NCBI GenBank assembly: GCA_040182905.1
Contig: JARQWU010000032.1
Coordinates: 1-62,323 of the forward strand
From: Barthelona sp. PAP020
Lineage: Eukaryota
Reading direction: 5' to 3'
Length of the DNA stretch: 62,323 bases
In this document: in pieces, positions 1 to 62,323 of the stretch
Layout of the letters: each line of letters begins with the position of its first letter
How positions within the stretch are numbered: the stretch's first letter is position 1
Position numbers and translations under genes: made by a program
The notes under the pieces: generated by a model
The model's database searches: none
Seen by the model: only the letters and a program-made list of their open reading frames with translations
Told to the model about the DNA's origin: nothing

Positions 1-257
1 GTGCTCTCCTATCGACTTGTTCTGACAAGAATTGACTCTGTTCTTTTAAACGATTCAGAGCATCCATATATTCAAAGTTAAAAATTAAATGAACATTTTT
101 TTTTGTTTTTCAAAAAAGAGTTGATTTTATTTAAGCCATACAAATACTTACACATTGTTATGGCAAAGAAATACGTGAAAAGAAGAAAACTATACAAATA
201 AACAAAATGCAAAGTCCCCTTTCTTTTAAATATTTTTTATTTCATCAAATATTAGTT

Positions 258-1136
258 ATGAGCAGAACAGAATTAATAACTGATGAGACGATTAATGATG
301 ATGAGTTTTATAATTTGCAACAATTGACATTTTCCAGAAATATTTTATTAAAATTATATTTAGAAGAGCATTTTGATACATTAATTGCTGGATTATTTTG
401 TAAAATATATTATGACGAAGAATATTACATTGCTCGCATTATTGAGTCTTTACATATTGATTGTGCATATTTAGTTGGAGATCAGAAAGTATACAAAGTC
501 TTTAAAGTGGAAATAGATGAAGATAAGGAACCTTTTATTATATCTTTTGTTTCTATTTCTGATAATCCAATTTCTTCTGTAGAATATAAAAATTCATCGT
601 TAAATTTTCTTTTAAAGGAAAATTTGGCGGAACAAATGAAGGCTTTTATTAGACAATTTCCTGATTTATTGACATATTACAAACAATTTTATGGATTTGA
701 AATGAAACAATTGTTTTTTTATGATTCAGAATTATTTAGTGATTTGCCAACAAAATATAAACACCAATTATTACGTTCAAGTGATTTAAATAGGAATTTC
801 GTGTCTGATTCTGAATTTAAAAAAGGAAGGGGAAGACCTCCCAAAGATATACCTTGGAATCGTGTTGTTGATGAAATATCTAATGGTGTATCACTAAATA
901 TAATTGCAAGAAACGTTGGTGTTACTTTATTAACTTTAAAGAAACGTTTGTTGTCTGAACATCGGGAATTGTTTGAAAATGTACCCACAAAGACTGATGA
1001 TTTTAGAAGTGTAAATATTATGAACATTGATGAAGTTTTTGAAGAAGATGTTAATGATTCTGATGTTACTATTGAATCTGATGTTGATGAATTGGAAACT
1101 ATCGATATTTCAAGCAAATATGACGATATTTTTTAA
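258..1136 (+). CDS. Plus3-domain protein with AT-hook and C-terminal helix-turn-helix
   Basis: N-terminal LQQLTFSRNILLKLYLEEHFDTLIAGLFCKI...YYIARI...ISDNPISSVEY resembles the Rtf1 Plus3 domain. It is followed by KKGRGRPPK (AT-hook) and GVSLNIIARNVGVTLLTLKKRL (HTH-like), then an acidic tail. The start may be ATG 207 or ATG 258. Confidence 0.6.
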   Translation: MSRTELITDETINDDEFYNLQQLTFSRNILLKLYLEEHFDTLIAGLFCKIYYDEEYYIARIIESLHIDCAYLVGDQKVYKVFKVEIDEDKEPFIISFVSISDNPISSVEYKNSSLNFLLKENLAEQMKAFIRQFPDLLTYYKQFYGFEMKQLFFYDSELFSDLPTKYKHQLLRSSDLNRNFVSDSEFKKGRGRPPKDIPWNRVVDEISNGVSLNIIARNVGVTLLTLKKRLLSEHRELFENVPTKTDDFRSVNIMNIDEVFEEDVNDSDVTIESDVDELETIDISSKYDDIF

Positions 1137-1336
1137 ATTTGTTGTCAATGTTTATTAAAGAAGAGTTTTTTGTTATGAGTTTGATCATAAAGTTTTGGTT
1201 TTATTGTTGTTATTTTTATTTTTTTTTTGTGTTTAATTTCCATTGTTTTTCTTTGTTTAAGATCCAGTCTTTTGGAGTTTTATTTACTTTTAATTTTGCT
1301 TTTGAAAGAGAATGAAGCAAAATCCTTGAATCTTTC

Positions 1337-1845
1337 AAAAATGGATTTCACAAATTGTCTTTAATAATTGAAGTTTCATGACTATATGCTTTTTAAAATA
1401 CATTTTCCTTTCAAAATTGGACCAGTAGTGAAAAAACTATGTTTATTTACAAAGAAAGTAAACTCAGAAAACTCATTCTAGCAATTTTCCGTCAAAATCC
1501 CAGAGGGGGAATTGACAGATTGACATGTAATTGGAACGATTAAGCAGGAGAATTTCGGAGAAATTCTTTATTCCTATTCTTTTGTATTTTTGCAAAAGCA
1601 AAATTTTAAAGTTTAAACTTTACCTTAGAAAATCTAAAGTTTTTCAACAGATCAATCGGGCCTCGAAAGCCTTTAACCAAATAAACACTGTTCTTTTTTA
1701 TTCACACATACGCACAGTGCTTCTTGGCTTAGAAATCTTTCAATAGATTAATCATGCCTTACAAATATTTGACTGTATAAACACCATTCTCTTTTGTTCA
1801 CTAATATTACAGCATTTCTTGACTTGGAAATAAATCTAATAGAAA
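1337..1845 (+). repeat. Degenerate dispersed repeat, copy A, with internal 96-bp tandem units
   Basis: Shares collinear blocks with 9180-9440 and 33905-34369. Internal periodicity: tttcaacagatcaatc at 1642 vs tttcaatagattaatc at 1738, and ataaacactgttc at 1681 vs ataaacaccattc at 1777. Confidence 0.7.
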
Positions 1846-2053
1846 GGTAATTAAATAATAATAATTAATATTTTATTTATTTTGTTAATTTTTTCCTCTT
1901 CTAAAAAATTCAAATTGATTAAAATTAATAAACTATTTACATTATAAATATAAAAAAAATTCAAAAAATGAATTTGGAATAATTTCTGAAACAGTGAGCA
2001 AGCCAAAAAAAAATTCTCTTCAACAAAGATTTCATTCTTACAACTAAATATCA

Positions 2054-3418
2054 CTAATTTTGATAGCTAAATGAAGACGAAGGTGAAGAAAATGACACAT
2101 TAAAGTTACTACCAACTCGATGCGACCCAAATGTGTGATTTGTTTGAAAACGAGTTTGAAATGGTTCCTGAGCATTGAAACTAAATGTTGTTCTTGTTCT
2201 GAACTGTTGTTGATTTGTTGATCCTGATTGATTTTGTGGTTGAGAATGAAATGAAAAACCATGATTATTACTATTTCTGTTGTTTGACCTTGGATTCCAT
2301 CTTTGTTCTTGTGCATTATTTTTCATTAGGTTGTCAATGTGCTTTAAAGCCCTGTTAGCAGCTTCATCTTCTGGATCTAATTCATGTGCTTTCCCGTATC
2401 CTAAAGTCAAAGCGTTGGATAATTCTCCCTTTTGTAGATAATTAAACCCCAGTCTTCTGAAAATTTTTGAATTTCTGGGCATAATTTCAGCAGCAATGTT
2501 GCAATCTTTGATAGACTCATCATATTTTTCCATTTTTGATAGAGCTGCTGCTCGGTTCAAAAATAAGATTCCGTCTTGTGTTGGCTCTAAAATATCAATG
2601 GCATTTGAATATAATCCTACAGCTTCTTCGAACTTATTATTTCTCATGGCATCATTTGCTTGTTTTTTTATCAAATTACACTCCTCAATTTTTTTTTTAA
2701 CATTAATTTCTTCCATGCTTGGTATAAACGACTCGAACTCATTAGAAGGAAGCATGATTTCTTCAGATGTTTTCATATAGTTCGGAATTTCAATTTCTTT
2801 CAATGGTTGTTCCAGAATTGTTACAATATTCATTTTACTTTGTTCAGTTTTTTGAGACAATATCTCAATTGTTTCATCAATAGTATCAATTGTTCCCTGC
2901 AACTCTACAATCCGAATTAATGCCTTATTTGCTTCAGTATTTGACAAATCATATTCAATAGCATTTTCTCTTTTGCATCTGAAAGAAATTTCTTTGGAAG
3001 CAATTAATTCTGCTAAAAATACCTTTTTTTTATTGTGCATATCCAATAAATTTTCCAATTTATCTAATTCAATCAATTTTTTTTTTTTCACAAGAATGTA
3101 GAAAACAAGAGCTCTTCTATTCGCAATAAACATTTCTAACTTCCCTAATGCATTATTTTCCGTTGTGTTGACAGTAACTTTGTTCTTTTGTTCTTTCTGT
3201 TCTTCATGCAATTGTTTCTTAAAAGATAAAACAACATCTCTCAAAACATTATTTGGTTTCAATTGATCTATACATAATGGTTTTCGGGTAATTGGACAAG
3301 TTCTTGATTGTTGAAGCCAATCTTCAATGCTTTTTCGACTAAAAGTATGACCATATGGAGTAATAACTGGATCTTCTAAATAATCATATGTAATAGGATC
3401 TTTTAATAAGTCCTCCAT
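2054..3418 (-). CDS. U-box E3 ubiquitin ligase with TPR repeats
   Basis: N-terminal U-box (DPITYDYLEDPVITPYGHTFSRKSIEDWL...CPITRKPL...LKPNNVLRDVV). Three TPRs (ANDAMRNNKFEEAVGLYSNAI, LFLNRAAALSKMEKYDESIKDC, AHELDP). Q/N/F/S-rich tail. Confidence 0.85.
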   Translation of the reverse strand: MEDLLKDPITYDYLEDPVITPYGHTFSRKSIEDWLQQSRTCPITRKPLCIDQLKPNNVLRDVVLSFKKQLHEEQKEQKNKVTVNTTENNALGKLEMFIANRRALVFYILVKKKKLIELDKLENLLDMHNKKKVFLAELIASKEISFRCKRENAIEYDLSNTEANKALIRIVELQGTIDTIDETIEILSQKTEQSKMNIVTILEQPLKEIEIPNYMKTSEEIMLPSNEFESFIPSMEEINVKKKIEECNLIKKQANDAMRNNKFEEAVGLYSNAIDILEPTQDGILFLNRAAALSKMEKYDESIKDCNIAAEIMPRNSKIFRRLGFNYLQKGELSNALTLGYGKAHELDPEDEAANRALKHIDNLMKNNAQEQRWNPRSNNRNSNNHGFSFHSQPQNQSGSTNQQQFRTRTTFSFNAQEPFQTRFQTNHTFGSHRVGSNFNVSFSSPSSSFSYQN

Positions 3419-3658
3419 TTAAAAAACAACAAAAAAGTTGATTTGCTCATTCTTGAAAAGGATTTTTATCAAATGATCTCCTTCTTTTGATTTTTTGTCT
3501 TGGTTGTATTGATTTATTGCAAATATGACATATTATTAAAAGAAAAGTAAACTTTTGATTGTTACTTGGTATCAACAACAATTGTCAATTCTTTATTTGA
3601 TAAAAATTGATATTTCCTATTTTAATGAAAAAATAAAATATTAAAGATTTCAATACAT

Positions 3659-5590
3659 TTACATTGGAAAAAAAAACTGAGCACATTCATCAAATAATAA
3701 AATACCTGTTTGATTTTTGTCCAATTGCTTAATAGCATGCTTTAAATTGCCATTATAACCGACAATTCCACCCAATCTCAAAAATTGCTCGTAATTGATT
3801 TTTCCATCTTCGTCTTCATCTACATTTCTAAATGCAGTAATAAATGCACTCAATGACTGTTCACGTTTATCAAGAATATATTTTATTAAAGCGTTGATGA
3901 AATCAACAACATAAATTTCCTGATCATCAGACATTTTGTCCTCCATATAATCAAACAATTCAATTGAATTGCCCAAACTTTCATCTTGAAAGATGATGTT
4001 CAATATTGCAGGCCACTCATTTTCTTTCAAAATTTCATTAGGAATTGAACATGTATTATTCAAAGAAGAAATATCCTTTATTATGTCATAAACTGTTTCT
4101 CTCACTTCAACACATCTCTTATATGTGTTAAAATCCAAATTCATGTCTAAAACTTTCCCTAAAACTTTCACAAATATATCTTCATGTTGAAATTCAACAA
4201 TTCCATCAAAAAAAGCGGTTGCGTTTTTTGTGATTAAATTTGGTAATCCATATTTCAAATGAAGCATTGTGTATAAGTGTTCTGCAAGGGTTTCATGAAC
4301 TTTTTTGTTTGAGAAAGATGTTAACAGTTCCTCAATCATTTCGTCTAATTGTAATTTTGAAAGCTTCTTTTTCCTTGCAGCCTCTAACTTGTTTTGAGTT
4401 GAAGAAGGAGAATGAACTGGTGACGAATATTGTCCAGAAAAAGATACAGCAGAAGCCTCAGAATTGTAAGGATTATAATTGTACACACTATTGGATGAAT
4501 TCATTGCAAGTTGAGTATATGTGGTAGAGTTGAGATTTCTTTTTGGGGATGAAGTTTGAGACAAATTTAGTTGACTTCTTAAGAGTTTAATTTCATCTAA
4601 AAGTTTGGTCCTTTCTTTGTGAAAAGCAGCTGAAATTTCAGAAGTTTCTCTTGCAAAATTTTCACTTTCCATTTCCAAAGTTCTTGCAGCTTTAAGAAGA
4701 CTTTCATGTTCTTCTTCTAATTCAGCATTACGTTTTTGAAGAACCAACATTGAATTTGCAAAATATCCAGAAAGATGCGAGATAACAGTATCCAACATTG
4801 TATTTTGCTGTGACATCGCTAAAAACATATTATCAACAGATATCCTTCCTTGACGAGGTAATTTAGACACAAAAATCTCTGATGCAATCCTAAAAGCTTT
4901 TTCATTGATGGAACGATGATATTGAATGGTGGCTAAAGGATCATTTTTCCCTTTTAAATCATTTAAAATTGGGGTTGCAACTTCAAACAACTCTTGAATA
5001 TCTGAATCATCTGCATCCAATGAAACAACAGCTTGACTGAATAAACCAACATCAAATTTTAAATTACAAGCAATACCGTTTAAGCTAAGTCTGGCAGAAG
5101 AATCAAAAGCACTGACTGGAGGAGGAGAATTTGGTATCACATCAAATTTTTGGTTTTGTTCTTTATTTGATATGGTAGTTGGAAATTCTGTTGAAATATC
5201 GATATCAGAATCAGAATCTTCCAGCAATAAAACAGAACCTGCTAAAGGAATAGTTATCTCATAGTCAACCAAAGAACGCGAATTATAACTCAATAAATTT
5301 GGCAATTCAGTTTGAATATAACTTTTTTGTTCGAAAGGTGCAAATAAATGTTTTAAATTTGGCAAAGTCTTCAAAGCACAAACAACTTTTTCAAAATCCA
5401 AACCAATATTTTGATCTAAATCCAATACTTCAATACGTAATTTCGATAAATCATCCCCTAAATTGTTCAAAGAATTTCCACATAGATGTAAATATTTCAA
5501 ATTTGGTAATAGAGCTAATTGTGGAATAATTGGTTCCAAATCATCAGTCTGTGAAATATCTAAATGAATTCTATCTGAATCTGGATCCAT
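3659..5590 (-). CDS. LRR + coiled-coil + EF-hand protein (TSNAXIP1-like C-terminal region)
   Basis: N-terminal LRRs (LPNLKYLHLCGNSL, LRIEVLDLDQN), a central coiled coil, a LHLKYGLPNLI...FVKVLGKVL segment, and an EF-hand pair (DEDEDGKINYEQF, DKNQTGILLFDE). Confidence 0.65.
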   Translation of the reverse strand: MDPDSDRIHLDISQTDDLEPIIPQLALLPNLKYLHLCGNSLNNLGDDLSKLRIEVLDLDQNIGLDFEKVVCALKTLPNLKHLFAPFEQKSYIQTELPNLLSYNSRSLVDYEITIPLAGSVLLLEDSDSDIDISTEFPTTISNKEQNQKFDVIPNSPPPVSAFDSSARLSLNGIACNLKFDVGLFSQAVVSLDADDSDIQELFEVATPILNDLKGKNDPLATIQYHRSINEKAFRIASEIFVSKLPRQGRISVDNMFLAMSQQNTMLDTVISHLSGYFANSMLVLQKRNAELEEEHESLLKAARTLEMESENFARETSEISAAFHKERTKLLDEIKLLRSQLNLSQTSSPKRNLNSTTYTQLAMNSSNSVYNYNPYNSEASAVSFSGQYSSPVHSPSSTQNKLEAARKKKLSKLQLDEMIEELLTSFSNKKVHETLAEHLYTMLHLKYGLPNLITKNATAFFDGIVEFQHEDIFVKVLGKVLDMNLDFNTYKRCVEVRETVYDIIKDISSLNNTCSIPNEILKENEWPAILNIIFQDESLGNSIELFDYMEDKMSDDQEIYVVDFINALIKYILDKREQSLSAFITAFRNVDEDEDGKINYEQFLRLGGIVGYNGNLKHAIKQLDKNQTGILLFDECAQFFFPM

Positions 5591-5639
5591 TTAACTTCAA
5601 CAGAAAAAACAAAATCAATAATTTTTGTTTATTGTCTCG

Positions 5640-6290
5640 ATGGTTGAAATTAAAAACATCAACTTTTCATCATCTTTAGATAGTTTTGTACGTTATCCAA
5701 TCAAAAATAGATGGATTTTTAGTGGAATTTTGGTTTTATTTTTTTGGTTAAGAATATTATTGATTAAAGGATTCTATGTTGTTGCTTATGCATATGCGTT
5801 GTTTCTTTTAACATGTTTGATCGCTTTTATTACCCCTGCAAGAAAAGATTTGTTGAATCAGACGGAAGATGGAGAGTATAGACCATTTCCTCGTGTATCT
5901 TCTGAATTTAATACATGGGTTAAGATTTCAATTTCCACGATCATTGCTATTTTTTGTTCATTCATAACTTTCCTTGATTTTGAGGTTGTTCCTGCTGTTT
6001 TAATTATGTATTTTGTTATTATTTTTATAGTAACGATGAGAGAATCAATTCAAGATATGTTAAAGTATCGTTATGTTCCTTTATCAAAAAGTAAAAAAAA
6101 ATATGAGAGAAAACAGATAGATGTTGATGATGACATCGGAGCCAATGATTTGAGTGTGTATCTGCAAAATAATGTTGCGATTGATGTTGATATTACCAGA
6201 AAAAGTTCACCTCCACCAATAGCATTGAATGATACAACTTTAAACGCTTCAGATAGTAATGTTGATGTTACTCGTGCTAAGAAAGGTTAA
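5640..6290 (+). CDS. RER1: Rer1 ER-retrieval receptor
   Basis: RW...FWLRILLIKGFYVVAYAYALFLL..LIAFITP, EYRPFPR..SEF..W and TMRESIQDMLKYRYVP..SKKKY are Rer1 family hallmarks. The first ATG is at 5640. Confidence 0.9.
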   Translation: MVEIKNINFSSSLDSFVRYPIKNRWIFSGILVLFFWLRILLIKGFYVVAYAYALFLLTCLIAFITPARKDLLNQTEDGEYRPFPRVSSEFNTWVKISISTIIAIFCSFITFLDFEVVPAVLIMYFVIIFIVTMRESIQDMLKYRYVPLSKSKKKYERKQIDVDDDIGANDLSVYLQNNVAIDVDITRKSSPPPIALNDTTLNASDSNVDVTRAKKG

Positions 6291-6387
6291 AAATAAATGA
6301 TAGGTCTAATATGTCTTGAATTTTTTTTATTTTATCAAAAAAAGAAAACGACAAGGAACAAAACATATTCACAACATATTTATCTTT

Positions 6388-7215
6388 TCACTGATGGTTT
6401 CGAGGGCAATTTTTGTTTGAAGGAGATAATCTTGTGTCTATTCTATTGATGATTTCACCTTTCAAAAAACCTTGAGGTTGAACATTCACACTAAGTTCAA
6501 CTCTTTCACCTTCTAGATAATTATTGATCTTGTTTACATGTTCTACAATGATATATCGTAAACAACTTTGAGGATGAGGGCAATACACATATAAAAATGA
6601 GTCTGATATGCCTAAAATTACTCCAGTTAAGATTAAATGATCAATGTGATTGATAACTTCAATAATTTCACCTTGAGGTTGAAGTTGATCTGATAATCTT
6701 CTAGAAAATAGTACAATATCTGCATTTTGAACTGGATTAGTATTGTTTGAATTCTTTGGTTGTTGAAAATATGTCTCAAATAGATTCGAACTCAATAACC
6801 ACCCATCGCCTTTGTGAGCAGATCTTAACTTGTAAACTACCCCAATGTCTAATGTTTCCGGCAAATGAGTAACTTTGAAACTGGCAAGAGAATCAATTGT
6901 AACAGTATTTTGATTGTAGAGACTAGTAATTGTGACTTTAGAAGATAGAAGACTATATTCTGATTTAATAGAAGTTAATTTTTCATTTAAATCATCTGAT
7001 AGTGAAATACTTTCGTATTCAAAAAAATGTATGACAAAATCATCATCTTCAACAAGAATAACACCAGAATGAGTTTCATTTTGTGAAGGATGATAAAATA
7101 CTATTGTTCCATGAATAACCTTTTCAATTTTTTCAAATTTTTTGATTGAACAATTGTATTTTTTGTTTGATTCAAAAATATATGGATCTATTACTATATT
7201 ACTTTGAAGTACCAT
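6388..7215 (-). CDS. Hypothetical protein (beta-rich, possibly OB-fold-like)
   Basis: 275-aa ATG-initiated ORF in AT-rich DNA; no family recognised. Confidence 0.6.
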   Translation of the reverse strand: MVLQSNIVIDPYIFESNKKYNCSIKKFEKIEKVIHGTIVFYHPSQNETHSGVILVEDDDFVIHFFEYESISLSDDLNEKLTSIKSEYSLLSSKVTITSLYNQNTVTIDSLASFKVTHLPETLDIGVVYKLRSAHKGDGWLLSSNLFETYFQQPKNSNNTNPVQNADIVLFSRRLSDQLQPQGEIIEVINHIDHLILTGVILGISDSFLYVYCPHPQSCLRYIIVEHVNKINNYLEGERVELSVNVQPQGFLKGEIINRIDTRLSPSNKNCPRNHQ

Positions 7216-7651
7216 AAAATATACTTATTAGTAAATTCTTTTTGTTTGGTTGAAAATAAAATGATTATCAATGAGGGAATTGGAAAAAAATCTCCTCGAA
7301 AATTTATTCAATTCATTTTTCATATTTTCTTTGAACAGTTTACAACTTCAGTAATAATTTAATAATTTTTATTGTTCGTTTGAATTATTAAAAATGTTGT
7401 TGAAAAATCTATTTGTGAAAGCTTACTGAACTGAATGACAAATATTTTTTCTTTTAGAAATTTGGTGTGGTTCCAGTGTACATATACTGTTTATGACAAA
7501 AAGGTTGTTTAATTTTGGAACAGTTGAATATTTTTCATCTAATTTTGAAATATTGATTGTTTTTGATCAAAACATTTAAAACCTTCATGTAAAACAATTG
7601 AAAATAAAAAATTAAAATAATATACATTTATTTCAATAAACAAATTGTTTA

Positions 7652-8713
7652 TCAACTAAAGTCGGCATCGGCGCCTTTATCAACTAAATCAATATCGAAT
7701 ATTCTTTTTGTAATTTGCAACGTATATTTTTTGGTCGAAGTAGGTGTACATTCAACATCACAATTAGAACCTGTTTTTTTAAAACGACTTGACAAAGCAT
7801 AAATACCCCCATAACTTTGAGTTGCTTCAACTTTAGCGCAAGTTTCAGTGGGGAAACCAACTTCAACAGGTCCAGTTGTTGTGGTGATTGAGATTGGTAC
7901 TTCTGAAGAGGTAGAAGTATGGGGAGATAAATGCTTAATAATAATGTATCCAGTTTGACTTTGAAAGGTCCCATTCAGTGCAGCACTGCCTAAATAGGGA
8001 TGAAAGCTCAAACGATCGATTTGCACAGTACTTATTGGAGAATCAACAATATGCACAGTTAAATTTTTAAAATAGGCTGCATTGGTTGCTAGCTTTAAAT
8101 ACAGATACCCAATCTGTATTTCATTGGGAAAATAAATTGGTTTTTGTCCCAAATCTTCCCAACCTGACTCAGCTTCAATCTGAATGCTGTTCCAAATTTT
8201 ACCTTTAGGATATTTAACAGTGAATAGAACAACATGACATCCCAACAACAATTCATTGACAGTTTGTTCCAATTCGTAGGTGACCCTTTTATCTGTAATA
8301 GCAATATTAATTGGATTAACCACATGAGGAATACTTGAAGGCTTCTTGATTTCCGAAGTTATGTTTTGACTGTTCTTGTGAACCTGAGTGATTTGAATCT
8401 TGTCTTCACTCCATTCAACAAATTTAACATTAATCACAGATGCATTGAAGACTAAAGCATTAACATCATCAGTGGCAAATTCATGAATATAGGTCTTTGA
8501 ATAGGATTGTAAAGTACAAACTACACTCTTATAGGATACAACGATAATTATGACCAATACAGCTAAAAAGAATACACATGAAAATAAACTCATGATACAA
8601 CCTTTCTCTTTTTCTGGGTCATCCTCAGACAAATAAAATTCTTCTGGGATTTCATCATAATCTATTTCTTGAATCTCTTCATCTAATATTCCTTGCTCTT
8701 CTTTTTTGCCCAT
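7652..8713 (-). CDS. Single-pass (type II) membrane protein with beta-rich extracellular domain
   Basis: Acidic N-terminus, a hydrophobic segment CVFFLAVLVIIIVVSY, then a beta-strand-rich Thr/Ser region. Confidence 0.65.
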   Translation of the reverse strand: MGKKEEQGILDEEIQEIDYDEIPEEFYLSEDDPEKEKGCIMSLFSCVFFLAVLVIIIVVSYKSVVCTLQSYSKTYIHEFATDDVNALVFNASVINVKFVEWSEDKIQITQVHKNSQNITSEIKKPSSIPHVVNPINIAITDKRVTYELEQTVNELLLGCHVVLFTVKYPKGKIWNSIQIEAESGWEDLGQKPIYFPNEIQIGYLYLKLATNAAYFKNLTVHIVDSPISTVQIDRLSFHPYLGSAALNGTFQSQTGYIIIKHLSPHTSTSSEVPISITTTTGPVEVGFPTETCAKVEATQSYGGIYALSSRFKKTGSNCDVECTPTSTKKYTLQITKRIFDIDLVDKGADADFS

Positions 8714-9179
8714 TATTTCTTGACAATATTAAGAAAAAAAATAAAATTAATTCAACCTAATAATAGGATTGTTTTATTTTCGGTTCCAAGAAAAAGTTGA
8801 TATTCTTAATATCCTATAATTTATTTTAAGAATTCCATGAAATTGAAGAATCAACAAACAGAAAGAAAGAGAAAAGTGAGAAATTTTCTTCAAGAAAATT
8901 TCACATTTTGTTATTAGATCTGTTTTTTTGAAGCATAGTATATAAAATATATTATCAAAGAAGTTGTTTCAAAAGAAATGAGGGGCTTTTTTTTAAACTG
9001 TTTATTTTCTTACAATTTTCTTTTTTTTTTCATTTTTTAAACAGGGTAAGCGTAAAAGGTTAGTCTTTTTGTGAAACGACAATTTTTATTTGCACAATAA
9101 AAAAACAGATGGGAAACTCTTTTTTCCATTTTCAACTAAGAATAAGTTAAGTATCACATTAAAAACCGCTTGAATTTTT

Positions 9180-9440
9180 TTGGTCCAGTTGTAAAACACC
9201 AATATTTATTTACAGAGAAGGTAAATACAGAAAACCCACCCAAGCAAATTTCTACCAATTCCCCAAAAGGGGAATTCAAGTTGAAATTCAATTTTAATGA
9301 TCAAGTATAAAAATTTGGAAAAAATTTCACTGTCATTGTCTTTTACATTCAGTAAATAACATTTTTTTAAGTCTTCATTTTCACTTTGAAAGATTGGAAA
9401 TTTCAAGAGATCAATCTGCTTTCGAGAGCTTTGAACTGAT
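9180..9440 (+). repeat. Degenerate dispersed repeat, copy B
   Basis: ggtccagttgta...tttatttacagagaaggtaaatacagaaaac...ggggaatt...gatcaatctgctttcgagagc is collinear with copy A ggaccagtagtg...tttatttacaaagaaagtaaactcagaaaac...ggggaatt...gatcaatcgggcctcgaaagc. Confidence 0.7.
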
Positions 9441-9501
9441 GATTTATTCTATTGTTCACCAGCAAAGCCATCAACAAAGAAGAAGAATTACAAATATCAA
9501 A

Positions 9502-11921
9502 TTAAAATTTATTTTTAATTTTGGAAAAGAATAAGGGATTCAATCTGGAGAATTGAATAAAATCACTTTCGTTGCTATCACTTTTTGAAGGGCAAAATTC
9601 TTCAACATTCCAAAAGTCGATATCCTTAATTTTCGGATACTCTTCAACAATTTCTTCAAAATCTTTCAGACTGAAATCAAACTCATTGACAAATTGCTCC
9701 ATTGAAAAGAAGGTTTGTCTGTTTGAACGATTTATTAGTGAAAAATATTTATGATAGCGACATTGATCTACAAGGTTATGAGTGGTAAATATTTCAAAAT
9801 TATTTCTACGTGGTAAATAACAAGTTAAACAAGGATCTAAACTCAAATGGTTCAGTAAATTAGTTGCTTTTGATGCTACTTTCTTTATGACTTTTTTTGA
9901 ATCAACAGTATCATAATATACAATATTGATCAATAAATTTTGTTGAATTTTATTCAAAATTGGATGTTCTAACACATATTGTTTGTATTTGATCAATTCA
10001 ATGATATCAATGTCATAGAAACATAAGAAAAAATTATTATTGCATATCAGTGGAATCCAATTCAACTTTTTAAATATTTTTTTGTGCAAGTCATATACTT
10101 TTTGTGAATACTTTTTCCTTTCTAAATAGTTCAAATGTTCAGGACTACAAACATTCAAAAGGGCAAAACAAATTGAGTATTTATTTTGTGTAGATGAAAT
10201 TGATGAAGTGGAAGATATGAAGTTTGTAGAATCAGGTTTAACATGCAAATTAAAAGGTAAATAACTCGATTTAACATCACTATTAAAATGTTCCTTTTGA
10301 ATATTTTCAGTTTGAGTCAATGATGTCATTGTAGTTGTTGAAAGGTTATAAGCATGTCTTAAATTATCTTCTTTTTCTTTTTCTTTTTCTTTCGATTTTG
10401 TTTCACACTCAATAATGTCAATATCATCAGGTGTTTGTTGGTCTACTATTTTAAATTCTTCATTTTCTTCGATTTTATCGTTGGAAATAAACTCAACACT
10501 GTTAAACAAAAGATCATCTTCAGATTGAAAAAGACCGTTTTCATTATAAATGATGATATTTTGTTTATTGAAAACAAAATTGTGAATGGGATATTTTTTT
10601 CTTCTAAAAGTTTCAAAAACAAGATTTGTCTCAAAAAATAAAACATGACCAAATAGATTTGCTGCATTGCGTACTGAATTCCAATTGTATATAGTTGTAA
10701 GAATTAGAACCATAGCAAAATTGATCAAGGTATCAAAGTTTCTAAAGAAGCCAATATTTACACCCATAAGATGTAAACTCATGAAAATAATACTCAATAT
10801 TAAATAAACCCAAAATATTGTCAATAAATTGATGGTTAAAATGCCTGCAACTATAAATACAACTAATTCTAAAGATAAAATCACATAAAAACAACCAAAA
10901 ACAAAAGCAGAAGAAATGAGTTCAGTGATATCAATAAAAGCAATGATGAAAATTAACAAGAGATACCCAAAAATAATAATGAAATACAAAAAGAACTCTA
11001 AATTTTTCTTATACTTTAAAGACACATTTCTATCCTTTAAAAAGCCTATTTGAAAGATATTGAGAGTATATTTCTTCAAATTGCTATCATTCAAGCTGTT
11101 TAAATTGAACTCAAATTTAATTTTCTTTGTTTTTCGATAAAAAAAATAGGTAGTGAGAATTATTAGAGTTGTAATAAACATAACGCTTATTTTTTTGATT
11201 AAAGAATCAAAATAACCAAAAATAGTTACAATTGTTAAAACATATGTCATATCAACCAAAATAATAATGAAAAAGATTTTAATTACTGAAAAATATCTGC
11301 AAAAAGTATATTTTTCAAAAGAAAAAACTGATTTAGTCCTTTCATTTTCAAACATTGAAAAAAAAGGTAAAACCTTTAATAAATCTTGATTACTAACAAA
11401 ATTATCTTTAAAAGAAAGTAAAATGATACGTATTAATGGAGAAAAAGAATTAATGATATCTTTAGTCAAACTAAAATCACAAATGTTCATCTTAGCAGGG
11501 AAAAAAAGATTTGCTGAATACTCATTCAAATCTTTACGACGAAAAATATTATAACAAAAGTCTTCATACTTTTTTGAAGTTGTTCTCGAATCAATTTCAA
11601 TCTGATAAAATTTGTAATTTTCATAATATGTGAGAAATTCATTTAAAATTGAATAGTTCTCAAACTCATTCAAGTTAATTTCAACAAAACGAATCCTCTT
11701 ACATTTCTTGTGAATATTGAGTTTTCGTTTTGATGTTGATCTTAAATTTATTCTTTTTTTTTGTTCTTCCAAATTATAAGCTTGAATAAAATTGTGAAAA
11801 TTCTCTCCAGCAAAAATCAATAAATTGAAATTTGGATCAAATTTAAAAGTTTCTCCATCAAATTGCATTGATTTTTTTGTATCTGGTTCATGTTCATTAT
11901 CTGTTGTTTCAAATTTTGAAT

Positions 11922-11955
<34 letters not shown>

Positions 11956-14136
11956 ATTCATACAACTTTTATTTCCAATTTCTAAATATTCAGCATCTGA
12001 TTTTAATTTTGAATTTGTCCATTTTAAATTTGTATCTGAATTTGTTGTGGGTTCAACGATTTCTGTTTTTTGTTCTTCTTCTTCATCAAATTCAAGATAT
12101 GTATCAATATTTGTTTCTAATTGATAATTATCAAACAATTCACCTTTTTGATCATTCAATTCATTTGTGTTAATGTTAATATTATCTTCAGTTAAAATAC
12201 CTATATCAATACAGACATTGTTTTCAATATAAATATCTTCGTTGTCAATAATTTTACTATTTATTTCTTTATTTCTAGCAATTGTCTGTAATTTACTCAA
12301 ATTCTTTTCAATATATCCTTTAGGTGAATAAACTAAATCACCATCATATATAAATTTCATAAAAATTTTCATTTTTTTCAATTTATTCATATCTTCAATA
12401 TTTAAACTATAAATAGTATCAAAAGTTTTGAAATTTTTGAAATAAATGTTTTCAAAATATTCAAAAGTTACAAAATAATCAAAATTGAAACCACTACAAA
12501 TAGAATGAAAATATTTTTTAATGAAAAAATTTAAAATAATTAATGTTGTTTCTATTAATTCATTTATATATGCTTTATCAGCAAAAACATCAGAATCTGC
12601 TGAGAATATGAGATGAAAAACATCATGTTCATCAATAATTAACCATTCACTGCCATTAAACAATTTGACTAACATTTCATAAAACTTTTCAAATAATTTC
12701 TCATTCATTCTATTTGTCATTCCAAATTTATTATCTTGAATACCAACATCAATAATAATACATTGATCAAATTTAAATATGACTTCTTCTTCTTCTTCTT
12801 CTTCTTCTTCAATAATTTGTTTAATTATTTCTTCTTCTTCTTTTTCATCTTTCTCAAAATTATTTTTGCTATTCATAGTTTCATCCAAAAAAATATCATA
12901 AACAACAGGAATTTGAATTTGATTTAAATTTAAAATTTCAAAAAAAACTTTTTTACATCGTAATTTTTGATTTTTTTTATCAAAATTCAATACTTTCATG
13001 TTATCATTTTCCTCAAAATCTGCTAAAGAATTGAATCTTGACAACAAAGGTTTCGTAACATTATCATTTAATAAATAGTCCCGTTTTGATGGATCAATCA
13101 TCCTTCCATCAGTATACTTCTGTGATAATATAGTGTTACGATGTTGTTCTCGTATTAAACCTTCATAGACACAATAAAATAAATCAATCACTTCACTACT
13201 ATATAAATTTTTTTCAGTAAAATAATCATATCTTGAATAAACATATTGTGCTAATTTTTTTACATAGATCAAATTGCATAAGTTTAAAAAGGTTTCATTC
13301 GTCAAATAATATTTCAAAGTTTTAAAATTTAGTAAATTTGAATAATCATCAAATGATTTTAACAAAGTTTCACAAAGTTTTTCCTCATCTATTTCATAAG
13401 TTGCTAAAAACTTCTCAAATAAGTATGTTTCCAACAATTCATTGCCAAAAGTACAATTTCTACACAGATTCTCATAAAATACTTTTGAACAATATTTAGA
13501 AACATAATTGCTCAACTTACACACAGAAGCAACTATAAATTTTGGTATATACCATCCAATAACATAACAAATACAACATATAATAACACATCCAAATAAT
13601 ATCATTCCATAAGTTCTCATATCTGTGTTGTATCCTTGTTGGGTAAACGTTAAAAATGATACAAAGATAATAATACAAGTGAAAATAATAATTGCAGTGA
13701 AAGACAAAGAATACGCAAACCAAACACATATTGCAGGAATAAATATAGTAGTCCAAGCACTTCCAGGAATAACAGTAGTGGAAGGAACAGAAATTGCTAA
13801 TAAAATAGATAAAATAATATTGAAAGAAAAAAAAAATTTTGAGTTTTTAGTCTTAAATCCATTTTTAGATCGTGGTAATATTTTTAATGTGTAAAATAAT
13901 GCAATAAAATGAATACTTCGAGCAAAAATAAAAATAAATCTATGAATCGTTGAAAACCCTTTCAATATTTCAAAAACGGTGAAATAAAACATTGATAATA
14001 AAAACGCATTTATAAATAACGTGTTTGAATAAGATGGACACGAATCTTCAAAATCACATATTTTATCATCATCATTTTTATCACTAATCTGTTCATTTAA
14101 TCTTTTAAAATAATTAAATACTCGGGTTGTATTCAT
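9502..14136 (-). CDS. Large polytopic membrane protein with two transmembrane bundles, each followed by a cytosolic domain (possible degenerate class III nucleotidyl cyclase)
   Basis: 1544-aa ORF with about 6 hydrophobic segments near the N-terminus and about 6 more around aa 940-1160, plus poly-Glu and poly-Thr tracts. The cyclase call rests on architecture only. Confidence 0.55.
11922..11954. repeat. (TTG)n microsatellite encoding poly-Thr
   Basis: Run ttgttgttg... seen directly; translates as a Thr tract on the minus strand. Confidence 0.9.
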
Positions 14137-14332
14137 ATATCATTCATATATCAAAAACTAAGAAAAAAAGGAATTTTTGATGGATTCACACCATTCAATT
14201 CATTAATGTTCTTTTCATATATAAGCTTTACAAAACTGAATTCTTTTATTTTATGTTGTTTTAAATATTTAAAATCACAAAAATTTAAAAAAAAAAAATC
14301 TTTTTCATCCTCAAACAAAAACTTTATACCAA

Positions 14333-15220
14333 TCAATTCTTTTTTTGATCTTTGCCTTTTTTGTTATAAAAGGGTTTTTTACCACCATAAGCTTCGGCGA
14401 TTCTCAATTTGATTCCATTATAATTGATGGGTTCAGTAATTAATTCTTCAAATACTTCTTCAACAACAGCAAAAGTTACTTTGGTAAATTGACGTTGTTC
14501 ATTGACCATTATGTTAATATTTGCAGGATTATATTTTGAAAAAAGATCAAAGATTTCTTGCTTTGTAACCGAAATTGGCAATCCACCAATAAAGACTTTT
14601 TTTCTTCGTCTCAAATCCTTCTTTTCTTTCGTTTTCATGGGTTTATCAGAAGATACAGTTTTCAAAACAGGGGCTTCTTCAATTGGGGCAGCAGGTATAT
14701 CAATGATGTCTTTTGGACTAGTTTCTGGTTTTGAAACGACCATAATAGAGGAATAATCATTCAACCAATTCAAAATTAAATTACACAATGCTTTCTTTTC
14801 ACTGGTGGATGACTCTTCGTATTGAATAATAATATTCCAATTAATTTCTTCTTCATCCTTGGTAAAGAAAGACACTTTAGTTGAACCAAGGATTGTATAA
14901 TAAAAATCAGTTTGACCATCATTATTTTGGAAATACTTTTTAGTATGAGAGTAATGAATATGCTTCATAGAGATAGTTTTAGTTGATTGTCTATTGTTTT
15001 CCAAATCAAACTTTTCAAAATATTTCTTAATATCCTCAAATCCAACAAGAATTGTTGAAGGTTGAATATCAGTATGTTTTGCAACCGATAAAGTGGGGGG
15101 AAATTTGTTAGAAAATTGCTCATTGAAAAATGATTCTAAATTTCCATTATGCCAAGCAGTAAAAAAATCAGAAAAGAATTTTGTGACACTTTCTCTGACG
15201 TTGAAATCCATATTATTCAT
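14333..15220 (-). CDS. G3BP/Rasputin-like NTF2 + RRM protein
   Basis: N-terminal NTF2-like region (KFFSDFF...GFEDIKKYF), a Pro/Glu/Lys linker, and a C-terminal RRM (KVFIGGLPISVTKQEIFDLFSKY...LRIAEA). Confidence 0.6.
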   Translation of the reverse strand: MNNMDFNVRESVTKFFSDFFTAWHNGNLESFFNEQFSNKFPPTLSVAKHTDIQPSTILVGFEDIKKYFEKFDLENNRQSTKTISMKHIHYSHTKKYFQNNDGQTDFYYTILGSTKVSFFTKDEEEINWNIIIQYEESSTSEKKALCNLILNWLNDYSSIMVVSKPETSPKDIIDIPAAPIEEAPVLKTVSSDKPMKTKEKKDLRRRKKVFIGGLPISVTKQEIFDLFSKYNPANINIMVNEQRQFTKVTFAVVEEVFEELITEPINYNGIKLRIAEAYGGKKPFYNKKGKDQKKN

Positions 15221-15517
15221 ATAATAAAAAAAAAATAGTTCGCCAAAAAATGTTGTGAAAGTTTATTTTTTTTTTTCTTCAAAAAATGGTCAAAATTTCA
15301 AAATTTTCAATGAATTGGTCAGTTCATATCTTTGAAATAATGTTAGTATTAATTTTTTTCTTTTAAAGAATAAAAAACTGTATTTACATGTGAGAAAAAT
15401 ATTTTTTTCCTCGTTTCCTTCCTAGTTTGTTTTTTTGTTGTTTGAACATGTGGATATAATTCTTGATTGATAAAAAAGAAATCAATTTTTTTTTTTGACA
15501 TTATTCTCAGTTCTTTT

Positions 15518-16963
15518 ATGGATGTAATTCAAGTTTTTAAAAATTCTGCACATGAAACAAAAGAATCAGAATTAATATTGAATTTCGGTGTTGATTTTTG
15601 TGTTTGCTTATCTGAACCCAAAATTGATATAGTACCTGAAGAAGAATGGGTTCCCGATTCTTATCAATCTGTGTGTACGTTTTGTGATACTCAATTTACG
15701 TTTTTTACTCGTCGTCATCATTGTCGTAGATGTGGTCGGATTATTTGTCATAATTGTTCTGTTAATGATTTTTATTCGACCAAAGGTCACTATATAAAAA
15801 GAATGTGTACTTTATGTTCTGATGTTTGCAGAAAGACAAAAACCCTCAGTACTTTTGCTGCATATCAATCTTTTTTATCAGGTCCTGACCCTATTATTAG
15901 AGTGGAAATTATTACTGGATTGAGAGGGGCATTACAAACGGAGAATTCCCGTCGCATTCTAACACAAGAATGTAGATCTCTTTTAGTTCAATTGGTAGCC
16001 TTGTTAAGTCCATCCAATCTTCCTGTTGTTGATGAGAAAGTGTCTAACGTTTTGGGAGTTGATTCAAGTTCTGCTTTATTAGGACAATTATTACCATTAT
16101 TTATTAATTATACTGCTACTCTTCAAGCAGATAACTTGGATGCTGCTGTAGAAATTGGATTGATTGATTCGTTGTTACCTTTGTTTAGAGATCCAAGAAT
16201 GAGAAATGTTGAAATGTTGCATCAACAATATATCATCTGGATTTTTAGAAATATATCAAGAATAGAAAAAGGTGCTAATGCTTTGGTTGAAGCCAAAATT
16301 GTTGATAGATTGATTGCTCATCTGGATATTCTACAAGTTCAAACATTTGAAGAACAAATTGTCTGTATTTTAGCTAATTTAACCTTCTACAATACTTCTT
16401 TCAAGAAATTTCTTTTAAAAAATGGCGATCTTCGTTTGTTGGAGCGAATGACAAATTTGTCAAAGAAACCATTGTCTCCCATGGTGAAATTAAACCTGGC
16501 AAGACTAATTGGAAATCTTGCAATGGAGGAGAATGGTGACGTGAATAAGAGATTGTTGTATGAAAATAACTTTCCTCAAACATTACTTGGTTTGCTTGAA
16601 ACTGAGGGAAATTTTGTTTGTTGTGCAATCTTAGCTGCAATGAAAAGATTTTTAAAATTGGAAGATTTTGCTACATTCTTTTTGAATGCCAATATTCAAT
16701 CTACTCTTGTAAATTTCCTTGAAGATCCTTGTACTCTTAAAGCTTTATATGCCACAAAATTTATTGAAAGTTTTTTGAAAGAATATCCATCTTGTTCACC
16801 CCAATTTTTTCAAAATTCTTCAATTGAAGATTTGAAAGAACTTTTTACAAATTTATTAACTTCTCAACATCCTAAAATTCCTAGTTTAGCATCTAAAATC
16901 TTACGAATTTTTTCTTCGAATGATGAAAAAGGAAAACAAGTTAGAGCAAAACTTCCTGAATAA
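15518..16963 (+). CDS. FYVE-domain protein with armadillo-like repeats
   Basis: WVPD...CTFCDTQFTFFTRRHHCRRCGRIICHNCS...RMCTLC is a canonical FYVE domain, followed by ARM-type repeats (WIFRNIS, CILANLT, RLIGNLA). The first ATG is at 15518. Confidence 0.85.
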   Translation: MDVIQVFKNSAHETKESELILNFGVDFCVCLSEPKIDIVPEEEWVPDSYQSVCTFCDTQFTFFTRRHHCRRCGRIICHNCSVNDFYSTKGHYIKRMCTLCSDVCRKTKTLSTFAAYQSFLSGPDPIIRVEIITGLRGALQTENSRRILTQECRSLLVQLVALLSPSNLPVVDEKVSNVLGVDSSSALLGQLLPLFINYTATLQADNLDAAVEIGLIDSLLPLFRDPRMRNVEMLHQQYIIWIFRNISRIEKGANALVEAKIVDRLIAHLDILQVQTFEEQIVCILANLTFYNTSFKKFLLKNGDLRLLERMTNLSKKPLSPMVKLNLARLIGNLAMEENGDVNKRLLYENNFPQTLLGLLETEGNFVCCAILAAMKRFLKLEDFATFFLNANIQSTLVNFLEDPCTLKALYATKFIESFLKEYPSCSPQFFQNSSIEDLKELFTNLLTSQHPKIPSLASKILRIFSSNDEKGKQVRAKLPE

Positions 16964-17051
16964 ATTTATTAAAATGTGTCTGTTTATGTGAATAAAGTTA
17001 TGTTAATTGATGTCTTTTTATCATTTATTTTTAAAAATGTCCAGTGGAAAT

Positions 17052-17059
17052 TTTGGCGC
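17052..17059 (+). promoter_or_regulatory. E2F-consensus-like site TTTGGCGC
   Basis: Exact TTTSSCGC match about 47 nt upstream of ATG 17106, in otherwise CG-poor DNA. Confidence 0.35.
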
Positions 17060-17105
17060 AAAGAAGAAAAAGAACTAATTTTCATTTTGGATAATTCAAT
17101 ATTTA

Positions 17106-18107
17106 ATGGCTGAGATATCTCCGAAATCATTTAAGGCTGCATTATGTACTGTATTAGATGCTTTTACAGAAGGATTAAATGTTGATTTTTTTGATAATGT
17201 TGTTGTTGACAAATTTGCGTCTAATATTGACTCAAAATGTATTCATTGTCAAAATTCATTTACATTTTTGGAAAGTTCTTTTCAAAAATTGTTAAACAGA
17301 GCCAATCAATTGAAAGAATTAGTGGAAATTTTTGAAAATCAGTTTTTACCTCTTGCAGAGTCTGCCGAAAGGGTAAAAAAGAGTATTACACCAAATAGAA
17401 TTTCTCCTTTAGTTGATACACCTAACTTAAATTTGAAATTGAATAATATCAGTACTGGCACCAAATCCAGCACAATTCCAAGATTAAATTTACCTTTATC
17501 TTCAATAAAAAGTATTGATTTTCCATCTCCTGAAGATTCCGTAATTTTAGAAAGTAATAAAAGGAAGAATTCGTTATCCAAAAGCAATGATGAAAATATA
17601 ACCTTTGAATCAACGCACATTAATGATTCTCCTTGTTTTGATGATTCATTTCAAGAGAGTGAATTATTTAATGAGGAAAATTACCAAGAAGATATTGTTT
17701 CTAGTCGGGTCCAATTAATTACTCCTTCAAGAAATCAACCACCAAAAGCTATCCATATGTCACCTTGGGTTAAAAACAAATCCGATGTGGAATCTAATTG
17801 TAATTCAATGGAGATGACTCCAAATAGAAATTTGAACAATCATAACACTAATAACCACAATAATAATAAAAAGAAAAATGTCTACAGGTATAATCTTACG
17901 GGTAAAGAAAATGTTAACATTCAAAATCTCAAACAGGGCAAGAATACAAAGAGACAATTATTTTCACAATCTCCTGTGCGACAAAAGTTTGATAAAAGTT
18001 CCATAGACCCATATACAGAACCTGCGACACCTTTTACAAAAGATATGACTGCTAGTGATAAGTTTGGAATTTTGGAACAATTATATATTAAGACTGTTAA
18101 GCGGTGA
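17106..18107 (+). CDS. Hypothetical protein: N-terminal helical domain and disordered S/T-P-rich tail
   Basis: 333-aa ORF with many SP/TP sites (TPNR, TPSR, SPVR) and a KEN motif. Confidence 0.7.
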   Translation: MAEISPKSFKAALCTVLDAFTEGLNVDFFDNVVVDKFASNIDSKCIHCQNSFTFLESSFQKLLNRANQLKELVEIFENQFLPLAESAERVKKSITPNRISPLVDTPNLNLKLNNISTGTKSSTIPRLNLPLSSIKSIDFPSPEDSVILESNKRKNSLSKSNDENITFESTHINDSPCFDDSFQESELFNEENYQEDIVSSRVQLITPSRNQPPKAIHMSPWVKNKSDVESNCNSMEMTPNRNLNNHNTNNHNNNKKKNVYRYNLTGKENVNIQNLKQGKNTKRQLFSQSPVRQKFDKSSIDPYTEPATPFTKDMTASDKFGILEQLYIKTVKR

Positions 18108-18384
18108 CTTTTTTTTCCTCATGTTGGTAACTTTTAGTTTTCTTTCTTTTTGTGTTTATATCTTGTGTGTAAGAAATAGAAATAAAAATTGACAAAATTT
18201 ACCTTTGTATTAGATTTGGAGTTTTTTACAACGGAATTTGATCAAAAAAAGAAATATATATATTTATAAATTAATAAATTTTTTTTTGAAGAGTGGTCTA
18301 TCCGTTTATTTTGAATAAACAGGAGTCCTTATTCTTTGATTCCACTAAAAAAAGGTATTTTTGCAGCTGCGACTTGTCAATAAT

Positions 18385-18776
18385 GTTTTTTATTTAGTTA
18401 AAGGTATTGGAAGCAAAATTGAACAATGGAATGTAGCTAATTAGATATTGGAAAGCAATTTAAGTAAACAAATATTTTGTCAAGCAAAATTTCAACCAAA
18501 AATGCAATTAATTAATTAGAGAAATTCATAAGCTAGCTTTTATTTTGAACAGTTTGACACTGAAAAAATATGTTATCTGATGTAACATATAAATAACTGG
18601 TAATTATTTGAATCCTCCTGAACAGAATAATCTTGAGAATTTACTTGTTTGTGCAATCATAAACTCAATACAATAATTGACTAATTGCTAAATTGGACTT
18701 ATTCAACTGATAAAAAACAGTTTCAATGCAATGTAAATGGATGTACTTCTCATTGGTTTAATAACAAATGGACCAC
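18385..18776 (-). repeat. Degenerate dispersed repeat, copy D (inverted)
   Basis: tttatttagttaaagg at about 18389 matches the reverse complement of copy A cctttaaccaaataaa. acaaatggacc at 18764 is the reverse complement of ggtccatttgt (the GGTCCAGTTGT block). Confidence 0.5.
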
Positions 18777-18900
18777 TTGAAAACATGAAAAAATTAACAA
18801 ATTTACAATTCTAATATACAAATAAGATGATGTCAAAAAAAAAAATAGTCGTTTCTTTTTCAATTTTAAAATTTTAGATTATAAAGGAATACGGTAAATT

Positions 18901-20931
18901 TCATCTCAGCACTTTAGATCTGAATTTTTCATTGAATAAAATTCCAAATGTATCTCTTAATGGTTTTTTACACATGAAATCAAAAGCATTTGAAAAGATG
19001 TCAAACACAATTATTTTATCGGGAGATTTGCAAGTTACACCTTTATAAATTGGTAAAGCTAACGATAAAGGATCCCAATATTCTTTACCAATCATACAAT
19101 TCATTCCTGTTGGATCCATAAATATATCGAATGGACATAATAATATTTCAGCAAGTTCTGAAATCAACAAATCAGTACGAATGTCCCAAGTAGATTTGAA
19201 ATTTTTTGCTGGATTGCCATTGGTGATTATTGTTGGTGATTGTCTCCCTTGAATACGCCCATAAATTAGAGGAAATATTACATTAGCAAAACCATTCTCC
19301 TCTGATAACGATGTTAAAGGCACAGGTGGAAAAAAGTCTTGAATAATTTGTCTAGCAAATTCTTTTTTGAAACTAACTTCTTTGAGCTTCTTAAGACTAT
19401 TAGCAAGTTCAATTATATTGTCATCAGTGTATTTCAATAGGAAATGACAAATGACATACAAAATTGGCGCCCAACCATGAGCAATAATCACTCTAGGTGG
19501 TGAAATAAAAGTCCTAGCCAATTCAACATGTCTGTCAGGACCTTTTGCCAAGGTAGAAATAACTAAAAATTGCTGAATATCAATATTCGAAGGTCCAGAT
19601 AGAATTAAAGCTTCATCTAAAAATTGTACATAATTCAATCGTTTGGGAATCTCGAATGGCAGATTAAATCTTTCAAAAATTTCAATTAATTCGAAATATT
19701 TGTCATTATCAATCAGATCAATGCTTAATTCCACAAACGAATCCAAATATTCAATGGTTGATCCACTAAACATCTCAAAGATAGCCATCTTTAATGAATC
19801 TTTTTTATCCAATTTGACAAAAAAAGTGGCAATCATTTTTCTTGTGACCATGTTAAATGTACGATCTCTTAGAATTTTTAATAAAAGAATGATTATTTTG
19901 ATATTTTCTTTCAAAATTAGCGATTGTTCGTGTGAATTTAGTAATAAGATTAGAGAGTTCAATATATACTTCATTAAATTTTCAATTATTTGATCTGATG
20001 TATCACTTCTTGATAAATTTTGTATTAAAGTTTTTAAATTTGCAAGAAACATTTCAAACATACCAAAAGCTGATAATATTTCACAATCTACCTTCAAAAT
20101 AGCATGAATAAATTGAATAAATCCATTTGCTATCATGAGAACTTCATGAAAATTCAAACATAATTTTTCAACACATTTCTTTAAACTCGTTGGAAATATC
20201 AAAATTGAACTAGTAACAATGTCTATGTTGCTATTTGTTATGTTGACCAACAGCCATAAACTTAATTTAGCCAAATCATTGTTGATGCTTTCGGAAGAAA
20301 TTATATTTACCAGCAAAAATTCACAAAATTTATTGGTTATTATCACATCAATACAAACATCTTGTAAACAAACTTGAGAAAAGAAACGGAAAGCTAATGA
20401 AATCAAATGAATATTGTTATTTTGTCTACATAACGATTTTAAAGTGTCTAATAATAATAGACATTGATTCTTTGTCAATATCAAGTCTGAATATGAACCT
20501 AAAAATTGTAAACAATTTTTTAAACATTCATTTTGTAATTTTGTTGATATGTCAGTAATTTCTAAAGGTAAATAGCTGATAATAGAATCAAAAATCGTTT
20601 GAATAATGTTCATATCAGTAATCCTCGTTCTAGTCAACCAAGAAGATATATTATATATTCTTAATAACAAATATTGACTTTCAATAGTAATTAAATCATG
20701 TAATTTTGGTAAAATTTCCACCAAACCATATTCTTCAAATAAGCTAATTCTATTATCAACAGAATATTCAATATAATCTTTTACAGCAATCAAAATACCC
20801 ATAATTTTATCATAATCAGCCAAATTTTGATAATTGACCAAACTCAAATCAACTTTCATTGTTTCAAAAAAGACATTTTCTTTAATATCGTGAACATTTA
20901 AACTTTCAATTTCATTATAGTCAAAACTCAT
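18901..20931 (-). CDS. ARM/HEAT-like alpha-solenoid protein
   Basis: 676-aa Leu/Ile-rich helical ORF with ARM-like motifs (LWLLVNIT, LQFLGSYS). Confidence 0.6.
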   Translation of the reverse strand: MSFDYNEIESLNVHDIKENVFFETMKVDLSLVNYQNLADYDKIMGILIAVKDYIEYSVDNRISLFEEYGLVEILPKLHDLITIESQYLLLRIYNISSWLTRTRITDMNIIQTIFDSIISYLPLEITDISTKLQNECLKNCLQFLGSYSDLILTKNQCLLLLDTLKSLCRQNNNIHLISLAFRFFSQVCLQDVCIDVIITNKFCEFLLVNIISSESINNDLAKLSLWLLVNITNSNIDIVTSSILIFPTSLKKCVEKLCLNFHEVLMIANGFIQFIHAILKVDCEILSAFGMFEMFLANLKTLIQNLSRSDTSDQIIENLMKYILNSLILLLNSHEQSLILKENIKIIILLLKILRDRTFNMVTRKMIATFFVKLDKKDSLKMAIFEMFSGSTIEYLDSFVELSIDLIDNDKYFELIEIFERFNLPFEIPKRLNYVQFLDEALILSGPSNIDIQQFLVISTLAKGPDRHVELARTFISPPRVIIAHGWAPILYVICHFLLKYTDDNIIELANSLKKLKEVSFKKEFARQIIQDFFPPVPLTSLSEENGFANVIFPLIYGRIQGRQSPTIITNGNPAKNFKSTWDIRTDLLISELAEILLCPFDIFMDPTGMNCMIGKEYWDPLSLALPIYKGVTCKSPDKIIVFDIFSNAFDFMCKKPLRDTFGILFNEKFRSKVLR

Positions 20932-21012
20932 CCTGGATAAAAACCAGTTTTCTCACAAAAGAAAAAGGACTTCATTTCCTCTTCTTTTTTTCTTTTTTTT
21001 CTTTAATGTAAT

Positions 21013-21489
21013 ATGAAGTATTCTATTTTACAAAAAGTGAGCGATGATAGATCTTATTTTGAATACACGGTGAAAAGAAATAAATCCAAATATTCGATCA
21101 AACTCCTAAGTTTTTTATGTTTACCTCTTTTATTTGCTATTTTTTTTAAAAGAACTTCATTAATTTTAATTTTTGGTTTGATTTTTTGCGTTTTATTTTT
21201 TTTAAAACTGAATGAAACAAAATCTGAGAGTTTGCGTATTTATTCCCCTTGGACTATCGAAGTTCAAACAAATTCATTTTTGAAAAAAAATAGTTATAGT
21301 TTAGCAATTGGAGATATCAAGCATATGATAATTAATGAAGTCATAAATTTGGGCCAAATTTATTATGTTCTTCAATTTGTTCCTAAATCATCAGATTTGC
21401 CAGTGATTACCACGTTTCCTCACATTTTACCCAAATTAAATGATATCAAAAATATATACAATGAATTGAGTGATATCTTTCCATTATAA
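21013..21489 (+). CDS. PIGH: GPI-GlcNAc transferase subunit PIG-H/Gpi15
   Basis: Two N-terminal transmembrane segments, then ESLRI...IKHMIINEVI...IYYVL...FPHILPKL..I..IY, typical of the PIG-H domain. Confidence 0.75.
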   Translation: MKYSILQKVSDDRSYFEYTVKRNKSKYSIKLLSFLCLPLLFAIFFKRTSLILIFGLIFCVLFFLKLNETKSESLRIYSPWTIEVQTNSFLKKNSYSLAIGDIKHMIINEVINLGQIYYVLQFVPKSSDLPVITTFPHILPKLNDIKNIYNELSDIFPL

Positions 21490-21752
21490 ACCTTTATTTA
21501 TTCATTTTTGTTGATTTAAAAGATTTTTTAAAAGTTAAAAACTTTTCACTTTCTAAAGAAAAATAAAGAGAATAGTTTTATTATCCCAAACTTTTCAAGA
21601 TAAGTTTAAAAATAGGTAATTAGACGCTAAATAAACTAAATTTCACATTATTTTCGAAAAAAAAAATGTTAAAAAAATCCATGATTTGATGACCAATAAA
21701 GAAAATGAAATATGTTTCCAATAATCTGTTTTAGTTAACCAAAAACGTGAAC

Positions 21753-24515
21753 ATGAAAAATTATTCAGACGAAACTGTAACAAATGCTGTTGGTCGTGTA
21801 TTACCAAAATATATTGATGGTTATGGTGAGGTAAGACCTTTTAAAGGGGCCTTTGCTGTTGAACCTCGCACTGATGTTGTTAGACCCAGTTGCCAAGTTA
21901 GATTTGACAAGCCTGGTGATTGCAAGATTGTTGAAAATTTGGAACAAGCAATGGATCTCTGTGGTTTGGATAATGGAATGACTATAAGTTATCACCATCA
22001 TTTGCGTAATGGAGATGCTGTTTCCAATTTAATTTTTGATATTATTGCCAAGAAAGACGTCAAGGATATTGAATTGGCCCCTTCATCCGTTCATCCCATT
22101 CAAAAGCCTATGATTCCCTTAATTAAAAATGGCAATGTAACAAAGATTCACACTGGAACAAATGGACCTGTTGGTAAATACTGTTCTGAGGGTAACTTAA
22201 AGGATGTTGTCATTGTGAGATCTCACGGAGGCCGTGTTAGAGCCATTCAAGACGGTGATATTAATATTGATATTGCTGTTATTGCTGCTTCTGCTTGTGA
22301 TCCCTGTGGTAATTGTACTGGTATCATTGGAAAGTCGGCTTGTGGTCCTCTTGCTTATGCTGAAGCTGATTCACGTTGGGCTAAAAAGGTTATTGTTGTT
22401 ACTGACAATTTGGTTCCATTCCCATGTACACCTCTTTCAATTAGCGGAACCAATGTTGATTACATTGTTGTTGTTGATTCCATTGGTGATCCTAAAAAAA
22501 TTGCCTCATCTACTGTTGTTCTTGCCAAGTCTGAACCTGGTCTAAGTCTTGCAAAGACTGCTGCTAAAGTTATTGCACATTCTGGTGTTATGGTTGATGG
22601 TTTTTCATTCCAAGCTGGTGCTGGTGGTGCTTCTTTGACTTCAGTCTTTTACCTCGGAGAAGAAATGAGAAAAGCTGGTGTTACAGCTGGATGGGCAAAT
22701 GGTGGTACTACAAAGGTTATTGTTGATTTGTTTAAAGAAGGATTGGTCGATAAGTTGACTACTTGTCAAGCTTTTGATATTCCTTCGATCGCTTCCATGT
22801 ATGATGATATTCAACATCATGTTGAAAGTAGCATTGATCAATATGCTAATCCTTATAATGGACATTGTGTTGTTCATAACCTTGATTGTGTTGTACTTGG
22901 AGGTACTGAAGTTGATGTTGACTTTAATGTTAATGTCAATACTCACTCAGATGGATATCTTCTTCATAATACCGGTGGACATCAAGATACTGCTGCTGGC
23001 GCCAAATTAACAATCATTACTGCTCCTGTCGCTCGTGGTAATAACCCCATTATTGTTCCTCGTGTTACTTCCGTCACCACCCCTGGTGAATGTGTTGATG
23101 TTGTTGTTACTGATGCTGGTATTGCCATTAATCCCAATAGAAAAGATCTTATTGAAGCTCTTTCTAATTCTCCTCTTGCCGACCAAATTAAGGATATTCA
23201 TGCTCTCCATGAAGAAGGTTGTCGTCGTGCTGGACGTGTTCCTTCAGCTCCTGAAACTTTAGATCACATTATTGGTGTTATTGAATGGCGTGATGGTACT
23301 GTTCTTGATGTTGTTCGTCAAGTCGCCAATCCCATTCCTGATGGAATCAAACTTAAATCCGATTGTCTTGTTGAAGTTGAGGAAGCGGATAAGAACAGTG
23401 TTGATGTTATTTTATATGATACTGCTCCTGTTGTTCCTGTTGATGAAATGAAAGCACTTGCAATGGAAATGCTTGAATTTTATGGTGCCAAGAATCTTCA
23501 TGTCATGATTAAGGATAATGTTTCAGAACGTTGGACTCTTCAATCTCGTCTTGAATATGCAATCAAAACTGCTGTTGGTTCTGACAAATGTTATTTAGCC
23601 CCTCTCTGTGAAGATGCTGAAAATCGTGTTCATAGACCCAAAGAAGCTCTTCGTCGTTCTATGTTGTATATTCCTGGCAGTTCTGCTTATATGATGGCCA
23701 AGGCTGATGGTGGTGCTGATTGTGTCATTTACGACATGGAAGATGCTGTTGGTTTGCCACAAAAACCTGAATGTCGTGTTCTTGTTCGTAATGCCCTTCG
23801 TGCTGTTCCATTTGGAAAAACTGAAAGACATATTCGTATTAATCAACATCAACTTGGTGTCGATGACATCCTTGATGTCGTTAAAAATGCCCCTCTTGAT
23901 GTTGTTTGGATTCCAAAGGTTGAAGATCCCATTGAATTTAAGAAGCAAGTTGAACTTATTAAATCTGTTGCTTTTGATCAAGATCATCCCCCTTATGTTG
24001 TTCCTCTCATCGAATCTGCCCTTGGTGTTGAACGTACCTTCGAAATTGCTACCGTTGATCAAGAATCTGTGATCGGTTTGTCCATGGGTTTGGAAGATTA
24101 TACCAAGGATATTGGCGCTGTTCGTACCAAGTCTGATCATGAATCTGAATGGGCTCAACAGCGTGTCAACAATTGTGCTGCTGCTTTCCAACTTCAGTCT
24201 TACGATTCTGTTTTCTCTGATTTCAATGATAATGAAGGTCTTATTGCTTCAGTTAAGCGTTGTAAAGGTCTTGGTTTTGTTGGAAAGAGATTAATTCATC
24301 CTAATCAAGTTAAGCCTTGTAATGCTGCTTTCTTACCTGAAAAGTCTGAATTGGATTATGCTCTCAAAGTTTCTGCTGCCTTCAAGGGTGCATCTGGAAA
24401 TGCTGTTGCCTTAGGAAAGAAGATGATTGATCGTCCAGTTTATCAAAGAGCTCTTCATGTTATCAAGTTGGCTCTTCAAGGAGGAATGATTGAAGGTAGT
24501 ATGGAAGATTATTAA
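21753..24515 (+). CDS. Trifunctional citrate lyase fusion: CitF (alpha, CoA/ACP-transferase) - CitD-like (gamma, acyl carrier) - CitE (beta, citryl-CoA lyase)
   Basis: CitF motifs NAVGR, GMTISYHHHLRNGD, RSHGGR, FQAGAGG, GGHQDTAAGA and WRDGTVLDVV. An ~85-aa CitD-like segment GIKLKSDCLVEV...MIKDNVSERWTLQSRLE. CitE motifs RRSMLYIPG, DMEDAV, IRIN, IPKVE, IES, GLEDY and IHPNQV. One uninterrupted ORF; the first ATG is at 21753. Confidence 0.9.
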   Translation: MKNYSDETVTNAVGRVLPKYIDGYGEVRPFKGAFAVEPRTDVVRPSCQVRFDKPGDCKIVENLEQAMDLCGLDNGMTISYHHHLRNGDAVSNLIFDIIAKKDVKDIELAPSSVHPIQKPMIPLIKNGNVTKIHTGTNGPVGKYCSEGNLKDVVIVRSHGGRVRAIQDGDINIDIAVIAASACDPCGNCTGIIGKSACGPLAYAEADSRWAKKVIVVTDNLVPFPCTPLSISGTNVDYIVVVDSIGDPKKIASSTVVLAKSEPGLSLAKTAAKVIAHSGVMVDGFSFQAGAGGASLTSVFYLGEEMRKAGVTAGWANGGTTKVIVDLFKEGLVDKLTTCQAFDIPSIASMYDDIQHHVESSIDQYANPYNGHCVVHNLDCVVLGGTEVDVDFNVNVNTHSDGYLLHNTGGHQDTAAGAKLTIITAPVARGNNPIIVPRVTSVTTPGECVDVVVTDAGIAINPNRKDLIEALSNSPLADQIKDIHALHEEGCRRAGRVPSAPETLDHIIGVIEWRDGTVLDVVRQVANPIPDGIKLKSDCLVEVEEADKNSVDVILYDTAPVVPVDEMKALAMEMLEFYGAKNLHVMIKDNVSERWTLQSRLEYAIKTAVGSDKCYLAPLCEDAENRVHRPKEALRRSMLYIPGSSAYMMAKADGGADCVIYDMEDAVGLPQKPECRVLVRNALRAVPFGKTERHIRINQHQLGVDDILDVVKNAPLDVVWIPKVEDPIEFKKQVELIKSVAFDQDHPPYVVPLIESALGVERTFEIATVDQESVIGLSMGLEDYTKDIGAVRTKSDHESEWAQQRVNNCAAAFQLQSYDSVFSDFNDNEGLIASVKRCKGLGFVGKRLIHPNQVKPCNAAFLPEKSELDYALKVSAAFKGASGNAVALGKKMIDRPVYQRALHVIKLALQGGMIEGSMEDY

Positions 24516-24837
24516 TTTTGTGTTTTTGTCAATTAGTTTTGATATATATTTCATGTAAATATTTTTTTTTGGTTTTTTTTTTTTCATCATTTTACTTTAA
24601 ATTATTGAATAAACGGTGAACAAATGGTGAAGACAGGTGTTATAAAACACTTTTTAAAAGTAAATCTCCCAAAAGAATGATATTTTAAAGAAATGGAGAT
24701 TTGTGTTTAAATTTGGAAAACAACAGCCATAAATATAAACTTCCTTCACTTTTGAAAAATTTGTTGGTGTATTGTTGAATAAAAGGATTTTGATTGAAAT
24801 AATTGAAAAAAAAATATTGCCGGCATTTTCTTTTATT

Positions 24838-26535
24838 ATGAATTTTCCCTTAAATTATGAAAGAGTTCCATTTAGATTAGGAACTCGACGTATTGAAAGT
24901 TTTCATAAGCCATTGTTTTTGCCAATTTCAATGAAAAATGGTGAAATATTTGAAAACTCATATTCTTGGTTGAATGAAAGTGAAAATTATGACAAATCTG
25001 TTGATGATACTGAATCTATTGACAACCAAATATATAACAGTTATGAGCGAACATCTGTTGCTAATGAGCAAAAGAATGAATCAATTCTTAATTCAATTTC
25101 TTCACCAAATACTCGTACTTTTTCCAGCGCTTTTCCTCAAATAAATAAGGAAAAGCATGAACCAGAACTAATAAATTATTTTTTAAAACAACCTGTGTTT
25201 GCTTCTCCTGTATCTCCCATTATTAGTGTTAAGGATAACAGTCATATTGAAGAATTTACAAATATTCCTGATCAAAAACAATACGAATCTTTTACACCTG
25301 AAATTACTGTTGACAAAAGTCGAAACAAAAGTTCAAGAAATTCAATTTTGCACACAAATAAATCAAACCCAAATAACTCAGTTGTAAAGGATAAGAAAGA
25401 ATTAAAAGAAACAAAAGAAGATGAGTTGTTTTCAAATGAGCAGATGATATCATTTGGTGGTGGTTTAAGTGATGATTTAGACATAGATTATAAAGCTCTT
25501 GAAGATAATGAAAGAATAGTTCCAGAAGAAAAGGAACAAGAAAACGAGACCTTAAACAATTCTGAAATAGAGGAATTTTTGACCAATTTAAAGGCAAAAA
25601 ATATTGATAATAATAAAATAATCAAAGAAGAGACTAGTTTGAAAAAGAAAAAAACGAAACTCCCAACTAAAAAGGAAAAATTTCCATCAAAAAAAGGAAA
25701 ATCTCCAGCAAAAAAGAAAACACCCAAAAATAGAGCCACAAATCAGTCAACTGCATCAACAACTGAGAACACACCAGAATCTGACAGTTTTTCGGATTCT
25801 GAACAACTGGTAAATAACGGTGATGATTCAGAAGTGGTATTTGCAAAACCAAAGAATGGATCTGCCCGTAACAGACCTTTTCCAGATCGAAGAAACAAAG
25901 GTGAAAGAATAATCGCCATTGGATACGATCTCTACTATTGTGATAGGGATGGAAATCTATTTCTTCAAAAAAAAGCAGGTGAAATGACACCAGACAAAGA
26001 AACTATTGAGGAACGTCGAAAGACACCTGTTTCACCTTCAATTATTTATAAACATCTGCTGGAAAGTCAAAGCAGTAAGCAAGCCTCAAAACCATTAAAA
26101 ATTGCAAAAGTGTTCAATTTTGAGAACAAAAAATGGGAAGAAAAGCAACTTGTTGTTCCCAATAGAGACTTATTATATAAACCTTTGACAAGTGCAGAAG
26201 ATGGACTTCTTGTGAGTCGAAAGACTTCAAGTAAATTGTCCAACATCCAGATTGAAACAGGAATACTTCTTATTGAACCGGGAAATCACACTTCCTTTTC
26301 AAACAGTCAGAATAACCATTTAAACTTTTATATTTTGCGTGGTGAAGCATTAATACAATTGGGAGCAGAGATGAAAAAGAATGCGGAAGTTGTTGAAGAT
26401 GTTACCCAACTGCAAATACTTCCAGCATACGTTAATTGTACAATTGAAATACCGCCTCACAACTACTATTCAATTGTTAATGTGAGCAAAACAAACAAAC
26501 TTAAGATACTCTACCATATTGTTCTTGATAAATGA
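24838..26535 (+). CDS. Centromere protein C (CENP-C/Mif2)-like
   Basis: Disordered Lys-rich middle, a CENP-C-motif-like SARNRPFPDRRNKGERII, and a C-terminal Mif2-type cupin (ETGILLIEPG...NSQNNHLNFYILRG...IEIPPHNYYSIVN...LKILY). The first ATG is at 24838. Confidence 0.7.
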   Translation: MNFPLNYERVPFRLGTRRIESFHKPLFLPISMKNGEIFENSYSWLNESENYDKSVDDTESIDNQIYNSYERTSVANEQKNESILNSISSPNTRTFSSAFPQINKEKHEPELINYFLKQPVFASPVSPIISVKDNSHIEEFTNIPDQKQYESFTPEITVDKSRNKSSRNSILHTNKSNPNNSVVKDKKELKETKEDELFSNEQMISFGGGLSDDLDIDYKALEDNERIVPEEKEQENETLNNSEIEEFLTNLKAKNIDNNKIIKEETSLKKKKTKLPTKKEKFPSKKGKSPAKKKTPKNRATNQSTASTTENTPESDSFSDSEQLVNNGDDSEVVFAKPKNGSARNRPFPDRRNKGERIIAIGYDLYYCDRDGNLFLQKKAGEMTPDKETIEERRKTPVSPSIIYKHLLESQSSKQASKPLKIAKVFNFENKKWEEKQLVVPNRDLLYKPLTSAEDGLLVSRKTSSKLSNIQIETGILLIEPGNHTSFSNSQNNHLNFYILRGEALIQLGAEMKKNAEVVEDVTQLQILPAYVNCTIEIPPHNYYSIVNVSKTNKLKILYHIVLDK

Positions 26536-26773
26536 AATATTGTGCTATTGGTAAAAATACAAGTTTAAATAAAAATATTAGTCCTGTTTGTTTCAAAGAA
26601 ATTTTGACATTGAAAAGCAAAAAATAGAGCAAAGAGAATATTTTCATTCTTTGATCCTTTTCATTCAAAAAACAAAAAAAATGAGACATCTAATCTTTTG
26701 AAAGTGTTTAATAAATTTACCAAATGCTAAAAATGAAAGAAAACAGAAGAAGCATTCTCTTTTTGTATTGTAC

Positions 26774-28411
26774 ATGTCCCAACAGTCTCCTTTTCATAGT
26801 GGTGATCGTTTTGAAGAATATAATACCAATGTATCATCAACGCCATTTGGAAAAAATTCAACAAATCAAAGTTATGAAAACACGAACAAAATTTATTCCC
26901 CTTTTGGGGGAGATGATATGTTTCAATCCACGTCATTATTTGGAAGTAGTACATTGAACAATGAATTTGAAAATTTTAATGATGATATCTTCAATAATTT
27001 TGGCACTTCTTTTGAGAATATTGAAAATGTTGAAACTTTATCTCAAGATGAAAAGACTGAGGAAATTAAAGAAACAGATAATATTGAGAAGACAGAAAAA
27101 GAAATTATTGTTGAAAAGAAACCAAAAGATCCAGTCTTAGAGTTTAAACCATATTTTTTAAATAAAATGGAAAGTAAATTACTTCCCAAAGAATTTTCCT
27201 TCAATGATTTTAATCATTTGATGATTGATGGTAATGCCTTTAGAATTGCAACAGGATCAAGAATTGGTGAAGTAAGTGATGAATATTATGGGAATTTTTA
27301 CAAACACACTGCTAAACGTCAATTTATTTTAAAGGACAAAACTTTTAACAATAGTTTTTATGCTTTGAGAACAAAACCTCATGAATCTTGTCCTGCTCCC
27401 AAAGAAAGACCAAGAATTAATCAATTCTTACCATTTAATTATGAGTATTCAAAAAGATACAGTGTTGATCAACCTTTATTTTCTTTTATTGATTATCCAT
27501 TACATAGAATTTCTCGTCCTTTAATTGATCTTCCAAAGGAAAATAAAAAGCCCAGTGGATTATTTTTCCCACAATCCAGAAATCCTTTGATTATTAGTGA
27601 GAATATTCATTCCCTTTCCATGTACTTAGAAGATATGAAGTTTTATAAGGATAAGCATGAAGAGATCAGTTTAGAAATTAGTATTAGTGAAACTTGTGAT
27701 AGATTTGTTGAAATGCTTGATATTTCTGCTGAAAGTTTGGCAATTATTGAACAATGTTTTGAAACTCCTACTGACATTGAAAACATTGATTTAGAGCCTA
27801 TTACCTTTTTAGAATTATTATTTGAAGTTTTAACTATTACTTCTGGGATTAAATCTCTTTTGAGATTTGCTCTACATTCTACAAAGGAGATTAGTGTTCT
27901 TATAATGTTTATTACAACTATTTTGTTGAGTAAAATAACTGATTTATCAAACGATGATTTTAATTTAATATTGAGGAGTTATACTACTAACCTGTTAAAT
28001 CTTTCCAAGGATATTCTTGTTGTTCTTGCCAAAATGTTTGTTCATTCTGATATCTTAGAATTAAATAACCCCAATGACTATGGTGCAATCGTTTTGGGCA
28101 AATTGGGCGCAATTTTAAATAATACTTCAGATATGAACTGTATCAGTATTTCAAAAAAATTGAAAACATTGGTTAATGAAAAATATCCCAACATTTCCAA
28201 AAAATTCAATTATAATTATTCAGGAAAAATTAAAAACCTCAATCTTCCTCAAATTCAAAAGAATAAGAATACTGCAAGGTTAAAAATATTGATGCAACAA
28301 AAAAAATATTTTCAAAAACAAAATTATGACAGACAAAACAGATCTTACAATGGTGAAGAATCAAATGATGTAATTATGTTTCAATTTCAGACTCAATCTC
28401 AAAATACTTGA
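26774..28411 (+). CDS. Pat1/PATL-like mRNA decapping scaffold (tentative)
   Basis: N-terminal FNDDIF (cf. Pat1 NDETFG), FNHLM...DEYYGNFY, RISRPLIDL, SISETCDRFVEMLDI and a helical C-terminal domain, in the order expected for Pat1. Similarity is weak. Confidence 0.45.
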   Translation: MSQQSPFHSGDRFEEYNTNVSSTPFGKNSTNQSYENTNKIYSPFGGDDMFQSTSLFGSSTLNNEFENFNDDIFNNFGTSFENIENVETLSQDEKTEEIKETDNIEKTEKEIIVEKKPKDPVLEFKPYFLNKMESKLLPKEFSFNDFNHLMIDGNAFRIATGSRIGEVSDEYYGNFYKHTAKRQFILKDKTFNNSFYALRTKPHESCPAPKERPRINQFLPFNYEYSKRYSVDQPLFSFIDYPLHRISRPLIDLPKENKKPSGLFFPQSRNPLIISENIHSLSMYLEDMKFYKDKHEEISLEISISETCDRFVEMLDISAESLAIIEQCFETPTDIENIDLEPITFLELLFEVLTITSGIKSLLRFALHSTKEISVLIMFITTILLSKITDLSNDDFNLILRSYTTNLLNLSKDILVVLAKMFVHSDILELNNPNDYGAIVLGKLGAILNNTSDMNCISISKKLKTLVNEKYPNISKKFNYNYSGKIKNLNLPQIQKNKNTARLKILMQQKKYFQKQNYDRQNRSYNGEESNDVIMFQFQTQSQNT

Positions 28412-28712
28412 CCAAACAGGAAGATTAAAGTATTTATGAAAAAGAAATGATTTTTTCTTATAAATTAAAATTTTACTTGATCTTTGAAAACATTGTAACA
28501 GAAAAAAGTTATTAGAAGAAACTATACCAACGGTATTTCGAATAAATGATTAAAATAAAATTTATCACCCTTTTTTTTTCTATTTCTCCGTGTAATTTAC
28601 ATTTTTTAACTCTTTTTTTTTTAAAAGATTTCCAAGCAAGAAACAAAAAAAAAACAGACCAAGTGATAATAGATAAAATTTTAATTTTTATTTAATCCTG
28701 ATGAATTAAACG

Positions 28713-30344
28713 ATGAAATATGTTTATATATTAATAATTGGCTTGATATTTTTTAATAATGTTATTCATTGCAATGAAATAAAAAATACATTTGGAGCAG
28801 ATAACAATATTGAAGAAGAAGAAAAAGAAGGATCATTCAGTTTGTTCTTATTAAGTGGATGTTATTTGATAAGTTTAATAATAATTGTTTTGATAGAAAA
28901 ACATGAAAAATTAAATTTTATTCCTGAATCATCAGCCATTATAATTGTTGGAATTATTGTTGGTTTAATAGTTAAATTAACGTCTTCAAAAAAGTTGAAT
29001 TTGGAATTTAATCCCCAATTATTTTTTTTATTTTTGTTACCTTTGATAATGTTCTTATCAGGCTGGAATTTAGATGAAGTTCCACTTATAAATAATTGGT
29101 TTCCAGTCGGTTTATTAAGTATCATTGGTACTTTAATAACATTTCTTTTTATTGCATTCAGTCTTTTTTTTTTAAGTATTCATACTGAAATCTTACCTGC
29201 TATTTCTTTTGTTGATTCTTTATTATTTTCCGCTATAATATCTGCCATTGATCCAGTATGTACTATCAATAACCTAAAAAATAGTGATGTTGACATTAAT
29301 TTATACACGATAATTTTTGGTGAATCAGTTTTAAATGATGCAGTTTCCATTGTATTATTTCATGTTGTTTTTGATTTACATTTAAATTCTTCTGAAGACA
29401 TTCATTTTCAGCACATTTTTTTCATATTGCTGGATGTTTTGTTCACTCTTGTAATTTCTTCATTGATTGGTATTTTTGTTGCTTTGATTGGTGCTTTAAT
29501 TTTTAAACATTTAAAAATTTCTCAAGTAATTCCCATTGAAATTATTTTCGTTCAATTATTCGCTTTCTTTTCTTATTGGATTGCAGAAGCTTTGGGATTA
29601 AGCGCAATGATCTCAATTATGGCTTGTGCTGCCTGTATGTCACATTATATTAAACCTCAAATGTCAGAAAAAGCTAAAGAAGTCAATGATGTGTTGATTA
29701 AAGTTGAATCTTTTCTAGCGGAAAGTTTGGTTTTTTTCTTTTTAGGTTTGAGTGTCTTTTTACAACATCATATCGTGTCTATTTCATTAATATTGGTCAC
29801 TTTCTTTTTATGTATTGTGGCTAGATTTTTAAACGTTATTCCATTATGTTTCATCAATAATTTATTGATGAAAATCAAAATTCCTTTTAAATTTCAAGCC
29901 TTAATGGTTTGGTCTTGTTTGAGAGGAGCTATTGCTTTTGCAATGTCTTTTGCTATTCCTGATGATGCTAATCTATTGGTAACAACTTCATTATTTATTG
30001 TTTTAATAACGATTTTTGTATTTGGAACAGGCACAAAACCATTTATTGCTAAACTCAATATTGAAAATGATAGATCCATTAAAACTGATGTAAACAAAAG
30101 TTTATATAATTTCAGACAATTTTCAAAAGTAAGAAGATTTGATCTCAACTATTTGCTTCCTTTTTTTACTGGAAAAAAATTTGATCAAATTTCGGAGCTT
30201 GAAGAATATATTGAGTTGGAAAAAATTGCTGAAAGTGATTTGCAACCTGCCAATGAAACTCCAATTACAGATTTGGAAACAGATGGAGAAATAGATAACA
30301 ACAATAATAATCATAGCATTAACAATGAGGTAAATGATGTGTAG
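28713..30344 (+). CDS. Na+/H+ exchanger, CPA1/NHE-NHX family
   Basis: Signal peptide; FIPES, FFLFLLPLIMF.SG, SAIDPV, IFGESVLNDAVSIVLF and LRGAIAFA motifs. Confidence 0.92.
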   Translation: MKYVYILIIGLIFFNNVIHCNEIKNTFGADNNIEEEEKEGSFSLFLLSGCYLISLIIIVLIEKHEKLNFIPESSAIIIVGIIVGLIVKLTSSKKLNLEFNPQLFFLFLLPLIMFLSGWNLDEVPLINNWFPVGLLSIIGTLITFLFIAFSLFFLSIHTEILPAISFVDSLLFSAIISAIDPVCTINNLKNSDVDINLYTIIFGESVLNDAVSIVLFHVVFDLHLNSSEDIHFQHIFFILLDVLFTLVISSLIGIFVALIGALIFKHLKISQVIPIEIIFVQLFAFFSYWIAEALGLSAMISIMACAACMSHYIKPQMSEKAKEVNDVLIKVESFLAESLVFFFLGLSVFLQHHIVSISLILVTFFLCIVARFLNVIPLCFINNLLMKIKIPFKFQALMVWSCLRGAIAFAMSFAIPDDANLLVTTSLFIVLITIFVFGTGTKPFIAKLNIENDRSIKTDVNKSLYNFRQFSKVRRFDLNYLLPFFTGKKFDQISELEEYIELEKIAESDLQPANETPITDLETDGEIDNNNNNHSINNEVNDV

Positions 30345-30420
30345 ATATAACGTAAATAAAAGACTATTGATTTTTTTATGTATAACAGGAAAGAAGTTTC
30401 TTTTTTGTTGATTTATTTAT

Positions 30421-31389
30421 TCAAACCCAATTGTAGGATTCATTTTTGGAAAAACAAACATTTTCAAACAATTCTATGGGTTGTTTCTTTTTAAACACTT
30501 CTGTATCTTCAGCATAATGGACAAATATGCTACCAGCGAATGGAATAGAGTTGATAGGTATTGATTCATAATAGCTTTGCTTTCTAGGAACTATTAATAG
30601 AAACTCTTTGGTGAAGATAACATTATATGATGGTATTTTCTCAACATTCTCTAAAGAATAAATATCAATCAAAGGATTATTGATATCTTCGTAAATAACA
30701 TCTAAAAATGGCTTGTAATAATCTCTAAATGGTAAATCTAACTGTTTCATAGCTTCTAAATACAATTCAAAAATTTCTTCAAAATTTAATGATGATATTG
30801 AAACACATTTGTGTTTAAAATTAAAAATAGAAATTTCAAAAACCCTTTCTTCTTGAAATGATGTGCGAGCAATTAAATCTAAAGGCAATTCTGGTAACAT
30901 GTCTCCAAAAGGTAATGGTAAAACTTGCATGTGTCTGTGTGGTTGTGAAGCTCCAGAATTTCTTCCAATATTTATAAAAGTGAAACAATTATTTCTTTTT
31001 GTGACCTCAAACATTAAATATAATTCTTTATAATCTAAGGGTAAGAATTGGGGTATAAATTTATGAGTCACCATTAAACCATGTCCTTCAACCGCTGGAT
31101 ATTTATTCAATGTCAAATAATAATCCTCGTTTAATGTTTCAAGATACAATTCAGTATGACTATCAGTGAATGGATCTTGAATTTTTTGATGCATCCATTT
31201 TAATTCATTCTCTTTTGAGTATAAACCAGGAACAGCAACTCTTAAACTCAAATAGACTTCACTTTCTTCACACCATTTTAAAACAGACACATCACTTCGA
31301 AGTGGAATAAGTTGTGCTTTTTCTAAAGCTTGAATTGACTTTTGCTTTAAAGCCATAATAATATTATTCAGATTCATTAGTATTGTCAT
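30421..31389 (-). CDS. Ap4A phosphorylase / ATP adenylyltransferase (Apa1/Apa2 family)
   Basis: DPF, LNKYPAVEGHGLMVT..F.PQ..PL, SGASQPHRHMQ (HxHxQ) and SYNVIFT....IVPR...INS..FAG motifs. Confidence 0.88.
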   Translation of the reverse strand: MTILMNLNNIIMALKQKSIQALEKAQLIPLRSDVSVLKWCEESEVYLSLRVAVPGLYSKENELKWMHQKIQDPFTDSHTELYLETLNEDYYLTLNKYPAVEGHGLMVTHKFIPQFLPLDYKELYLMFEVTKRNNCFTFINIGRNSGASQPHRHMQVLPLPFGDMLPELPLDLIARTSFQEERVFEISIFNFKHKCVSISSLNFEEIFELYLEAMKQLDLPFRDYYKPFLDVIYEDINNPLIDIYSLENVEKIPSYNVIFTKEFLLIVPRKQSYYESIPINSIPFAGSIFVHYAEDTEVFKKKQPIELFENVCFSKNESYNWV

Positions 31390-31768
31390 ATCAAATGATA
31401 ATGTGTGTTTTTCTTTTGTTTTCCAACAAAGATGCTTTAAAAGTTAATATATCCTAAGTTTGATCTGAAGAAAAAAAAGGATCAAAAACGTTTCCAACTA
31501 AAAAAAATCTAAAGACCACATAAAAAACCTATTCTTCTACATTTACTTTTCAATAAGCCATTAATAATAAACAAAAGCAAAAAAAAAAAAGAAGATGCTT
31601 AACTTTTTTGAGGTGGTATTTCAAAAGGTTTGTAAAAAATGCACATTTTTTTTGTATTTAATAAACACTTGAACATTTAATAGGTCCCAAACAACAAAAA
31701 GTGGGAGTCACAAAAAAAATAATTTATCCTCACAATTTATCAATTTTTCACTGGTTTTCAACAATTTT

Positions 31769-31849
31769 AAAAATAGATTTCACAATTTTATCAATCCTAT
31801 CACTTGAAGAATTGTCGATTCATTTATTTGAACATGTCCTTCAAAATGA
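31769..31849 (+). repeat. Degenerate dispersed repeat, fragment E
   Basis: aaaaatagatttcacaa...acatgtccttcaaaat matches copy A 1337-1417 (aaaaatggatttcacaa...acattttcctttcaaaat). Confidence 0.45.
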
Positions 31850-31951
31850 TTTCAAGAATTATTTCCTATTTCTTGTTTAATTATCTTAGTAAATCAAAAA
31901 GAGAAACAAATAAAACTAAATATTTTTACAATCAAATACATTTGTAACAAC

Positions 31952-33109
31952 TTATGGTCCAAACACTGGATGTGACAAACATTGATCAATTGACCATCTA
32001 TCATTTGGAGACCAAGTTATCATGTGTGACAAAAGGTCTCTCATATTTTCATCAACAATTTCACTTAGATTTGATTGTTTATCTAATTTCATCACAATTT
32101 CATCAACTTTTTCTTTTGTGGAATATCTTTCTCTGGAACAAGAAGGATCTCTTGGGCGATTTGGTCTGGTCGGTGATCTAAGACCGATTTGTGGTGGCCA
32201 AATGACTTTTTGATCAGAAAGACAAAAATAACGAGTTTTCAAAGATTCTGGTATGTTGTCAAACAATGTTTGAGGAATAGGTCCCATTAATTTCTCAAAC
32301 ATTCGTAATTGTAAGTGATTTGAATGACTACAGAACAATATTTTCGAAGTGTATAACTCAAAGATAATGCAACCTAAGGAAAAAACATCAACTTTTTCAT
32401 TATAGCCCCTTTGATCTTGTAAAATAACTTCTGGAGCACGATATTGTCTTGTGGTAATGATTGTAGAACGTCTTATTGATGCATCAACTGCATTACCAAA
32501 ATCAATTAACATAGTTTCCATATTCTTTGGATATAACGCTCCATTTCTTAAAATGAAAGATCTTTCCTTGAGCAAAATATTATCTGGTTTTAAATCTGTG
32601 TGTAATATTCCCTTTTTATGCAAAAAAGATAAGGCTTTCATTATGTTCCTGGAAATTGCTAAAATATTGTGAGAATTTAATTCAAAACAAATATCTGCAA
32701 ATGAAGGTCCATATTTTGGAAAAACCATAACTAAATGCTCAAACCATTCAAAAGAATCCAATAATGTCAACAAACCATGTTCATCACCATGTAATTTTTT
32801 CAAATTTTTTAAAACTTTAACTTCAAGTTTAGATGACTCAATATATCTATCCACTTTTCTTATGATTTTCAAGGCAACATAATTTAAACTTTTCAAATCA
32901 TAACATTCAATCACACTGCAAAATGTTCCATAATTTAACAATTTAACAGATCGATATCTTCTGGCTATAATTTCATTTGGTTGAAAAATATAAAATCCTT
33001 TGGAATCTTCTTTTTTTTCATTTGTATTTAAAGGACTAAGAGTTGAGGTTCGTTTTAAAAATGGTTTTTGATCTCCAGATGGTTGTGAACGTGTTCGATC
33101 ATCATTCAT
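31952..33109 (-). CDS. CLK/LAMMER-family (CMGC) protein kinase
   Basis: VALKIIR, HTDLKPDNIL, DFG and TTRQYRAPEVIL motifs, and a LAMMER-equivalent HLQLRMFEKLMGPIP. Confidence 0.88.
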   Translation of the reverse strand: MNDDRTRSQPSGDQKPFLKRTSTLSPLNTNEKKEDSKGFYIFQPNEIIARRYRSVKLLNYGTFCSVIECYDLKSLNYVALKIIRKVDRYIESSKLEVKVLKNLKKLHGDEHGLLTLLDSFEWFEHLVMVFPKYGPSFADICFELNSHNILAISRNIMKALSFLHKKGILHTDLKPDNILLKERSFILRNGALYPKNMETMLIDFGNAVDASIRRSTIITTRQYRAPEVILQDQRGYNEKVDVFSLGCIIFELYTSKILFCSHSNHLQLRMFEKLMGPIPQTLFDNIPESLKTRYFCLSDQKVIWPPQIGLRSPTRPNRPRDPSCSRERYSTKEKVDEIVMKLDKQSNLSEIVDENMRDLLSHMITWSPNDRWSIDQCLSHPVFGP

Positions 33110-33376
33110 ATTATTCGTTATACGAATATGAATTCAAAATAATAAAAATTGAATAAAAAAAAATTATGAAAGTCAGATCACAAAAAAACATATTTCTTTT
33201 TATCAAAAATAAATTATCAGTTTAAATATATGTTGTGCTTTAACCTTTTTAAATTTTAACTGAACTGTCATTCAAAAAAAAAAAAGCAGGTTCTTTCTCA
33301 CATCACACAAATTTTTCACTTTTTTTAATATTTTTGAAGAAGAAATACAAATGAATGATTTTTTTGCACCTTTCTG

Positions 33377-33688
33377 ATGACATTGAATTTTATTATGACA
33401 TACAAACACATTAAAAAGTTAACGAATAATCAGGACGTATCAAATAATTCAAATAATGTAAATGAACGACAAGAACAAAAGATAAAATATAATGTCGATG
33501 AAAAAATTCTCAAGGGGCTAATTAGCAATTCCAAAAGAATTTTGGACAATTTAAATGAAAAAATTGAAAAAAATGTAATTGAATTAAATCGTTTACAAAA
33601 TATAATAAGGACAGAAGAATGTAAAAAAATTGAAAAGTCCAGAATTGATAAAACTTTGATAAACCACATTAAACATTATACAGTATGA
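33377..33688 (+). CDS. Small coiled-coil hypothetical protein
   Basis: 103-aa ATG-initiated ORF with a heptad-like segment; no family recognised. Confidence 0.4.
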   Translation: MTLNFIMTYKHIKKLTNNQDVSNNSNNVNERQEQKIKYNVDEKILKGLISNSKRILDNLNEKIEKNVIELNRLQNIIRTEECKKIEKSRIDKTLINHIKHYTV

Positions 33689-33904
33689 TGAAAATCAAAT
33701 GTAATATGGAAGTTATTTGTGTTGAACACTAATTTAAATGTGTAAAATCATTTTGAAGCTTTTTTTACTAAAAAATTTTTTTTTGAGGTGGATATTTACA
33801 CAATTGAATTGAGATGTAGTTTAAAACTTTATTTTTTTTTTCCTTAAATTTTATGGGCTTTTGTAAACATTAGAGATGATTTCTTTTTTTTTTTTTGTAA
33901 AATG

Positions 33905-34369
33905 TTGGTCCAGTTGTGGAACAACTTAAGAAAACTCGTTTCCCTAAATCTTGGATACAGTAAATGTTGCTACAATTGAACCTTGTTCATCAGTTTTTGA
34001 AAAAGTTTTTCATTCTTTTTTTTTGCCCTATTAACAAAAGTAAAACTTTAAAGTTTTATTCCAAAGTTTTTCAAAGGATCATTTGGGCCTGGCAAGCTTT
34101 TAAAAAATAAACACTATTATTTTTTATTAGATATTTATGAGGTATGAGTTGTTCAGTGAACAACGAAACGAGTTAGCTTAAGGTTTGGGGAAAACTCACG
34201 TGGATTCAGATGCCCAAGTAACTTAAAAAATTGGACCTAAAGATGGTCAAGAAACAACAAATAAAGGAAGTGATATTTGATGACCTCTTTATACCTCCAA
34301 TAAATACAGTTCATTGAGCATGAACTTCCACATTATTCACTCATACGCACAATGCTTTTTGGCTTGGAA
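33905..34369 (+). repeat. Degenerate dispersed repeat, copy C
   Basis: ggtccagttgtg, caaaagtaaaactttaaagttt, aaagtttttcaaaggatcatttgggcct, ataaacacta and ttattcactcatacgcacaatgctttttggcttggaa are collinear with copy A (ttattcacacatacgcacagtgcttcttggcttagaa). Confidence 0.75.
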
Positions 34370-34752
34370 TGAGAATAGTTGGAATATTTTTATTTATTTA
34401 TTTTTTTAATTTTTTTAATTTCTTTCTTTTGAATTCAACGGGATTTGGGAAAAATCTATTTGCAGATGAAGAAATAATATAAATATGAGTGAATAATAAT
34501 ATCTTTCATTAATCAATACTTTCGAAACCCAATCAATCTGTTAGAACTTTTTTTATCTTTAAAAATTTTCAAATTTTACCTAAACGCAAAAATGGAAACA
34601 AGAAATTCTTTCTCAAAATTTGATATTTAGCTGTTAAATTTTAATTTTGGTCACTCAATTCCCATTTTCTGAAATTTGCTTGGATGAGTTTTCTGCGTCC
34701 TAAAACTTTTCAAGAAAAACATATATAAATATTTATTTTTAAAATTTACAAA

Positions 34753-35397
34753 TTAACGAACTCTAAAAGGTTGAGCTTCACGGTTCAGACATTTTTCAGA
34801 AGCTTTTCCGTAAGTTTTTCCAAATTGATCATTCATGCCTTTAACAAACCCTGTATAACCGGGAACCAATTTGTCAGAGTTTTCAATTTGTTCATTGCAA
34901 ACGTTGTGATTATGGTAGTCCTCATTATTGTGAACAGATGTGGGAGCAGATTCTTTTGCGATTTTTGCATGTGTTTTTCCAAACATTGCATCAACACCAG
35001 GAATATACCCTTGATAACCGGGAACTCCCTTAGAATCAACCACAAAAACTTCTGAATCCTGAACAGTGGATGGAACATCACGAACAGGACGATGTACAGG
35101 TTTTCTAGGATTTAATGTAAGATCTAATTGAGTTTCATGTGATTTGTCTACAAGTTTACCAAAAGAATCCCCAACTTCATTTCGAATATGTGGTAAATGT
35201 CCACCATATCCTGGAACTGCTGCATGCTCTGTTTCAGGAAATGAGCTAGCGGTTGAAGATGTTGGATATTCATGATTCACATCCAATTGGGGTTTCAAAA
35301 CTTTTGTGGTTGCTGTTCCGTATGAAGTTCCCAAAAAAGCATCGTCCATTTTTGGTACAAAACCAGTATAACCAATAACGGGTTCACGAGGTTCCAT
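34753..35397 (-). CDS. FAM166/CIMIP2-like PGYxG-repeat ciliary microtubule inner protein
   Basis: Four repeats: IGYTGFVP...GTSYG, PGYGGHLP...GDSFG, PGYQGYIP...GKTH and PGYTGFVKG...GKTYG. Confidence 0.7.
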   Translation of the reverse strand: MEPREPVIGYTGFVPKMDDAFLGTSYGTATTKVLKPQLDVNHEYPTSSTASSFPETEHAAVPGYGGHLPHIRNEVGDSFGKLVDKSHETQLDLTLNPRKPVHRPVRDVPSTVQDSEVFVVDSKGVPGYQGYIPGVDAMFGKTHAKIAKESAPTSVHNNEDYHNHNVCNEQIENSDKLVPGYTGFVKGMNDQFGKTYGKASEKCLNREAQPFRVR

Positions 35398-35712
35398 ATT
35401 TTTTGAAAAAGAAATTTTGAAATTGAAATTGAATTTTTTTTTATCAGTTCTTTATTTCTTTTTATAGGAACTAAAATGTGTGATTGATGTATTTTATGTG
35501 AATTAATATGTGATAAGTTTGAAGTTTAGACATCAAAATTTTCCATTTCTATTGGATTGCTTTATTTTACGATTTTATTGTTTCAATAGACCTTCAATTT
35601 GATAATAAAAACAATTATAAAAACATCATCATAACTTCGCATTTTCCATATTAATGTACCTACACTTGGGTAATGACTTGGTTTTCGTTTAATTTATTGT
35701 TAATTTATTGTT

Positions 35713-36297
35713 ATGAGTACATTGTCTAATCATTTATCATTATTTAATATTGAATATAATGTCGATATTGAATTATCTCTGGGCCAAAAAATTTTTATTG
35801 AAGATATCATCACGAATTGTTCATATCCTCCCACCCAAAGTACCTATTTGCAACAGCAAAAGATTGTTTCAATTATTAATTGGGTAATAATGATATCAAG
35901 TCGAATGGATGTTCATGATTCAACTCTATTGACTGCATTAATATTGTTAAAACGTATATGTAATCAACATGAACTCAAACTAAATTATTTAAATGTGTTT
36001 CAATTGAGTTTGACGTCGATTTTAGTCTCTTCCAAACTTTTGGAGGATATCAATTTTCTAAACAGAGAATGGGTTTATTGTTGTGAAAATAGATTTGATC
36101 TTCAAACTATTAATCAAATGGAAAATGAATTTTTGGATTTATTGAATTTTAACCTGATTGTTAAGCCCATTGAAATCAGCAATTTAATTGAAAATAGATT
36201 ATATGGAGGTTCTGATACTCAATATTGTTGTTTTAATGATTGCAACGAGCGTTGTTTAAAATGTGAACCTGTTTTAACAGATGCAACCTTATGTTGA
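35713..36297 (+). CDS. Pho80/PCL-type (cyclin P/U-like) cyclin
   Basis: STLLTALILLKRI, NVFQLSLTSILVSSKLLEDINFLNREW and INQMENEFLDLLNFNL match the Pho80-like cyclin box. Confidence 0.85.
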   Translation: MSTLSNHLSLFNIEYNVDIELSLGQKIFIEDIITNCSYPPTQSTYLQQQKIVSIINWVIMISSRMDVHDSTLLTALILLKRICNQHELKLNYLNVFQLSLTSILVSSKLLEDINFLNREWVYCCENRFDLQTINQMENEFLDLLNFNLIVKPIEISNLIENRLYGGSDTQYCCFNDCNERCLKCEPVLTDATLC

Positions 36298-36803
36298 CAA
36301 GTTGATTTTTTCAATTTCTTTCTTTTGTTCAAGATCATTTTTATTAGATTTTCACATTTCAAATTAATGTTCAAGTCTGAAATGTTTGCGTTTTGATTTT
36401 TTCAACAGCTTTTTTAGTTTATAAAATTTATTATTTTGTTTCTTCAAGAATTTCGTTTGGTTTGATTAAAATTCCATGAAAAACCAAAAATTGAGAAAAA
36501 GATTGAATCGCACAATGATATGAAGGTCACTGTAAATCTCTTTCTTCAACTTCTTGAACAAAAATGAAGCCAAAACAAAAATTCGAGGCATTTATAAGTT
36601 TAGAAGAGTATTTTACGGAAAACACTAAGGAAAAAAAAAAGTAAATTGAGTTGACAGATTTTATTGCGACAACACATGACGATTTTGGGAAAAACTTCAT
36701 CAATTTACCGTTTGCAAACAAGTAAACATGGAAGCAATACGAAAAAATCAATGAAAGTTGATGGTTAAAATGAAAACATGGTTTAAAAGCAATTTTTCTT
36801 TTG

Positions 36804-37847
36804 TTAAAATAACAATTTGTATTCCAACAGCGAAATTAATTCCTGAATTAGCTTTGGCTCTGATTCTTTGTTAAGATTGCCAAAATGAAAAACAAATAAA
36901 ATTGTTGATTTTAAAGTTGATTCAGCAATCGTATTTTCCATGCTTGAATGAATCTCTAAATGAAATATTTCATTAAAAAACACATGATTTATATCAAAAT
37001 TTTCAACTTTTGTTGAATATGCAACATTAAAACTGTAATGTTCAACAAAATCAACTTCCAATATATCATCAACTTCCAAACCAAAACATAAATAATTATA
37101 GAAATGTCTGAAAGCTTCCAATACAACAATTTTGTTCGATAATGGAACACCTAAATCTCTAAAAAAAAACAATTCAAACCCTTTCAACAAAGAGTAAAGT
37201 AAAGTGGAATAATTATTAAATTTTCTTTTCATTATTCTGTTTAAAAAAATTATGGAAAAGAAAGAATTATTTAAAGAATTAAATAAAAAAGTTCCTTTCT
37301 TTGAAACGTTTGAATATAATAATATTTGATTGTTCATAAATTGAGTTTGATACATATCCTTGCTTAAATTCTGTCCTATACTCGCCTTAAAATATTTTGA
37401 AATCAACTTCATAAAATTGGTTTTGTTATTGTAGAAACAATTTAAAGAACTGATACAAAAATTTCCTTCATCATAAATACCCATAATTAATTCAAAAATT
37501 ATCTTTATAACATTATCAATTGACTGACTGTGAAAAAATAGTAAAAATAAATTAGAATTATAAAATTGTAACGCATCATTACGAATAAAATGTTCATTCG
37601 ATACACACTCAATTGTTTCATAAGTTATTTCATTAATTAAAGGATATTTAGGTATGTATAAAAAATTCATTTCATCCATTTTAAGATTTATTCTATAATC
37701 AATTAAAGCAACTTTATTATCAATTATTATTAGATGAAAAGGCATTGTAATTTCGTTACAATTACATCGATAATATTCAAAATATCTTTTAATCTTTTCA
37801 TCAACCAATTTTTCATCAATTTCTGTTAGATTTGTAATCTTCCACAT
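36804..37847 (-). CDS. Hypothetical protein
   Basis: 347-aa ATG-initiated ORF, Phe/Asn/Ile-rich; no family recognised. Confidence 0.55.
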   Translation of the reverse strand: MWKITNLTEIDEKLVDEKIKRYFEYYRCNCNEITMPFHLIIIDNKVALIDYRINLKMDEMNFLYIPKYPLINEITYETIECVSNEHFIRNDALQFYNSNLFLLFFHSQSIDNVIKIIFELIMGIYDEGNFCISSLNCFYNNKTNFMKLISKYFKASIGQNLSKDMYQTQFMNNQILLYSNVSKKGTFLFNSLNNSFFSIIFLNRIMKRKFNNYSTLLYSLLKGFELFFFRDLGVPLSNKIVVLEAFRHFYNYLCFGLEVDDILEVDFVEHYSFNVAYSTKVENFDINHVFFNEIFHLEIHSSMENTIAESTLKSTILFVFHFGNLNKESEPKLIQELISLLEYKLLF

Positions 37848-38020
37848 CCAAATATATACAAATTAATATTACTGATTATATTTAAAAATCATAACACAAA
37901 TAAATTCATATTTCAATAAATAATAAATTTTCTTTTTAAATTCTCAATATAAATCCTCAATTGATTTATCATCAATGATAAAAAATAATAAACTAAAAAA
38001 CACATTTATTAAATAAATTG

Positions 38021-40090
38021 CTAATCAAGTCTTTCAAGAACAATAAGACATCTTGAAGGAATATACACTTTCAAAGATTGATTTTGTCCCATATAATTGT
38101 CAACTTCTGTGAAAAATTCACCTCCAAGTTTAATACGATCATGCCCACCATCTTCAATTTCATCAGAATGGAAAACGATTGTATATTTTCCAGCAAAACG
38201 TACTGGGATTTTATGATCAACAAATGAACTTGAAGGATGAAAATTGAAAATAAACAACAAATTCTTTTTGTCAAAAGAAATCAATTTTTGTTCATTATGT
38301 GTTAAAACAACATAAGCAGGAATATCAGCTTCTAATAATCTATATTTTGCATCCAAATGCATTAATTTTCTATCAAAATGTAAAATATGTTGATATCTTA
38401 ACAAGCCATCTGATTTTAATCCCCACTGTCTGCGACAGTAATGATGAGACCATCCATTGGCTGGAGTAGGGAAATCAATCCATTCAGGATGCCCAAATTC
38501 ATTACCCATGAAATTTAAATATGATTTACCACCTAAAAACATTGTCAAGGACCTGATCAATTTCAACAAAGAAATACCACGTTCGACAATTGGGGAAGGT
38601 GCTTGTAAAATGGACATTCCACTATACATCTCTTTATCCATTAACCAGAACGCCAGAGTTTTATCCCCAACCAATGCTTGATCGTGACTTTCAGCATAAG
38701 CAATCACAGCTTCATCAGACCTGGTATTTTGTAAAGTGTAAGTTAAGTGTCCCATATCCCAATCTTCATCTTTAAGTTTCATATATTTAATCCAAGTGTC
38801 AGGCAAAGCCATAGCCAAACGATAATCAAAACCAACACCACCATCTTGAACACTTCTACCCATTCCTGGCATTCCAGAAACATCTTCAGCAATAGTAATT
38901 GCAGTACGAGGAATTTCGTTGCCAACAGTTGGTAAGGTAATGACATTATGAACCAAATGATTCATCAATCTTAAATAGGCCAAGCCATCATAATCAACAG
39001 CACTATTTTCTCCAAAGTACTCATGATATGCTCCTGTAAATCCAACACCAACACCATGATGATGATATAACAAAGAAGTAACAGCATCAAATCTGAACCC
39101 ATCAAAATGGAAGACATCTAACCAATAACGAGTGTTGCTCAACAAGAATTTCTCCGTTTCATAATTTCCAAAATCAAACAATCTGGAATTCCATTCAGAA
39201 TGTAGTCCTCTTCCAGACTCAGTGCTGTGGAAATAACAATCAGATCTTCCATTGTACATATTTAAACCATCAAAACTATTGGATGAAGCATGTGAATGAC
39301 AAATATCCATAATGACAATGACTCCCAATCCATGTGCTTTGTCGATAAGATATTTCAAATCTTCAGGATTTCCAGATCTGCAAGCAGGTGCAAAAAATGA
39401 AGTAACTTGATAACCAAAAGAGGCATAATAGGAATGTTCTTGAATAGCCATTAATTGAACACAATTATAACCAGTATCAGCAATATGAGGCAATACGTTA
39501 TCAGCAAATTCGCGATAACTCCCAATATGACCATCTTCAGTTGCCATACCAACATGAGCTTCATAAATACGCAAAGATTTTAGTGTTTCTGGATCAGGTC
39601 TTGAATTTTGAAAGACAAAAGGTTGTGGTGGGGCCCAAAATAATCCATCAATATGTTTAGCACTGGGTAATTGTACAGTAGCATTAATATAAGCTGGAAT
39701 TCTGGTGAAGGTTTCATTTTCAGTGGTAATTGACAAACGTACAGCAGAATTATGAGGAATAACCATATTTCCTTGATCATCATTGGGCAAAAACAACTCC
39801 CAGACACCAAATTCCATGGGAACCAACTTATGTTGATTATTGTTCCAATTGTTAAATTCTCCAACAATAGAAACTGACTTGGCATAGGGAACATATTCAC
39901 GAATTTGAATTCCATTGTCAGTTCGATAAACTCCCATTTTTTCATATGAACGTGAAAACTCGTCAATGTTTTTTCCATGTTCATTGATTTGACTTAGCTT
40001 ATATTCAAAGTGTAAATTACGGTTTTTGATGATTTGTTCAAAGGGTTTTAAATATTGATCATCTTCAACAAATTTGTATGTAAAAATCAT
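38021..40090 (-). CDS. GBE1: 1,4-alpha-glucan (glycogen) branching enzyme, GH13_8
   Basis: LRIYEAHVGM, QLMAIQEHSYYASFGYQVT, FDGFRFDAVTS, IAEDVSGMP, YAESHDQALVGDKT and NFMGNEFGHPEWIDFP motifs. The first ATG is at 40090. Confidence 0.95.
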   Translation of the reverse strand: MIFTYKFVEDDQYLKPFEQIIKNRNLHFEYKLSQINEHGKNIDEFSRSYEKMGVYRTDNGIQIREYVPYAKSVSIVGEFNNWNNNQHKLVPMEFGVWELFLPNDDQGNMVIPHNSAVRLSITTENETFTRIPAYINATVQLPSAKHIDGLFWAPPQPFVFQNSRPDPETLKSLRIYEAHVGMATEDGHIGSYREFADNVLPHIADTGYNCVQLMAIQEHSYYASFGYQVTSFFAPACRSGNPEDLKYLIDKAHGLGVIVIMDICHSHASSNSFDGLNMYNGRSDCYFHSTESGRGLHSEWNSRLFDFGNYETEKFLLSNTRYWLDVFHFDGFRFDAVTSLLYHHHGVGVGFTGAYHEYFGENSAVDYDGLAYLRLMNHLVHNVITLPTVGNEIPRTAITIAEDVSGMPGMGRSVQDGGVGFDYRLAMALPDTWIKYMKLKDEDWDMGHLTYTLQNTRSDEAVIAYAESHDQALVGDKTLAFWLMDKEMYSGMSILQAPSPIVERGISLLKLIRSLTMFLGGKSYLNFMGNEFGHPEWIDFPTPANGWSHHYCRRQWGLKSDGLLRYQHILHFDRKLMHLDAKYRLLEADIPAYVVLTHNEQKLISFDKKNLLFIFNFHPSSSFVDHKIPVRFAGKYTIVFHSDEIEDGGHDRIKLGGEFFTEVDNYMGQNQSLKVYIPSRCLIVLERLD

Positions 40091-40436
40091 ATTAACAATA
40101 AAAATAATTAAAGGAAAAATGGACAAAGGGAGAAAAGGGGTGTTGAATAAGATTTTTTTTGATTGCAGGATTTGAAATTGAGATCATGATTTAAATATGT
40201 TGTTTTCTTTTTTATAATTACTTGTCAAATTCCCATTTGAATAGGTTTTGTTTTGGAAGACAAACAGAAAACAACAATATTATTTAATTTCTTTTTTATG
40301 AAAATTGTACTTCCTTAAGACAATTTTAATAAAACACTAACACAATTGTATATTAAAAAAAAACTAATAATATGAGAATAACCATTTACAAACACCTTCA
40401 TAATAAAAGCTTTCTATTTTTTAAAGAAACGGATCA

Positions 40437-43400
40437 TTATGAATGATTTTCACTATAATCAATTAATTGTGAAATATCTTCTTGAAATTCACCCGCTAAA
40501 CCTTGAATAGTTCTTTGAAGTTGAACATTTTCATTTTGAATTGTTGTCAAAGAGTTCTTCATTTCTTTGGTATTGTTAAAAAGTTCTTGTTTAAGTTCTT
40601 CTTTCAATTCTATTTCAAGCTCTTCTCTTAATTCTTCTTTTAATTGTTTTCTAACAGCCAAAGTTAATTCATCCTTTAATTGTTCAATTAACTCCATTTT
40701 GACCTCATTTTTGATCTTTTTCATATTAGAAATTAGATATTCACTCATTTCTAATCTCAATTCTTGTTTTGTTTTAGTTTCTAATTCTTTCTCTAGTTTA
40801 TCACTAATGATTGAAATCACTTCATTTTTCATTTCATGTTTGCATTGTCTTTCCCATTTTTCCAGTTCAAATTTCAATTCACTTTTGTTTTCTTCAATTA
40901 ATTCTGCCTTTATTTTCTCTTGTGATAAAGATACTTTATCATTCACAATATTAAATTCAGTATTAACATCAGCTTTTAATGTCTCAATCAACATCTTAGT
41001 TGCATCAAACTCTAACAATAAATCTTGTTTTAATTTGTTTGTTTTCAATAAAATTTCTTGACTTGTCTTATTTTGAAGAGAAATTTCAAAATGTTCTTCT
41101 TGCTTTTTCATTCTCTCTAAATTCTCTTGAAATTTAATCTTTTCTTCTTCTTCTAAATTTTTCAAAATCTTTGTACTGCTATTATCAAAATTATTAGTTA
41201 ATATTTCCAACTTTTCAAAAGATTCTTGAAGTTTTATCATATCCAAATTCAATTCATTTTGAATTTCTTTCTTCAAATCATTCTTCAATGAACTATCAAT
41301 TGAATTTTGTAAATTTTCCATGCTAGCATTAAGAATTTCAAGCTTATCTGTGTTTAATTGAATTTGAATTAATTCTTTGTTAATGTTTTGATTATTCTGA
41401 GCATCAATAGTGTCTTTAAAAGTTTTTAATTTTTGTTCAATCTTTTGTTCAATTCCCAAACCAGTCAAATACCCTTGCTGTTGTACAAATTTCTTTGCAC
41501 TACTAACAGCATCATCAGGAACATTATCAATGACATTATTTATCAGTTGTTTGATATTTTTGATTTCCTCATCTAAACTGGTAGCCATGACCATAACAGA
41601 AACATTTTTACTGTGACTTTCTTTGAAATCACCCTCTAATTTTTCTAATTTCCAAATAAAATCTTGGAAATTTTCTAAAACTTCCAATTTTGTTTCATTA
41701 TGAGCAAATAGCTTTTGAATCTTGCTATCGGTATCATTTTGTAATTTATTTATCCTCAATTTCTGTCTTTCGATGACACTACTGAAATTGTTAATTTCTT
41801 GTGACACCTTTGAATTTTCTTCATTTATAGTTCTAATTTCGTTCTGTGCTGCAGAACTAGCTTCATTTAATGATTCAATCAAACTTTGATTAAACTCAAT
41901 CTTATTAGCCAGATTAATTTGCTCATTAGTTAGTTTAGAAAACTCATTTTCATAATTTTCAAAAGTTTCTCCCAAATTATTATTAAACACACCTAAATTT
42001 CGTAAATCTTCAAAAGCTTTATTTGTCTTTACGTTAACTTTTGATATCTTTGAGTCTAAATCATCCACAACAGTATCAAAATTGTCTATCTGTTCATTTA
42101 AATAAATTCTTTCTTGTTTTTCATTTACTAATTCATTCATCATGATTTCTAACTGTTTGCTTTCTTCCAAATAATTATTTTTTAAAGTTTCAACCTCTTT
42201 TTTAAGTGATTTCTCATCAACTTCACAATCATTTATTCTTTCACGTAAATCTTTAACACCTATCGCAAAGACATTTTGAGATTCAGTCAATATTTGTAAT
42301 TTTTCATTACATTTTTCAATATTTGTATCGTTTTTGTTCAAACTCTCATCAACTATTTCTTGAAAGCTTTGCAAATCATCCAATTTTGTCCAAATATCAT
42401 TAAACTGTTCATCATTATTGTTACGTTGTTGTTCAATTTCATCCTTTATATCAACTAAAGTGTTACTATGTTTGGTAATAATGTTTTGAGCTTCAGTAAA
42501 GCTATCAAATAAATCCTCACCCTTATTCTTATTAACTTCAACACTCTGATTTACTTCCTTCAATCCTTCAACCATTACCGCTTTGTATTCATGTAATCTT
42601 CCATTTAAATCTTCACATAATTTAGATAAAGAGTCAATTCTAGTTTCTTTTATGAAAGAAAAATTTTTATCCATCTTTTCAAGATCATCTTTCAAGACCA
42701 TTTGTTTTTCACTCAATTGTTCAATTTTATTCTTTATACGTTCTTGACTTTGTTCAAATATAGTTTTAAAGTCTCCATATCCAACAATAAACTCATTGAT
42801 GTTGTTTTCTAAAGGATCAACTTTTGAAGTAATCATAGTGTTAAAATCAATTCTTAACTCATTTAAACCATCATTAATATTTGTAGTTATTTTGCTTTCC
42901 GTTTCTTTCATTAAAGTTTCATTTGTATCCTTGATTTCTTCAAAATTATCTTGAATCTCATTCATTTGAGTTCCAATTTGTTCCAATGAATTGTCAATCT
43001 CACTCTTCATTTCATTTACAATTGAGTTGGTCTCATTTTTAATGTTTTTCATAGAATCACTTATTTTTGAATCAAATTCATCAACAATTGATTTTTTTTG
43101 ACTTTCTATTTGCGCAAATGAATCATTAATCCTATCATTTAATTCATTGGTAACAGTTTCAACACTTTTAAGAGAAACATTAACTTTTGCATCAAAATCA
43201 TCAACCAATGATTTGGTTTGTTCAACGGAATTATCAATTTTACAATTCATTTCTTCAATAAAAGATTTTCCTTGAATTTTGACTTGTTCAATCGATTTGT
43301 TCATTTCTGCTTTCAATTCATCCACAATATCCTTTGTTTGAGTTTCAATTTGTTCAAATGATTTATTCATCTTTGTATCAAATTCACCAACAATAACTTT

Positions 43401-46400
43401 TGTCTGATTAGTCATCTCTTCAATGGAATTGTGAACTTTAGAGTCTAATCCATTGAAGATCGATTTTGTTTCTTTTTCTAATTGTTCAATGGTTTCAACT
43501 GTTTTGTTTTCCACACAATTTAATGAAGTTTTGATTGTATCATTCAAATTCTCAATTTTCTCTTCAACTTTTTCAATTTGCTTGTGAATTAAAGAATTAT
43601 CGGCTGATATTGTTTTCAAATCTTCAGCTGAGCTCAAAAATTGTTCATTCATTTTTTCATTCATTGAATTGACATCAAGATTTAATTTTCCTTCCACTCT
43701 TTCAATTTCTTCTTCAATATTCTTCTTATTGACATTAGTCAATTCCAATAATTTTTTATCCAAACATTCGAAATTTTCTTCAACTTTTTTGTAAATTTGT
43801 ACTTCTTTTTTTTCCAAACAAGTTTGAATATTTTCAAACTTTTTCAAATTTTCTGCTTGAATTCCATCAATTCTAAGGTTTATTTCCTTTTCAATATTTT
43901 GTTGAACTTCATAAATTTTATCATTCTCCGTATTTAATTCAAAAATCTTTTCTTTAAAACTGCTATTTACTTCAGAAACCTGTTTATCTATTGTTTCAAC
44001 AAGTTTATTTTCCAAATCAATGATTTTTTCATTTGAAACGTTTTGCAACATTTCATTTTGTTCATCTACTCTATTTTCAAAAGTTTCCAACTTTTTATCC
44101 ATTAATAACGAAAGATTTTCAATTTTTGAATTGATTTCATCATTTTGTTCAAATAGATGTTGATCCGTTTCATTGATCTTTTCATTGAATGATGTTTTTA
44201 AATTTTCAATGTTTTCATTTATTGAAGAATGTGCCAAATTATTTTCTTCTTTAAATTTCATGAAATTTTCTGAATTTTCTTTGAATTTTTCATCAGTAAG
44301 ATTATTTTCTTGTGCTAATTTAATGATTAATTCATCTTTAAGCTCATTAACAGTGTTTATTGTTGAAACATAATTTTCTTTCATCTTATCATCAATATCA
44401 TTAACAATTGTCTTAATATTTTCATCAACTTTTGAAATTTTTTCATCAATATCTTTTAAATTCTTTTGATTTTCTTTTTTATCAATATTTCTCTCTTCAG
44501 TATTTTGTAAAAATCTTACTTCCATTTCTTTGTTAACTTTATCAACTTTTTCATCAAAATCAACACACATTCCTTCAATACGATTCTCAACTTGATTCAA
44601 TCTTTCACTCTCTTCAATCAAATCATTGGAAACAATGGTAATAGCTTCAGTAAAATCTGAAGATTGTTGTTCAATATCAATTGTCAAAGTTTCAAATTCT
44701 TTAGTTAGATTCTTATCTGCTTCAATTAAAGTCTTATATTTATCTTCAAGTCTTTGTTCTAAATTTTCAACCTTTATCAAACTATCTTCCACTTTATTAT
44801 CTATCTTTTCAATAGACTCTTCACAAACATTCACATTATCAGAAATATCCAATTTAAATTGAGTCATGATATTCTCACTAGCCATTAAATGGTCATTCAT
44901 GTCATTTAATCGAACAGTAAAATTCCTAGTTTTCTCATTAACAACATTTTCAATTTCAATGAGTTGTTTGTTTTCCATCTTGTTCATTTTATCTTTTAAA
45001 CCTAAATTTTCACGTTGAGTTTCAACCAATTTTTGAGACATCGCAGTAAACTTTAATTTGATGTCTTGTTGTTCAAAATTACCAATATTTGAAGTGGTCC
45101 CCAAAGTAGGGGATAAAGGTATGGTTTTTTTTGTGTTTAACATTGGTGAAGTATTTAATTGACTCATAGTTAAACCTCGTTTGTTGGTCATGGGACTAAA
45201 AGGTTGTCTAGTCCATTCTTTTGTCTTACTTTTCATTTGAGGCGTTTTTATAGCAGAATTTATTTGGGTCATTTGTCGAATTGTCGACTTTGGTGAAAAC
45301 ATAGCACTAGTTGGTGTTCCAATAGCTCTTTGTTTTGGACTACGAAATAAAGTTTGATTTGTCCCTTCTTTAGCCAAAAATTTATTGGTCCTTAAAGTAT
45401 TTCGAATAATCTGAACATTTTCTTCTGTCAAATCAGTTTTATCAAAATCAATTGAGTTCAGAGTTTTACCAATATTAAATTCAAGCAGTGTTGAATTTGC
45501 ACGCAAACCACTGATAAAAGCTTGCTGTCCAACTCCGCTTGGATCAGAACAACTCACTAGATCAGCAATCAGATGAGTCAAAGATTGATGTCTCTTCAAA
45601 AATTCACTTAAGCCTTGAAATGTAGTCATAGTGAATGGTACACTTTGGACATCTAATTTTGTTAAATGAGTGTTCAACGTTAATCTTCTGAAAAATTCAC
45701 CAAGTGCTTCAGGAGAAATTCTGTTACCACCCAAAAATAATTCTTTTAATTCAATAGTTGATAAAGCAGACGCTAAAAGATCCAAAGATCCATCTGTAAT
45801 AATGTTGTTTCTCAAATTCAATGAAATTAACGATCTATTTTCTATTAATGGAGTAAAAGCAGTTATAAAAAAGACATCATTAATCATACAATTTGCTAGA
45901 GCTATTTTTTCAAGAGTAGTGTTAAATTTAATAACTTTTGCTAATTGTTCAGCACAACCAGATTGAAGGGTATTTGAATTCAAGATTAATTGCTTAATAT
46001 GACTAGTTCTTAAAAGTCCTGCAAAAATAGTGGATATTCCAGCATCATTTAACCCATTACTAGCTAAATCTAACAAAGAAATTTTAGAAATTGGTGAGTC
46101 AAATATAGAAGTCAATGCAGAACATCCTAAATTTCCTAAAGAACAATTATTCAACTTTAAGGTTACAATCGATGAATTTCTTGACAAGCCATCAGCAATA
46201 ATTGTCACAACCGAAGGCGACAATGGTGAATAAGATAAATCTAATGTTTGTAAAGATCGTGTGTCAATTAATAAATCACTTAAATACTTTGCAATCTCAT
46301 CATTAAAATTTAATCGACAAATAATTAAAGAACTAAGTTTTGGTGCATATATTAAAGCTTGAAAGATACAATAATAATGCGCACAACTAATTTGTTCATT

Positions 46401-46547
46401 TAAATGTTCAAGATTTAATTCAGTTAATTCAGGATCCGATAAAGTAACAACCACATCAACAATGGGATCTAAGCCAGCATTTGTACAATTGGAAACATAA
46501 TTACTGACACTTTCATTGTTTTCATTTGCGTCACTACTGAATGACAT
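40437..46547 (-). CDS. Giant RNI-like LRR + long coiled-coil protein
   Basis: About ten 28-aa RNI-type LRRs (LQTLDLSYSPL, LISLNLRNNIITD), an S/T-P-rich linker, then about 1500 aa of coiled coil including 22-aa repeats. Confidence 0.8.
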   Translation of the reverse strand: MSFSSDANENNESVSNYVSNCTNAGLDPIVDVVVTLSDPELTELNLEHLNEQISCAHYYCIFQALIYAPKLSSLIICRLNFNDEIAKYLSDLLIDTRSLQTLDLSYSPLSPSVVTIIADGLSRNSSIVTLKLNNCSLGNLGCSALTSIFDSPISKISLLDLASNGLNDAGISTIFAGLLRTSHIKQLILNSNTLQSGCAEQLAKVIKFNTTLEKIALANCMINDVFFITAFTPLIENRSLISLNLRNNIITDGSLDLLASALSTIELKELFLGGNRISPEALGEFFRRLTLNTHLTKLDVQSVPFTMTTFQGLSEFLKRHQSLTHLIADLVSCSDPSGVGQQAFISGLRANSTLLEFNIGKTLNSIDFDKTDLTEENVQIIRNTLRTNKFLAKEGTNQTLFRSPKQRAIGTPTSAMFSPKSTIRQMTQINSAIKTPQMKSKTKEWTRQPFSPMTNKRGLTMSQLNTSPMLNTKKTIPLSPTLGTTSNIGNFEQQDIKLKFTAMSQKLVETQRENLGLKDKMNKMENKQLIEIENVVNEKTRNFTVRLNDMNDHLMASENIMTQFKLDISDNVNVCEESIEKIDNKVEDSLIKVENLEQRLEDKYKTLIEADKNLTKEFETLTIDIEQQSSDFTEAITIVSNDLIEESERLNQVENRIEGMCVDFDEKVDKVNKEMEVRFLQNTEERNIDKKENQKNLKDIDEKISKVDENIKTIVNDIDDKMKENYVSTINTVNELKDELIIKLAQENNLTDEKFKENSENFMKFKEENNLAHSSINENIENLKTSFNEKINETDQHLFEQNDEINSKIENLSLLMDKKLETFENRVDEQNEMLQNVSNEKIIDLENKLVETIDKQVSEVNSSFKEKIFELNTENDKIYEVQQNIEKEINLRIDGIQAENLKKFENIQTCLEKKEVQIYKKVEENFECLDKKLLELTNVNKKNIEEEIERVEGKLNLDVNSMNEKMNEQFLSSAEDLKTISADNSLIHKQIEKVEEKIENLNDTIKTSLNCVENKTVETIEQLEKETKSIFNGLDSKVHNSIEEMTNQTKVIVGEFDTKMNKSFEQIETQTKDIVDELKAEMNKSIEQVKIQGKSFIEEMNCKIDNSVEQTKSLVDDFDAKVNVSLKSVETVTNELNDRINDSFAQIESQKKSIVDEFDSKISDSMKNIKNETNSIVNEMKSEIDNSLEQIGTQMNEIQDNFEEIKDTNETLMKETESKITTNINDGLNELRIDFNTMITSKVDPLENNINEFIVGYGDFKTIFEQSQERIKNKIEQLSEKQMVLKDDLEKMDKNFSFIKETRIDSLSKLCEDLNGRLHEYKAVMVEGLKEVNQSVEVNKNKGEDLFDSFTEAQNIITKHSNTLVDIKDEIEQQRNNNDEQFNDIWTKLDDLQSFQEIVDESLNKNDTNIEKCNEKLQILTESQNVFAIGVKDLRERINDCEVDEKSLKKEVETLKNNYLEESKQLEIMMNELVNEKQERIYLNEQIDNFDTVVDDLDSKISKVNVKTNKAFEDLRNLGVFNNNLGETFENYENEFSKLTNEQINLANKIEFNQSLIESLNEASSAAQNEIRTINEENSKVSQEINNFSSVIERQKLRINKLQNDTDSKIQKLFAHNETKLEVLENFQDFIWKLEKLEGDFKESHSKNVSVMVMATSLDEEIKNIKQLINNVIDNVPDDAVSSAKKFVQQQGYLTGLGIEQKIEQKLKTFKDTIDAQNNQNINKELIQIQLNTDKLEILNASMENLQNSIDSSLKNDLKKEIQNELNLDMIKLQESFEKLEILTNNFDNSSTKILKNLEEEEKIKFQENLERMKKQEEHFEISLQNKTSQEILLKTNKLKQDLLLEFDATKMLIETLKADVNTEFNIVNDKVSLSQEKIKAELIEENKSELKFELEKWERQCKHEMKNEVISIISDKLEKELETKTKQELRLEMSEYLISNMKKIKNEVKMELIEQLKDELTLAVRKQLKEELREELEIELKEELKQELFNNTKEMKNSLTTIQNENVQLQRTIQGLAGEFQEDISQLIDYSENHS

Positions 46548-46946
46548 TTTGAAAAAGAAATGATTTTTCTATAAAGAACTTTTATCATTTATTTCTTTGT
46601 CAATAAATTGTAATTTTATTTGTTGGTATCTAATCAAGTATTTAATGTTTTTTCAATTGTGTTTAATCTGTTCTTTTTCAAGATCACTTTTTAATGTAAT
46701 GATTTAGCAATAATTAGGTATAAAATTATTTTTAATCATTTAATGGAAGGAAATTTTGATTTTAATTACTACACGCCAAAAACTAAAAAATTCTGAAATG
46801 AAACTGGTACTTTGTTGATTTCTTTCACAAATTATTTTTTCTATTGTTCTTTATTGAAGTGATATGACACTACTATTCTTGAAAACAATCAATATATGAA
46901 GAAAAAAAAAAAAAAAGTGAAAATCTTTTACATGTCTATTGGAAAA

Positions 46947-49928
46947 TCATTCAAAAATCATTTCTTTTTCTTCTTTTTTGAATAATTTTTCACCGCTTTC
47001 TGCCTCAATTGTATCAATCATATTAACTATATTGCTTGAATCATCAAAATCGTCATCAACATCATCATCATGAATTTTTGAATTTTCCAAAGTTGTTAAT
47101 TCAATGTTATCCATATCAACAGGTCTATATGGTGTTTTTAAAGGAGAACTTTTTAAACTTCTTTCATTTTTTGCCTTGAACTCAATTCTAAATTTTCCCA
47201 AAATTTCATTATTATCATCAGGAGTTAATATTATTGGAGAATCTATAATTTTTGCTGTTGGTGTTTGTCCTTTGGTCATATCTCTTTTAAAATCATTCAA
47301 ATAATCAGTAACAGTTAATTTTAACACACTTAAATCAGTATCAATATGTTTTGAACTTATAGAAATTTCTTCACTGGGTAAATTGACTAATTGAGATAGT
47401 TGGGCCAAATCTTCATTGAATTTTTTAATATTTTGGGAATATTGTGAATTTAATATTTGTTTAATATCGGTTACGTTATTGAACAAAGTTTTATTAACTT
47501 TTTCAGAAACATTTTCAATTTTTGCAACAAAAATTTCAGAATTTTCATCCAAAGATTTTAATAAAGCAGCATATGATTGTATTGATTCATCATTACCATT
47601 CAACAATGTGTTAATATCTGCTTCAAAGTCATTTTGATTTTCAACAAGAGATTTTTCATTGTTATCAAAACTGTCAATCATTTTAGCCATTGTTTCTGAA
47701 GATGTTCTTTTATTATCTTCAATAAAATGACATAATTGATCAATACTTTGATTTTGAGCTTGTTGATGAGTCAAAACAAATGTATTCAAATCATTAAATG
47801 ATTTTGAATGAATATCAAAATCATTAGCTTGCTTCTTTTCATAATTAGAAAGGATATTGTTATTATTTGCAAAACATTCATCCAAAATTTTGGAAACATT
47901 TGACAAAACAGTGTCTTTCATTTCAGTAAAATTCTTCTCTTGATTATTTATCAAAATACATAGTTCTCCTTCCAATTCTTTATGCATTTCATGTGATGCA
48001 TCTTTAGTTTCTGCAATTAACTTTTCAATAACATTTGAATTTTCATTTATAATGAATTTGACAGTGTTTACTTCATTTTCAAAATTGATAAACAATTCTC
48101 TTTGTGATTCAATCACTTTTCCAAATATTTCTTTCTGAGCTAACAAGAGTTTGTCAAATTTTTTATTATGTTGGTTATTCTTTTGTTCAAAATCTTTTCT
48201 TTCAAACGCTAAACTATCTAAAAGTTCATCACAATCATTTTTGATTCGAATTTTTCCATTTTCATGAGTTATCATTGCTTCATTTATTGATGTGTTTGTT
48301 TCTTCATCTAATTCAATAATATTGGAAAACAAATCTTCAAAAACTTCTGTCAATAAGTCAATGTTGCTCAAAAAAGATTCTTTTGAATGTCTAATTCCAT
48401 CTATCATTGATTCCAACAAACTCATCTGTTTATCAGCAACTTCATCAAGATGTCCATGAATTGATTCAATTTTTATTTCTACTTTATCTGCCAATGAAAT
48501 CGCTTCAATTTCATTAATCTCAGCTATTTTGTTTTTTTTTTCAATTCGTTTTGTCAAATTCTCAATCATTTCAACTTGACATACAACTTGCTGTTTTAAC
48601 GATTTTGCAGTCTCATGCAACGTTTTTGCTGAACATTCAAAAGTATCTCCCCTAAATTTTTCAATGTTTAATCTGTCTTCAGTTTCACCAAACAAGCTTT
48701 GTAATTCTTCAAATTTCTTCTGTTTTTCTGATAAAAGATCAGTCAACTCAATTAATTTGTTCCTGTGTGTTGTCAATTCATATTCCATTAAAGCATATCG
48801 TTCGTTAGGTAAATAAACCCCACCTGATTGTTCTCTTGCTAATTTCAATTCAGTCTTCAACTGAGCAATTTCTTCAGCATATTCTTTAATCAATAAACTT
48901 CGTGTCATTCTTTGATTTTGCTTAGGAGTATTCTTAATGGATCTAGCAGAACAACAATAATTTAGTGTGCTTAATGTTTCCTCCATCGTAACTGGAGAAA
49001 TTGTGGCAATAATACATGTTTTTGCTCGTCCACCCAATGATTCCTTCAAAATACGAGTTAACTTTGATTCTCTATATGGAATATGAGGTCTATTTTCCTT
49101 TAATGATGTTATTACTTTTCCCAAAGTTAATAAAGATTGATTGATAGATCCCGCTTCAAATGCTCTTTCCTTTCGGGCACCACTACGTCCAATATCTTCA
49201 CTACCCGCCAAATCAACCAAATGCAGTTTTCCAACTCTCAACATCTCCTCATCATTCATTAATTCTTTTGAATGGATGGTGATTGTAAATATTGAATGCG
49301 ATCTGGAAGAACGTTCATTACAATTAGTCGCTGCTACTTGCCTTTTCTTTTGAGAATGTCTCATCAATGTTAAAAGATCAGATACATTTGTAACTACTTC
49401 TTCTTTTAACCCTATAACATGTAATATACGATTAGATTCCCTTAACCTTAATTCACCATCATCCAACAAATCAATCAATTCCTCATTATAAATTTCCATA
49501 TGTGAAACACGAACAGTATATTCTGTTCCACCATTATTCAATTCATTAAAAATATATTCAATTGATCTCGGAATAATTCCACTATTTTCATTAGTTCCTT
49601 CCATGGAATAAGTTTTACCTGAAGAAGTGGCTCCATATGCAAATATTGTACAATTAAATCCATTTAATGTTTCTTTTATAATTGGTACAACCCATTTGTC
49701 AAAAATTTCAACGGTTTCAGTTTCTCCACCAAATGCATCATCAAAATAAAATGTTTTATTTGTCTTTTTTAATTGCATATCAACAATTCCTTGTTTGTGT
49801 TCTTCAGTTCTAGCTTTACAATCAACTAAAACTGGCAAATGTTTTTCTTTTTCAAATTGAGGTCTGCATCGAACAATAACTTTGATCGGTGATTTTTCGT
49901 GGGAAGAGTCGGACCCAAGTCGTACCAT
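46947..49928 (-). CDS. Kinesin-5 (BimC/Eg5 family)
   Basis: IKVIVRCRP, FAYGATSSGKTYSM, SSRSHSIF, VGKLHLVDLAGSEDIGRSGA, HIPYRESKLTRIL and neck KEYAEEIAQLK...AREQSGGVY. BimC box TKGQTPTAK near the C-terminus. Confidence 0.92.
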   Translation of the reverse strand: MVRLGSDSSHEKSPIKVIVRCRPQFEKEKHLPVLVDCKARTEEHKQGIVDMQLKKTNKTFYFDDAFGGETETVEIFDKWVVPIIKETLNGFNCTIFAYGATSSGKTYSMEGTNENSGIIPRSIEYIFNELNNGGTEYTVRVSHMEIYNEELIDLLDDGELRLRESNRILHVIGLKEEVVTNVSDLLTLMRHSQKKRQVAATNCNERSSRSHSIFTITIHSKELMNDEEMLRVGKLHLVDLAGSEDIGRSGARKERAFEAGSINQSLLTLGKVITSLKENRPHIPYRESKLTRILKESLGGRAKTCIIATISPVTMEETLSTLNYCCSARSIKNTPKQNQRMTRSLLIKEYAEEIAQLKTELKLAREQSGGVYLPNERYALMEYELTTHRNKLIELTDLLSEKQKKFEELQSLFGETEDRLNIEKFRGDTFECSAKTLHETAKSLKQQVVCQVEMIENLTKRIEKKNKIAEINEIEAISLADKVEIKIESIHGHLDEVADKQMSLLESMIDGIRHSKESFLSNIDLLTEVFEDLFSNIIELDEETNTSINEAMITHENGKIRIKNDCDELLDSLAFERKDFEQKNNQHNKKFDKLLLAQKEIFGKVIESQRELFINFENEVNTVKFIINENSNVIEKLIAETKDASHEMHKELEGELCILINNQEKNFTEMKDTVLSNVSKILDECFANNNNILSNYEKKQANDFDIHSKSFNDLNTFVLTHQQAQNQSIDQLCHFIEDNKRTSSETMAKMIDSFDNNEKSLVENQNDFEADINTLLNGNDESIQSYAALLKSLDENSEIFVAKIENVSEKVNKTLFNNVTDIKQILNSQYSQNIKKFNEDLAQLSQLVNLPSEEISISSKHIDTDLSVLKLTVTDYLNDFKRDMTKGQTPTAKIIDSPIILTPDDNNEILGKFRIEFKAKNERSLKSSPLKTPYRPVDMDNIELTTLENSKIHDDDVDDDFDDSSNIVNMIDTIEAESGEKLFKKEEKEMIFE

Positions 49929-50261
49929 ATTGAAATAAACTTGAAAAAAAAAAGATTGAGAGTGATTTAATGCCCATTAAAAAAAAAAACACCTCTCCTC
50001 AATTTCACTCAGTAACTTTAACGTGTGAATGCATCTCACTGTTGCTTTTGTTTCTGCAAGAGGAGACAAATGATGAATTTATTTTTAACCTCAATGTGAA
50101 TTCTTCAAATTAACATGCCAACAATAACTTTCTTTTCAATAAAAGATCTGAAGGAAAAATTCTGGGAAGGATATCAATCCAAAGTTTTTAGATTTCCAAA
50201 CAAAAATGGAATGTGAAAAGAGACAAAAAAAAAAAAGGTGATCAGATGTATTTATTGTGTT

Positions 50262-50618
50262 TATATGCTTTTTTAATACATAACAGATCTTTAAAAATGG
50301 TGAATGAATCTTTGCTGAAATAAACTGAATTATTTGAGGAATTTTCTGGAACAACCATTTATTCTGAGCAAAGTGAATTTAAAGATATTTTTAATATCAT
50401 TTCTTTGATACTATCAGGCTATTTGGTATCACAACTTGATTACCCAAATAAATTTTTAATTTGACAAAATAATATCAAAGTCTTGTCACAGCATTTGAAA
50501 TCTTTTTCATAGACATAAAAATAACAAAAAGAAGATTTGATATGAACATTCATCACATTATCGATACAGAAATTGATGTGAACTTTCATTAAACATTGTC
50601 CTTCAAGGTCCAATTGTG
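50262..50618 (+). repeat. Degenerate dispersed repeat, fragments F
   Basis: tatatgcttttttaatacat (50262) and acattgtccttcaaggtccaattgtg (50593-50618) match copy A tatatgctttttaaaatacattttcctttcaaaattggaccagtagtg. Confidence 0.4.
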
Positions 50619-50930
50619 AGCATACATATTTTTCGAATTGTGGGAACCAGCAAAAATTTCAATTTTATTTTTTAAATTCAACAAATGTTGCTCATTTTTT
50701 GTCCAAGAGTACAAATATTTATTTGTACAAAAGAAAACGACATTTTTTTTAACAGTGGTAGTTTCTCCCTGTAAAATTTTTTTTTAAATTTGCCTTAAGA
50801 ACTTCTATTTGCTACTGTATTACATTTTCTGAGCTTTGTTTGGTTATTAATAAAAAGGGAAAAGGGGAAAAGAAATTTGTCTTTTTTGGGATGTTTTACG
50901 AAATCCCTTTTTTTTATTATTATAGTTTTT

Positions 50931-53045
50931 ATGGAAAATCAGCAGCAGAAAAATGTTGTTTTAGACGATATTACTTCACACAGTACAAAAAAAAACTCAA
51001 AAATTGTTTTGGTGGCCTTCTTTTTGATGGCTTGCTTTTCAATGTATGGTGAAATTATGTTATTACCTTCATTGCCTACTATCGTTAGAGATCCTAAATT
51101 TAGTTCTGGTGCAAATTATGTTGCCTGGATATTAAGCATTTATCTTTTAGTTGGTGCTGTTGTAACTCCAATTGCTGGTGCTTTGGGAGATAAATATGGA
51201 AAGAAAAGGATGTTGATGTTGTGCATGTCATTTTTTGCCATTGCTCAATTTGGTTCGGCATTTGCATGGAGCATGCCTTCTTTAATTTTTTTCAGAGGTA
51301 TTCAAGGCCTTGGTTTAGGACAATTTCCTTTGGCAATGGGTATTATTCGAGATACATTTCCCTCTGACATCATTCCAATTGCTTTGGGAATTGTAAGCAG
51401 TTCTTTTTCAATTGGTGTTACTATTGGTTTCCTTGGAGGCGGTTGGGTCTCTGAAAACTTTGATTGGCAGATTAATTTCTTCTTTTCTGGTTTTGGTCTT
51501 CTTTTCTTGTTAGTGTTCATTTATTTTTATGTTGATGCACCTTTTGTACCAAATAATATGAAATTGGATGTATTTGGATGTTTCATCATAGGTTTTAGTG
51601 TGTTGTCATTAATGTTTGGACTTACTGAAGCTAAAACAAAGGAATTTACTGAATTATCAGTTTGGGGATGTATCTTATTGGCAATTATTATATTTTTTTG
51701 GTTTGTTGTGCATTCATTAAGAGTAGAAAATCCATTAATTCCTAAGAAGCTTATTGAAATTCCTGAAGTTATTATTGTTACCGTTTCTGCTTTTGTTATT
51801 GGTTTTTGTATGTTTTTAGTATACCAAACAGTGCCATTCTTTATTTCTTTACCTATCAATTCATATTATGTTCCTGGTGTTGGTAACGTAACTATTGATC
51901 CTCCTTTGGGTTATCATGGAGTTACTTCTACCCTTACATCAGGTCTTTGGATGAGTGCAGGTGCATTATCTCAACTCCCAATGGCGGCTTTTGCTGGGAA
52001 ATATGCAAGAAAGTTTGGACCCATGAGAATGATGTCTTTCGGTTTTATTGGAAGCGCACTTGTCACATTCCTTATGTTTTATTGGAATAGAACTACTGTT
52101 TCAATAATTGTCACTCAAATTCTCTTTGGTGCAACAATTGCTCCTATTCAAGTGTTGTTGATGACATGTTTAGCTGATTATGCACCTCAAGAAATTTTTG
52201 GTACTGCTACTGGTTTTAATTCTTTGTTGAGAAGTATTGGTTCAACGTTGGGTCCTGTTGTTTCTGAATTGATTACTTCCAAATATTTGAGAGTTTTCAA
52301 TACTCCTGCTGGAACATTTTTTATGAATGAACCTGAGGGATACACATATTGTTGGTTATTAGCTGGTATTGTTAGTTTTATTTCTGGAACTATTCTGTTT
52401 ATTATCAGAAACAAAGCCGGAACATCATCTATCTCTTCTGAAAATGAAGAAGATCCATCAACTGTTGATAGAGAGTTGGCTGAATCAAAAACACCTGTAA
52501 ATTTGGAACTTTGTGAGAACGAAACTTCAAAATTGGAATTTGAAATTTCAAATCTGGTGGAAGAAAGTCAACATACTCAAATTAGTTCATTATTGCAAAA
52601 AGCCTTTGAAAAACATGAAGGAAACTTATGTGAAAGTGAAATTGTTTGTGAATTGAGAAAGAAAGATGCAATTGTGTTTGAACGTATTGTTATTGTTGAT
52701 GATATTATTGTTGGTTATGGATGTGTTGTTAAAGTTACCGTTGATTCTGAGACTGACAAAGTTTATGCTTTGGGACCATTGGCTATTTTGCCAAATTATC
52801 AAAGATTGGGTTTGGGAACAAAGATTGTTGAATCTTTGTTGACTTCTTTGAAAGAAATTGAGGCAAATGGTTGTGTTGTATTGGGTGAGTTTGATTTTTA
52901 CAATAGATTTGGTTTTGAAAGAGATGAAGAAGTAACTTCAGCTTTTTCTCAAGATCATTTTTTGACAGTCAAATTTGGAAATGAAGATTTTAAAGGTCTT
53001 GTTGAATATGATGAGCTTTTTTACAAAAGTGAAATTGATTCTTGA
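50931..53045 (+). CDS. MFS drug:H+ antiporter (14-TM, DHA2/EmrB-QacA-like) fused to a C-terminal YhbS-like GNAT acetyltransferase
   Basis: MFS motif A (GALGDKYGKKRML), RGIQGLG, LGGGWVSENFDWQ, DVFG and ENPLIP. The C-terminal ~165 aa contains ALGPLAILPNYQRLGLGTKIV (acetyl-CoA motif A) and GCVVLGEFDFYNRFGF. The first ATG is at 50931. Confidence 0.85.
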   Translation: MENQQQKNVVLDDITSHSTKKNSKIVLVAFFLMACFSMYGEIMLLPSLPTIVRDPKFSSGANYVAWILSIYLLVGAVVTPIAGALGDKYGKKRMLMLCMSFFAIAQFGSAFAWSMPSLIFFRGIQGLGLGQFPLAMGIIRDTFPSDIIPIALGIVSSSFSIGVTIGFLGGGWVSENFDWQINFFFSGFGLLFLLVFIYFYVDAPFVPNNMKLDVFGCFIIGFSVLSLMFGLTEAKTKEFTELSVWGCILLAIIIFFWFVVHSLRVENPLIPKKLIEIPEVIIVTVSAFVIGFCMFLVYQTVPFFISLPINSYYVPGVGNVTIDPPLGYHGVTSTLTSGLWMSAGALSQLPMAAFAGKYARKFGPMRMMSFGFIGSALVTFLMFYWNRTTVSIIVTQILFGATIAPIQVLLMTCLADYAPQEIFGTATGFNSLLRSIGSTLGPVVSELITSKYLRVFNTPAGTFFMNEPEGYTYCWLLAGIVSFISGTILFIIRNKAGTSSISSENEEDPSTVDRELAESKTPVNLELCENETSKLEFEISNLVEESQHTQISSLLQKAFEKHEGNLCESEIVCELRKKDAIVFERIVIVDDIIVGYGCVVKVTVDSETDKVYALGPLAILPNYQRLGLGTKIVESLLTSLKEIEANGCVVLGEFDFYNRFGFERDEEVTSAFSQDHFLTVKFGNEDFKGLVEYDELFYKSEIDS

Positions 53046-53230
53046 GTAAATGTTTTTCGGGTTTTTTTTTAGAGACTTGTTGGGGGAAGAACCACACTCT
53101 CTGTTGCACATTTTAAGATCTAAACAGTAATTTTTGAGTCTATATTGTCAACAATTATGACCAATTTGTGAAATATTACTTTTTGAAGAAAAAATGGTTT
53201 TAAATTCTTTGGACATAAAAAATTAAGTAT

Positions 53231-54478
53231 TTATTCTGAAATCCCAGGTGAATTTTTGGAATTTGAATCCATCAATTGCTTTGCAGTGTTTAAAGGTGTT
53301 GTCAAAACTTGATGATGCGTGTAGTCTTCAGAATTCATTGTTTGATTCTTTTGTTTTGTTGGACTATTAACTGATGGCATATTTTCAACACTTTTTTCCA
53401 ATTTAGCGAAAGGGGAAACAATACTTTCGTTGTGTGCCTCACCCAATTTCCACAATTTTTTTTCAATCATTTTTAAAAAAGTCTGTTGCTGTCCAATAAT
53501 GGATCCAGGTCTCAAAACACGCAAAAAACCAATGACTTCTTTTGCAGTAAATCGATAGTGTTTCATGAGATAACAACCAATTAAAGTGCCTGTTCTTCCT
53601 AGACCTGCACGGCAATGTACAGCAACAGCGTCAGTGGAATTTTCAAGTATATGAAAGAAATCATTCATTAGATTCCAACTCGGCAATCCACCATCTGGAA
53701 AAAAAAGATCATGATGATTGAATCCCATTGAAACAAAACTGTGTGAATTGTAACATGGTTTGTTTAAACGAACGACAGTGTTAATGTTGTACTTTCTAAA
53801 ATAGGGAATATAATCTTCAGGCGATAAAACAAAGAAATATTGTGCTGCAGAAGGATGAGTCTTAGCAACAGGTCCAGCAAATGCCAGAATTTTTTTGGGA
53901 ATGATCCAATGCATGTCTCCTTCAGTGACCTGACTATAAAATTCATATTCTTTTAAATTAAATTTATGAAGATCAAACAGTTTACAATCAATGGCTCTTT
54001 TAATTCCTGCCATAATATCACGAATTGACAAATCAAAAATTGATCGTCCACTTGCTGCATCTCTGTATGAAAGAAAACTTGGCTGTATTCTTTGTAATAA
54101 TGACCAAGTAAAATCGACAGACATTTTTAAAATTGTGACACAATATATTCCAACCAAACATGATGCATTGGTGCGATAATATGCATCATTTGAACAATGA
54201 TAAACAATTTTTACATCAGGTGTTGAATTGTTCAACATTCTGTTCATTTTTGCTGCAAATCTATAAACACAACCCATGTTCAATGGACCAAAATCAGCTA
54301 AAAATGGTTCATATCTCAATTCATTTTCGGTTGAAAAATATTGAACAGTTGAAGTTGATCTTAGTATATAATTGGAGTTTTCTAAAGGTAAAAAGAAAAA
54401 GCGATCTAAAACATTAGTAATTCATAATATTCAATAAATTATACTAGGTATAATAGTTATTGCTTCACTTGGAATCAT
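53231..54478 (-). CDS. CDC14: Cdc14 dual-specificity phosphatase (2 exons: 54478-54445 and 54405-53231)
   Basis: ADFGPLN, YRDA, GDMHWIIP, LFFPDGG and the catalytic VHCRAGLGRTG. Splicing out 54444-54406 restores the conserved N-terminus MIPSEAITIIPNRFFF...YFSTENELRYEPF in frame (1209 nt). Confidence 0.92.
54406..54444 (-). other. 39-nt spliceosomal intron
   Basis: Minus-strand sequence GTATAATTTATTGAATATTATGAATTACTAATGTTTTAG has GT...AG ends, a branch-point-like ACTAAT and in-frame stops. Confidence 0.85.
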
Positions 54479-54750
54479 CGAGAAAAAGACCACTAAATCT
54501 TCTTTGTTTCTTTTTACAGTTGTACAATATTTTAAATCTTTTTTAATTATCTCAAAAATGAAACAATAAAAACAAATATATTCATTTTTCTTGATTTCAA
54601 GTGGGATTTTTGAAAGACTTTTCAAAAAAAATGTACATTTTCTGTAAATTGTTACCATTCTTTTAATTGTTACTTTCAATTGAAAAACAACCAAATGATT
54701 AAAGAAAAAACTTTATAAAATACAACAATTTATAGATTAAATATTAAATA

Positions 54751-56730
54751 TTAAAAATATTCTGCACTTTCCAATTTGCGAATTTTTTCGGTTAACATTT
54801 TATTGTTATCCAACAATTTTCTTTGATTTACCATCAATAAATTTTTTTGAACATAATACTCATTTCTAAATTGAATCAAATTGGTTTTTAAACTGCCATA
54901 TAAATTTTCAAAAACTTCCAATTTTTTCCCTTGATCAACCACTTCATTTTTAAGATTTTTTGATTCATCAAGAATATTTTTAAATTTGTTGTGAAATGTT
55001 TGAATCTCTTTTTGCAATTTATTCTTTGAAAGCTTTTCATTAGCAAGTAATTTTTGATATTTTGAAATTTCCTCAAAAAGTTCTTTATTTTTTTCTTCCA
55101 ACCCTTCTAAATACATTAATTCTTGGATTTTTCCCTGTTTTTCAATGATATTATTTGTTAACTTCATTATTTCTTCTCTTAAAGAAATATTATCTTGCTT
55201 CAAATCACCATAATTTTTGTTCATAGTTATTAAAATAGAACAGTAATTCTTCAAATGACGAATAATTTCATTCACTTGTCTATAATCTTTTTCATCATTG
55301 ATAGAAGTTAAAATTGAATCAAAATTACAGATATTATTTTCAAATTTTGTCTCAAACATTTTCAAATTTTTCAAAAAGTTTTGATCAAGAATTTTTGAAA
55401 TATTTTTGAAACTTGAAGAAATATTCTCCAAAAGTTCTTGTTGGTTGTTATTTCTGAATTCTAATTCATCTGTACGATTATAGATATTTTCTAATTCTTC
55501 TCTGACATTCTTTAAATCATTAGTTAAATTTATATTTGTATCATTTAAATTATCAAAACTTTCACTCTTTAATTTATAATCATCAAATTCAATCATGGAC
55601 ATTTTTAATTCATCAATTTCATTTTGTTGGAGTTTTAATTGATTTGTCAGAGTTTCATTTTCTTTTTTAATTTTCTGATGATTAGTTTGAGATCTTTCCA
55701 ATTTATCGATAATTAATCTATTATTTGTTAATTCTGTTGTAGTTTCATCAAAATTTTTTTGTAAATTTTCAAAATCTATCAATTTTCTTTTCATCATTTC
55801 AATATCTTTTTCTTTCAATAATAATTTATTGTTGAACTCAATAACCTTCAAATTTAAACTTTCATTATCTTGTTTGAAGGCGCTACATGCTTGTTTAACA
55901 TCCGTTTTCTCTTTTTCAATTCTTTTATGTTCTCTTTGAAGTTCATCCAAATCCTCCAACAATTTCGTATGTTCTAATTTAAGATCAGAATATTTAGAAT
56001 CCAAATTTTCATTCTCCTCAACCAAAATGGAATTTTTTTGACTCATTTCATCCAATTTTTGAATTAAATTTTGAATATTTTCTTTATTTTTGGTTTGTAA
56101 TTCTAATTCCCCATTAATTCGTTGATTCTCTAAATTTATTCCATCATAAGACAATAATAAGCGTTGATTTTCAGAAGCTAAACTTTCATTTCTTGAACGT
56201 TCAGATGATAATGCAATTTTCAACCTTTTAATTTCATTTTCTAATTTAGTTACCTCAAAATTTTCTCTAAATGGTGAAGTTATGGATATTTTTGAAGAAT
56301 CTTCAGAATTTTCATTTGGTGTCATTGTTATCATTGAATTATCTTCACGCATATTTGATTTTGTAACAAATTCTCCCTTTTCTAAAGAATTATTTAAATG
56401 TTCAATACGTTCATTAATATCTTTTTGTTGTTCTAAAATATTGTCATACATGTTAGAATTAACTGTTAATTTTAACAATTCTAATTCTTTTGTAATATCT
56501 TCAACGGTATGTTGTAAGGAAGGTAAATGATTCTGAGCTAAAAAAGTATCATCATTTAAATTTTTCATTTCTTCCTCCAATTCAGCAATAATTGAAGGAT
56601 CAAATTTTGAAGACTTAATTCTTTCTAATTCATTTTGTAATATGCTTGTTCTATGCTGAGTTGCAAATAATTCGGACGCTAATTCGGCTTGAATCGATCG
56701 TAATTGTGATAATTCTGTGGATGAATCCAT
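54751..56730 (-). CDS. Long coiled-coil protein
   Basis: 659-aa E/K/N/L-rich heptad ORF. Confidence 0.75.
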   Translation of the reverse strand: MDSSTELSQLRSIQAELASELFATQHRTSILQNELERIKSSKFDPSIIAELEEEMKNLNDDTFLAQNHLPSLQHTVEDITKELELLKLTVNSNMYDNILEQQKDINERIEHLNNSLEKGEFVTKSNMREDNSMITMTPNENSEDSSKISITSPFRENFEVTKLENEIKRLKIALSSERSRNESLASENQRLLLSYDGINLENQRINGELELQTKNKENIQNLIQKLDEMSQKNSILVEENENLDSKYSDLKLEHTKLLEDLDELQREHKRIEKEKTDVKQACSAFKQDNESLNLKVIEFNNKLLLKEKDIEMMKRKLIDFENLQKNFDETTTELTNNRLIIDKLERSQTNHQKIKKENETLTNQLKLQQNEIDELKMSMIEFDDYKLKSESFDNLNDTNINLTNDLKNVREELENIYNRTDELEFRNNNQQELLENISSSFKNISKILDQNFLKNLKMFETKFENNICNFDSILTSINDEKDYRQVNEIIRHLKNYCSILITMNKNYGDLKQDNISLREEIMKLTNNIIEKQGKIQELMYLEGLEEKNKELFEEISKYQKLLANEKLSKNKLQKEIQTFHNKFKNILDESKNLKNEVVDQGKKLEVFENLYGSLKTNLIQFRNEYYVQKNLLMVNQRKLLDNNKMLTEKIRKLESAEYF

Positions 56731-56829
56731 TCGAATTTCTTTCTATAAAAAAATGAACAAAATACACACTTCAAGATTTTTTCGACAGAACTTTTTTTTT
56801 TAACCAGAATGTTTAATTTGTAAGTTCGA

Positions 56830-59709
56830 ATGGGTATTTGCTGTTCTAGTGAATCCAGATTAAGTCGACGATTCAATTTAATATTTGTTGAAGAAAACAA
56901 TCCTTATAATTTGAGTAATTTGAATGATTTAATTGATTATTTATTAATTAATCCAAATGAATGTAATAATGTTGGACAATTATTATTTGAACGAACGACA
57001 GAACAATGCAAAGAAAAAGATTTTGTGAATTTAAATGTTTCTTTGGAATTTGCTTATTTATTCATTGTCAATTGTTTTGATCAAATAGTTCAATTTGATT
57101 CTTCAATAATTAAAATGATTCAAAAGATATTCACTTTTTTTCAAGAAAATTATCAAAATTCTAATCAAAACCATATTGATGAAGCACATAAAATATGTTT
57201 AAAGAACTTAGATTTATTAAATTTATTTTTTGAAAAAGATTTAAAAGTTTCTTCCAGAAATTATTCAAATTTTGTTGATTTTTTGACCTCACTTGCTTTA
57301 AATACATTTGGTAATAAACGAGGTTTTCTTGAAAGACGTTATTTAGCATTACATTGTTTACATACTCTTTTGACGAAGATCAATGGTAGAACCATTGCAT
57401 ATTTCACACAAATATTTCCTTGCACTTTATCAAATTTGACATTTGATTTGGAAATAACCTCTGAAAAAAAGATTGAGAATTTATATGAATCAATTGAAAA
57501 TTTCCAAAATTTTAGACCCTCAAATTTTGAATCTTTTTGGAATTCTCCTGATTTGTCAACTTTATCTGTTGAAGAAATTATGGTTTCTTTGAAGACTTTA
57601 TCGTTGAGTGTTTTGGATATTTTGATTTCAACTTCTTCCGTTGATGCTTTAAAATTGATAATACGTTGTTTGAATGAAAATCCTGATTTAATTTTATTGA
57701 AAAACTATTATTTGCTTCCGATCAGTTCCTATAAAGAAACGATTGACATTGAAATTATAGATAATGATGTTGAAAAGGAAATACCAGCAAATATTGAGCA
57801 TTTTAATATGAGCAATCAATTATTTGATATTATTTTGAACAGCGTACCAAAACATGGATTGAGTAGCATTTATGAAACATTATTGTTACGAAATCATTCA
57901 TGTTTGATTGACAACATTATATCTCCATTATCAACCACTATAAACACAAACACATTAACAACTAATCAACATCAATTATTTGTTGACCAAGAAGAAAGGT
58001 TAGAAGAGCAAAATTTCTATTTAACTCTGTTATATTTTTTGTTATCTTTTGATGAAAGTTTACTTGATTCAACCTTAATGCGTTTAATATATAATCATAT
58101 AACCCAACATTTGATATGGAAATATGAAAAAACTTTAAACGAAAATTTTTATATTTTTGATTATGAAAGAATTCCATTAATTGCCCTATCTAAACATTTG
58201 GAATATCAAAAATGGATAATTTTGAAATTTTTGAATTTTCTTGTTTATAATTCAAATATTGATGAAAGAGTTTCATTTTTACAAAAGATCAATTTATTGT
58301 TTCAAACATATATGATTGATCAATATAAGCATAGTAACATAGTCAATTTAAAATACGATGAAAACTTTCAAAACTTTTACATTTCATTAATTTATTTCTT
58401 TTTGGATTTTTTAAATATTATTTTAGATCAATTGAGTTCGTCTGAGATAATTGAGATTAAATGTATTTTAAACAATTTATTTTTAATTAATTTTATGTTA
58501 TTGAGTATTGTTATAAATTTCATTGAAGAAACTGACTGCAAAAGAAATGAAAAATGTGAAAAATTGGAAAAATTATGCTTATTCAATTCAAAAATTCATT
58601 CTTTTTTTGTTAAAATTAAAAATCATTATAAAATGGAGAATAAGATCATGTTTGACATTGAAACAATTTATGAACTAATTTTCTATTCTCTGAATTTATT
58701 GTTAACAAGAATTCAATTGAAAGAATTGAAAAAAACAGATCAACAATTGATATTCAATCTATTAATCATTTTGATTGAATTGATACCTGTTAATACAACT
58801 TTTGAAAGTTTTATAATTAAAAATTTTGACATATTTATTAATTCAATATCAAAAGCACAATTTTTGGAATTATTTGAATTTTTTAGAAGAAAAATATTTT
58901 TTTCAAGTTCAAACTTTTCAAAAAATTACAAAAATTTATTAATTTTGTGTGTTGAACATTTGTATTTAGAATTAATGAATAGTTTCAAATGTTTTGATGA
59001 TAATTCCAGTAATATCGTTGTTAATTTCTTCACTAAAAATTATTTATCACCATTACAAACCTTTTTTAATTTCATTAAAGATTCTTATTCAAAGATGGCG
59101 GTAGAAACTGGTAATTGTGTGGATAATTTGAATCAACAAGAATATACAGATGAAAAGATAAATAGAAATGATGTAAATGATAGAAATGTAAATGAGATTA
59201 TATGTTTTAACGTTGAGATTATTGCCAATTCTTTTATTTTACTGGATTTCTTGAATACTCCTAAAGATTCCAAAAGTTTTAAATCACTCTTTTTCAATGA
59301 AAATACTAATGTTCTTAAAAAAGCAGATAATCAAAACATTTTAAAAATTTTTAATCAAAACTTTGATTTAAAATTTGTTTTCAATCAAAAAAAATTTTCA
59401 GAATTTTTCTTTTTCAAATATTTAACCATAAATAATTCCTTGAATTTATCTGAAGAAGATTCTTTTATAACTAACCCTTATAGAGATTTTGTTTTAGGTA
59501 TGAATGATAATAGCACTATTAATACTGATAAAAATATGAATAAAATGCAAAATGAAAAGATTATTGAGGACAAAAAGAATAAAGGTGATGCAAATATTAG
59601 AAGAGGCAGTCTATCATTTGGTTTGCATGTTGATTCCAATGTTAGTTTATATGCTAATGATTCAGAAGATGATATGGTCCCTTTATTTTTTGGTTCTTTA
59701 ATTCAATAA
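56830..59709 (+). CDS. EFR3-like plasma-membrane scaffold (PI4KA complex)
   Basis: The N-terminus MGICCSS..RLSRRFNLIF...LNDLIDYLLINPNECNNVGQLLFER resembles the palmitoylated Cys cluster and first helical repeat of EFR3. The remainder is helical and divergent. Confidence 0.6.
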   Translation: MGICCSSESRLSRRFNLIFVEENNPYNLSNLNDLIDYLLINPNECNNVGQLLFERTTEQCKEKDFVNLNVSLEFAYLFIVNCFDQIVQFDSSIIKMIQKIFTFFQENYQNSNQNHIDEAHKICLKNLDLLNLFFEKDLKVSSRNYSNFVDFLTSLALNTFGNKRGFLERRYLALHCLHTLLTKINGRTIAYFTQIFPCTLSNLTFDLEITSEKKIENLYESIENFQNFRPSNFESFWNSPDLSTLSVEEIMVSLKTLSLSVLDILISTSSVDALKLIIRCLNENPDLILLKNYYLLPISSYKETIDIEIIDNDVEKEIPANIEHFNMSNQLFDIILNSVPKHGLSSIYETLLLRNHSCLIDNIISPLSTTINTNTLTTNQHQLFVDQEERLEEQNFYLTLLYFLLSFDESLLDSTLMRLIYNHITQHLIWKYEKTLNENFYIFDYERIPLIALSKHLEYQKWIILKFLNFLVYNSNIDERVSFLQKINLLFQTYMIDQYKHSNIVNLKYDENFQNFYISLIYFFLDFLNIILDQLSSSEIIEIKCILNNLFLINFMLLSIVINFIEETDCKRNEKCEKLEKLCLFNSKIHSFFVKIKNHYKMENKIMFDIETIYELIFYSLNLLLTRIQLKELKKTDQQLIFNLLIILIELIPVNTTFESFIIKNFDIFINSISKAQFLELFEFFRRKIFFSSSNFSKNYKNLLILCVEHLYLELMNSFKCFDDNSSNIVVNFFTKNYLSPLQTFFNFIKDSYSKMAVETGNCVDNLNQQEYTDEKINRNDVNDRNVNEIICFNVEIIANSFILLDFLNTPKDSKSFKSLFFNENTNVLKKADNQNILKIFNQNFDLKFVFNQKKFSEFFFFKYLTINNSLNLSEEDSFITNPYRDFVLGMNDNSTINTDKNMNKMQNEKIIEDKKNKGDANIRRGSLSFGLHVDSNVSLYANDSEDDMVPLFFGSLIQ

Positions 59710-60131
59710 ATGTTTTTCTTTTCTTTTTACCAAATAGATAAATTTTGCTTCAAATTGGTTGGAATGAAAAAGATTTGTTTCTTTTTGTCTTTTTCTTTGT
59801 TTAAAAAGGCATATCAGTTTGGTCTTTAAAACAATCATAAATTAAAGAATTTTTTACCAATTTATTGATGGATTCACAAAGAAAAGCAACAGATTCAATG
59901 GTGATTTTTGGAAAAGATTTGTTTGTTGCGTTGAAATTTTCTCTGTTCTTTTTCTTTCTTTTCTGTGTGAAAAGTATGAAATCAAAATTTTGCAATCCCA
60001 AAAGTACAAAGCTTCAGAAAACCATAAAAACAAAAAGATGACATGTAAATTGTTTTGCTCTCACAAATTCATTACCACAATGTGAAGTTTCAATCAAAAG
60101 AAAAAAAAAAAAACACCATTATATCACATAT

Positions 60132-60653
60132 TTATTCTAAACGAGAATTTCTTCCATCAATTTTACGTTTGTTCTTTTTATTTTCTGACACATCTTGAGA
60201 AATTGGACTAACTCTATAAAATCCAGGAGCAGGATTAATAGGTCTTGCACGATCACAATTATTGGATGGAGAACTTAACAATTCAGTTCTTGGATCAATA
60301 TTTAACTCTTCATCATCTAAAAGGTTATCAATAACATTTTCTTCATCATTATGTTGTTTTCCTTTGGCTAAGTCTTCAGATAAAGCTTTAAATAAACGAA
60401 CTTTTTGTTCTTTTGATAATTCACCAAAGTTGAAATTCTCCACTTTCTTTTCCTTTATCTCTTGATATCTCAAATCATTGATTTTGTTTTTTTGTTCCTT
60501 TAATAATCTGAATAAAACAAAAACTAACGAAATTAAACCTGTACAAAAAAATCCCAAAACAATAGCCAACCAATTATGTCTAACTTCTTCAGATGTAACT
60601 TTAAATAAATAAAAAGCAATCTGTTTAATCAAATCGAATGCTTGAACCTTCAT
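60132..60653 (-). CDS. Single-pass membrane hypothetical protein
   Basis: Hydrophobic WLAIVLGFFCTGLISLVFVLF followed by a charged cytosolic tail. Confidence 0.6.
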   Translation of the reverse strand: MKVQAFDLIKQIAFYLFKVTSEEVRHNWLAIVLGFFCTGLISLVFVLFRLLKEQKNKINDLRYQEIKEKKVENFNFGELSKEQKVRLFKALSEDLAKGKQHNDEENVIDNLLDDEELNIDPRTELLSSPSNNCDRARPINPAPGFYRVSPISQDVSENKKNKRKIDGRNSRLE

Positions 60654-60904
60654 TATTCAGAAAAAATATCAAAAGCAGAAAAATCTTCCAAAAATTATCA
60701 CTTGCAAGAGACTTTAAAAATATCTCATGAATATGAAAGAGTTCTTTTTATCAAAAATTGAACTTAAAAATATCAAAGAAATTGAAAAACAAAAAAGAAT
60801 TAGAATAATTACATTTATACACAAATTATATACAGAATTTTAAATAATAAAAATTATATACTCCAGATTCCCTTTCAAAAATCTTCTTCCAAAATAAAAA
60901 ACAA

Positions 60905-62011
60905 TCATTTCAAGTAATTAACCCATCTATCAATTATCATAACTTCTTCAACTTTTTCAAAATAACAACGGGCTAATTCAGTCATAAATAACATTTTTTC
61001 ATACATGTCTCTGAATTTGCAGACAAAGATATGATCACGCGATTGATTTCTCAATTTAATACCAACAGTTATTGAATTCAATATTGTATGATTGGAGGAA
61101 TTATCTTCTTTCAATCTTTTGTCAAACTCTGAGTAATCTTCATGTGTAACATTCAAATGATTCTTTGTAATAGGTCTATCAACATAAACACGTTCAATAT
61201 TTCCAATGTCAATGGTAGCTTTTAATTTATCTATTTTACACAAATGTTTATGCAAACCAAATGAAAAAATTCGATGATTCGACAATGCAACAAGTCTCAA
61301 TTTCCCTTTATTCTTTCCAGAAATAATAGAAACCCATGCTAAATGTTGAAGTATTTCATCATCTTCTTCCACATTGGCCCTATTTAAAAAAGGTCCTTCA
61401 ATTTCTAATTGTCGAACCATAAATAATAAACGATGTGTTGCATGAACAAAAGAAATACAATCCCCGAGATTTTCAGCAAAAAAATGAACACTTACAACTG
61501 CACAATCATCAGAAGGTTGTCCAATAATCAATTCGTTTGAATGGAAAAAGGGTTTTTCATAACTCTGATGAAATCTTGATTTTGAACGACTTTTAATTGC
61601 ACCATTATGATACAAACATTGAATATGTAAAAAGAAACCACTCATATGAGTTTGATCAATATGAATTCTTTCAATAGTTCTGATATCATGACGCAATATA
61701 ATTTTTTGAGTAACACTATCAAATAAATACATGCTTTTATCAGTAAACATCATTCTCATTATTCTATCATCATCATTTCGAACGTAACCTTCAAATATAA
61801 ATGTTTCCTCATTTTTATTACATATTTCAGAGAAAGGATATTGATTTATGTGTTGACTAGGTAATAGATATACAATTCGATTTCGTTTTTCACGTTCTTT
61901 TTCAGCTTGTTTCAATTTCATCGATTCAACAAGATCAAACTTAATATCAAAATCTTTGCGAGATTCTCTTCGTTGAATTGTGGTTATTCGACGAGCGCTG
62001 CTTCTACTCAT
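60905..62011 (-). CDS. Protein with two PH-like (TH1/CARMIL-type) domains (tentative)
   Basis: Two similar beta-rich blocks, RMMFTDKSMYLFD...HDIRTIERIHI and RLVALSNHRIFSF...IDIGNIERVYV, each ending in a helix. The first ATG is at 62011. Confidence 0.5.
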   Translation of the reverse strand: MSRSSARRITTIQRRESRKDFDIKFDLVESMKLKQAEKEREKRNRIVYLLPSQHINQYPFSEICNKNEETFIFEGYVRNDDDRIMRMMFTDKSMYLFDSVTQKIILRHDIRTIERIHIDQTHMSGFFLHIQCLYHNGAIKSRSKSRFHQSYEKPFFHSNELIIGQPSDDCAVVSVHFFAENLGDCISFVHATHRLLFMVRQLEIEGPFLNRANVEEDDEILQHLAWVSIISGKNKGKLRLVALSNHRIFSFGLHKHLCKIDKLKATIDIGNIERVYVDRPITKNHLNVTHEDYSEFDKRLKEDNSSNHTILNSITVGIKLRNQSRDHIFVCKFRDMYEKMLFMTELARCYFEKVEEVMIIDRWVNYLK

Positions 62012-62228
62012 AATAATAAACAAAGAAAACGAAACATTTTTTTATTTTCTTCTCCTCCATAAAATGTTTCGAAATTTAAAAGTAAACATCCAAAAACAAT
62101 TAATACTCGAAAATTTATCTTTAAAAGAAGAATCAAATAGTCAAAATCGATTCTCACTCGTTAAAAACTTTTTTTTTCCAATAGAAAGGTATATTCACCT
62201 AACATAATTAATAATTTTCAAATATGCG

Positions 62229-62261
62229 GGAAAATTTTTTCCTGCGCAGGAAAAATTTTCC
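62229..62261. repeat. Near-perfect palindrome centred on CCTGCGCAGG
   Basis: 62236-62255 (tttttcctgc|gcaggaaaaa) is a perfect inverted repeat; it extends to 62229-62261 with a 1-nt bulge. Confidence 0.75.
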
Positions 62262-62323
62262 TTCCCATTTTTGGCAAATATGAAATTTTTTTTTTCACAT
62301 AAACATACTTTTTGATATAGTAC

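Follow-up and report, generated by a model that had tools for sequence, protein, structure and literature searches.

The citrate lyase-type fusion and its genomic setting

The window, meaning here the whole 62,323-nucleotide stretch that was analysed, carries an unbroken open reading frame (ORF) of 920 codons in which relatives of all three subunit types of bacterial citrate lyase are joined in the order CitF, CitD, CitE. CitD* denotes the CitD-like domain without the prosthetic-group serine. The features are:

21753..24515, + strand: coding sequence of the single-chain CitF-CitD*-CitE protein (920 aa, 99.6 kDa)
21777..23330, + strand: CitF domain, CoA-transferase, residues about 9-526 (Pfam CitF, TIGR01584, PDB 2hj0/1xr4)
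23343..23588, + strand: CitD-like domain without the prosthetic-group serine, residues about 531-612 (Pfam ACP, own CitD profile)
23355..23357, + strand: Lys535, aligned with Ser14 of E. coli CitD
23643..24479, + strand: CitE domain, predicted TIM-barrel acyl-CoA lyase, residues about 631-909 (invariant catalytic residues)
21013..21489, + strand: PIG-H-like upstream neighbour (Pfam E 0.0019, under the curated cut-off)
24838..26535, + strand: CENP-C-like downstream neighbour (Pfam CENP-C_C E 5e-5, under the curated cut-off)

A sequence-only reading had proposed one ORF of about 920 residues with CitF, CitD-like and CitE parts, and the ORF together with Pfam and NCBIfam matches confirms this. 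All three Pfam families were recovered, namely CitF at residues 57-524 (E 9e-141), HpcH_HpaI at residues 635-850 (E 1e-36) and ACP/MdcD at residues 535-606 (E 2.7e-4; 21.6 bits, under the 25.1 cut-off). They span the chain, and no match to ATP-citrate lyase (ACL) families was obtained in Pfam or NCBIfam. A purpose-built profile derived from prokaryotic CitD sequences (16 standalone, 13 fused) also matches the middle domain (E 2.3e-5), and PDB entries 2hj0 and 1xr4 match the CitF domain (E 2e-128 and 2e-120). Among the NCBIfam models, the fusion exceeds the citF equivalog TIGR01584 (519.9 bits, cut-off 501.45) and does not reach citD TIGR01608 (18.0 bits, cut-off 63.5) or citE TIGR01588 (180.7 bits, cut-off 443.4), the last of which is also missed by the CitE of a serine-bearing operon (319 bits).

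Seven CitE residues (D661, E663, D664, R695, E754, D782 and D893) are invariant in 17/17 fusions and align with E. coli CitE, their roles being assigned by motif and spacing from the residues described in part of PMC3832036. The predicted model of CitD*-CitE is confident, with the CitD-like domain folded (mean pLDDT 94, pTM 0.92); the full-length model is too weak (pLDDT 74, pTM 0.49) to show how the domains are arranged. Malyl-CoA lyase and CLYBL are among the fold matches of the CitE part (Z 33). The matches that filled the fold searches fell on the TIM barrel, and a sequence search with a standalone CitD gave no solved relative.

Several features agree with the earlier view of a native eukaryotic gene. 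The remaining genes of the window are eukaryotic by content (kinesin, cyclin, Rer1, FYVE, U-box), the fusion gene has a GC3 of 0.21 against 0.17-0.26 in the other 29 long ORFs, and the flanking spacers have the same GC content (21-23%) as the remaining spacers. Overall GC of the gene is elevated (0.39), with the excess in codon positions 1 and 2. An in-frame stop seven codons 5' of the ATG leaves no room for an N-terminal extension, in agreement with the suggested lack of a targeting presequence. A Pfam search of the window's 30 long ORFs found no citC, citG or citX. Repeats seen around the gene were dismissed as low-complexity chance matches.

Loss of the carrier serine

The fusion has Lys535 in the column of Ser14 of E. 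coli CitD, which we take to be the prosthetic-group attachment site. Serine occupies this column in 29/29 standalone CitD proteins and in none of 17 F-D-E proteins (3 K, 2 R, 12 G). Prokaryotic fused CitD-CitE loci also lack it, with Lys/Arg in 38/40, and Lys/Arg was present in 118 of the 119 best matches aligned. The notion of a complete citrate lyase thus stands for the three domains and fails for the carrier: with no prosthetic-group serine in its CitD part, the protein is not a complete holo-type enzyme.

The maturation genes have gone together with the serine in prokaryotic relatives. citC, citG and citX share one distribution over 50 genomes, each being present in 17, namely all 14 with a serine-bearing CitD and 3 of the 36 with serine-less fusions, a co-occurrence in which kinship is a confounder (the 14 are Synergistota, the others mostly Bipolaricaulota/'Thermotogae') and which is drawn from metagenome-assembled genomes (MAGs) of unstated completeness. 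Moreover, those three genomes hold a second, serine-bearing CitD alongside the maturation genes. On these comparisons the serine loss of the protist fusions is inherited from prokaryotic CitD-CitE, since the prokaryotic fusions carry Lys/Arg and 33 of 36 such genomes have none of the three maturation genes. A citrate-synthase-fold citryl-CoA lyase lies at 9 of 80 CitF loci (the copy at L063 exceeds the cut-off), eight of them without CitE, and the search for an ACP in these eight genomes gave no match; related CitFs appear to run without any carrier.

Neighbours of the 80 prokaryotic loci include LeuC-type (45), LeuD-type (36), IDH-type (20) and PrpD-type (5) genes, which would fit a citrate/isocitrate/2-oxoglutarate segment. 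For the LeuC-, LeuD- and IDH-type neighbours the top-scoring models are homoaconitase/isopropylmalate and homoisocitrate ones, so these genes do not fix the substrate. A candidate ACL pattern was present in 18 of the 36 serine-less genomes, and a strong full-length citrate synthase match in only 2 of the 50 related genomes. In print, Ignavibacterium album has a CitD-CitE fusion and a putative citrate transporter and is reported to lack ACL, and the passages of PMC3362086 concerned do not mention serine loss.

Distribution and history

The fusion is not peculiar to this genome. F-D-E proteins are common to six named anaerobic protists (metamonads and archamoebae) and nine further clusters, a count from which P0026, P0027 and P0120 were left out as E-then-F chains with partial CitE. 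Stygiella has a separate fusion in the order LeuD-D-E-F, the LeuD of Mastigella is 75% identical to the LeuD fused in Stygiella, and in Anaeramoeba CitF stands by itself. The fusion is already labelled in public gene models. The name 'ATP-citrate lyase' given by NCBI to Pelomyxa KAH3756870.1 is a mislabel; a suspected identity between the fusion and the 'ACL' published for Pelomyxa was discarded, as the sequence in the published supplement differs from it and is a genuine ACL. In agreement with the earlier statement that no eukaryotic description was known, the literature search found no paper on the F-D-E fusion, and some preprint supplements and parts of proteome tables outside its scope may mention the protein. 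The protist literature searched never names it in the main text, and one proteome table has an abundant row. Citrate lyase is stated to occur only in prokaryotes in the sections of PMC3832036 dealing with it.

A prokaryotic origin, as first suggested, is supported by a quick CitE tree in which 19 eukaryote-type rows (SH-aLRT 97) lie within a group of 70 fused CitD-CitE rows from prokaryotes (98), and this affinity points to Bacteroidota/Chlorobi-type fusions. The CitF tree, also a quick version, has no resolved sister group, and the two trees named no donor lineage. The proposed collapse of an operon into one gene needs correction. CitD and CitE were fused already in prokaryotes, the gene order is (D)E then F at 60/60 CitE-holding loci of the 80, and none of the 80 has F-D-E, so the protist order is not a collinear collapse. 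A plasmid search gave separate-gene operons only among the best 10 of 589 matches. A carrier-free two-gene module (citD*E and citF) may have passed from a prokaryote into eukaryotes, where the F-D*E fusion probably arose once and LeuD-D*-E-F independently in Stygiella, and the fused gene would then have moved between metamonads and archamoebae, adding to the cases of eukaryote-to-eukaryote transfer of anaerobic genes.

Published proteomics of Paratrimastix (PMC9746703 Data S1) include an apparent orthologue, PaPyr9652, with 51 peptides, 69% coverage and 1725 spectra. Fraction 9 holds 39-49% of its signal and organelle fractions 2-3 hold 12-13%. The protein is abundant, is placed outside the organelle fractions and shows the pelleting behaviour of proteasome subunits, which does not give stoichiometry; a cytosolic enzyme, as had been proposed, is consistent with this probably extra-organellar location. 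The Paratrimastix cytosol is rich in IDH, and the listed rows of the table contain no 'aconit' or 'isopropylmalate' entries.

Comparison with known enzymes

The fusion resembles bacterial ATP-independent citrate (pro-3S)-lyase CitDEF (EC 4.1.3.6) in its three subunit types, in a CitF above the equivalog cut-off and in intact CitE catalytic residues. Unlike CitDEF with CitC/CitG/CitX (E. coli citCDEFXG), it is one polypeptide in F-D-E order, with lysine for the carrier serine and a eukaryotic host. CitDEF is a large oligomer with six copies of each subunit, according to the portion of PMC6232273 on its assembly. The prokaryotic module of CitF and CitD-CitE, represented by I. album IALB_1146/1147 (PMC3362086, by publication only) and MAGs of Bacteroidota, Chlorobi, Calditrichota and Bipolaricaulota, likewise has CitD joined to CitE, at 37-42% identity to the C-terminal 394 residues of the fusion, with Lys/Arg in place of the serine, and the eukaryotic CitE nests among its members. 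In this module CitF is encoded by a gene of its own, located downstream. Lyases of the CitE type that stand alone (human CLYBL, malyl-CoA lyases, M. tuberculosis CitE) have the same fold, with Z 33 and an rmsd of 2.1-3.3 A across ~283 residues, as well as the Mg/Arg/Asp residues and use of a free CoA thioester, predicted in the fusion, but are only ~28-31% identical and have no CitF or CitD in the same chain. Eukaryotic ACL (ACLY, ACLA/B; EC 2.3.3.8) shares a citryl-CoA intermediate, again predicted in the fusion, and in some eukaryotes is likewise a single-chain fusion. In contrast, the protist protein lacks the ATP-grasp/CoA-ligase citryl-CoA synthetase and citrate-synthase-fold lyase domains, and its predicted products are acetate and oxaloacetate with no ATP spent.

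Proposed mechanism and alternatives

The fusion is most likely an ATP-free CoA-transferase and lyase acting on free acetyl-CoA, judged from its sequence and those of its relatives, the serine to which the cofactor is known to attach being absent from its carrier domain. A free-CoA mechanism is highly probable and, given that mechanism, cleavage of citrate as the main substrate is rather more likely than not; taken together, a carrier-free enzyme cleaving citrate without ATP or maturation enzymes is the best explanation, held with slightly better than even confidence. Acetyl-CoA would be recycled during cleavage, so that the net reaction would be citrate to acetate and oxaloacetate with neither ATP nor maturation enzymes. 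Cleavage of citryl-CoA by CitE is in print (the parts of PMC6232273 and PMC3832036 on this step, the latter with free-thioester use by CitE-like enzymes). CitD* may now be structural, its conserved Lys/Arg possibly binding a CoA phosphate, in a large cytosolic oligomer whose oxaloacetate would feed malate/pyruvate fermentation. If so, this single-chain enzyme would supply a missing step in the energy metabolism of free-living anaerobic protists; the gene also offers a one-gene construct to test free-CoA use by the widespread serine-less prokaryotic modules.

A broader reading, offered tentatively and at well under even confidence, is that anaerobic protists of three major lineages, namely metamonads, archamoebae and a jakobid, share an abundant, unrecognised ATP-free citrate lyase without carrier chemistry, the dead-carrier module having entered eukaryotes once from a prokaryote, been fused twice independently and spread between eukaryotes. 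It would ferment citrate or glutamate carbon (from 2-oxoglutarate via isocitrate and citrate to acetate and oxaloacetate) as an electron sink, with Lys/Arg holding free CoA at the former covalent-cofactor position. For glutamate fermentation via reductive carboxylation and citrate lyase, the 20 matches listed of 332 were mammalian work only.

Citramalate lyase has the same type of construction as citrate lyase, and the same free-CoA two-step chemistry could serve mainly another tertiary hydroxy acid, such as citramalate (giving pyruvate and acetate), homocitrate (giving 2-oxoglutarate and acetate) or 2-methylcitrate. This possibility is rather unlikely, yet it draws on the best-scoring models of the neighbours, the PrpD-type genes at 5/80 loci, a CitF segment (393-410) that differs group-wide from E. 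coli/Streptococcus/Salmonella CitF, and the promiscuity of CitE-like enzymes noted in passages of PMC3832036. The CitE part falls 262 bits short of the citE cut-off, which also counts against citrate cleavage, and a second citrate-cleaving enzyme would be partly redundant where ACL appears to be co-present, given the candidates in serine-less genomes and the genuine Pelomyxa sequence. Nevertheless, CitF exceeds its equivalog cut-off, CitFs sharing the 393-410 motif are partnered by a protein that exceeds citryl-CoA lyase cut-offs, and I. album combines the fusion with a citrate transporter and reported lack of ACL. Reverse operation as a citrate synthase substitute, from acetate and oxaloacetate, with an aconitase-type hydratase and IDH drawing the citrate on towards 2-oxoglutarate and glutamate, is improbable. 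The scarcity of citrate synthase, the hydratase and IDH-type genes adjoining the prokaryotic relatives and the abundant Paratrimastix IDH suit it, but no aconitase-named entry is among the listed Paratrimastix rows, the citrate lyase equilibrium favours cleavage at cellular concentrations and phagotrophs would obtain glutamate from prey.

Still less probable is a conventional holo-enzyme, with its cofactor on Ser536 or another serine or on a separate holo-ACP made by host citD/citC/citG/citX. Ser536 adjoins Lys535, a point against carrier-free cleavage, and is serine in 6/17 fusions (the window gene, Barthelona, Kipferlia and three others); the column is Cys or Asn in the other 11 and Gly in E. 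coli CitD, and Lys/Arg-bearing prokaryotic relatives have none of the three maturation genes except where the genome also carries another CitD, one with the serine. Assembly chimerism or bacterial contamination is very improbable indeed, being opposed by the host-like GC3 and spacers and by the absence of F-D-E order from the prokaryotic loci. In addition, full-length orthologues with identical junctions occur in the six named species from separate datasets, and the fusion gene groups with Barthelona and Kipferlia with support of 99/99.

The gene and its surroundings

Pfam searches bear out the sequence-only reading of CitF, a CitD-like domain and CitE in one open reading frame. The frame is intact, with an in-frame stop a short way 5' of the ATG.

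21753-24515 (+), CitF-CitD*-CitE fusion (CitD*, CitD-like domain without the prosthetic-group serine), 920 aa
residues 57-524, CitF domain
residues 535-606, ACP match (weak)
residues 635-850, HpcH_HpaI domain

The CitF part scores above its NCBIfam equivalog cut-off, and the CitE and CitD parts below theirs. GC3 of the gene is 0.21 against 0.17-0.26 in 29 other long ORFs of the window, and the flanking spacers have 21-23% GC; judged by composition, the gene is native to the host genome. Its preference for T-ending four-fold codons (0.70), AAG (0.54) and CGT (0.68) is the strongest among 30 long window ORFs, suggesting high expression. The eukaryotic neighbours that had been named, PIG-H upstream and CENP-C downstream, give real matches, yet under Pfam cut-offs. 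Two further genes of the window are:

30421-31389 (-), gene resembling Ap4A phosphorylase/ATP adenylyltransferase
50931-53045 (+), 704-aa MFS transporter with a C-terminal GNAT acetyltransferase domain

Distribution and previous reports

The fusion is not a peculiarity of this genome, since the top 120 of 6623 hits include 16 other proteins in F-D-E order (83-100% query coverage; 7 from six named species and 9 further clusters). It is real, native and common to several anaerobic protists.

F-D-E proteins of named species, with identity to the window's protein
Barthelona sp. PCE: 63%
Kipferlia bialata: 55%
Mastigella eilhardi (two copies), Pelomyxa schiedti, Mastigamoeba balamuthi, Paratrimastix pyriformis: 46-47%

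Two Anaeramoeba species have several copies of CitF alone, for which no lyase partner was found. No triple fusion is present in 80 prokaryotic citF loci, a biased sample comprising the best 80 of 135 loci matching two peptide patterns; wherever CitE is present, in 60 of them, CitF follows (D)E.

No report of the fusion, or of ATP-independent citrate lyase in protists, was found among the papers listed from freely accessible literature. The architecture thus appears undescribed in eukaryotic papers, as had been proposed, yet public gene models are already labelled: that of Mastigamoeba reads 'putative citrate lyase subunit alpha and beta'. The Pelomyxa protein (P0005, KAH3756870.1), named 'ATP-citrate lyase' at NCBI, is actually CitF-CitD*-CitE with a low-complexity N-terminal extension. 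Public annotations already contain the fusion, and there are close precedents for its proposed chemistry. The term-searched text of PMC8887013, PMC10711303, PMC11316075, PMC10703272, PMC4989108, PMC11976288 and bioRxiv 10.64898/2026.09.23.753574 holds ATP-citrate lyase (ACL) only or nothing, and the readable supplements of PMC8887013 and PMC11316075 gave no match to the fusion. In the passages searched, PMC2996986 has the standard citrate lyase operon only, PMC3362086 reports a CitD-CitE fusion in I. album with the serine uncommented, and PMC3832036 confines ATP-independent citrate lyase to prokaryotes, a rule to which the protist fusion runs counter.

A carrier domain without the serine

The reading as a bacterial-type citrate lyase holds for the CitF score and the CitE residues and fails for the CitD serine: the profile alignment places Lys535 opposite Ser14 of E. 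coli CitD, the prosthetic-group attachment site. This column holds Ser in 29/29 standalone CitD proteins, Lys/Arg in 38/40 prokaryotic fused CitD-CitE loci (the others being one Glu and one truncated), Arg or Lys in 118 of 119 aligned sequences among the top 120 short hits, and K, R or G in the 17 F-D-E proteins, none of which has Ser there. At the next position, that of Ser536, only 6/17 fusions carry a serine. A model of residues 527-920 (126 sequences; pLDDT 94, pTM 0.92) is highly confident across the whole CitD-like domain, so the prediction is of a folded domain held in place on the barrel, not of a decayed linker.

Citrate lyase maturation requires CitC, CitG and CitX (PMC10798043). In whole-genome searches of 50 genomes from the 80-locus set, all three genes exceeded the cut-off in the same 17, comprising 14/14 with serine-bearing CitD and 3/36 with serine-less fusions, a co-occurrence confounded by kinship and with genome completeness unstated. 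The three exceptions, all spirochaetes, run in the predicted direction: a second, serine-bearing CitD adjoins citC/citX/citG there.

Proposed mechanism and substrate

CitF accepts acetyl-CoA, and would convert acetyl-CoA and citrate to citryl-CoA and acetate; CitE would then cleave citryl-CoA to oxaloacetate and acetyl-CoA. Given the absent serine, and the absence of loading enzymes from prokaryotic relatives, this free-CoA cycle would be the simplest working one. Seven CitE residues, which agree in motif and spacing with the Mg-binding/catalytic set of PMC3832036, are identical in 17/17 fusions; that paper gives free acyl-CoA esters as substrates of CitE-like enzymes, and citryl-CoA cleavage by CitE is cited in PMC6232273. 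Moreover, a citrate-synthase-fold citryl-CoA lyase occurs in 9/80 prokaryotic citF loci, 8 of these without CitE; searches of those 8 genomes found no ACP, and the 4 of them searched for CitE gave no match of that type over cut-off, showing that related CitFs can do without a carrier.

CitF loci with citrate-synthase-fold citryl-CoA lyase and no CitD or CitE
L033, L059, L061, L063, L066 (Calditrichota): HD, IDH-type, PrpD-type
L002, L003 (archaea): HD

As its predicted working is citrate lyase-like and the carrier serine is missing, the fusion would be a new variant rather than a plain member of citrate lyase.

The candidate substrate is citrate, to which the score of CitF, the pairing of related CitFs with citryl-CoA lyases and the aconitase- and IDH-type neighbours point (among 80 loci: HD protein 59, LeuC 45, LeuD 36, IDH-type 20, PrpD-type 5). 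It is made less secure by the LeuC/LeuD/IDH-type neighbours scoring best to homoaconitase and homoisocitrate-dehydrogenase models, by true ACL in Pelomyxa and putative ACL in 18/36 serine-less genomes (read from C-terminal citrate-synthase-fold matches in long frames), and by the lack of an aconitase-named Paratrimastix row in the available part of the PMC9746703 proteome table.

Evolutionary history

In a CitF tree of 34 rows from a 50-row set (16 omitted), all named eukaryotic sequences form one group (100/100), recovered in two further CitF trees. Nested inside is a CitF-only subgroup (L001:734-2272, P0021-P0024) with a planctomycete MAG, in whose genome no ACP or CitE-like partner was found; its contig (68% GC) looks bacterial, so it may represent the donor's kin or eukaryote-to-bacterium transfer. 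In a quick tree, 19 eukaryote-type CitE rows form a single group among Bacteroidota/Chlorobi-type CitD-CitE fusions. A single clade of F-D-E fusions receives 81/97, short of firm support, and another CitF tree does not resolve it.

The full-length fusion tree unites the window's protein with Barthelona and Kipferlia (99/99); in it Paratrimastix joins Mastigamoeba and one of the two Mastigella copies (100/100). Constraining the metamonad fusions together is rejected (AU p 8e-7, LG+G4), the tested group following the species tree plus three rows picked after seeing earlier trees. The simplest reading is that the fusion probably moved between eukaryotes; old duplication and loss may apply instead, as Mastigella holds both copies. 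For Stygiella incarcerata, a 1097-aa chain (P0007) in the order LeuD-CitD-CitE-CitF could be a second, independent fusion or, as it comes from one transcript assembly only, possibly a transcript chimera. LeuD ahead of CitD*-CitE-CitF is also the operon order. A LeuD-type gene likewise reached eukaryotes, fused in Stygiella and free in Mastigella eilhardi (P0286, 75% identical to Stygiella's fused LeuD), the latter being the only eukaryote-labelled row among 120 listed LeuD matches. The eukaryotic LeuD type shows 47-54% identity to LeuD genes beside serine-less modules.

Expression in Paratrimastix

The available part of the PMC9746703 spatial-proteomics table includes a 'citrate lyase alpha chain', PaPyr9652 (1005 aa, 108.9 kDa), which was equated with the fused P0136 because length and mass agree (1005 aa, 109.0 kDa) and not through an identifier. 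This apparent orthologue, 46% identical to the window's protein, has 51 unique peptides, 69% coverage and 1725 spectra (IDH, 1779); CitF makes up 59% of the fused chain. Taking the columns as fractions 1-10, with 9 the last pellet, fraction 9 takes 39-49% of its signal, the supernatant 5-6% and organelle fractions 2-3 12-13%. For a proteasome subunit the share of fraction 9 is 31-41%, and the maximum for cytosolic IDH is in fraction 10. This distribution fits a large extra-organellar assembly. The fusion is apparently abundant in one protist, and is testable with one construct. Two other rows of Data S1A with hundreds of spectra, PaPyr4135 (1728-aa '2-hydroxyglutaryl-CoA dehydratase') and PaPyr5116 (urocanate hydratase), hint at amino-acid fermentation.

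Recurrent prokaryotic neighbours

The small HD-domain protein (e.g. L018:4355-4933) is the most constant citF neighbour and accompanies either lyase type, serine present or absent. In Synergistota loci (L004, L008, L011 and others) citDEF keeps the serine and is accompanied by HD, an IDH-type gene and two LeuC/LeuD pairs, a neighbourhood common to serine-less modules too.

What the first reader, a model, noticed from the sequence alone, without database searches (positions are those of the whole stretch)
23325..23580. The CitD-like acyl-carrier domain appears to lack the prosthetic-group serine, suggesting a free-CoA-dependent lyase
Seen: the domain reads G-I-K-L-K-S-D where canonical CitD has G-T-L-E-S14-(S/G)-D. 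Lys therefore occupies the Ser14 position (a Ser remains one residue later), and the conserved DKGA reads DNVS. No citC, citG or citX gene is in this window. Established: Ser14 carries the phosphoribosyl-dephospho-CoA group made by CitG and attached by CitX, which CitC acetylates; CitF and CitE can also act on free acetyl-CoA and citryl-CoA. Inference: the ACP may be a vestigial structural linker, with the fusion cycling free acetyl-CoA and needing no maturation genes. That would make it a self-contained, easily transferred module.
Basis: partly seen in the sequence, partly recalled or inferred. Interest (0 to 1): 0.75.

Follow-up and report, generated by a model that had tools for sequence, protein, structure and literature searches.

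The report
Carrier-free citrate-type lyase in anaerobic protists
A gene in a eukaryotic microbe fuses all three subunits of the bacterial citrate-splitting enzyme into one protein whose carrier part has lysine where the cofactor-holding serine should be, so it likely runs on free coenzyme A, and it may split homocitrate (a possible lysine breakdown product) rather than citrate.

Summary
Observation confirmed. Window 21753-24515 encodes a 920-aa CitF-CitD-CitE fusion in a eukaryotic contig. Annotated E. coli CitD puts Ser14 on Lys535 and Gly15 on Ser536. K-S-D is a family motif, not local decay: the Ser14 column is Lys/Arg in 110 of 112 and 43 of 46 relatives, while the next column varies. citG, citX and true citC occur in 3 of 50 bacterial carrier genomes (control coaE 48 of 50), there as a separate canonical operon. 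The same fusion occurs in Barthelona, Kipferlia, Paratrimastix and three Archamoebae; only 3 of 20 fusions keep x-S-D. Free-CoA turnover is therefore likely (about 0.8), but untested; this organism's genome was not available. The substrate is open. The lyase domain is closest to bacterial enzymes that co-occur with a homoisocitrate-type dehydrogenase (120 of 128 genomes) and sit in lysine-breakdown operons; the CitF domain belongs to another clade. Odds: homocitrate 0.45, citrate 0.4. The scan noted the bacterial serine loss and operon before on other DNA.

The parts
21753..24515 (+). Single ORF, 920 aa, CitF-CitD-like-CitE fusion, no stop or intron needed
   Evidence: same architecture in P0002, P0003, P0006, P0129, P0130, P0134
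21753..23327 (+). CitF-type CoA-transferase domain (residues 1-525)
   Evidence: TIGR01584 519.9 bits, cut-off 501.45; PDB 2hj0 E 1.6e-128
23328..23588 (+). CitD-like carrier-fold domain (residues 526-612) without the attachment serine
   Evidence: PF06857; alignment to annotated CitD; model and fold match to 5vit_C
23355..23357 (+). Lys535, at the position of CitD Ser14
   Evidence: Lys or Arg in 110 of 112 and 43 of 46 relatives
23358..23360 (+). Ser536, at CitD position 15 (Gly or Ser in canonical CitD); not the attachment site
23514..23525 (+). D-N-V-S in place of the D-x-G-A turn that prokaryotic relatives keep
23589..23648 (+). Variable linker between the CitD-like and CitE domains (residues 613-632)
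   Evidence: 0-50% identity to other fusions
23649..24482 (+). CitE-type acyl-CoA lyase domain (residues 633-910); D661, E663, D664, R695, E754, D782 shared with canonical CitE
   Evidence: PF03328; TIGR01588 180.7 bits, below cut-off 443.4
24087..24098 (+). G-L-E-D motif (779-782), shared with the R-S-D bacterial lyases; Leu780 seen in 0 of 6 canonical CitE

Best explanation
The gene encodes one chain holding a CitF CoA-transferase, a CitD-fold domain that has lysine in place of the attachment serine, and a CitE lyase, and this chain likely cleaves a citrate-type acid using free acetyl-CoA as a recycled carrier, with homocitrate narrowly the most likely substrate. Shown: the architecture, the register, the family-wide K/R-x-D motif, and the absence of citC/citG/citX from most bacterial carriers. 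Inferred mechanism: CitF moves CoA from acetyl-CoA to the tricarboxylate and releases acetate; the acyl-CoA passes to CitE, which splits it to a 2-oxoacid and acetyl-CoA; no ATP and no protein modification are used. The CitD-fold domain would be a spacer or scaffold; its conserved basic residue may hold a phosphate of CoA non-covalently (speculative). Inferred substrate: homocitrate to 2-oxoglutarate plus acetate as the last step of lysine breakdown by a reversed aminoadipate route (0.45), citrate to oxaloacetate plus acetate (0.4), other (0.15). The confidence below is for the free-CoA mechanism.
For: Register. Motif: Ser14 column R104 K6 of 112; K30 R13 of 46, with column 15 G19 S18 N3 A2 Q1 R1; 3 of 20 protist-type fusions keep x-S-D. 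Maturation genes: CitG 3 of 50, CitX 3 of 50, strong CitC 3 of 50, control CoaE 48 of 50; those three hits lie in separate citE-F-XG-C operons, two with an E-S-S-D citD in view; CitG in 13 of 128 carrier genomes among 301 Bacteroidales, 12 of the 13 with a second stand-alone CitE match; no CitC or CitXG BLAST hit in 80 metagenome loci. Characterised CitE-like enzymes use free CoA esters (PMC3832036). For homocitrate: the window CitE is 39-47% identical to R-S-D lyases, 33-34% to canonical and shares L780, G788, S798, N807 with them; R-S-D lyase and the S-P-I-V dehydrogenase co-occur (both 120, lyase only 8, dehydrogenase only 1, neither 172); a nine-gene same-strand run with two aconitase-family genes, an aminoadipate-semialdehyde-type dehydrogenase and both saccharopine enzymes is seen in 3 of 6 fetched regions; the Stygiella relative carries a domain 67% identical to the small aconitase subunit of such a locus; Trimastix marina lists all these partner types.
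Against: No enzyme of this subfamily has been assayed in the papers searched. The organism's genome could not be searched for citC/citG/citX or pathway partners. Most carrier genomes are MAGs with no completeness given. That canonical CitF and CitE accept free CoA esters is recalled; the source paper was not held. One of 80 loci (L068) has S-S-D. Against homocitrate: the window CitF falls in a protist-rich clade apart from the 78 lysine-operon CitFs; the grouping of protist CitE with R-S-D CitE has support 0.32 only; the Paratrimastix rows found list only ordinary aconitase and NADP-isocitrate dehydrogenase beside the fusion; the dehydrogenase is below every NCBIfam cut-off and its best PDB hit is a putative isocitrate dehydrogenase.
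Confidence: 0.8

Rival explanations
1. Same free-CoA mechanism, but the protist enzyme splits citrate to oxaloacetate and acetate, for example as the end of glutamate breakdown through isocitrate.
For: CitF passes the citF equivalog cut-off and is outside the lysine-operon clade; other non-canonical CitFs sit beside a citrate-synthase-like lyase gene. Paratrimastix has the fusion, two ordinary aconitases and NADP-isocitrate dehydrogenase, and no homoaconitase row appeared for it.
Against: CitE is far below the citE cut-off, shares residues with the R-S-D type and none exclusively with canonical CitE; Stygiella fusion to an operon aconitase subunit; Trimastix partner set. The supplement tables are subsets of the proteome.
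Confidence: 0.4
2. Ser536 is a shifted attachment site and the protein is an ordinary holo citrate lyase matured by unlinked citC, citG and citX.
For: Ser536 column is Ser in 109 of 112 closest relatives; eukaryotic genes are not linked, and the genome was not searchable.
Against: Ungapped register with G10 and D16; column 15 varies freely in the wider family; 47 of 50 carriers with that serine have no CitG, the enzyme that makes the cofactor precursor; 17 of 20 protist-type fusions lack x-S-D.
Confidence: 0.06
3. The enzyme works in the synthetic direction, making homocitrate or citrate from acetyl-CoA and a 2-oxoacid for lysine or glutamate synthesis.
For: CitE-type reactions are reversible (recalled); two Cloacimonadota carriers have neither lysA nor homocitrate synthase by these searches; the two-aconitase step mirrors fungal lysine synthesis (PMC3556520 abstract).
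Against: The operon dehydrogenase best matches the oxidative piperideine-6-carboxylate dehydrogenase model; all three genomes with the full operon have lysA above cut-off; a phagotrophic protist has little need (inference).
Confidence: 0.12

Closest known systems
ATP-independent citrate (pro-3S)-lyase CitDEF with CitC, CitG, CitX (EC 4.1.3.6; E. coli, Klebsiella, lactic acid bacteria)
   Same: All three subunit types present; CitF above equivalog cut-off; CitE catalytic residues kept.
   Different: One chain in order F-D-E, in a eukaryote (PMC3832036 calls the enzyme prokaryote-only); Ser14 replaced by Lys; CitD and CitE below their cut-offs; bacterial relatives mostly lack citC/G/X.
CitF plus CitD-CitE fusion of Ignavibacterium album (IALB_1146/1147), annotated as citrate lyase (PMC3362086)
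   Same: CitD-CitE fusion beside citF; the closest relatives of the window's D-E half are of this kind, including Ignavibacteriales.
   Different: Not assayed; the passages read do not mention the missing serine; window adds CitF to the chain and its CitF is from another clade.
Free-CoA CitE-superfamily lyases (malyl-CoA lyase, CLYBL, citramalyl-CoA lyase)
   Same: Same fold and use of free CoA esters.
   Different: No fused CitF or CitD-fold domain; 30-33% identity.
Malonate decarboxylase carrier MdcC (5vit_C)
   Same: Best low-rmsd fold match of the domain (Z 6.5, rmsd 2.5, 72 aligned); same prosthetic group on Ser25.
   Different: MdcC is modified by MdcB/MdcG; the window domain has Lys at that place; Z under 8 is not decisive.
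Upper alpha-aminoadipate pathway of fungi (homocitrate synthase, aconitase plus homoaconitase, homoisocitrate dehydrogenase; PMC3556520)
   Same: Bacterial relatives of the D-E half travel with two dehydratases and a homoisocitrate-type dehydrogenase.
   Different: A CitF/CitE pair stands where the synthase would be, next to lysine-catabolic genes; partners are not shown for the window's organism.

Membership tests
Canonical citrate lyase CitDEF (EC 4.1.3.6) | Alpha subunit CitF | tested here: met
   TIGR01584 519.9 bits, cut-off 501.45
Canonical citrate lyase CitDEF (EC 4.1.3.6) | Beta subunit within the citE equivalog | tested here: not met
   TIGR01588 180.7 bits, cut-off 443.4; CitE-like fold and catalytic residues present
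Canonical citrate lyase CitDEF (EC 4.1.3.6) | Carrier subunit with the attachment serine (Ser14) | tested here: not met
   Lys535 in the Ser14 column
Canonical citrate lyase CitDEF (EC 4.1.3.6) | CitD/MdcC carrier fold | tested here: met
   PF06857 27 bits over cut-off 25.1 for the isolated domain; same secondary structure as a bacterial relative; fold match to 5vit_C moderate, Z 6.5
Canonical citrate lyase CitDEF (EC 4.1.3.6) | citC, citG, citX in the same genome | not testable with these tools
   No genome held; found in 3 of 50 bacterial carrier genomes
Canonical citrate lyase CitDEF (EC 4.1.3.6) | Cleaves citrate to oxaloacetate and acetate | not testable with these tools
   Needs an assay
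Uncharacterised K/R-x-D (carrier-free) CitDEF subfamily | Lys or Arg at CitD position 14, Asp at 16 | tested here: met
   K535-S-D537
Uncharacterised K/R-x-D (carrier-free) CitDEF subfamily | CitF and CitE group with non-canonical, not canonical, homologs | tested here: met
   Trees rooted on 3 canonical sequences
Lysine-operon (putative homocitrate) lyase: R-S-D CitD-CitE plus GGWQN-type CitF | CitE of the R-S-D type | tested here: inconclusive
   Highest identity and four shared residues, but sister grouping has support 0.32
Lysine-operon (putative homocitrate) lyase: R-S-D CitD-CitE plus GGWQN-type CitF | CitF in the GGWQN clade | tested here: not met
   Window has GGHQD and falls in another clade, support 1.0
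Lysine-operon (putative homocitrate) lyase: R-S-D CitD-CitE plus GGWQN-type CitF | Partner dehydrogenase, dehydratases and saccharopine enzymes in the genome | not testable with these tools
   None among 29 ORFs of the window; no genome
ATP-citrate lyase (database name of the Pelomyxa homolog P0006) | ATP-grasp, CoA-ligase and citrate-synthase-like domains | tested here: not met
   No such Pfam hit in P0001 or listed for P0006; the ACL studied in the Pelomyxa paper is another protein, Pelo_5333

The most novel reading that the evidence does not exclude
Anaerobic protists from three eukaryotic groups carry a one-chain, ATP-free, cofactor-free homocitrate lyase that ends an undescribed oxygen-independent route from lysine (saccharopine, aminoadipate, 2-oxoadipate plus CO2, homoisocitrate, homocitrate) to 2-oxoglutarate and acetate, shared with about 40% of sampled Bacteroidales; the former carrier domain now grips free CoA through the lysine that replaced its serine.
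Probability: 0.35. Interest if true: 0.85.

Novelty: new variant of a known kind. Interest (0 to 1): 0.68.

Why it matters
ATP-independent citrate lyase is described as prokaryote-only and as needing three maturation enzymes. A single-gene version in anaerobic protists that needs none can be expressed alone and assayed at once, which tests the carrier-free mechanism for a subfamily found in 128 of 301 sampled Bacteroidales genomes and annotated as ordinary citrate lyase. If homocitrate is the substrate, it names the missing enzyme of a new lysine fermentation route; if citrate, it adds an unrecognised step to the energy metabolism of metamonads and Archamoebae and means such genes should not be read as ATP-citrate lyase.

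Tried and rejected
Whole-genome search: no genome is held. Expression: no RNA holder listed, no evidence either way. Profile search of 1.8 billion representatives with the D domain alone gave 4 weak hits, 2 of them low-complexity-looking, not followed. Foldseek of the D model gave no match at E 0.001; Foldseek of the bacterial D-E model showed only CitE-like chains; no solved CitD by sequence. ESM Atlas returned CitD-CitE clusters at 0.88, a lead only. Paper searches: 'citrate lyase'+'Barthelona' 0; 'homocitrate lyase' 0; searches listed nothing on a carrier-free CitDEF or on this protist fusion. Main texts of PMC11316075, PMC10711303, PMC4989108, PMC8136499, PMC5874029 had no passage on it; supplements of PMC11316075 (one file unreadable) and PMC8136499 had no hit; those of PMC5874029 could not be reached and may bear on Kipferlia's partner genes; bioRxiv supplements are closed. 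Rejected: recent bacterial contamination or transfer (GC3 0.21 like the host, flanked by eukaryotic genes, groups with Barthelona and Kipferlia). Rejected: my first reading that the Pelomyxa paper had misnamed this fusion; its ACL is another protein. Eleven weak PF08218 hits (E about 1e-4) were not counted as CitC. The E. coli citE row was out of frame after about 75 residues and was dropped. No complex prediction was run.
Full report
1. What is there. The finding lies inside one ORF, 21753-24515 (+), 920 aa. Pfam and NCBIfam place CitF at residues 1-525, a weak CitD-like domain at about 526-612 and a CitE-like lyase at 633-910. The window is eukaryotic: 29 other ORFs include a kinesin, a cyclin, Rer1, a U-box/TPR protein, a FYVE protein and a ciliary protein, and none hit a citC, citG or citX family. 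The gene's third-position GC (0.21) equals that of its neighbours, and its codon bias is the strongest of 25 ORFs measured, which fits a native, probably well expressed gene (inference). No whole genome is held. The organism was not identified; its closest named relative by this protein is Barthelona sp. PCE (63%).

2. The register. Five annotated CitD proteins from plasmid records and two from canonical Bacteroidales operons were aligned with the domain. E. coli G10-T-L-E-S14-G15-D16 lies ungapped on G531-I-K-L-K535-S536-D537. All seven canonical rows have E-S-(S/G)-D. That Ser14 bears the cofactor is recalled for CitD; for the homologous MdcC it is Ser25 (PMC5534430, passages). A model of the window domain (64-row alignment, pLDDT 83) has the same three strands and two helices as a bacterial relative. 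Its best low-rmsd match among 48,161 chains is MdcC (Z 6.5, rmsd 2.5, tied with an unrelated chain); the range begins Leu534 = residue 24. Only range ends are given, so this supports but does not prove Lys535 = Ser25.

3. The motif belongs to a family. Searching with residues 520-920 found 3411 shorter relatives; the best 120 are nearly all CitD-CitE fusions of about 400 aa from Bacteroidota, Ignavibacteria, Calditrichota and others. Of 128 stored proteins 112 were parsed: the Ser14 column held Arg 104, Lys 6, Gly 1, gap 1; the next column Ser 109. In 80 genome loci the motif was R-S-D in 75, K-S-D in 4 and S-S-D in 1 (four rows read by eye). That alone could not exclude a shifted serine. But 80 metagenome loci chosen by the CitF half gave 46 CitD-like rows: column 14 Lys 30, Arg 13, Glu 1, gap 2; column 15 Gly 19, Ser 18, Asn 3, Ala 2, Gln 1, Arg 1, gap 2; column 16 Asp 44. 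So the basic residue is kept and the serine is not. None of these 80 loci had a BLAST hit to CitC or CitX-CitG.

4. Maturation genes. Fifty of the 80 genomes (those with long contigs) were searched: CitG 3, CitX 3, strong CitC 3, all in the same three genomes; the control CoaE was found in 48. In those three the genes lie in a separate citE-citF-citXG-citC run, with an E-S-S-D citD visible in two. In an even sample of 301 Bacteroidales genomes, 128 had the fusion (127 at E 1e-100 or better plus one split at a contig end), 19 had CitG, 13 had both; 12 of the 13 show a second, stand-alone CitE match, 9 of them within about 3.3 kb of citG (read). Most genomes are MAGs and no completeness was reported.

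5. Protist distribution. Full F-D-E fusions are named in Barthelona, Kipferlia, Paratrimastix, Pelomyxa, Mastigella and Mastigamoeba; Stygiella has a permuted chain (aconitase small subunit-D-E-F); Anaeramoeba has CitF as a separate protein. Of 20 fusions, 3 have K-S-D, 2 R-C-D and 15 lack the motif (three of these have a Ser in a stretch of uncertain register). The D domain is 16-52% identical across them, against 52-66% for F and 42-63% for E. In FastTree trees rooted on three canonical sequences, protist CitF domains form one clade with ten unnamed CitFs (support 1.0) and protist CitE domains form one clade (0.97). Window, Barthelona and Kipferlia group together in both. Archamoebae fall in two subclades, one with Paratrimastix, which would fit transfer between protists or old paralogy; this was not tested.

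6. Substrate. Around the bacterial R-S-D lyases, citF is adjacent in 77 of 80 loci; aconitase-family genes occur in 30, a dehydrogenase in 29, an HD protein in 26, PrpD in 10, and lysine-catabolic genes in 4-6 (many contigs are short). The dehydrogenase best matches homoisocitrate dehydrogenase models, below cut-off, and has S-P-I-V in 29 of 29 where isocitrate dehydrogenases have S-L-N-V; that fungal homoisocitrate dehydrogenases share S-P-I-V is recalled. Its best PDB hit is a putative NAD-isocitrate dehydrogenase, then Thermus homoisocitrate dehydrogenase. It is in 47 of 50 carrier genomes, and among 301 genomes both 120, lyase only 8, dehydrogenase only 1, neither 172 (kinship not corrected). 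The lysine-ketoglutarate-reductase-like gene is in 123 of 128 carriers and 45 of 173 others. Three of six fetched regions, including Carboxylicivirga linearis, show nine genes on one strand: D-E, F, dehydrogenase, HD, two aconitases, aldehyde dehydrogenase, and both saccharopine enzymes. Fungi need two aconitase-family enzymes between homocitrate and homoisocitrate (PMC3556520, abstract). All three genomes have lysA over cut-off (20 of 50 overall), so the run is more likely catabolic. I reached this reading before querying the scan's notes, which hold it already for bacteria.

7. Does it carry over to the window? Only in part. For: the CitE half is closest to the R-S-D type (39-47% against 33-34%) and shares L780, G788, S798 and N807 with it, none seen in 6 canonical CitE; Stygiella's extra domain is 67% identical to an aconitase small subunit from such a locus; the Trimastix marina rows list a citrate lyase gene, two homoaconitase-like genes, a LeuB-like dehydrogenase, LKR/SDH and ALDH7, but also ordinary aconitase, IDH and a synthase (PMC10703272 supplements). 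Against: the CitF half is not in the clade of the 78 operon-type CitFs; the CitE sister grouping is weak (0.32); the Paratrimastix rows show only ordinary aconitase and NADP-IDH. Hence 0.45 homocitrate, 0.4 citrate.

8. What is in print. PMC3832036 (passages) calls the ATP-independent enzyme prokaryote-only and notes that characterised CitE-like enzymes use free CoA esters. PMC3362086 (passages) notes the D-E fusion in Ignavibacterium as plain citrate lyase. NCBI names the Pelomyxa fusion ATP-citrate lyase, but the ACL in that paper's table is another protein. Ten full-text searches listed no paper on a carrier-free CitDEF, a homocitrate lyase or this fusion; most subscription papers are not in the library.

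9. Verdict. It works like citrate lyase but fails two defining features of that family. New variant of a known kind; interest 0.68.

Noticed in passing
L122-L162, L001-L089: A 170-200 aa HD-domain protein travels with carrier-free CitF systems of three kinds (R-S-D, K-G-D, and CitF plus a citrate-synthase-like lyase with no CitD), so it may serve CitF or free-CoA turnover.
   Followed up: partly
L068:830-2041: A Desulfuromusa MAG has S-S-D in an otherwise R-S-D-type fusion, the only such case in 80 loci; its genome was not searched for citG.
   Followed up: no
L090, L103, L136, L137, L141: Stand-alone CitD genes with K/R-x-D show that loss of the serine does not depend on fusion to CitE.
   Followed up: partly
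L023, L038, L080: Two citF paralogs in tandem after one D-E gene; in L011, L015, L017 and L030 the single CitF has a different loop, hinting at two substrate specificities.
   Followed up: no
L087:11717-12862; G010, G015, G019: A weak lysA-like PLP decarboxylase (about 380 aa) lies near the S-P-I-V dehydrogenase gene in some Bacteroidales.
   Followed up: no
P0007 (Stygiella): Permuted chain: aconitase small subunit, CitD-like, CitE, CitF, mirroring bacterial gene order as in L048.
   Followed up: yes
P0006 (KAH3756870.1): NCBI names the Pelomyxa fusion ATP-citrate lyase although its listed domains are CitF and CitE.
   Followed up: yes
window 50877-53045 (+): MFS transporter fused to a C-terminal GNAT acetyltransferase domain.
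   Followed up: no
window 30421-31389 (-): Ap4A phosphorylase / ATP adenylyltransferase gene.
   Followed up: no
window 24772-26535 (+): Gene next to the fusion has a weak CENP-C cupin match (PF11699, below cut-off).
   Followed up: no
L170:4794-5702: The citE copy on this E. coli plasmid record is out of frame after about 75 codons and is not annotated.
   Followed up: no

What the first reader, a model, noticed from the sequence alone, without database searches (positions are those of the whole stretch)
50931..53045. MFS efflux pump fused to a YhbS-type acetyltransferase: a possible modify-and-export detoxification module
Seen: a 14-TM DHA2-like MFS domain runs in frame, through an acidic linker (about 52420-52540), into a complete GNAT domain with an intact QRLGLG acetyl-CoA motif and the YhbS-family VLG...Y.RFGF signature. 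Established: both families are typically prokaryotic and usually separate proteins, and GNATs and DHA2 pumps each mediate xenobiotic resistance. Inference: this is a second laterally derived fusion, coupling acetylation of a small molecule to its transport.
Basis: partly seen in the sequence, partly recalled or inferred. Interest (0 to 1): 0.7.

Follow-up and report, generated by a model that had tools for sequence, protein, structure and literature searches.

The report
Archaeal-type pump fused to acetyltransferase
In this single-celled eukaryote one uninterrupted reading frame joins a membrane transporter related to those of methane-making archaea to a bacterial-type acetyl-adding enzyme; the join was likely made in the eukaryote, and the protein would likely tag and expel a small molecule that is still unknown.

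Summary
Window 50931-53045 is one 704-codon frame: an MFS transporter with 14 predicted helices that folds like EfpA/QacA, a 40-residue acidic linker, and a full-length YhbS-type GNAT that keeps its acetyl-CoA motif and the tyrosine YhbS needs for activity. The linker scores as coding, no Met follows residue 465, and 0 of 1528 single-base edits give two clean genes. No RNA evidence was obtained.

The halves have different histories. The pump groups (100/99) with four stand-alone Dysnectes proteins inside a clade of Methanomassiliicoccales-type transporters. The GNAT was not found in 121 genomes of that order. So the fusion was likely built in the eukaryote, not transferred whole.

This pairing was not found elsewhere: 1 of 80 long YhbS-type proteins carries an MFS, the query itself, and 0 of 169 MFS relatives carry the GNAT. 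Coupled acetylate-and-export is the likeliest single mechanism (0.35) but is untested. It is a singleton, YhbS has no known small-molecule substrate, and this GNAT fuses to many unrelated domains. Verdict: new variant of known MFS-enzyme fusions, moderate interest.

The parts
50931..53045 (+). Whole open reading frame, 704 residues (P0001): MFS + linker + GNAT
   Evidence: the identical protein is in the protein collection as a one-member cluster from a eukaryote protein source
50931..52418 (+). MFS transporter, residues 1-496, 14 predicted membrane helices, DHA2-like fold
   Evidence: Pfam MFS_1; AlphaFold helices, pLDDT mostly above 90 in residues 21-490; top Foldseek matches EfpA, QacA, EmrB
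51048..51077 (+). End of helix 1 with membrane-embedded Glu41, a candidate proton/cation site
   Evidence: acidic residue in this column in 19 of 22 aligned rows, Gln in the 3 outgroup rows; its role is inferred from recalled QacA/MdfA work
51177..51206 (+). MFS motif A (loop 2-3), intact
   Evidence: motif definition recalled
51288..51314 (+). Motif B with Arg122 in helix 4, intact
   Evidence: Arg in all 22 aligned rows; motif definition recalled
51387..51443 (+). Motif C (antiporter motif) in helix 5: glycine spacing kept, proline replaced by Phe167
   Evidence: the proline is absent in all 22 aligned rows; motif definition recalled
52419..52538 (+). Acidic linker, residues 497-536, predicted flexible
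   Evidence: coding-like codon use, no stop, no Met; pLDDT about 43-60, with no aligned relatives for this part
52539..53030 (+). YhbS-type GNAT acetyltransferase domain, residues 537-700
   Evidence: model pLDDT 91; Foldseek 4ZBG TM 0.82-0.93, rmsd 1.6, and 4RS2 TM 0.83-0.86
52800..52817 (+). Acetyl-CoA binding motif A (Gln624-Gly629)
52878..52916 (+). YhbS-family motif with Tyr657, equivalent to YhbS Tyr117
   Evidence: alignment; YhbS Y117A loses self-acetylation (PMC10710024 section 7)

Best explanation
One 704-residue reading frame joins an MFS transporter with 14 predicted helices, closest to those of methanogenic archaea, to a YhbS-type acetyltransferase; the join was likely made in this protist's lineage, and the protein likely acetylates an amine-bearing small molecule in the cytosol and would pump it out. 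Shown: the frame, the two domains, the intact motifs, the tree position of the pump, and that its sister proteins stand alone. Inferred, step by step: (1) an archaeal-type pump gene entered an ancestor shared with Dysnectes; (2) a bacterial-type GNAT gene was later joined to its 3' end; (3) with 14 helices the C-terminus and so the GNAT face the cytosol, where acetyl-CoA is; (4) the acidic GNAT takes a cationic amine such as a polyamine or a toxic metabolite of prey bacteria; (5) the pump, using Glu41 for proton exchange, removes the amine or its acetylated form from the cytosol, as the separate Blt and BltD proteins do in Bacillus subtilis. Confidence splits as about 0.9 for a real fused gene, 0.75 for assembly in the eukaryote, and 0.35 for the whole chain.
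For: Single frame with a coding-like linker and no Met after residue 465; 0 of 1528 single edits give two clean genes. GNAT keeps 17 of 23 columns conserved in at least 95% of 113 relatives, the same count as active E. coli YhbS, including Tyr657 = Tyr117. GNAT net charge -9.4 per 100 residues, 4th most acidic of 114. Pump folds like the 14-helix exporters EfpA, QacA and EmrB, best NCBIfam match efflux_EmrB, with Glu41, motif A and Arg122 intact. Pump sister to four Dysnectes proteins that end 11-16 residues after helix 14. No GNAT next to the archaeal relatives, 0 of 64 loci, or in 121 genomes of that order (positive control). [quoted passage not shown]
Against: The fusion is a singleton, so no conservation argues that the join is selected. 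The same GNAT type is fused to many unrelated domains (HD hydrolase, methyltransferase, glyoxalase, NUDIX, MerR and others), which weakens any inference from fusion to shared substrate. No small-molecule substrate is known for YhbS, and it binds Hfq without needing catalysis. The GNAT is the most diverged of 114 (24 of 40 columns conserved at 80%, median 38; branch 2.87). YhbS itself is just as acidic (-9.0), so charge says little about the substrate. The antiporter-motif proline is missing and the EmrB score (111 bits) is below the 230 cut-off, so direction of transport is open. The GNAT tree does not resolve a donor, and YhbS-type genes do occur in another archaeal phylum, 31 of 151 genomes.
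Confidence: 0.35

Rival explanations
1. The fused gene is real but the two halves work independently. The join is a lineage-specific merger of two acquired genes that gives shared expression or a membrane anchor, with no shared substrate.
For: Singleton; YhbS-type domains fuse to many unrelated partners; halves of different origin and never seen adjacent; long flexible linker; this window holds another multi-gene fusion.
Against: Both halves keep their functional residues, and an MFS plus amine acetyltransferase pair has a working precedent in Blt/BltD.
Confidence: 0.3
2. Import and trap: the transporter brings an amine nutrient into the cytosol, from outside or from the food vacuole, and the tethered GNAT acetylates it so that it stays or enters metabolism, like LplT fused to its acyltransferase.
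For: Antiporter-motif proline absent family-wide; a weaker NCBIfam match to uridine transporter UriT, E 1.8e-11 (that UriT imports is recalled); LplT fusion as the described MFS-enzyme precedent (PMC8154325 section 28).
Against: Best sequence and fold matches are exporters; Glu41 and Arg122 fit the drug:proton type (motif roles recalled).
Confidence: 0.15
3. Regulatory tail: the GNAT acetylates or binds a protein, perhaps the transporter itself, or senses acetyl-CoA, and so gates transport.
For: E. coli YhbS self-acetylates and binds Hfq independent of catalysis; the GNAT has lost several family-wide residues outside the CoA site; an earlier scan note describes an ammonium transporter-GNAT fusion in another protist (e1-7172165, unchecked).
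Against: No partner or acetylated lysine is identified; nothing tested here points to protein substrates over small amines.
Confidence: 0.12
4. Artefact: two neighbouring genes merged by assembly or sequencing errors, or split by splicing in the cell.
For: No transcript was examined; 215 of 1528 single edits give a GNAT start codon overlapping the pump frame; one assembly only.
Against: No in-frame Met after residue 465 and one out-of-frame ATG in the junction; 0 of 1528 single edits give two clean genes; linker more coding-like than all 5554 intergenic windows; no branch-point-plus-AG signal of the kind seen in the neighbouring intron on the + strand of the ORF; the neighbouring Cdc14 frame shows no frameshift.
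Confidence: 0.08

Closest known systems
Bacillus subtilis Blt + BltD (MFS spermidine exporter co-transcribed with a spermidine/spermine acetyltransferase)
   Same: An MFS pump paired with a GNAT acting on one amine class: the proposed working logic (PMC11808394 and PMC11998418 passages).
   Different: Two genes, not one. Blt is a 12-helix pump (recalled). BltD is a different GNAT branch: it is not among the two solved-structure sequence hits of this GNAT, and I made no direct comparison.
LplT fused to acyltransferase/acyl-ACP synthetase, and other bacterial MFS C-terminal fusions
   Same: An MFS with a C-terminal cytosolic acyl-transfer enzyme thought to act on the transported molecule (PMC8154325 section 28).
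   Different: LplT imports lysophospholipid and its enzyme is a PlsC-type acyltransferase; here a DHA2-like pump and a GNAT, in a eukaryote. The survey of bacterial MFS fusions (doi 10.1099/mic.0.000771) was seen only as a reference title and may list MFS-GNAT cases.
E. coli YhbS/HqbA (PDB 4RS2) and Brucella GNAT 4ZBG
   Same: Same fold (TM 0.82-0.93), 26-27% identity, motif A, the Tyr117 equivalent and the C-terminal signature.
   Different: Stand-alone soluble proteins; YhbS binds Hfq and that role is not expected here. The window's copy is tethered to a transporter and is the most diverged of 114 compared.
DHA2 14-helix drug:proton antiporters (EfpA, QacA, EmrB, NorC)
   Same: 14 predicted helices, top fold matches, motifs A and B, acidic residue in helix 1.
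   Different: Only 16-20% identical; below the TIGR00711 cut-off; no motif C proline; belongs to an uncharacterised archaeal-type subfamily.
Stand-alone archaeal-type MFS proteins of Dysnectes brevis, Mastigamoeba, Pelomyxa, Mastigella and Methanomassiliicoccales
   Same: Same subfamily, up to 36% identical; Dysnectes proteins are the sister group.
   Different: None carries a YhbS-type GNAT (0 of 169; 0 of 43 genome matches reach past residue 524).

Membership tests
Major facilitator superfamily | Pfam MFS_1 above cut-off; motif A | tested here: met
   167 bits against 33.4; motif A at residues 83-92
DHA2 drug:H+ antiporter family | 14 transmembrane helices | tested here: met
   14 long helices in the AlphaFold model; top Foldseek hits are 14-helix pumps. 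A prediction, not a measurement.
DHA2 drug:H+ antiporter family | NCBIfam efflux_EmrB (TIGR00711) above curated cut-off | tested here: not met
   111 bits against 230.2
DHA2 drug:H+ antiporter family | Membrane-embedded acidic residue in helix 1 and motif B arginine | tested here: met
   Glu41 and Arg122; motif definitions recalled
DHA2 drug:H+ antiporter family | Motif C with Gly-Pro in helix 5 | tested here: not met
   Gly-Phe; no proline in any of 22 aligned rows; motif definition recalled
DHA2 drug:H+ antiporter family | Drug/proton antiport activity | not testable with these tools
   needs a transport assay; filed as DHA2-like, not as a member
GNAT superfamily | Pfam Acetyltransf_1/_7 above cut-off; acetyl-CoA motif A | tested here: met
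   29.7 against 20.7 and 31.8 against 27 bits; Gln624, Gly627, Gly629 kept
YhbS-type GNAT | Full-length match to a profile of YhbS-type proteins, and closest fold | tested here: met
   112 bits over positions 8-164 of 165 with the query left out; 4ZBG and 4RS2 are the top folds
YhbS-type GNAT | Active-site tyrosine (YhbS Tyr117) | tested here: met
   Tyr657 aligns with Tyr117; Y117A is inactive
YhbS-type GNAT | Acetyltransferase activity | not testable with these tools
   needs a DTNB or mass-spectrometry assay
Modify-and-export module (Blt/BltD type) | Enzyme and pump share one substrate | not testable with these tools
   no substrate is known for either half
Modify-and-export module (Blt/BltD type) | Conserved linkage of the two genes across genomes | tested here: not met
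   0 of 64 loci, 0 of 2012 plasmid records with one place covering 80% of the query, 1 of 80 long GNAT proteins
Operon or fusion transferred as one unit | Both halves found together in one donor group | tested here: not met
   GNAT not found in 121 genomes of the order holding the closest pumps; GNAT donor unresolved

The most novel reading that the evidence does not exclude
An anaerobic protist built its own one-protein acetylate-and-export detoxifier by joining an archaeal pump to a bacterial acetyltransferase that were never partners in prokaryotes; the pump's cargo would be the first small-molecule substrate of the YhbS family.
Probability: 0.3. Interest if true: 0.65.

Novelty: new variant of a known kind. 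Interest (0 to 1): 0.42.

Why it matters
If coupled, it shows a eukaryote making a new pathway from genes of two prokaryotic domains, not just fusing an operon, and it gives a way to find a substrate for the widespread YhbS acetyltransferases, for which only self-acetylation has been shown. Even if uncoupled, the pump marks an archaeal-type transporter family shared by Dysnectes and Archamoebae, which I did not find described (listings; passages). The limit is that it is one gene in one assembly with no functional data.

Tried and rejected
No whole genome is held for the window, so paralogues and a stand-alone copy of either half could not be sought. No sequencing run was listed; this is no evidence either way. 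Word-based protein searches with the single GNAT found only the query or nothing; one search missed known relatives, so I discarded both negatives. Two metagenome scans returned no relative among 85 and 162 candidate stretches; they find close relatives only. The full-length fold modelled the GNAT poorly because its alignment mixed unrelated domains, so it says nothing on domain packing; the GNAT was refolded alone. The GNAT tree (117 rows) puts the query on a 2.87 branch in no starred group: donor unresolved. One origin for all eukaryote pumps was not rejected (p-AU 0.15 and 0.13), so one or two transfers remain open. In one search six neighbouring genes had the wrong strand; one search corrects this and its numbers are the ones used. 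The ESM Atlas gave stand-alone GNAT and MFS clusters only, with no cluster showing both families among the rows shown; it holds only clusters of 50 or more. Rfam found nothing in the window. Paper searches for an MFS-GNAT fusion showed no such report in their listings; subscription papers are not covered. The puromycin pump/acetyltransferase pair is recalled only; the review checked does not mention it. Rejected: bacterial contamination (codon use); a frameshift in the neighbouring Cdc14 gene that I first suspected (it is an in-frame 39-base intron). No complex prediction was run, as no binding is claimed.

Full report
Setting. The window is AT-rich (22-39% GC in 2-kb steps) and gene-dense. 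It encodes a kinesin, a Cdc14-like phosphatase and other eukaryote-type proteins. Most genes are single open frames, but the Cdc14-like gene has a 39-base intron with its branch point close to the 3' AG. It is a eukaryote; an anaerobic protist related to Dysnectes is inferred from the pump tree alone. No genome was held.

Observation. 50931-53045 is one frame of 704 residues. Pfam gives MFS_1 (E 5.8e-49) and GNAT families over residues 543-663. AlphaFold with 65 rows gives 14 long helices in residues 2-496, and the best of at least 500 Foldseek matches are EfpA, QacA, EmrB and NorC. The GNAT folded alone has pLDDT 91 and matches 4ZBG and YhbS 4RS2 first. A profile built without the query covers it almost end to end at 112 bits. 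Tyr657 aligns with YhbS Tyr117, whose loss ends self-acetylation (PMC10710024, section 7 read).

Is the join real? The 40-codon linker has no stop and scores 18.4 bits as coding, above 5554 of 5554 intergenic windows. Only 22 of 16624 intergenic windows are both stop-free and as GC-rich. The last Met is residue 465, so the GNAT has no start of its own. Of 1528 single-base edits over 52380-52570, 539 leave the fusion, 774 leave the GNAT without a start, 215 give overlapping frames and 0 give two clean genes. Codon use matches the 29 neighbours. The identical protein is in the collection from a eukaryote protein source, but that may come from this same assembly and is not independent. No RNA was examined.

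Origin of the pump. A search of 1.84 billion representatives gave 29324 hits at E 0.001; among the best 150, all 149 non-self best stretches lie in the pump. Look-ups of 30 proteins named four Dysnectes brevis, six Mastigamoeba, four Pelomyxa and one Mastigella protein; the others asked about were unnamed or generically named. A genome scan seeded with the top hits gave 64 loci, titled as archaea except two untitled ones, mostly Methanomassiliicoccales (the seed biases this). Trees used 127 of 150 rows (400-999 residues), then 67 chosen rows, then 43 of those 67 for time (LG+G4, no mixture). All join the window to the four Dysnectes proteins. That group sits unresolved at the base of a 100/100 clade with Methanomassiliicoccales and two unnamed proteins; the Archamoebae branch separately within it. 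A single eukaryote clade is not rejected. The outgroup rows were judged bacterial by appearance, not looked up. The Dysnectes proteins end 11-16 residues after helix 14.

Origin of the GNAT. Best matches are bacterial at about 30-34% identity. It was not found within about 4 kb in 64 of 64 archaeal pump loci (some loci are shorter), nor in 121 genomes of that order at E 1e-15, while the same profile finds E. coli YhbS. Against a simple 'bacterial' label: 31 of 151 genomes of another archaeal phylum have the family, and the tree leaves the query unplaced on a very long branch. One gain in this lineage is one step; gain in the ancestor with loss in Dysnectes is two, and is not excluded.

How common is the pairing? 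Of 80 proteins of 311-2000 residues with a YhbS-type domain, only the query has MFS_1 (only 7994 candidates were scored, and the tool calls a blank weak evidence). The others carry HD, methyltransferase, glyoxalase, NUDIX, MerR and many more domains. 0 of 169 pump relatives and cluster members carry the GNAT. 0 of 2012 plasmid records have one place covering 80% of the query. 0 of 43 matches in 301 archaeal genomes reach past residue 524 (three candidates scored per genome). This pump subfamily takes other C-terminal partners now and then. MFS fusions to other GNAT types were not searched.

Mechanism. With 14 helices and a cytosolic N-terminus (general MFS knowledge) the GNAT faces the cytosol. 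The pump keeps Glu41, motif A and Arg122 but lacks the motif C proline, as all 22 aligned rows do, and it is below the EmrB cut-off: DHA2-like, direction unproven. The GNAT keeps 17 of 23 near-invariant columns, as YhbS does, but only 24 of 40 at the 80% level, the lowest of 114; it is acidic, as YhbS is. I favour acetylation of a cationic amine with export (0.35), on the Blt/BltD model (PMC11808394 and PMC11998418, passages). Rivals are an uncoupled fusion (0.30), import and trap (0.15), a regulatory tail (0.12) and artefact (0.08).

Literature seen. PMC10710024: passages and section 7. PMC8154325: passages and section 28, which states that MFS fusions with enzymes are known. PMC11808394, PMC11998418, PMC6804068, PMC8136499, PMC11976288: passages only. 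The survey of bacterial MFS fusions and the original blt paper were not held. Searches listed no MFS-GNAT fusion; two listed no account of this pump family. No supplements were read; lateral-transfer tables in protist genome papers may already list the pump.

Verdict. A real, apparently rare chimeric gene, likely assembled in the eukaryote from parts of different origin. It is a new variant of MFS-enzyme fusions. The detoxification reading is plausible and directly testable but unsupported by any functional or conservation evidence. Interest 0.42.

Noticed in passing
window 21753-24515 (+): One 920-residue frame joins bacterial citrate lyase alpha (CitF, above cut-off), a weak acyl-carrier CitD match and beta (CitE-like) subunits. 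The one paper checked discusses only ATP-citrate lyase.
   Followed up: partly
window 54406-54444 (-): A 39-base intron with in-frame stops in the Cdc14-like gene, with its branch point 13 bases from the 3' end; the gene starts at 54478, not at the TTG listed.
   Followed up: yes
P0002-P0135, L012-L075: An archaeal-type 14-helix MFS family is expanded in Dysnectes (4 proteins seen), Mastigamoeba (7 seen) and Pelomyxa (4 seen), close to Methanomassiliicoccales: one or two transfers into anaerobic protists.
   Followed up: partly
P0005, P0011, P0049, P0062, P0079, P0101: Unnamed or generically named metagenome proteins that group with the Archamoebae pumps and look eukaryotic; their source organisms are unknown.
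   Followed up: no
P0063, P0082, P0112, P0113, P0127, P0166: Other fusions to this pump family: ABM monooxygenase, luciferase-like, carboxypeptidase-regulatory-like repeats, and in Mastigamoeba GH20 or a weak glycosyltransferase match, which may be merged gene models.
   Followed up: no
P0176-P0230: A recurrent HD-family 5'-deoxynucleotidase + YhbS-type GNAT fusion in Acinetobacter, Pseudomonas and Myxococcus, 11 of 46 rows in alignment A5.
   Followed up: no
window 30421-31389 (-): Ap4A phosphorylase / ATP adenylyltransferase gene.
   Followed up: no
window 49929-50930: A 1002-base spacer between the divergent kinesin and pump genes, the second longest in the window (median about 300); no Rfam match.
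   Followed up: no
window 1775-1812 (+): A second stretch with the same intron-like ends as the Cdc14 intron, in a spacer with no listed ORF; may be chance or a small gene.
   Followed up: no
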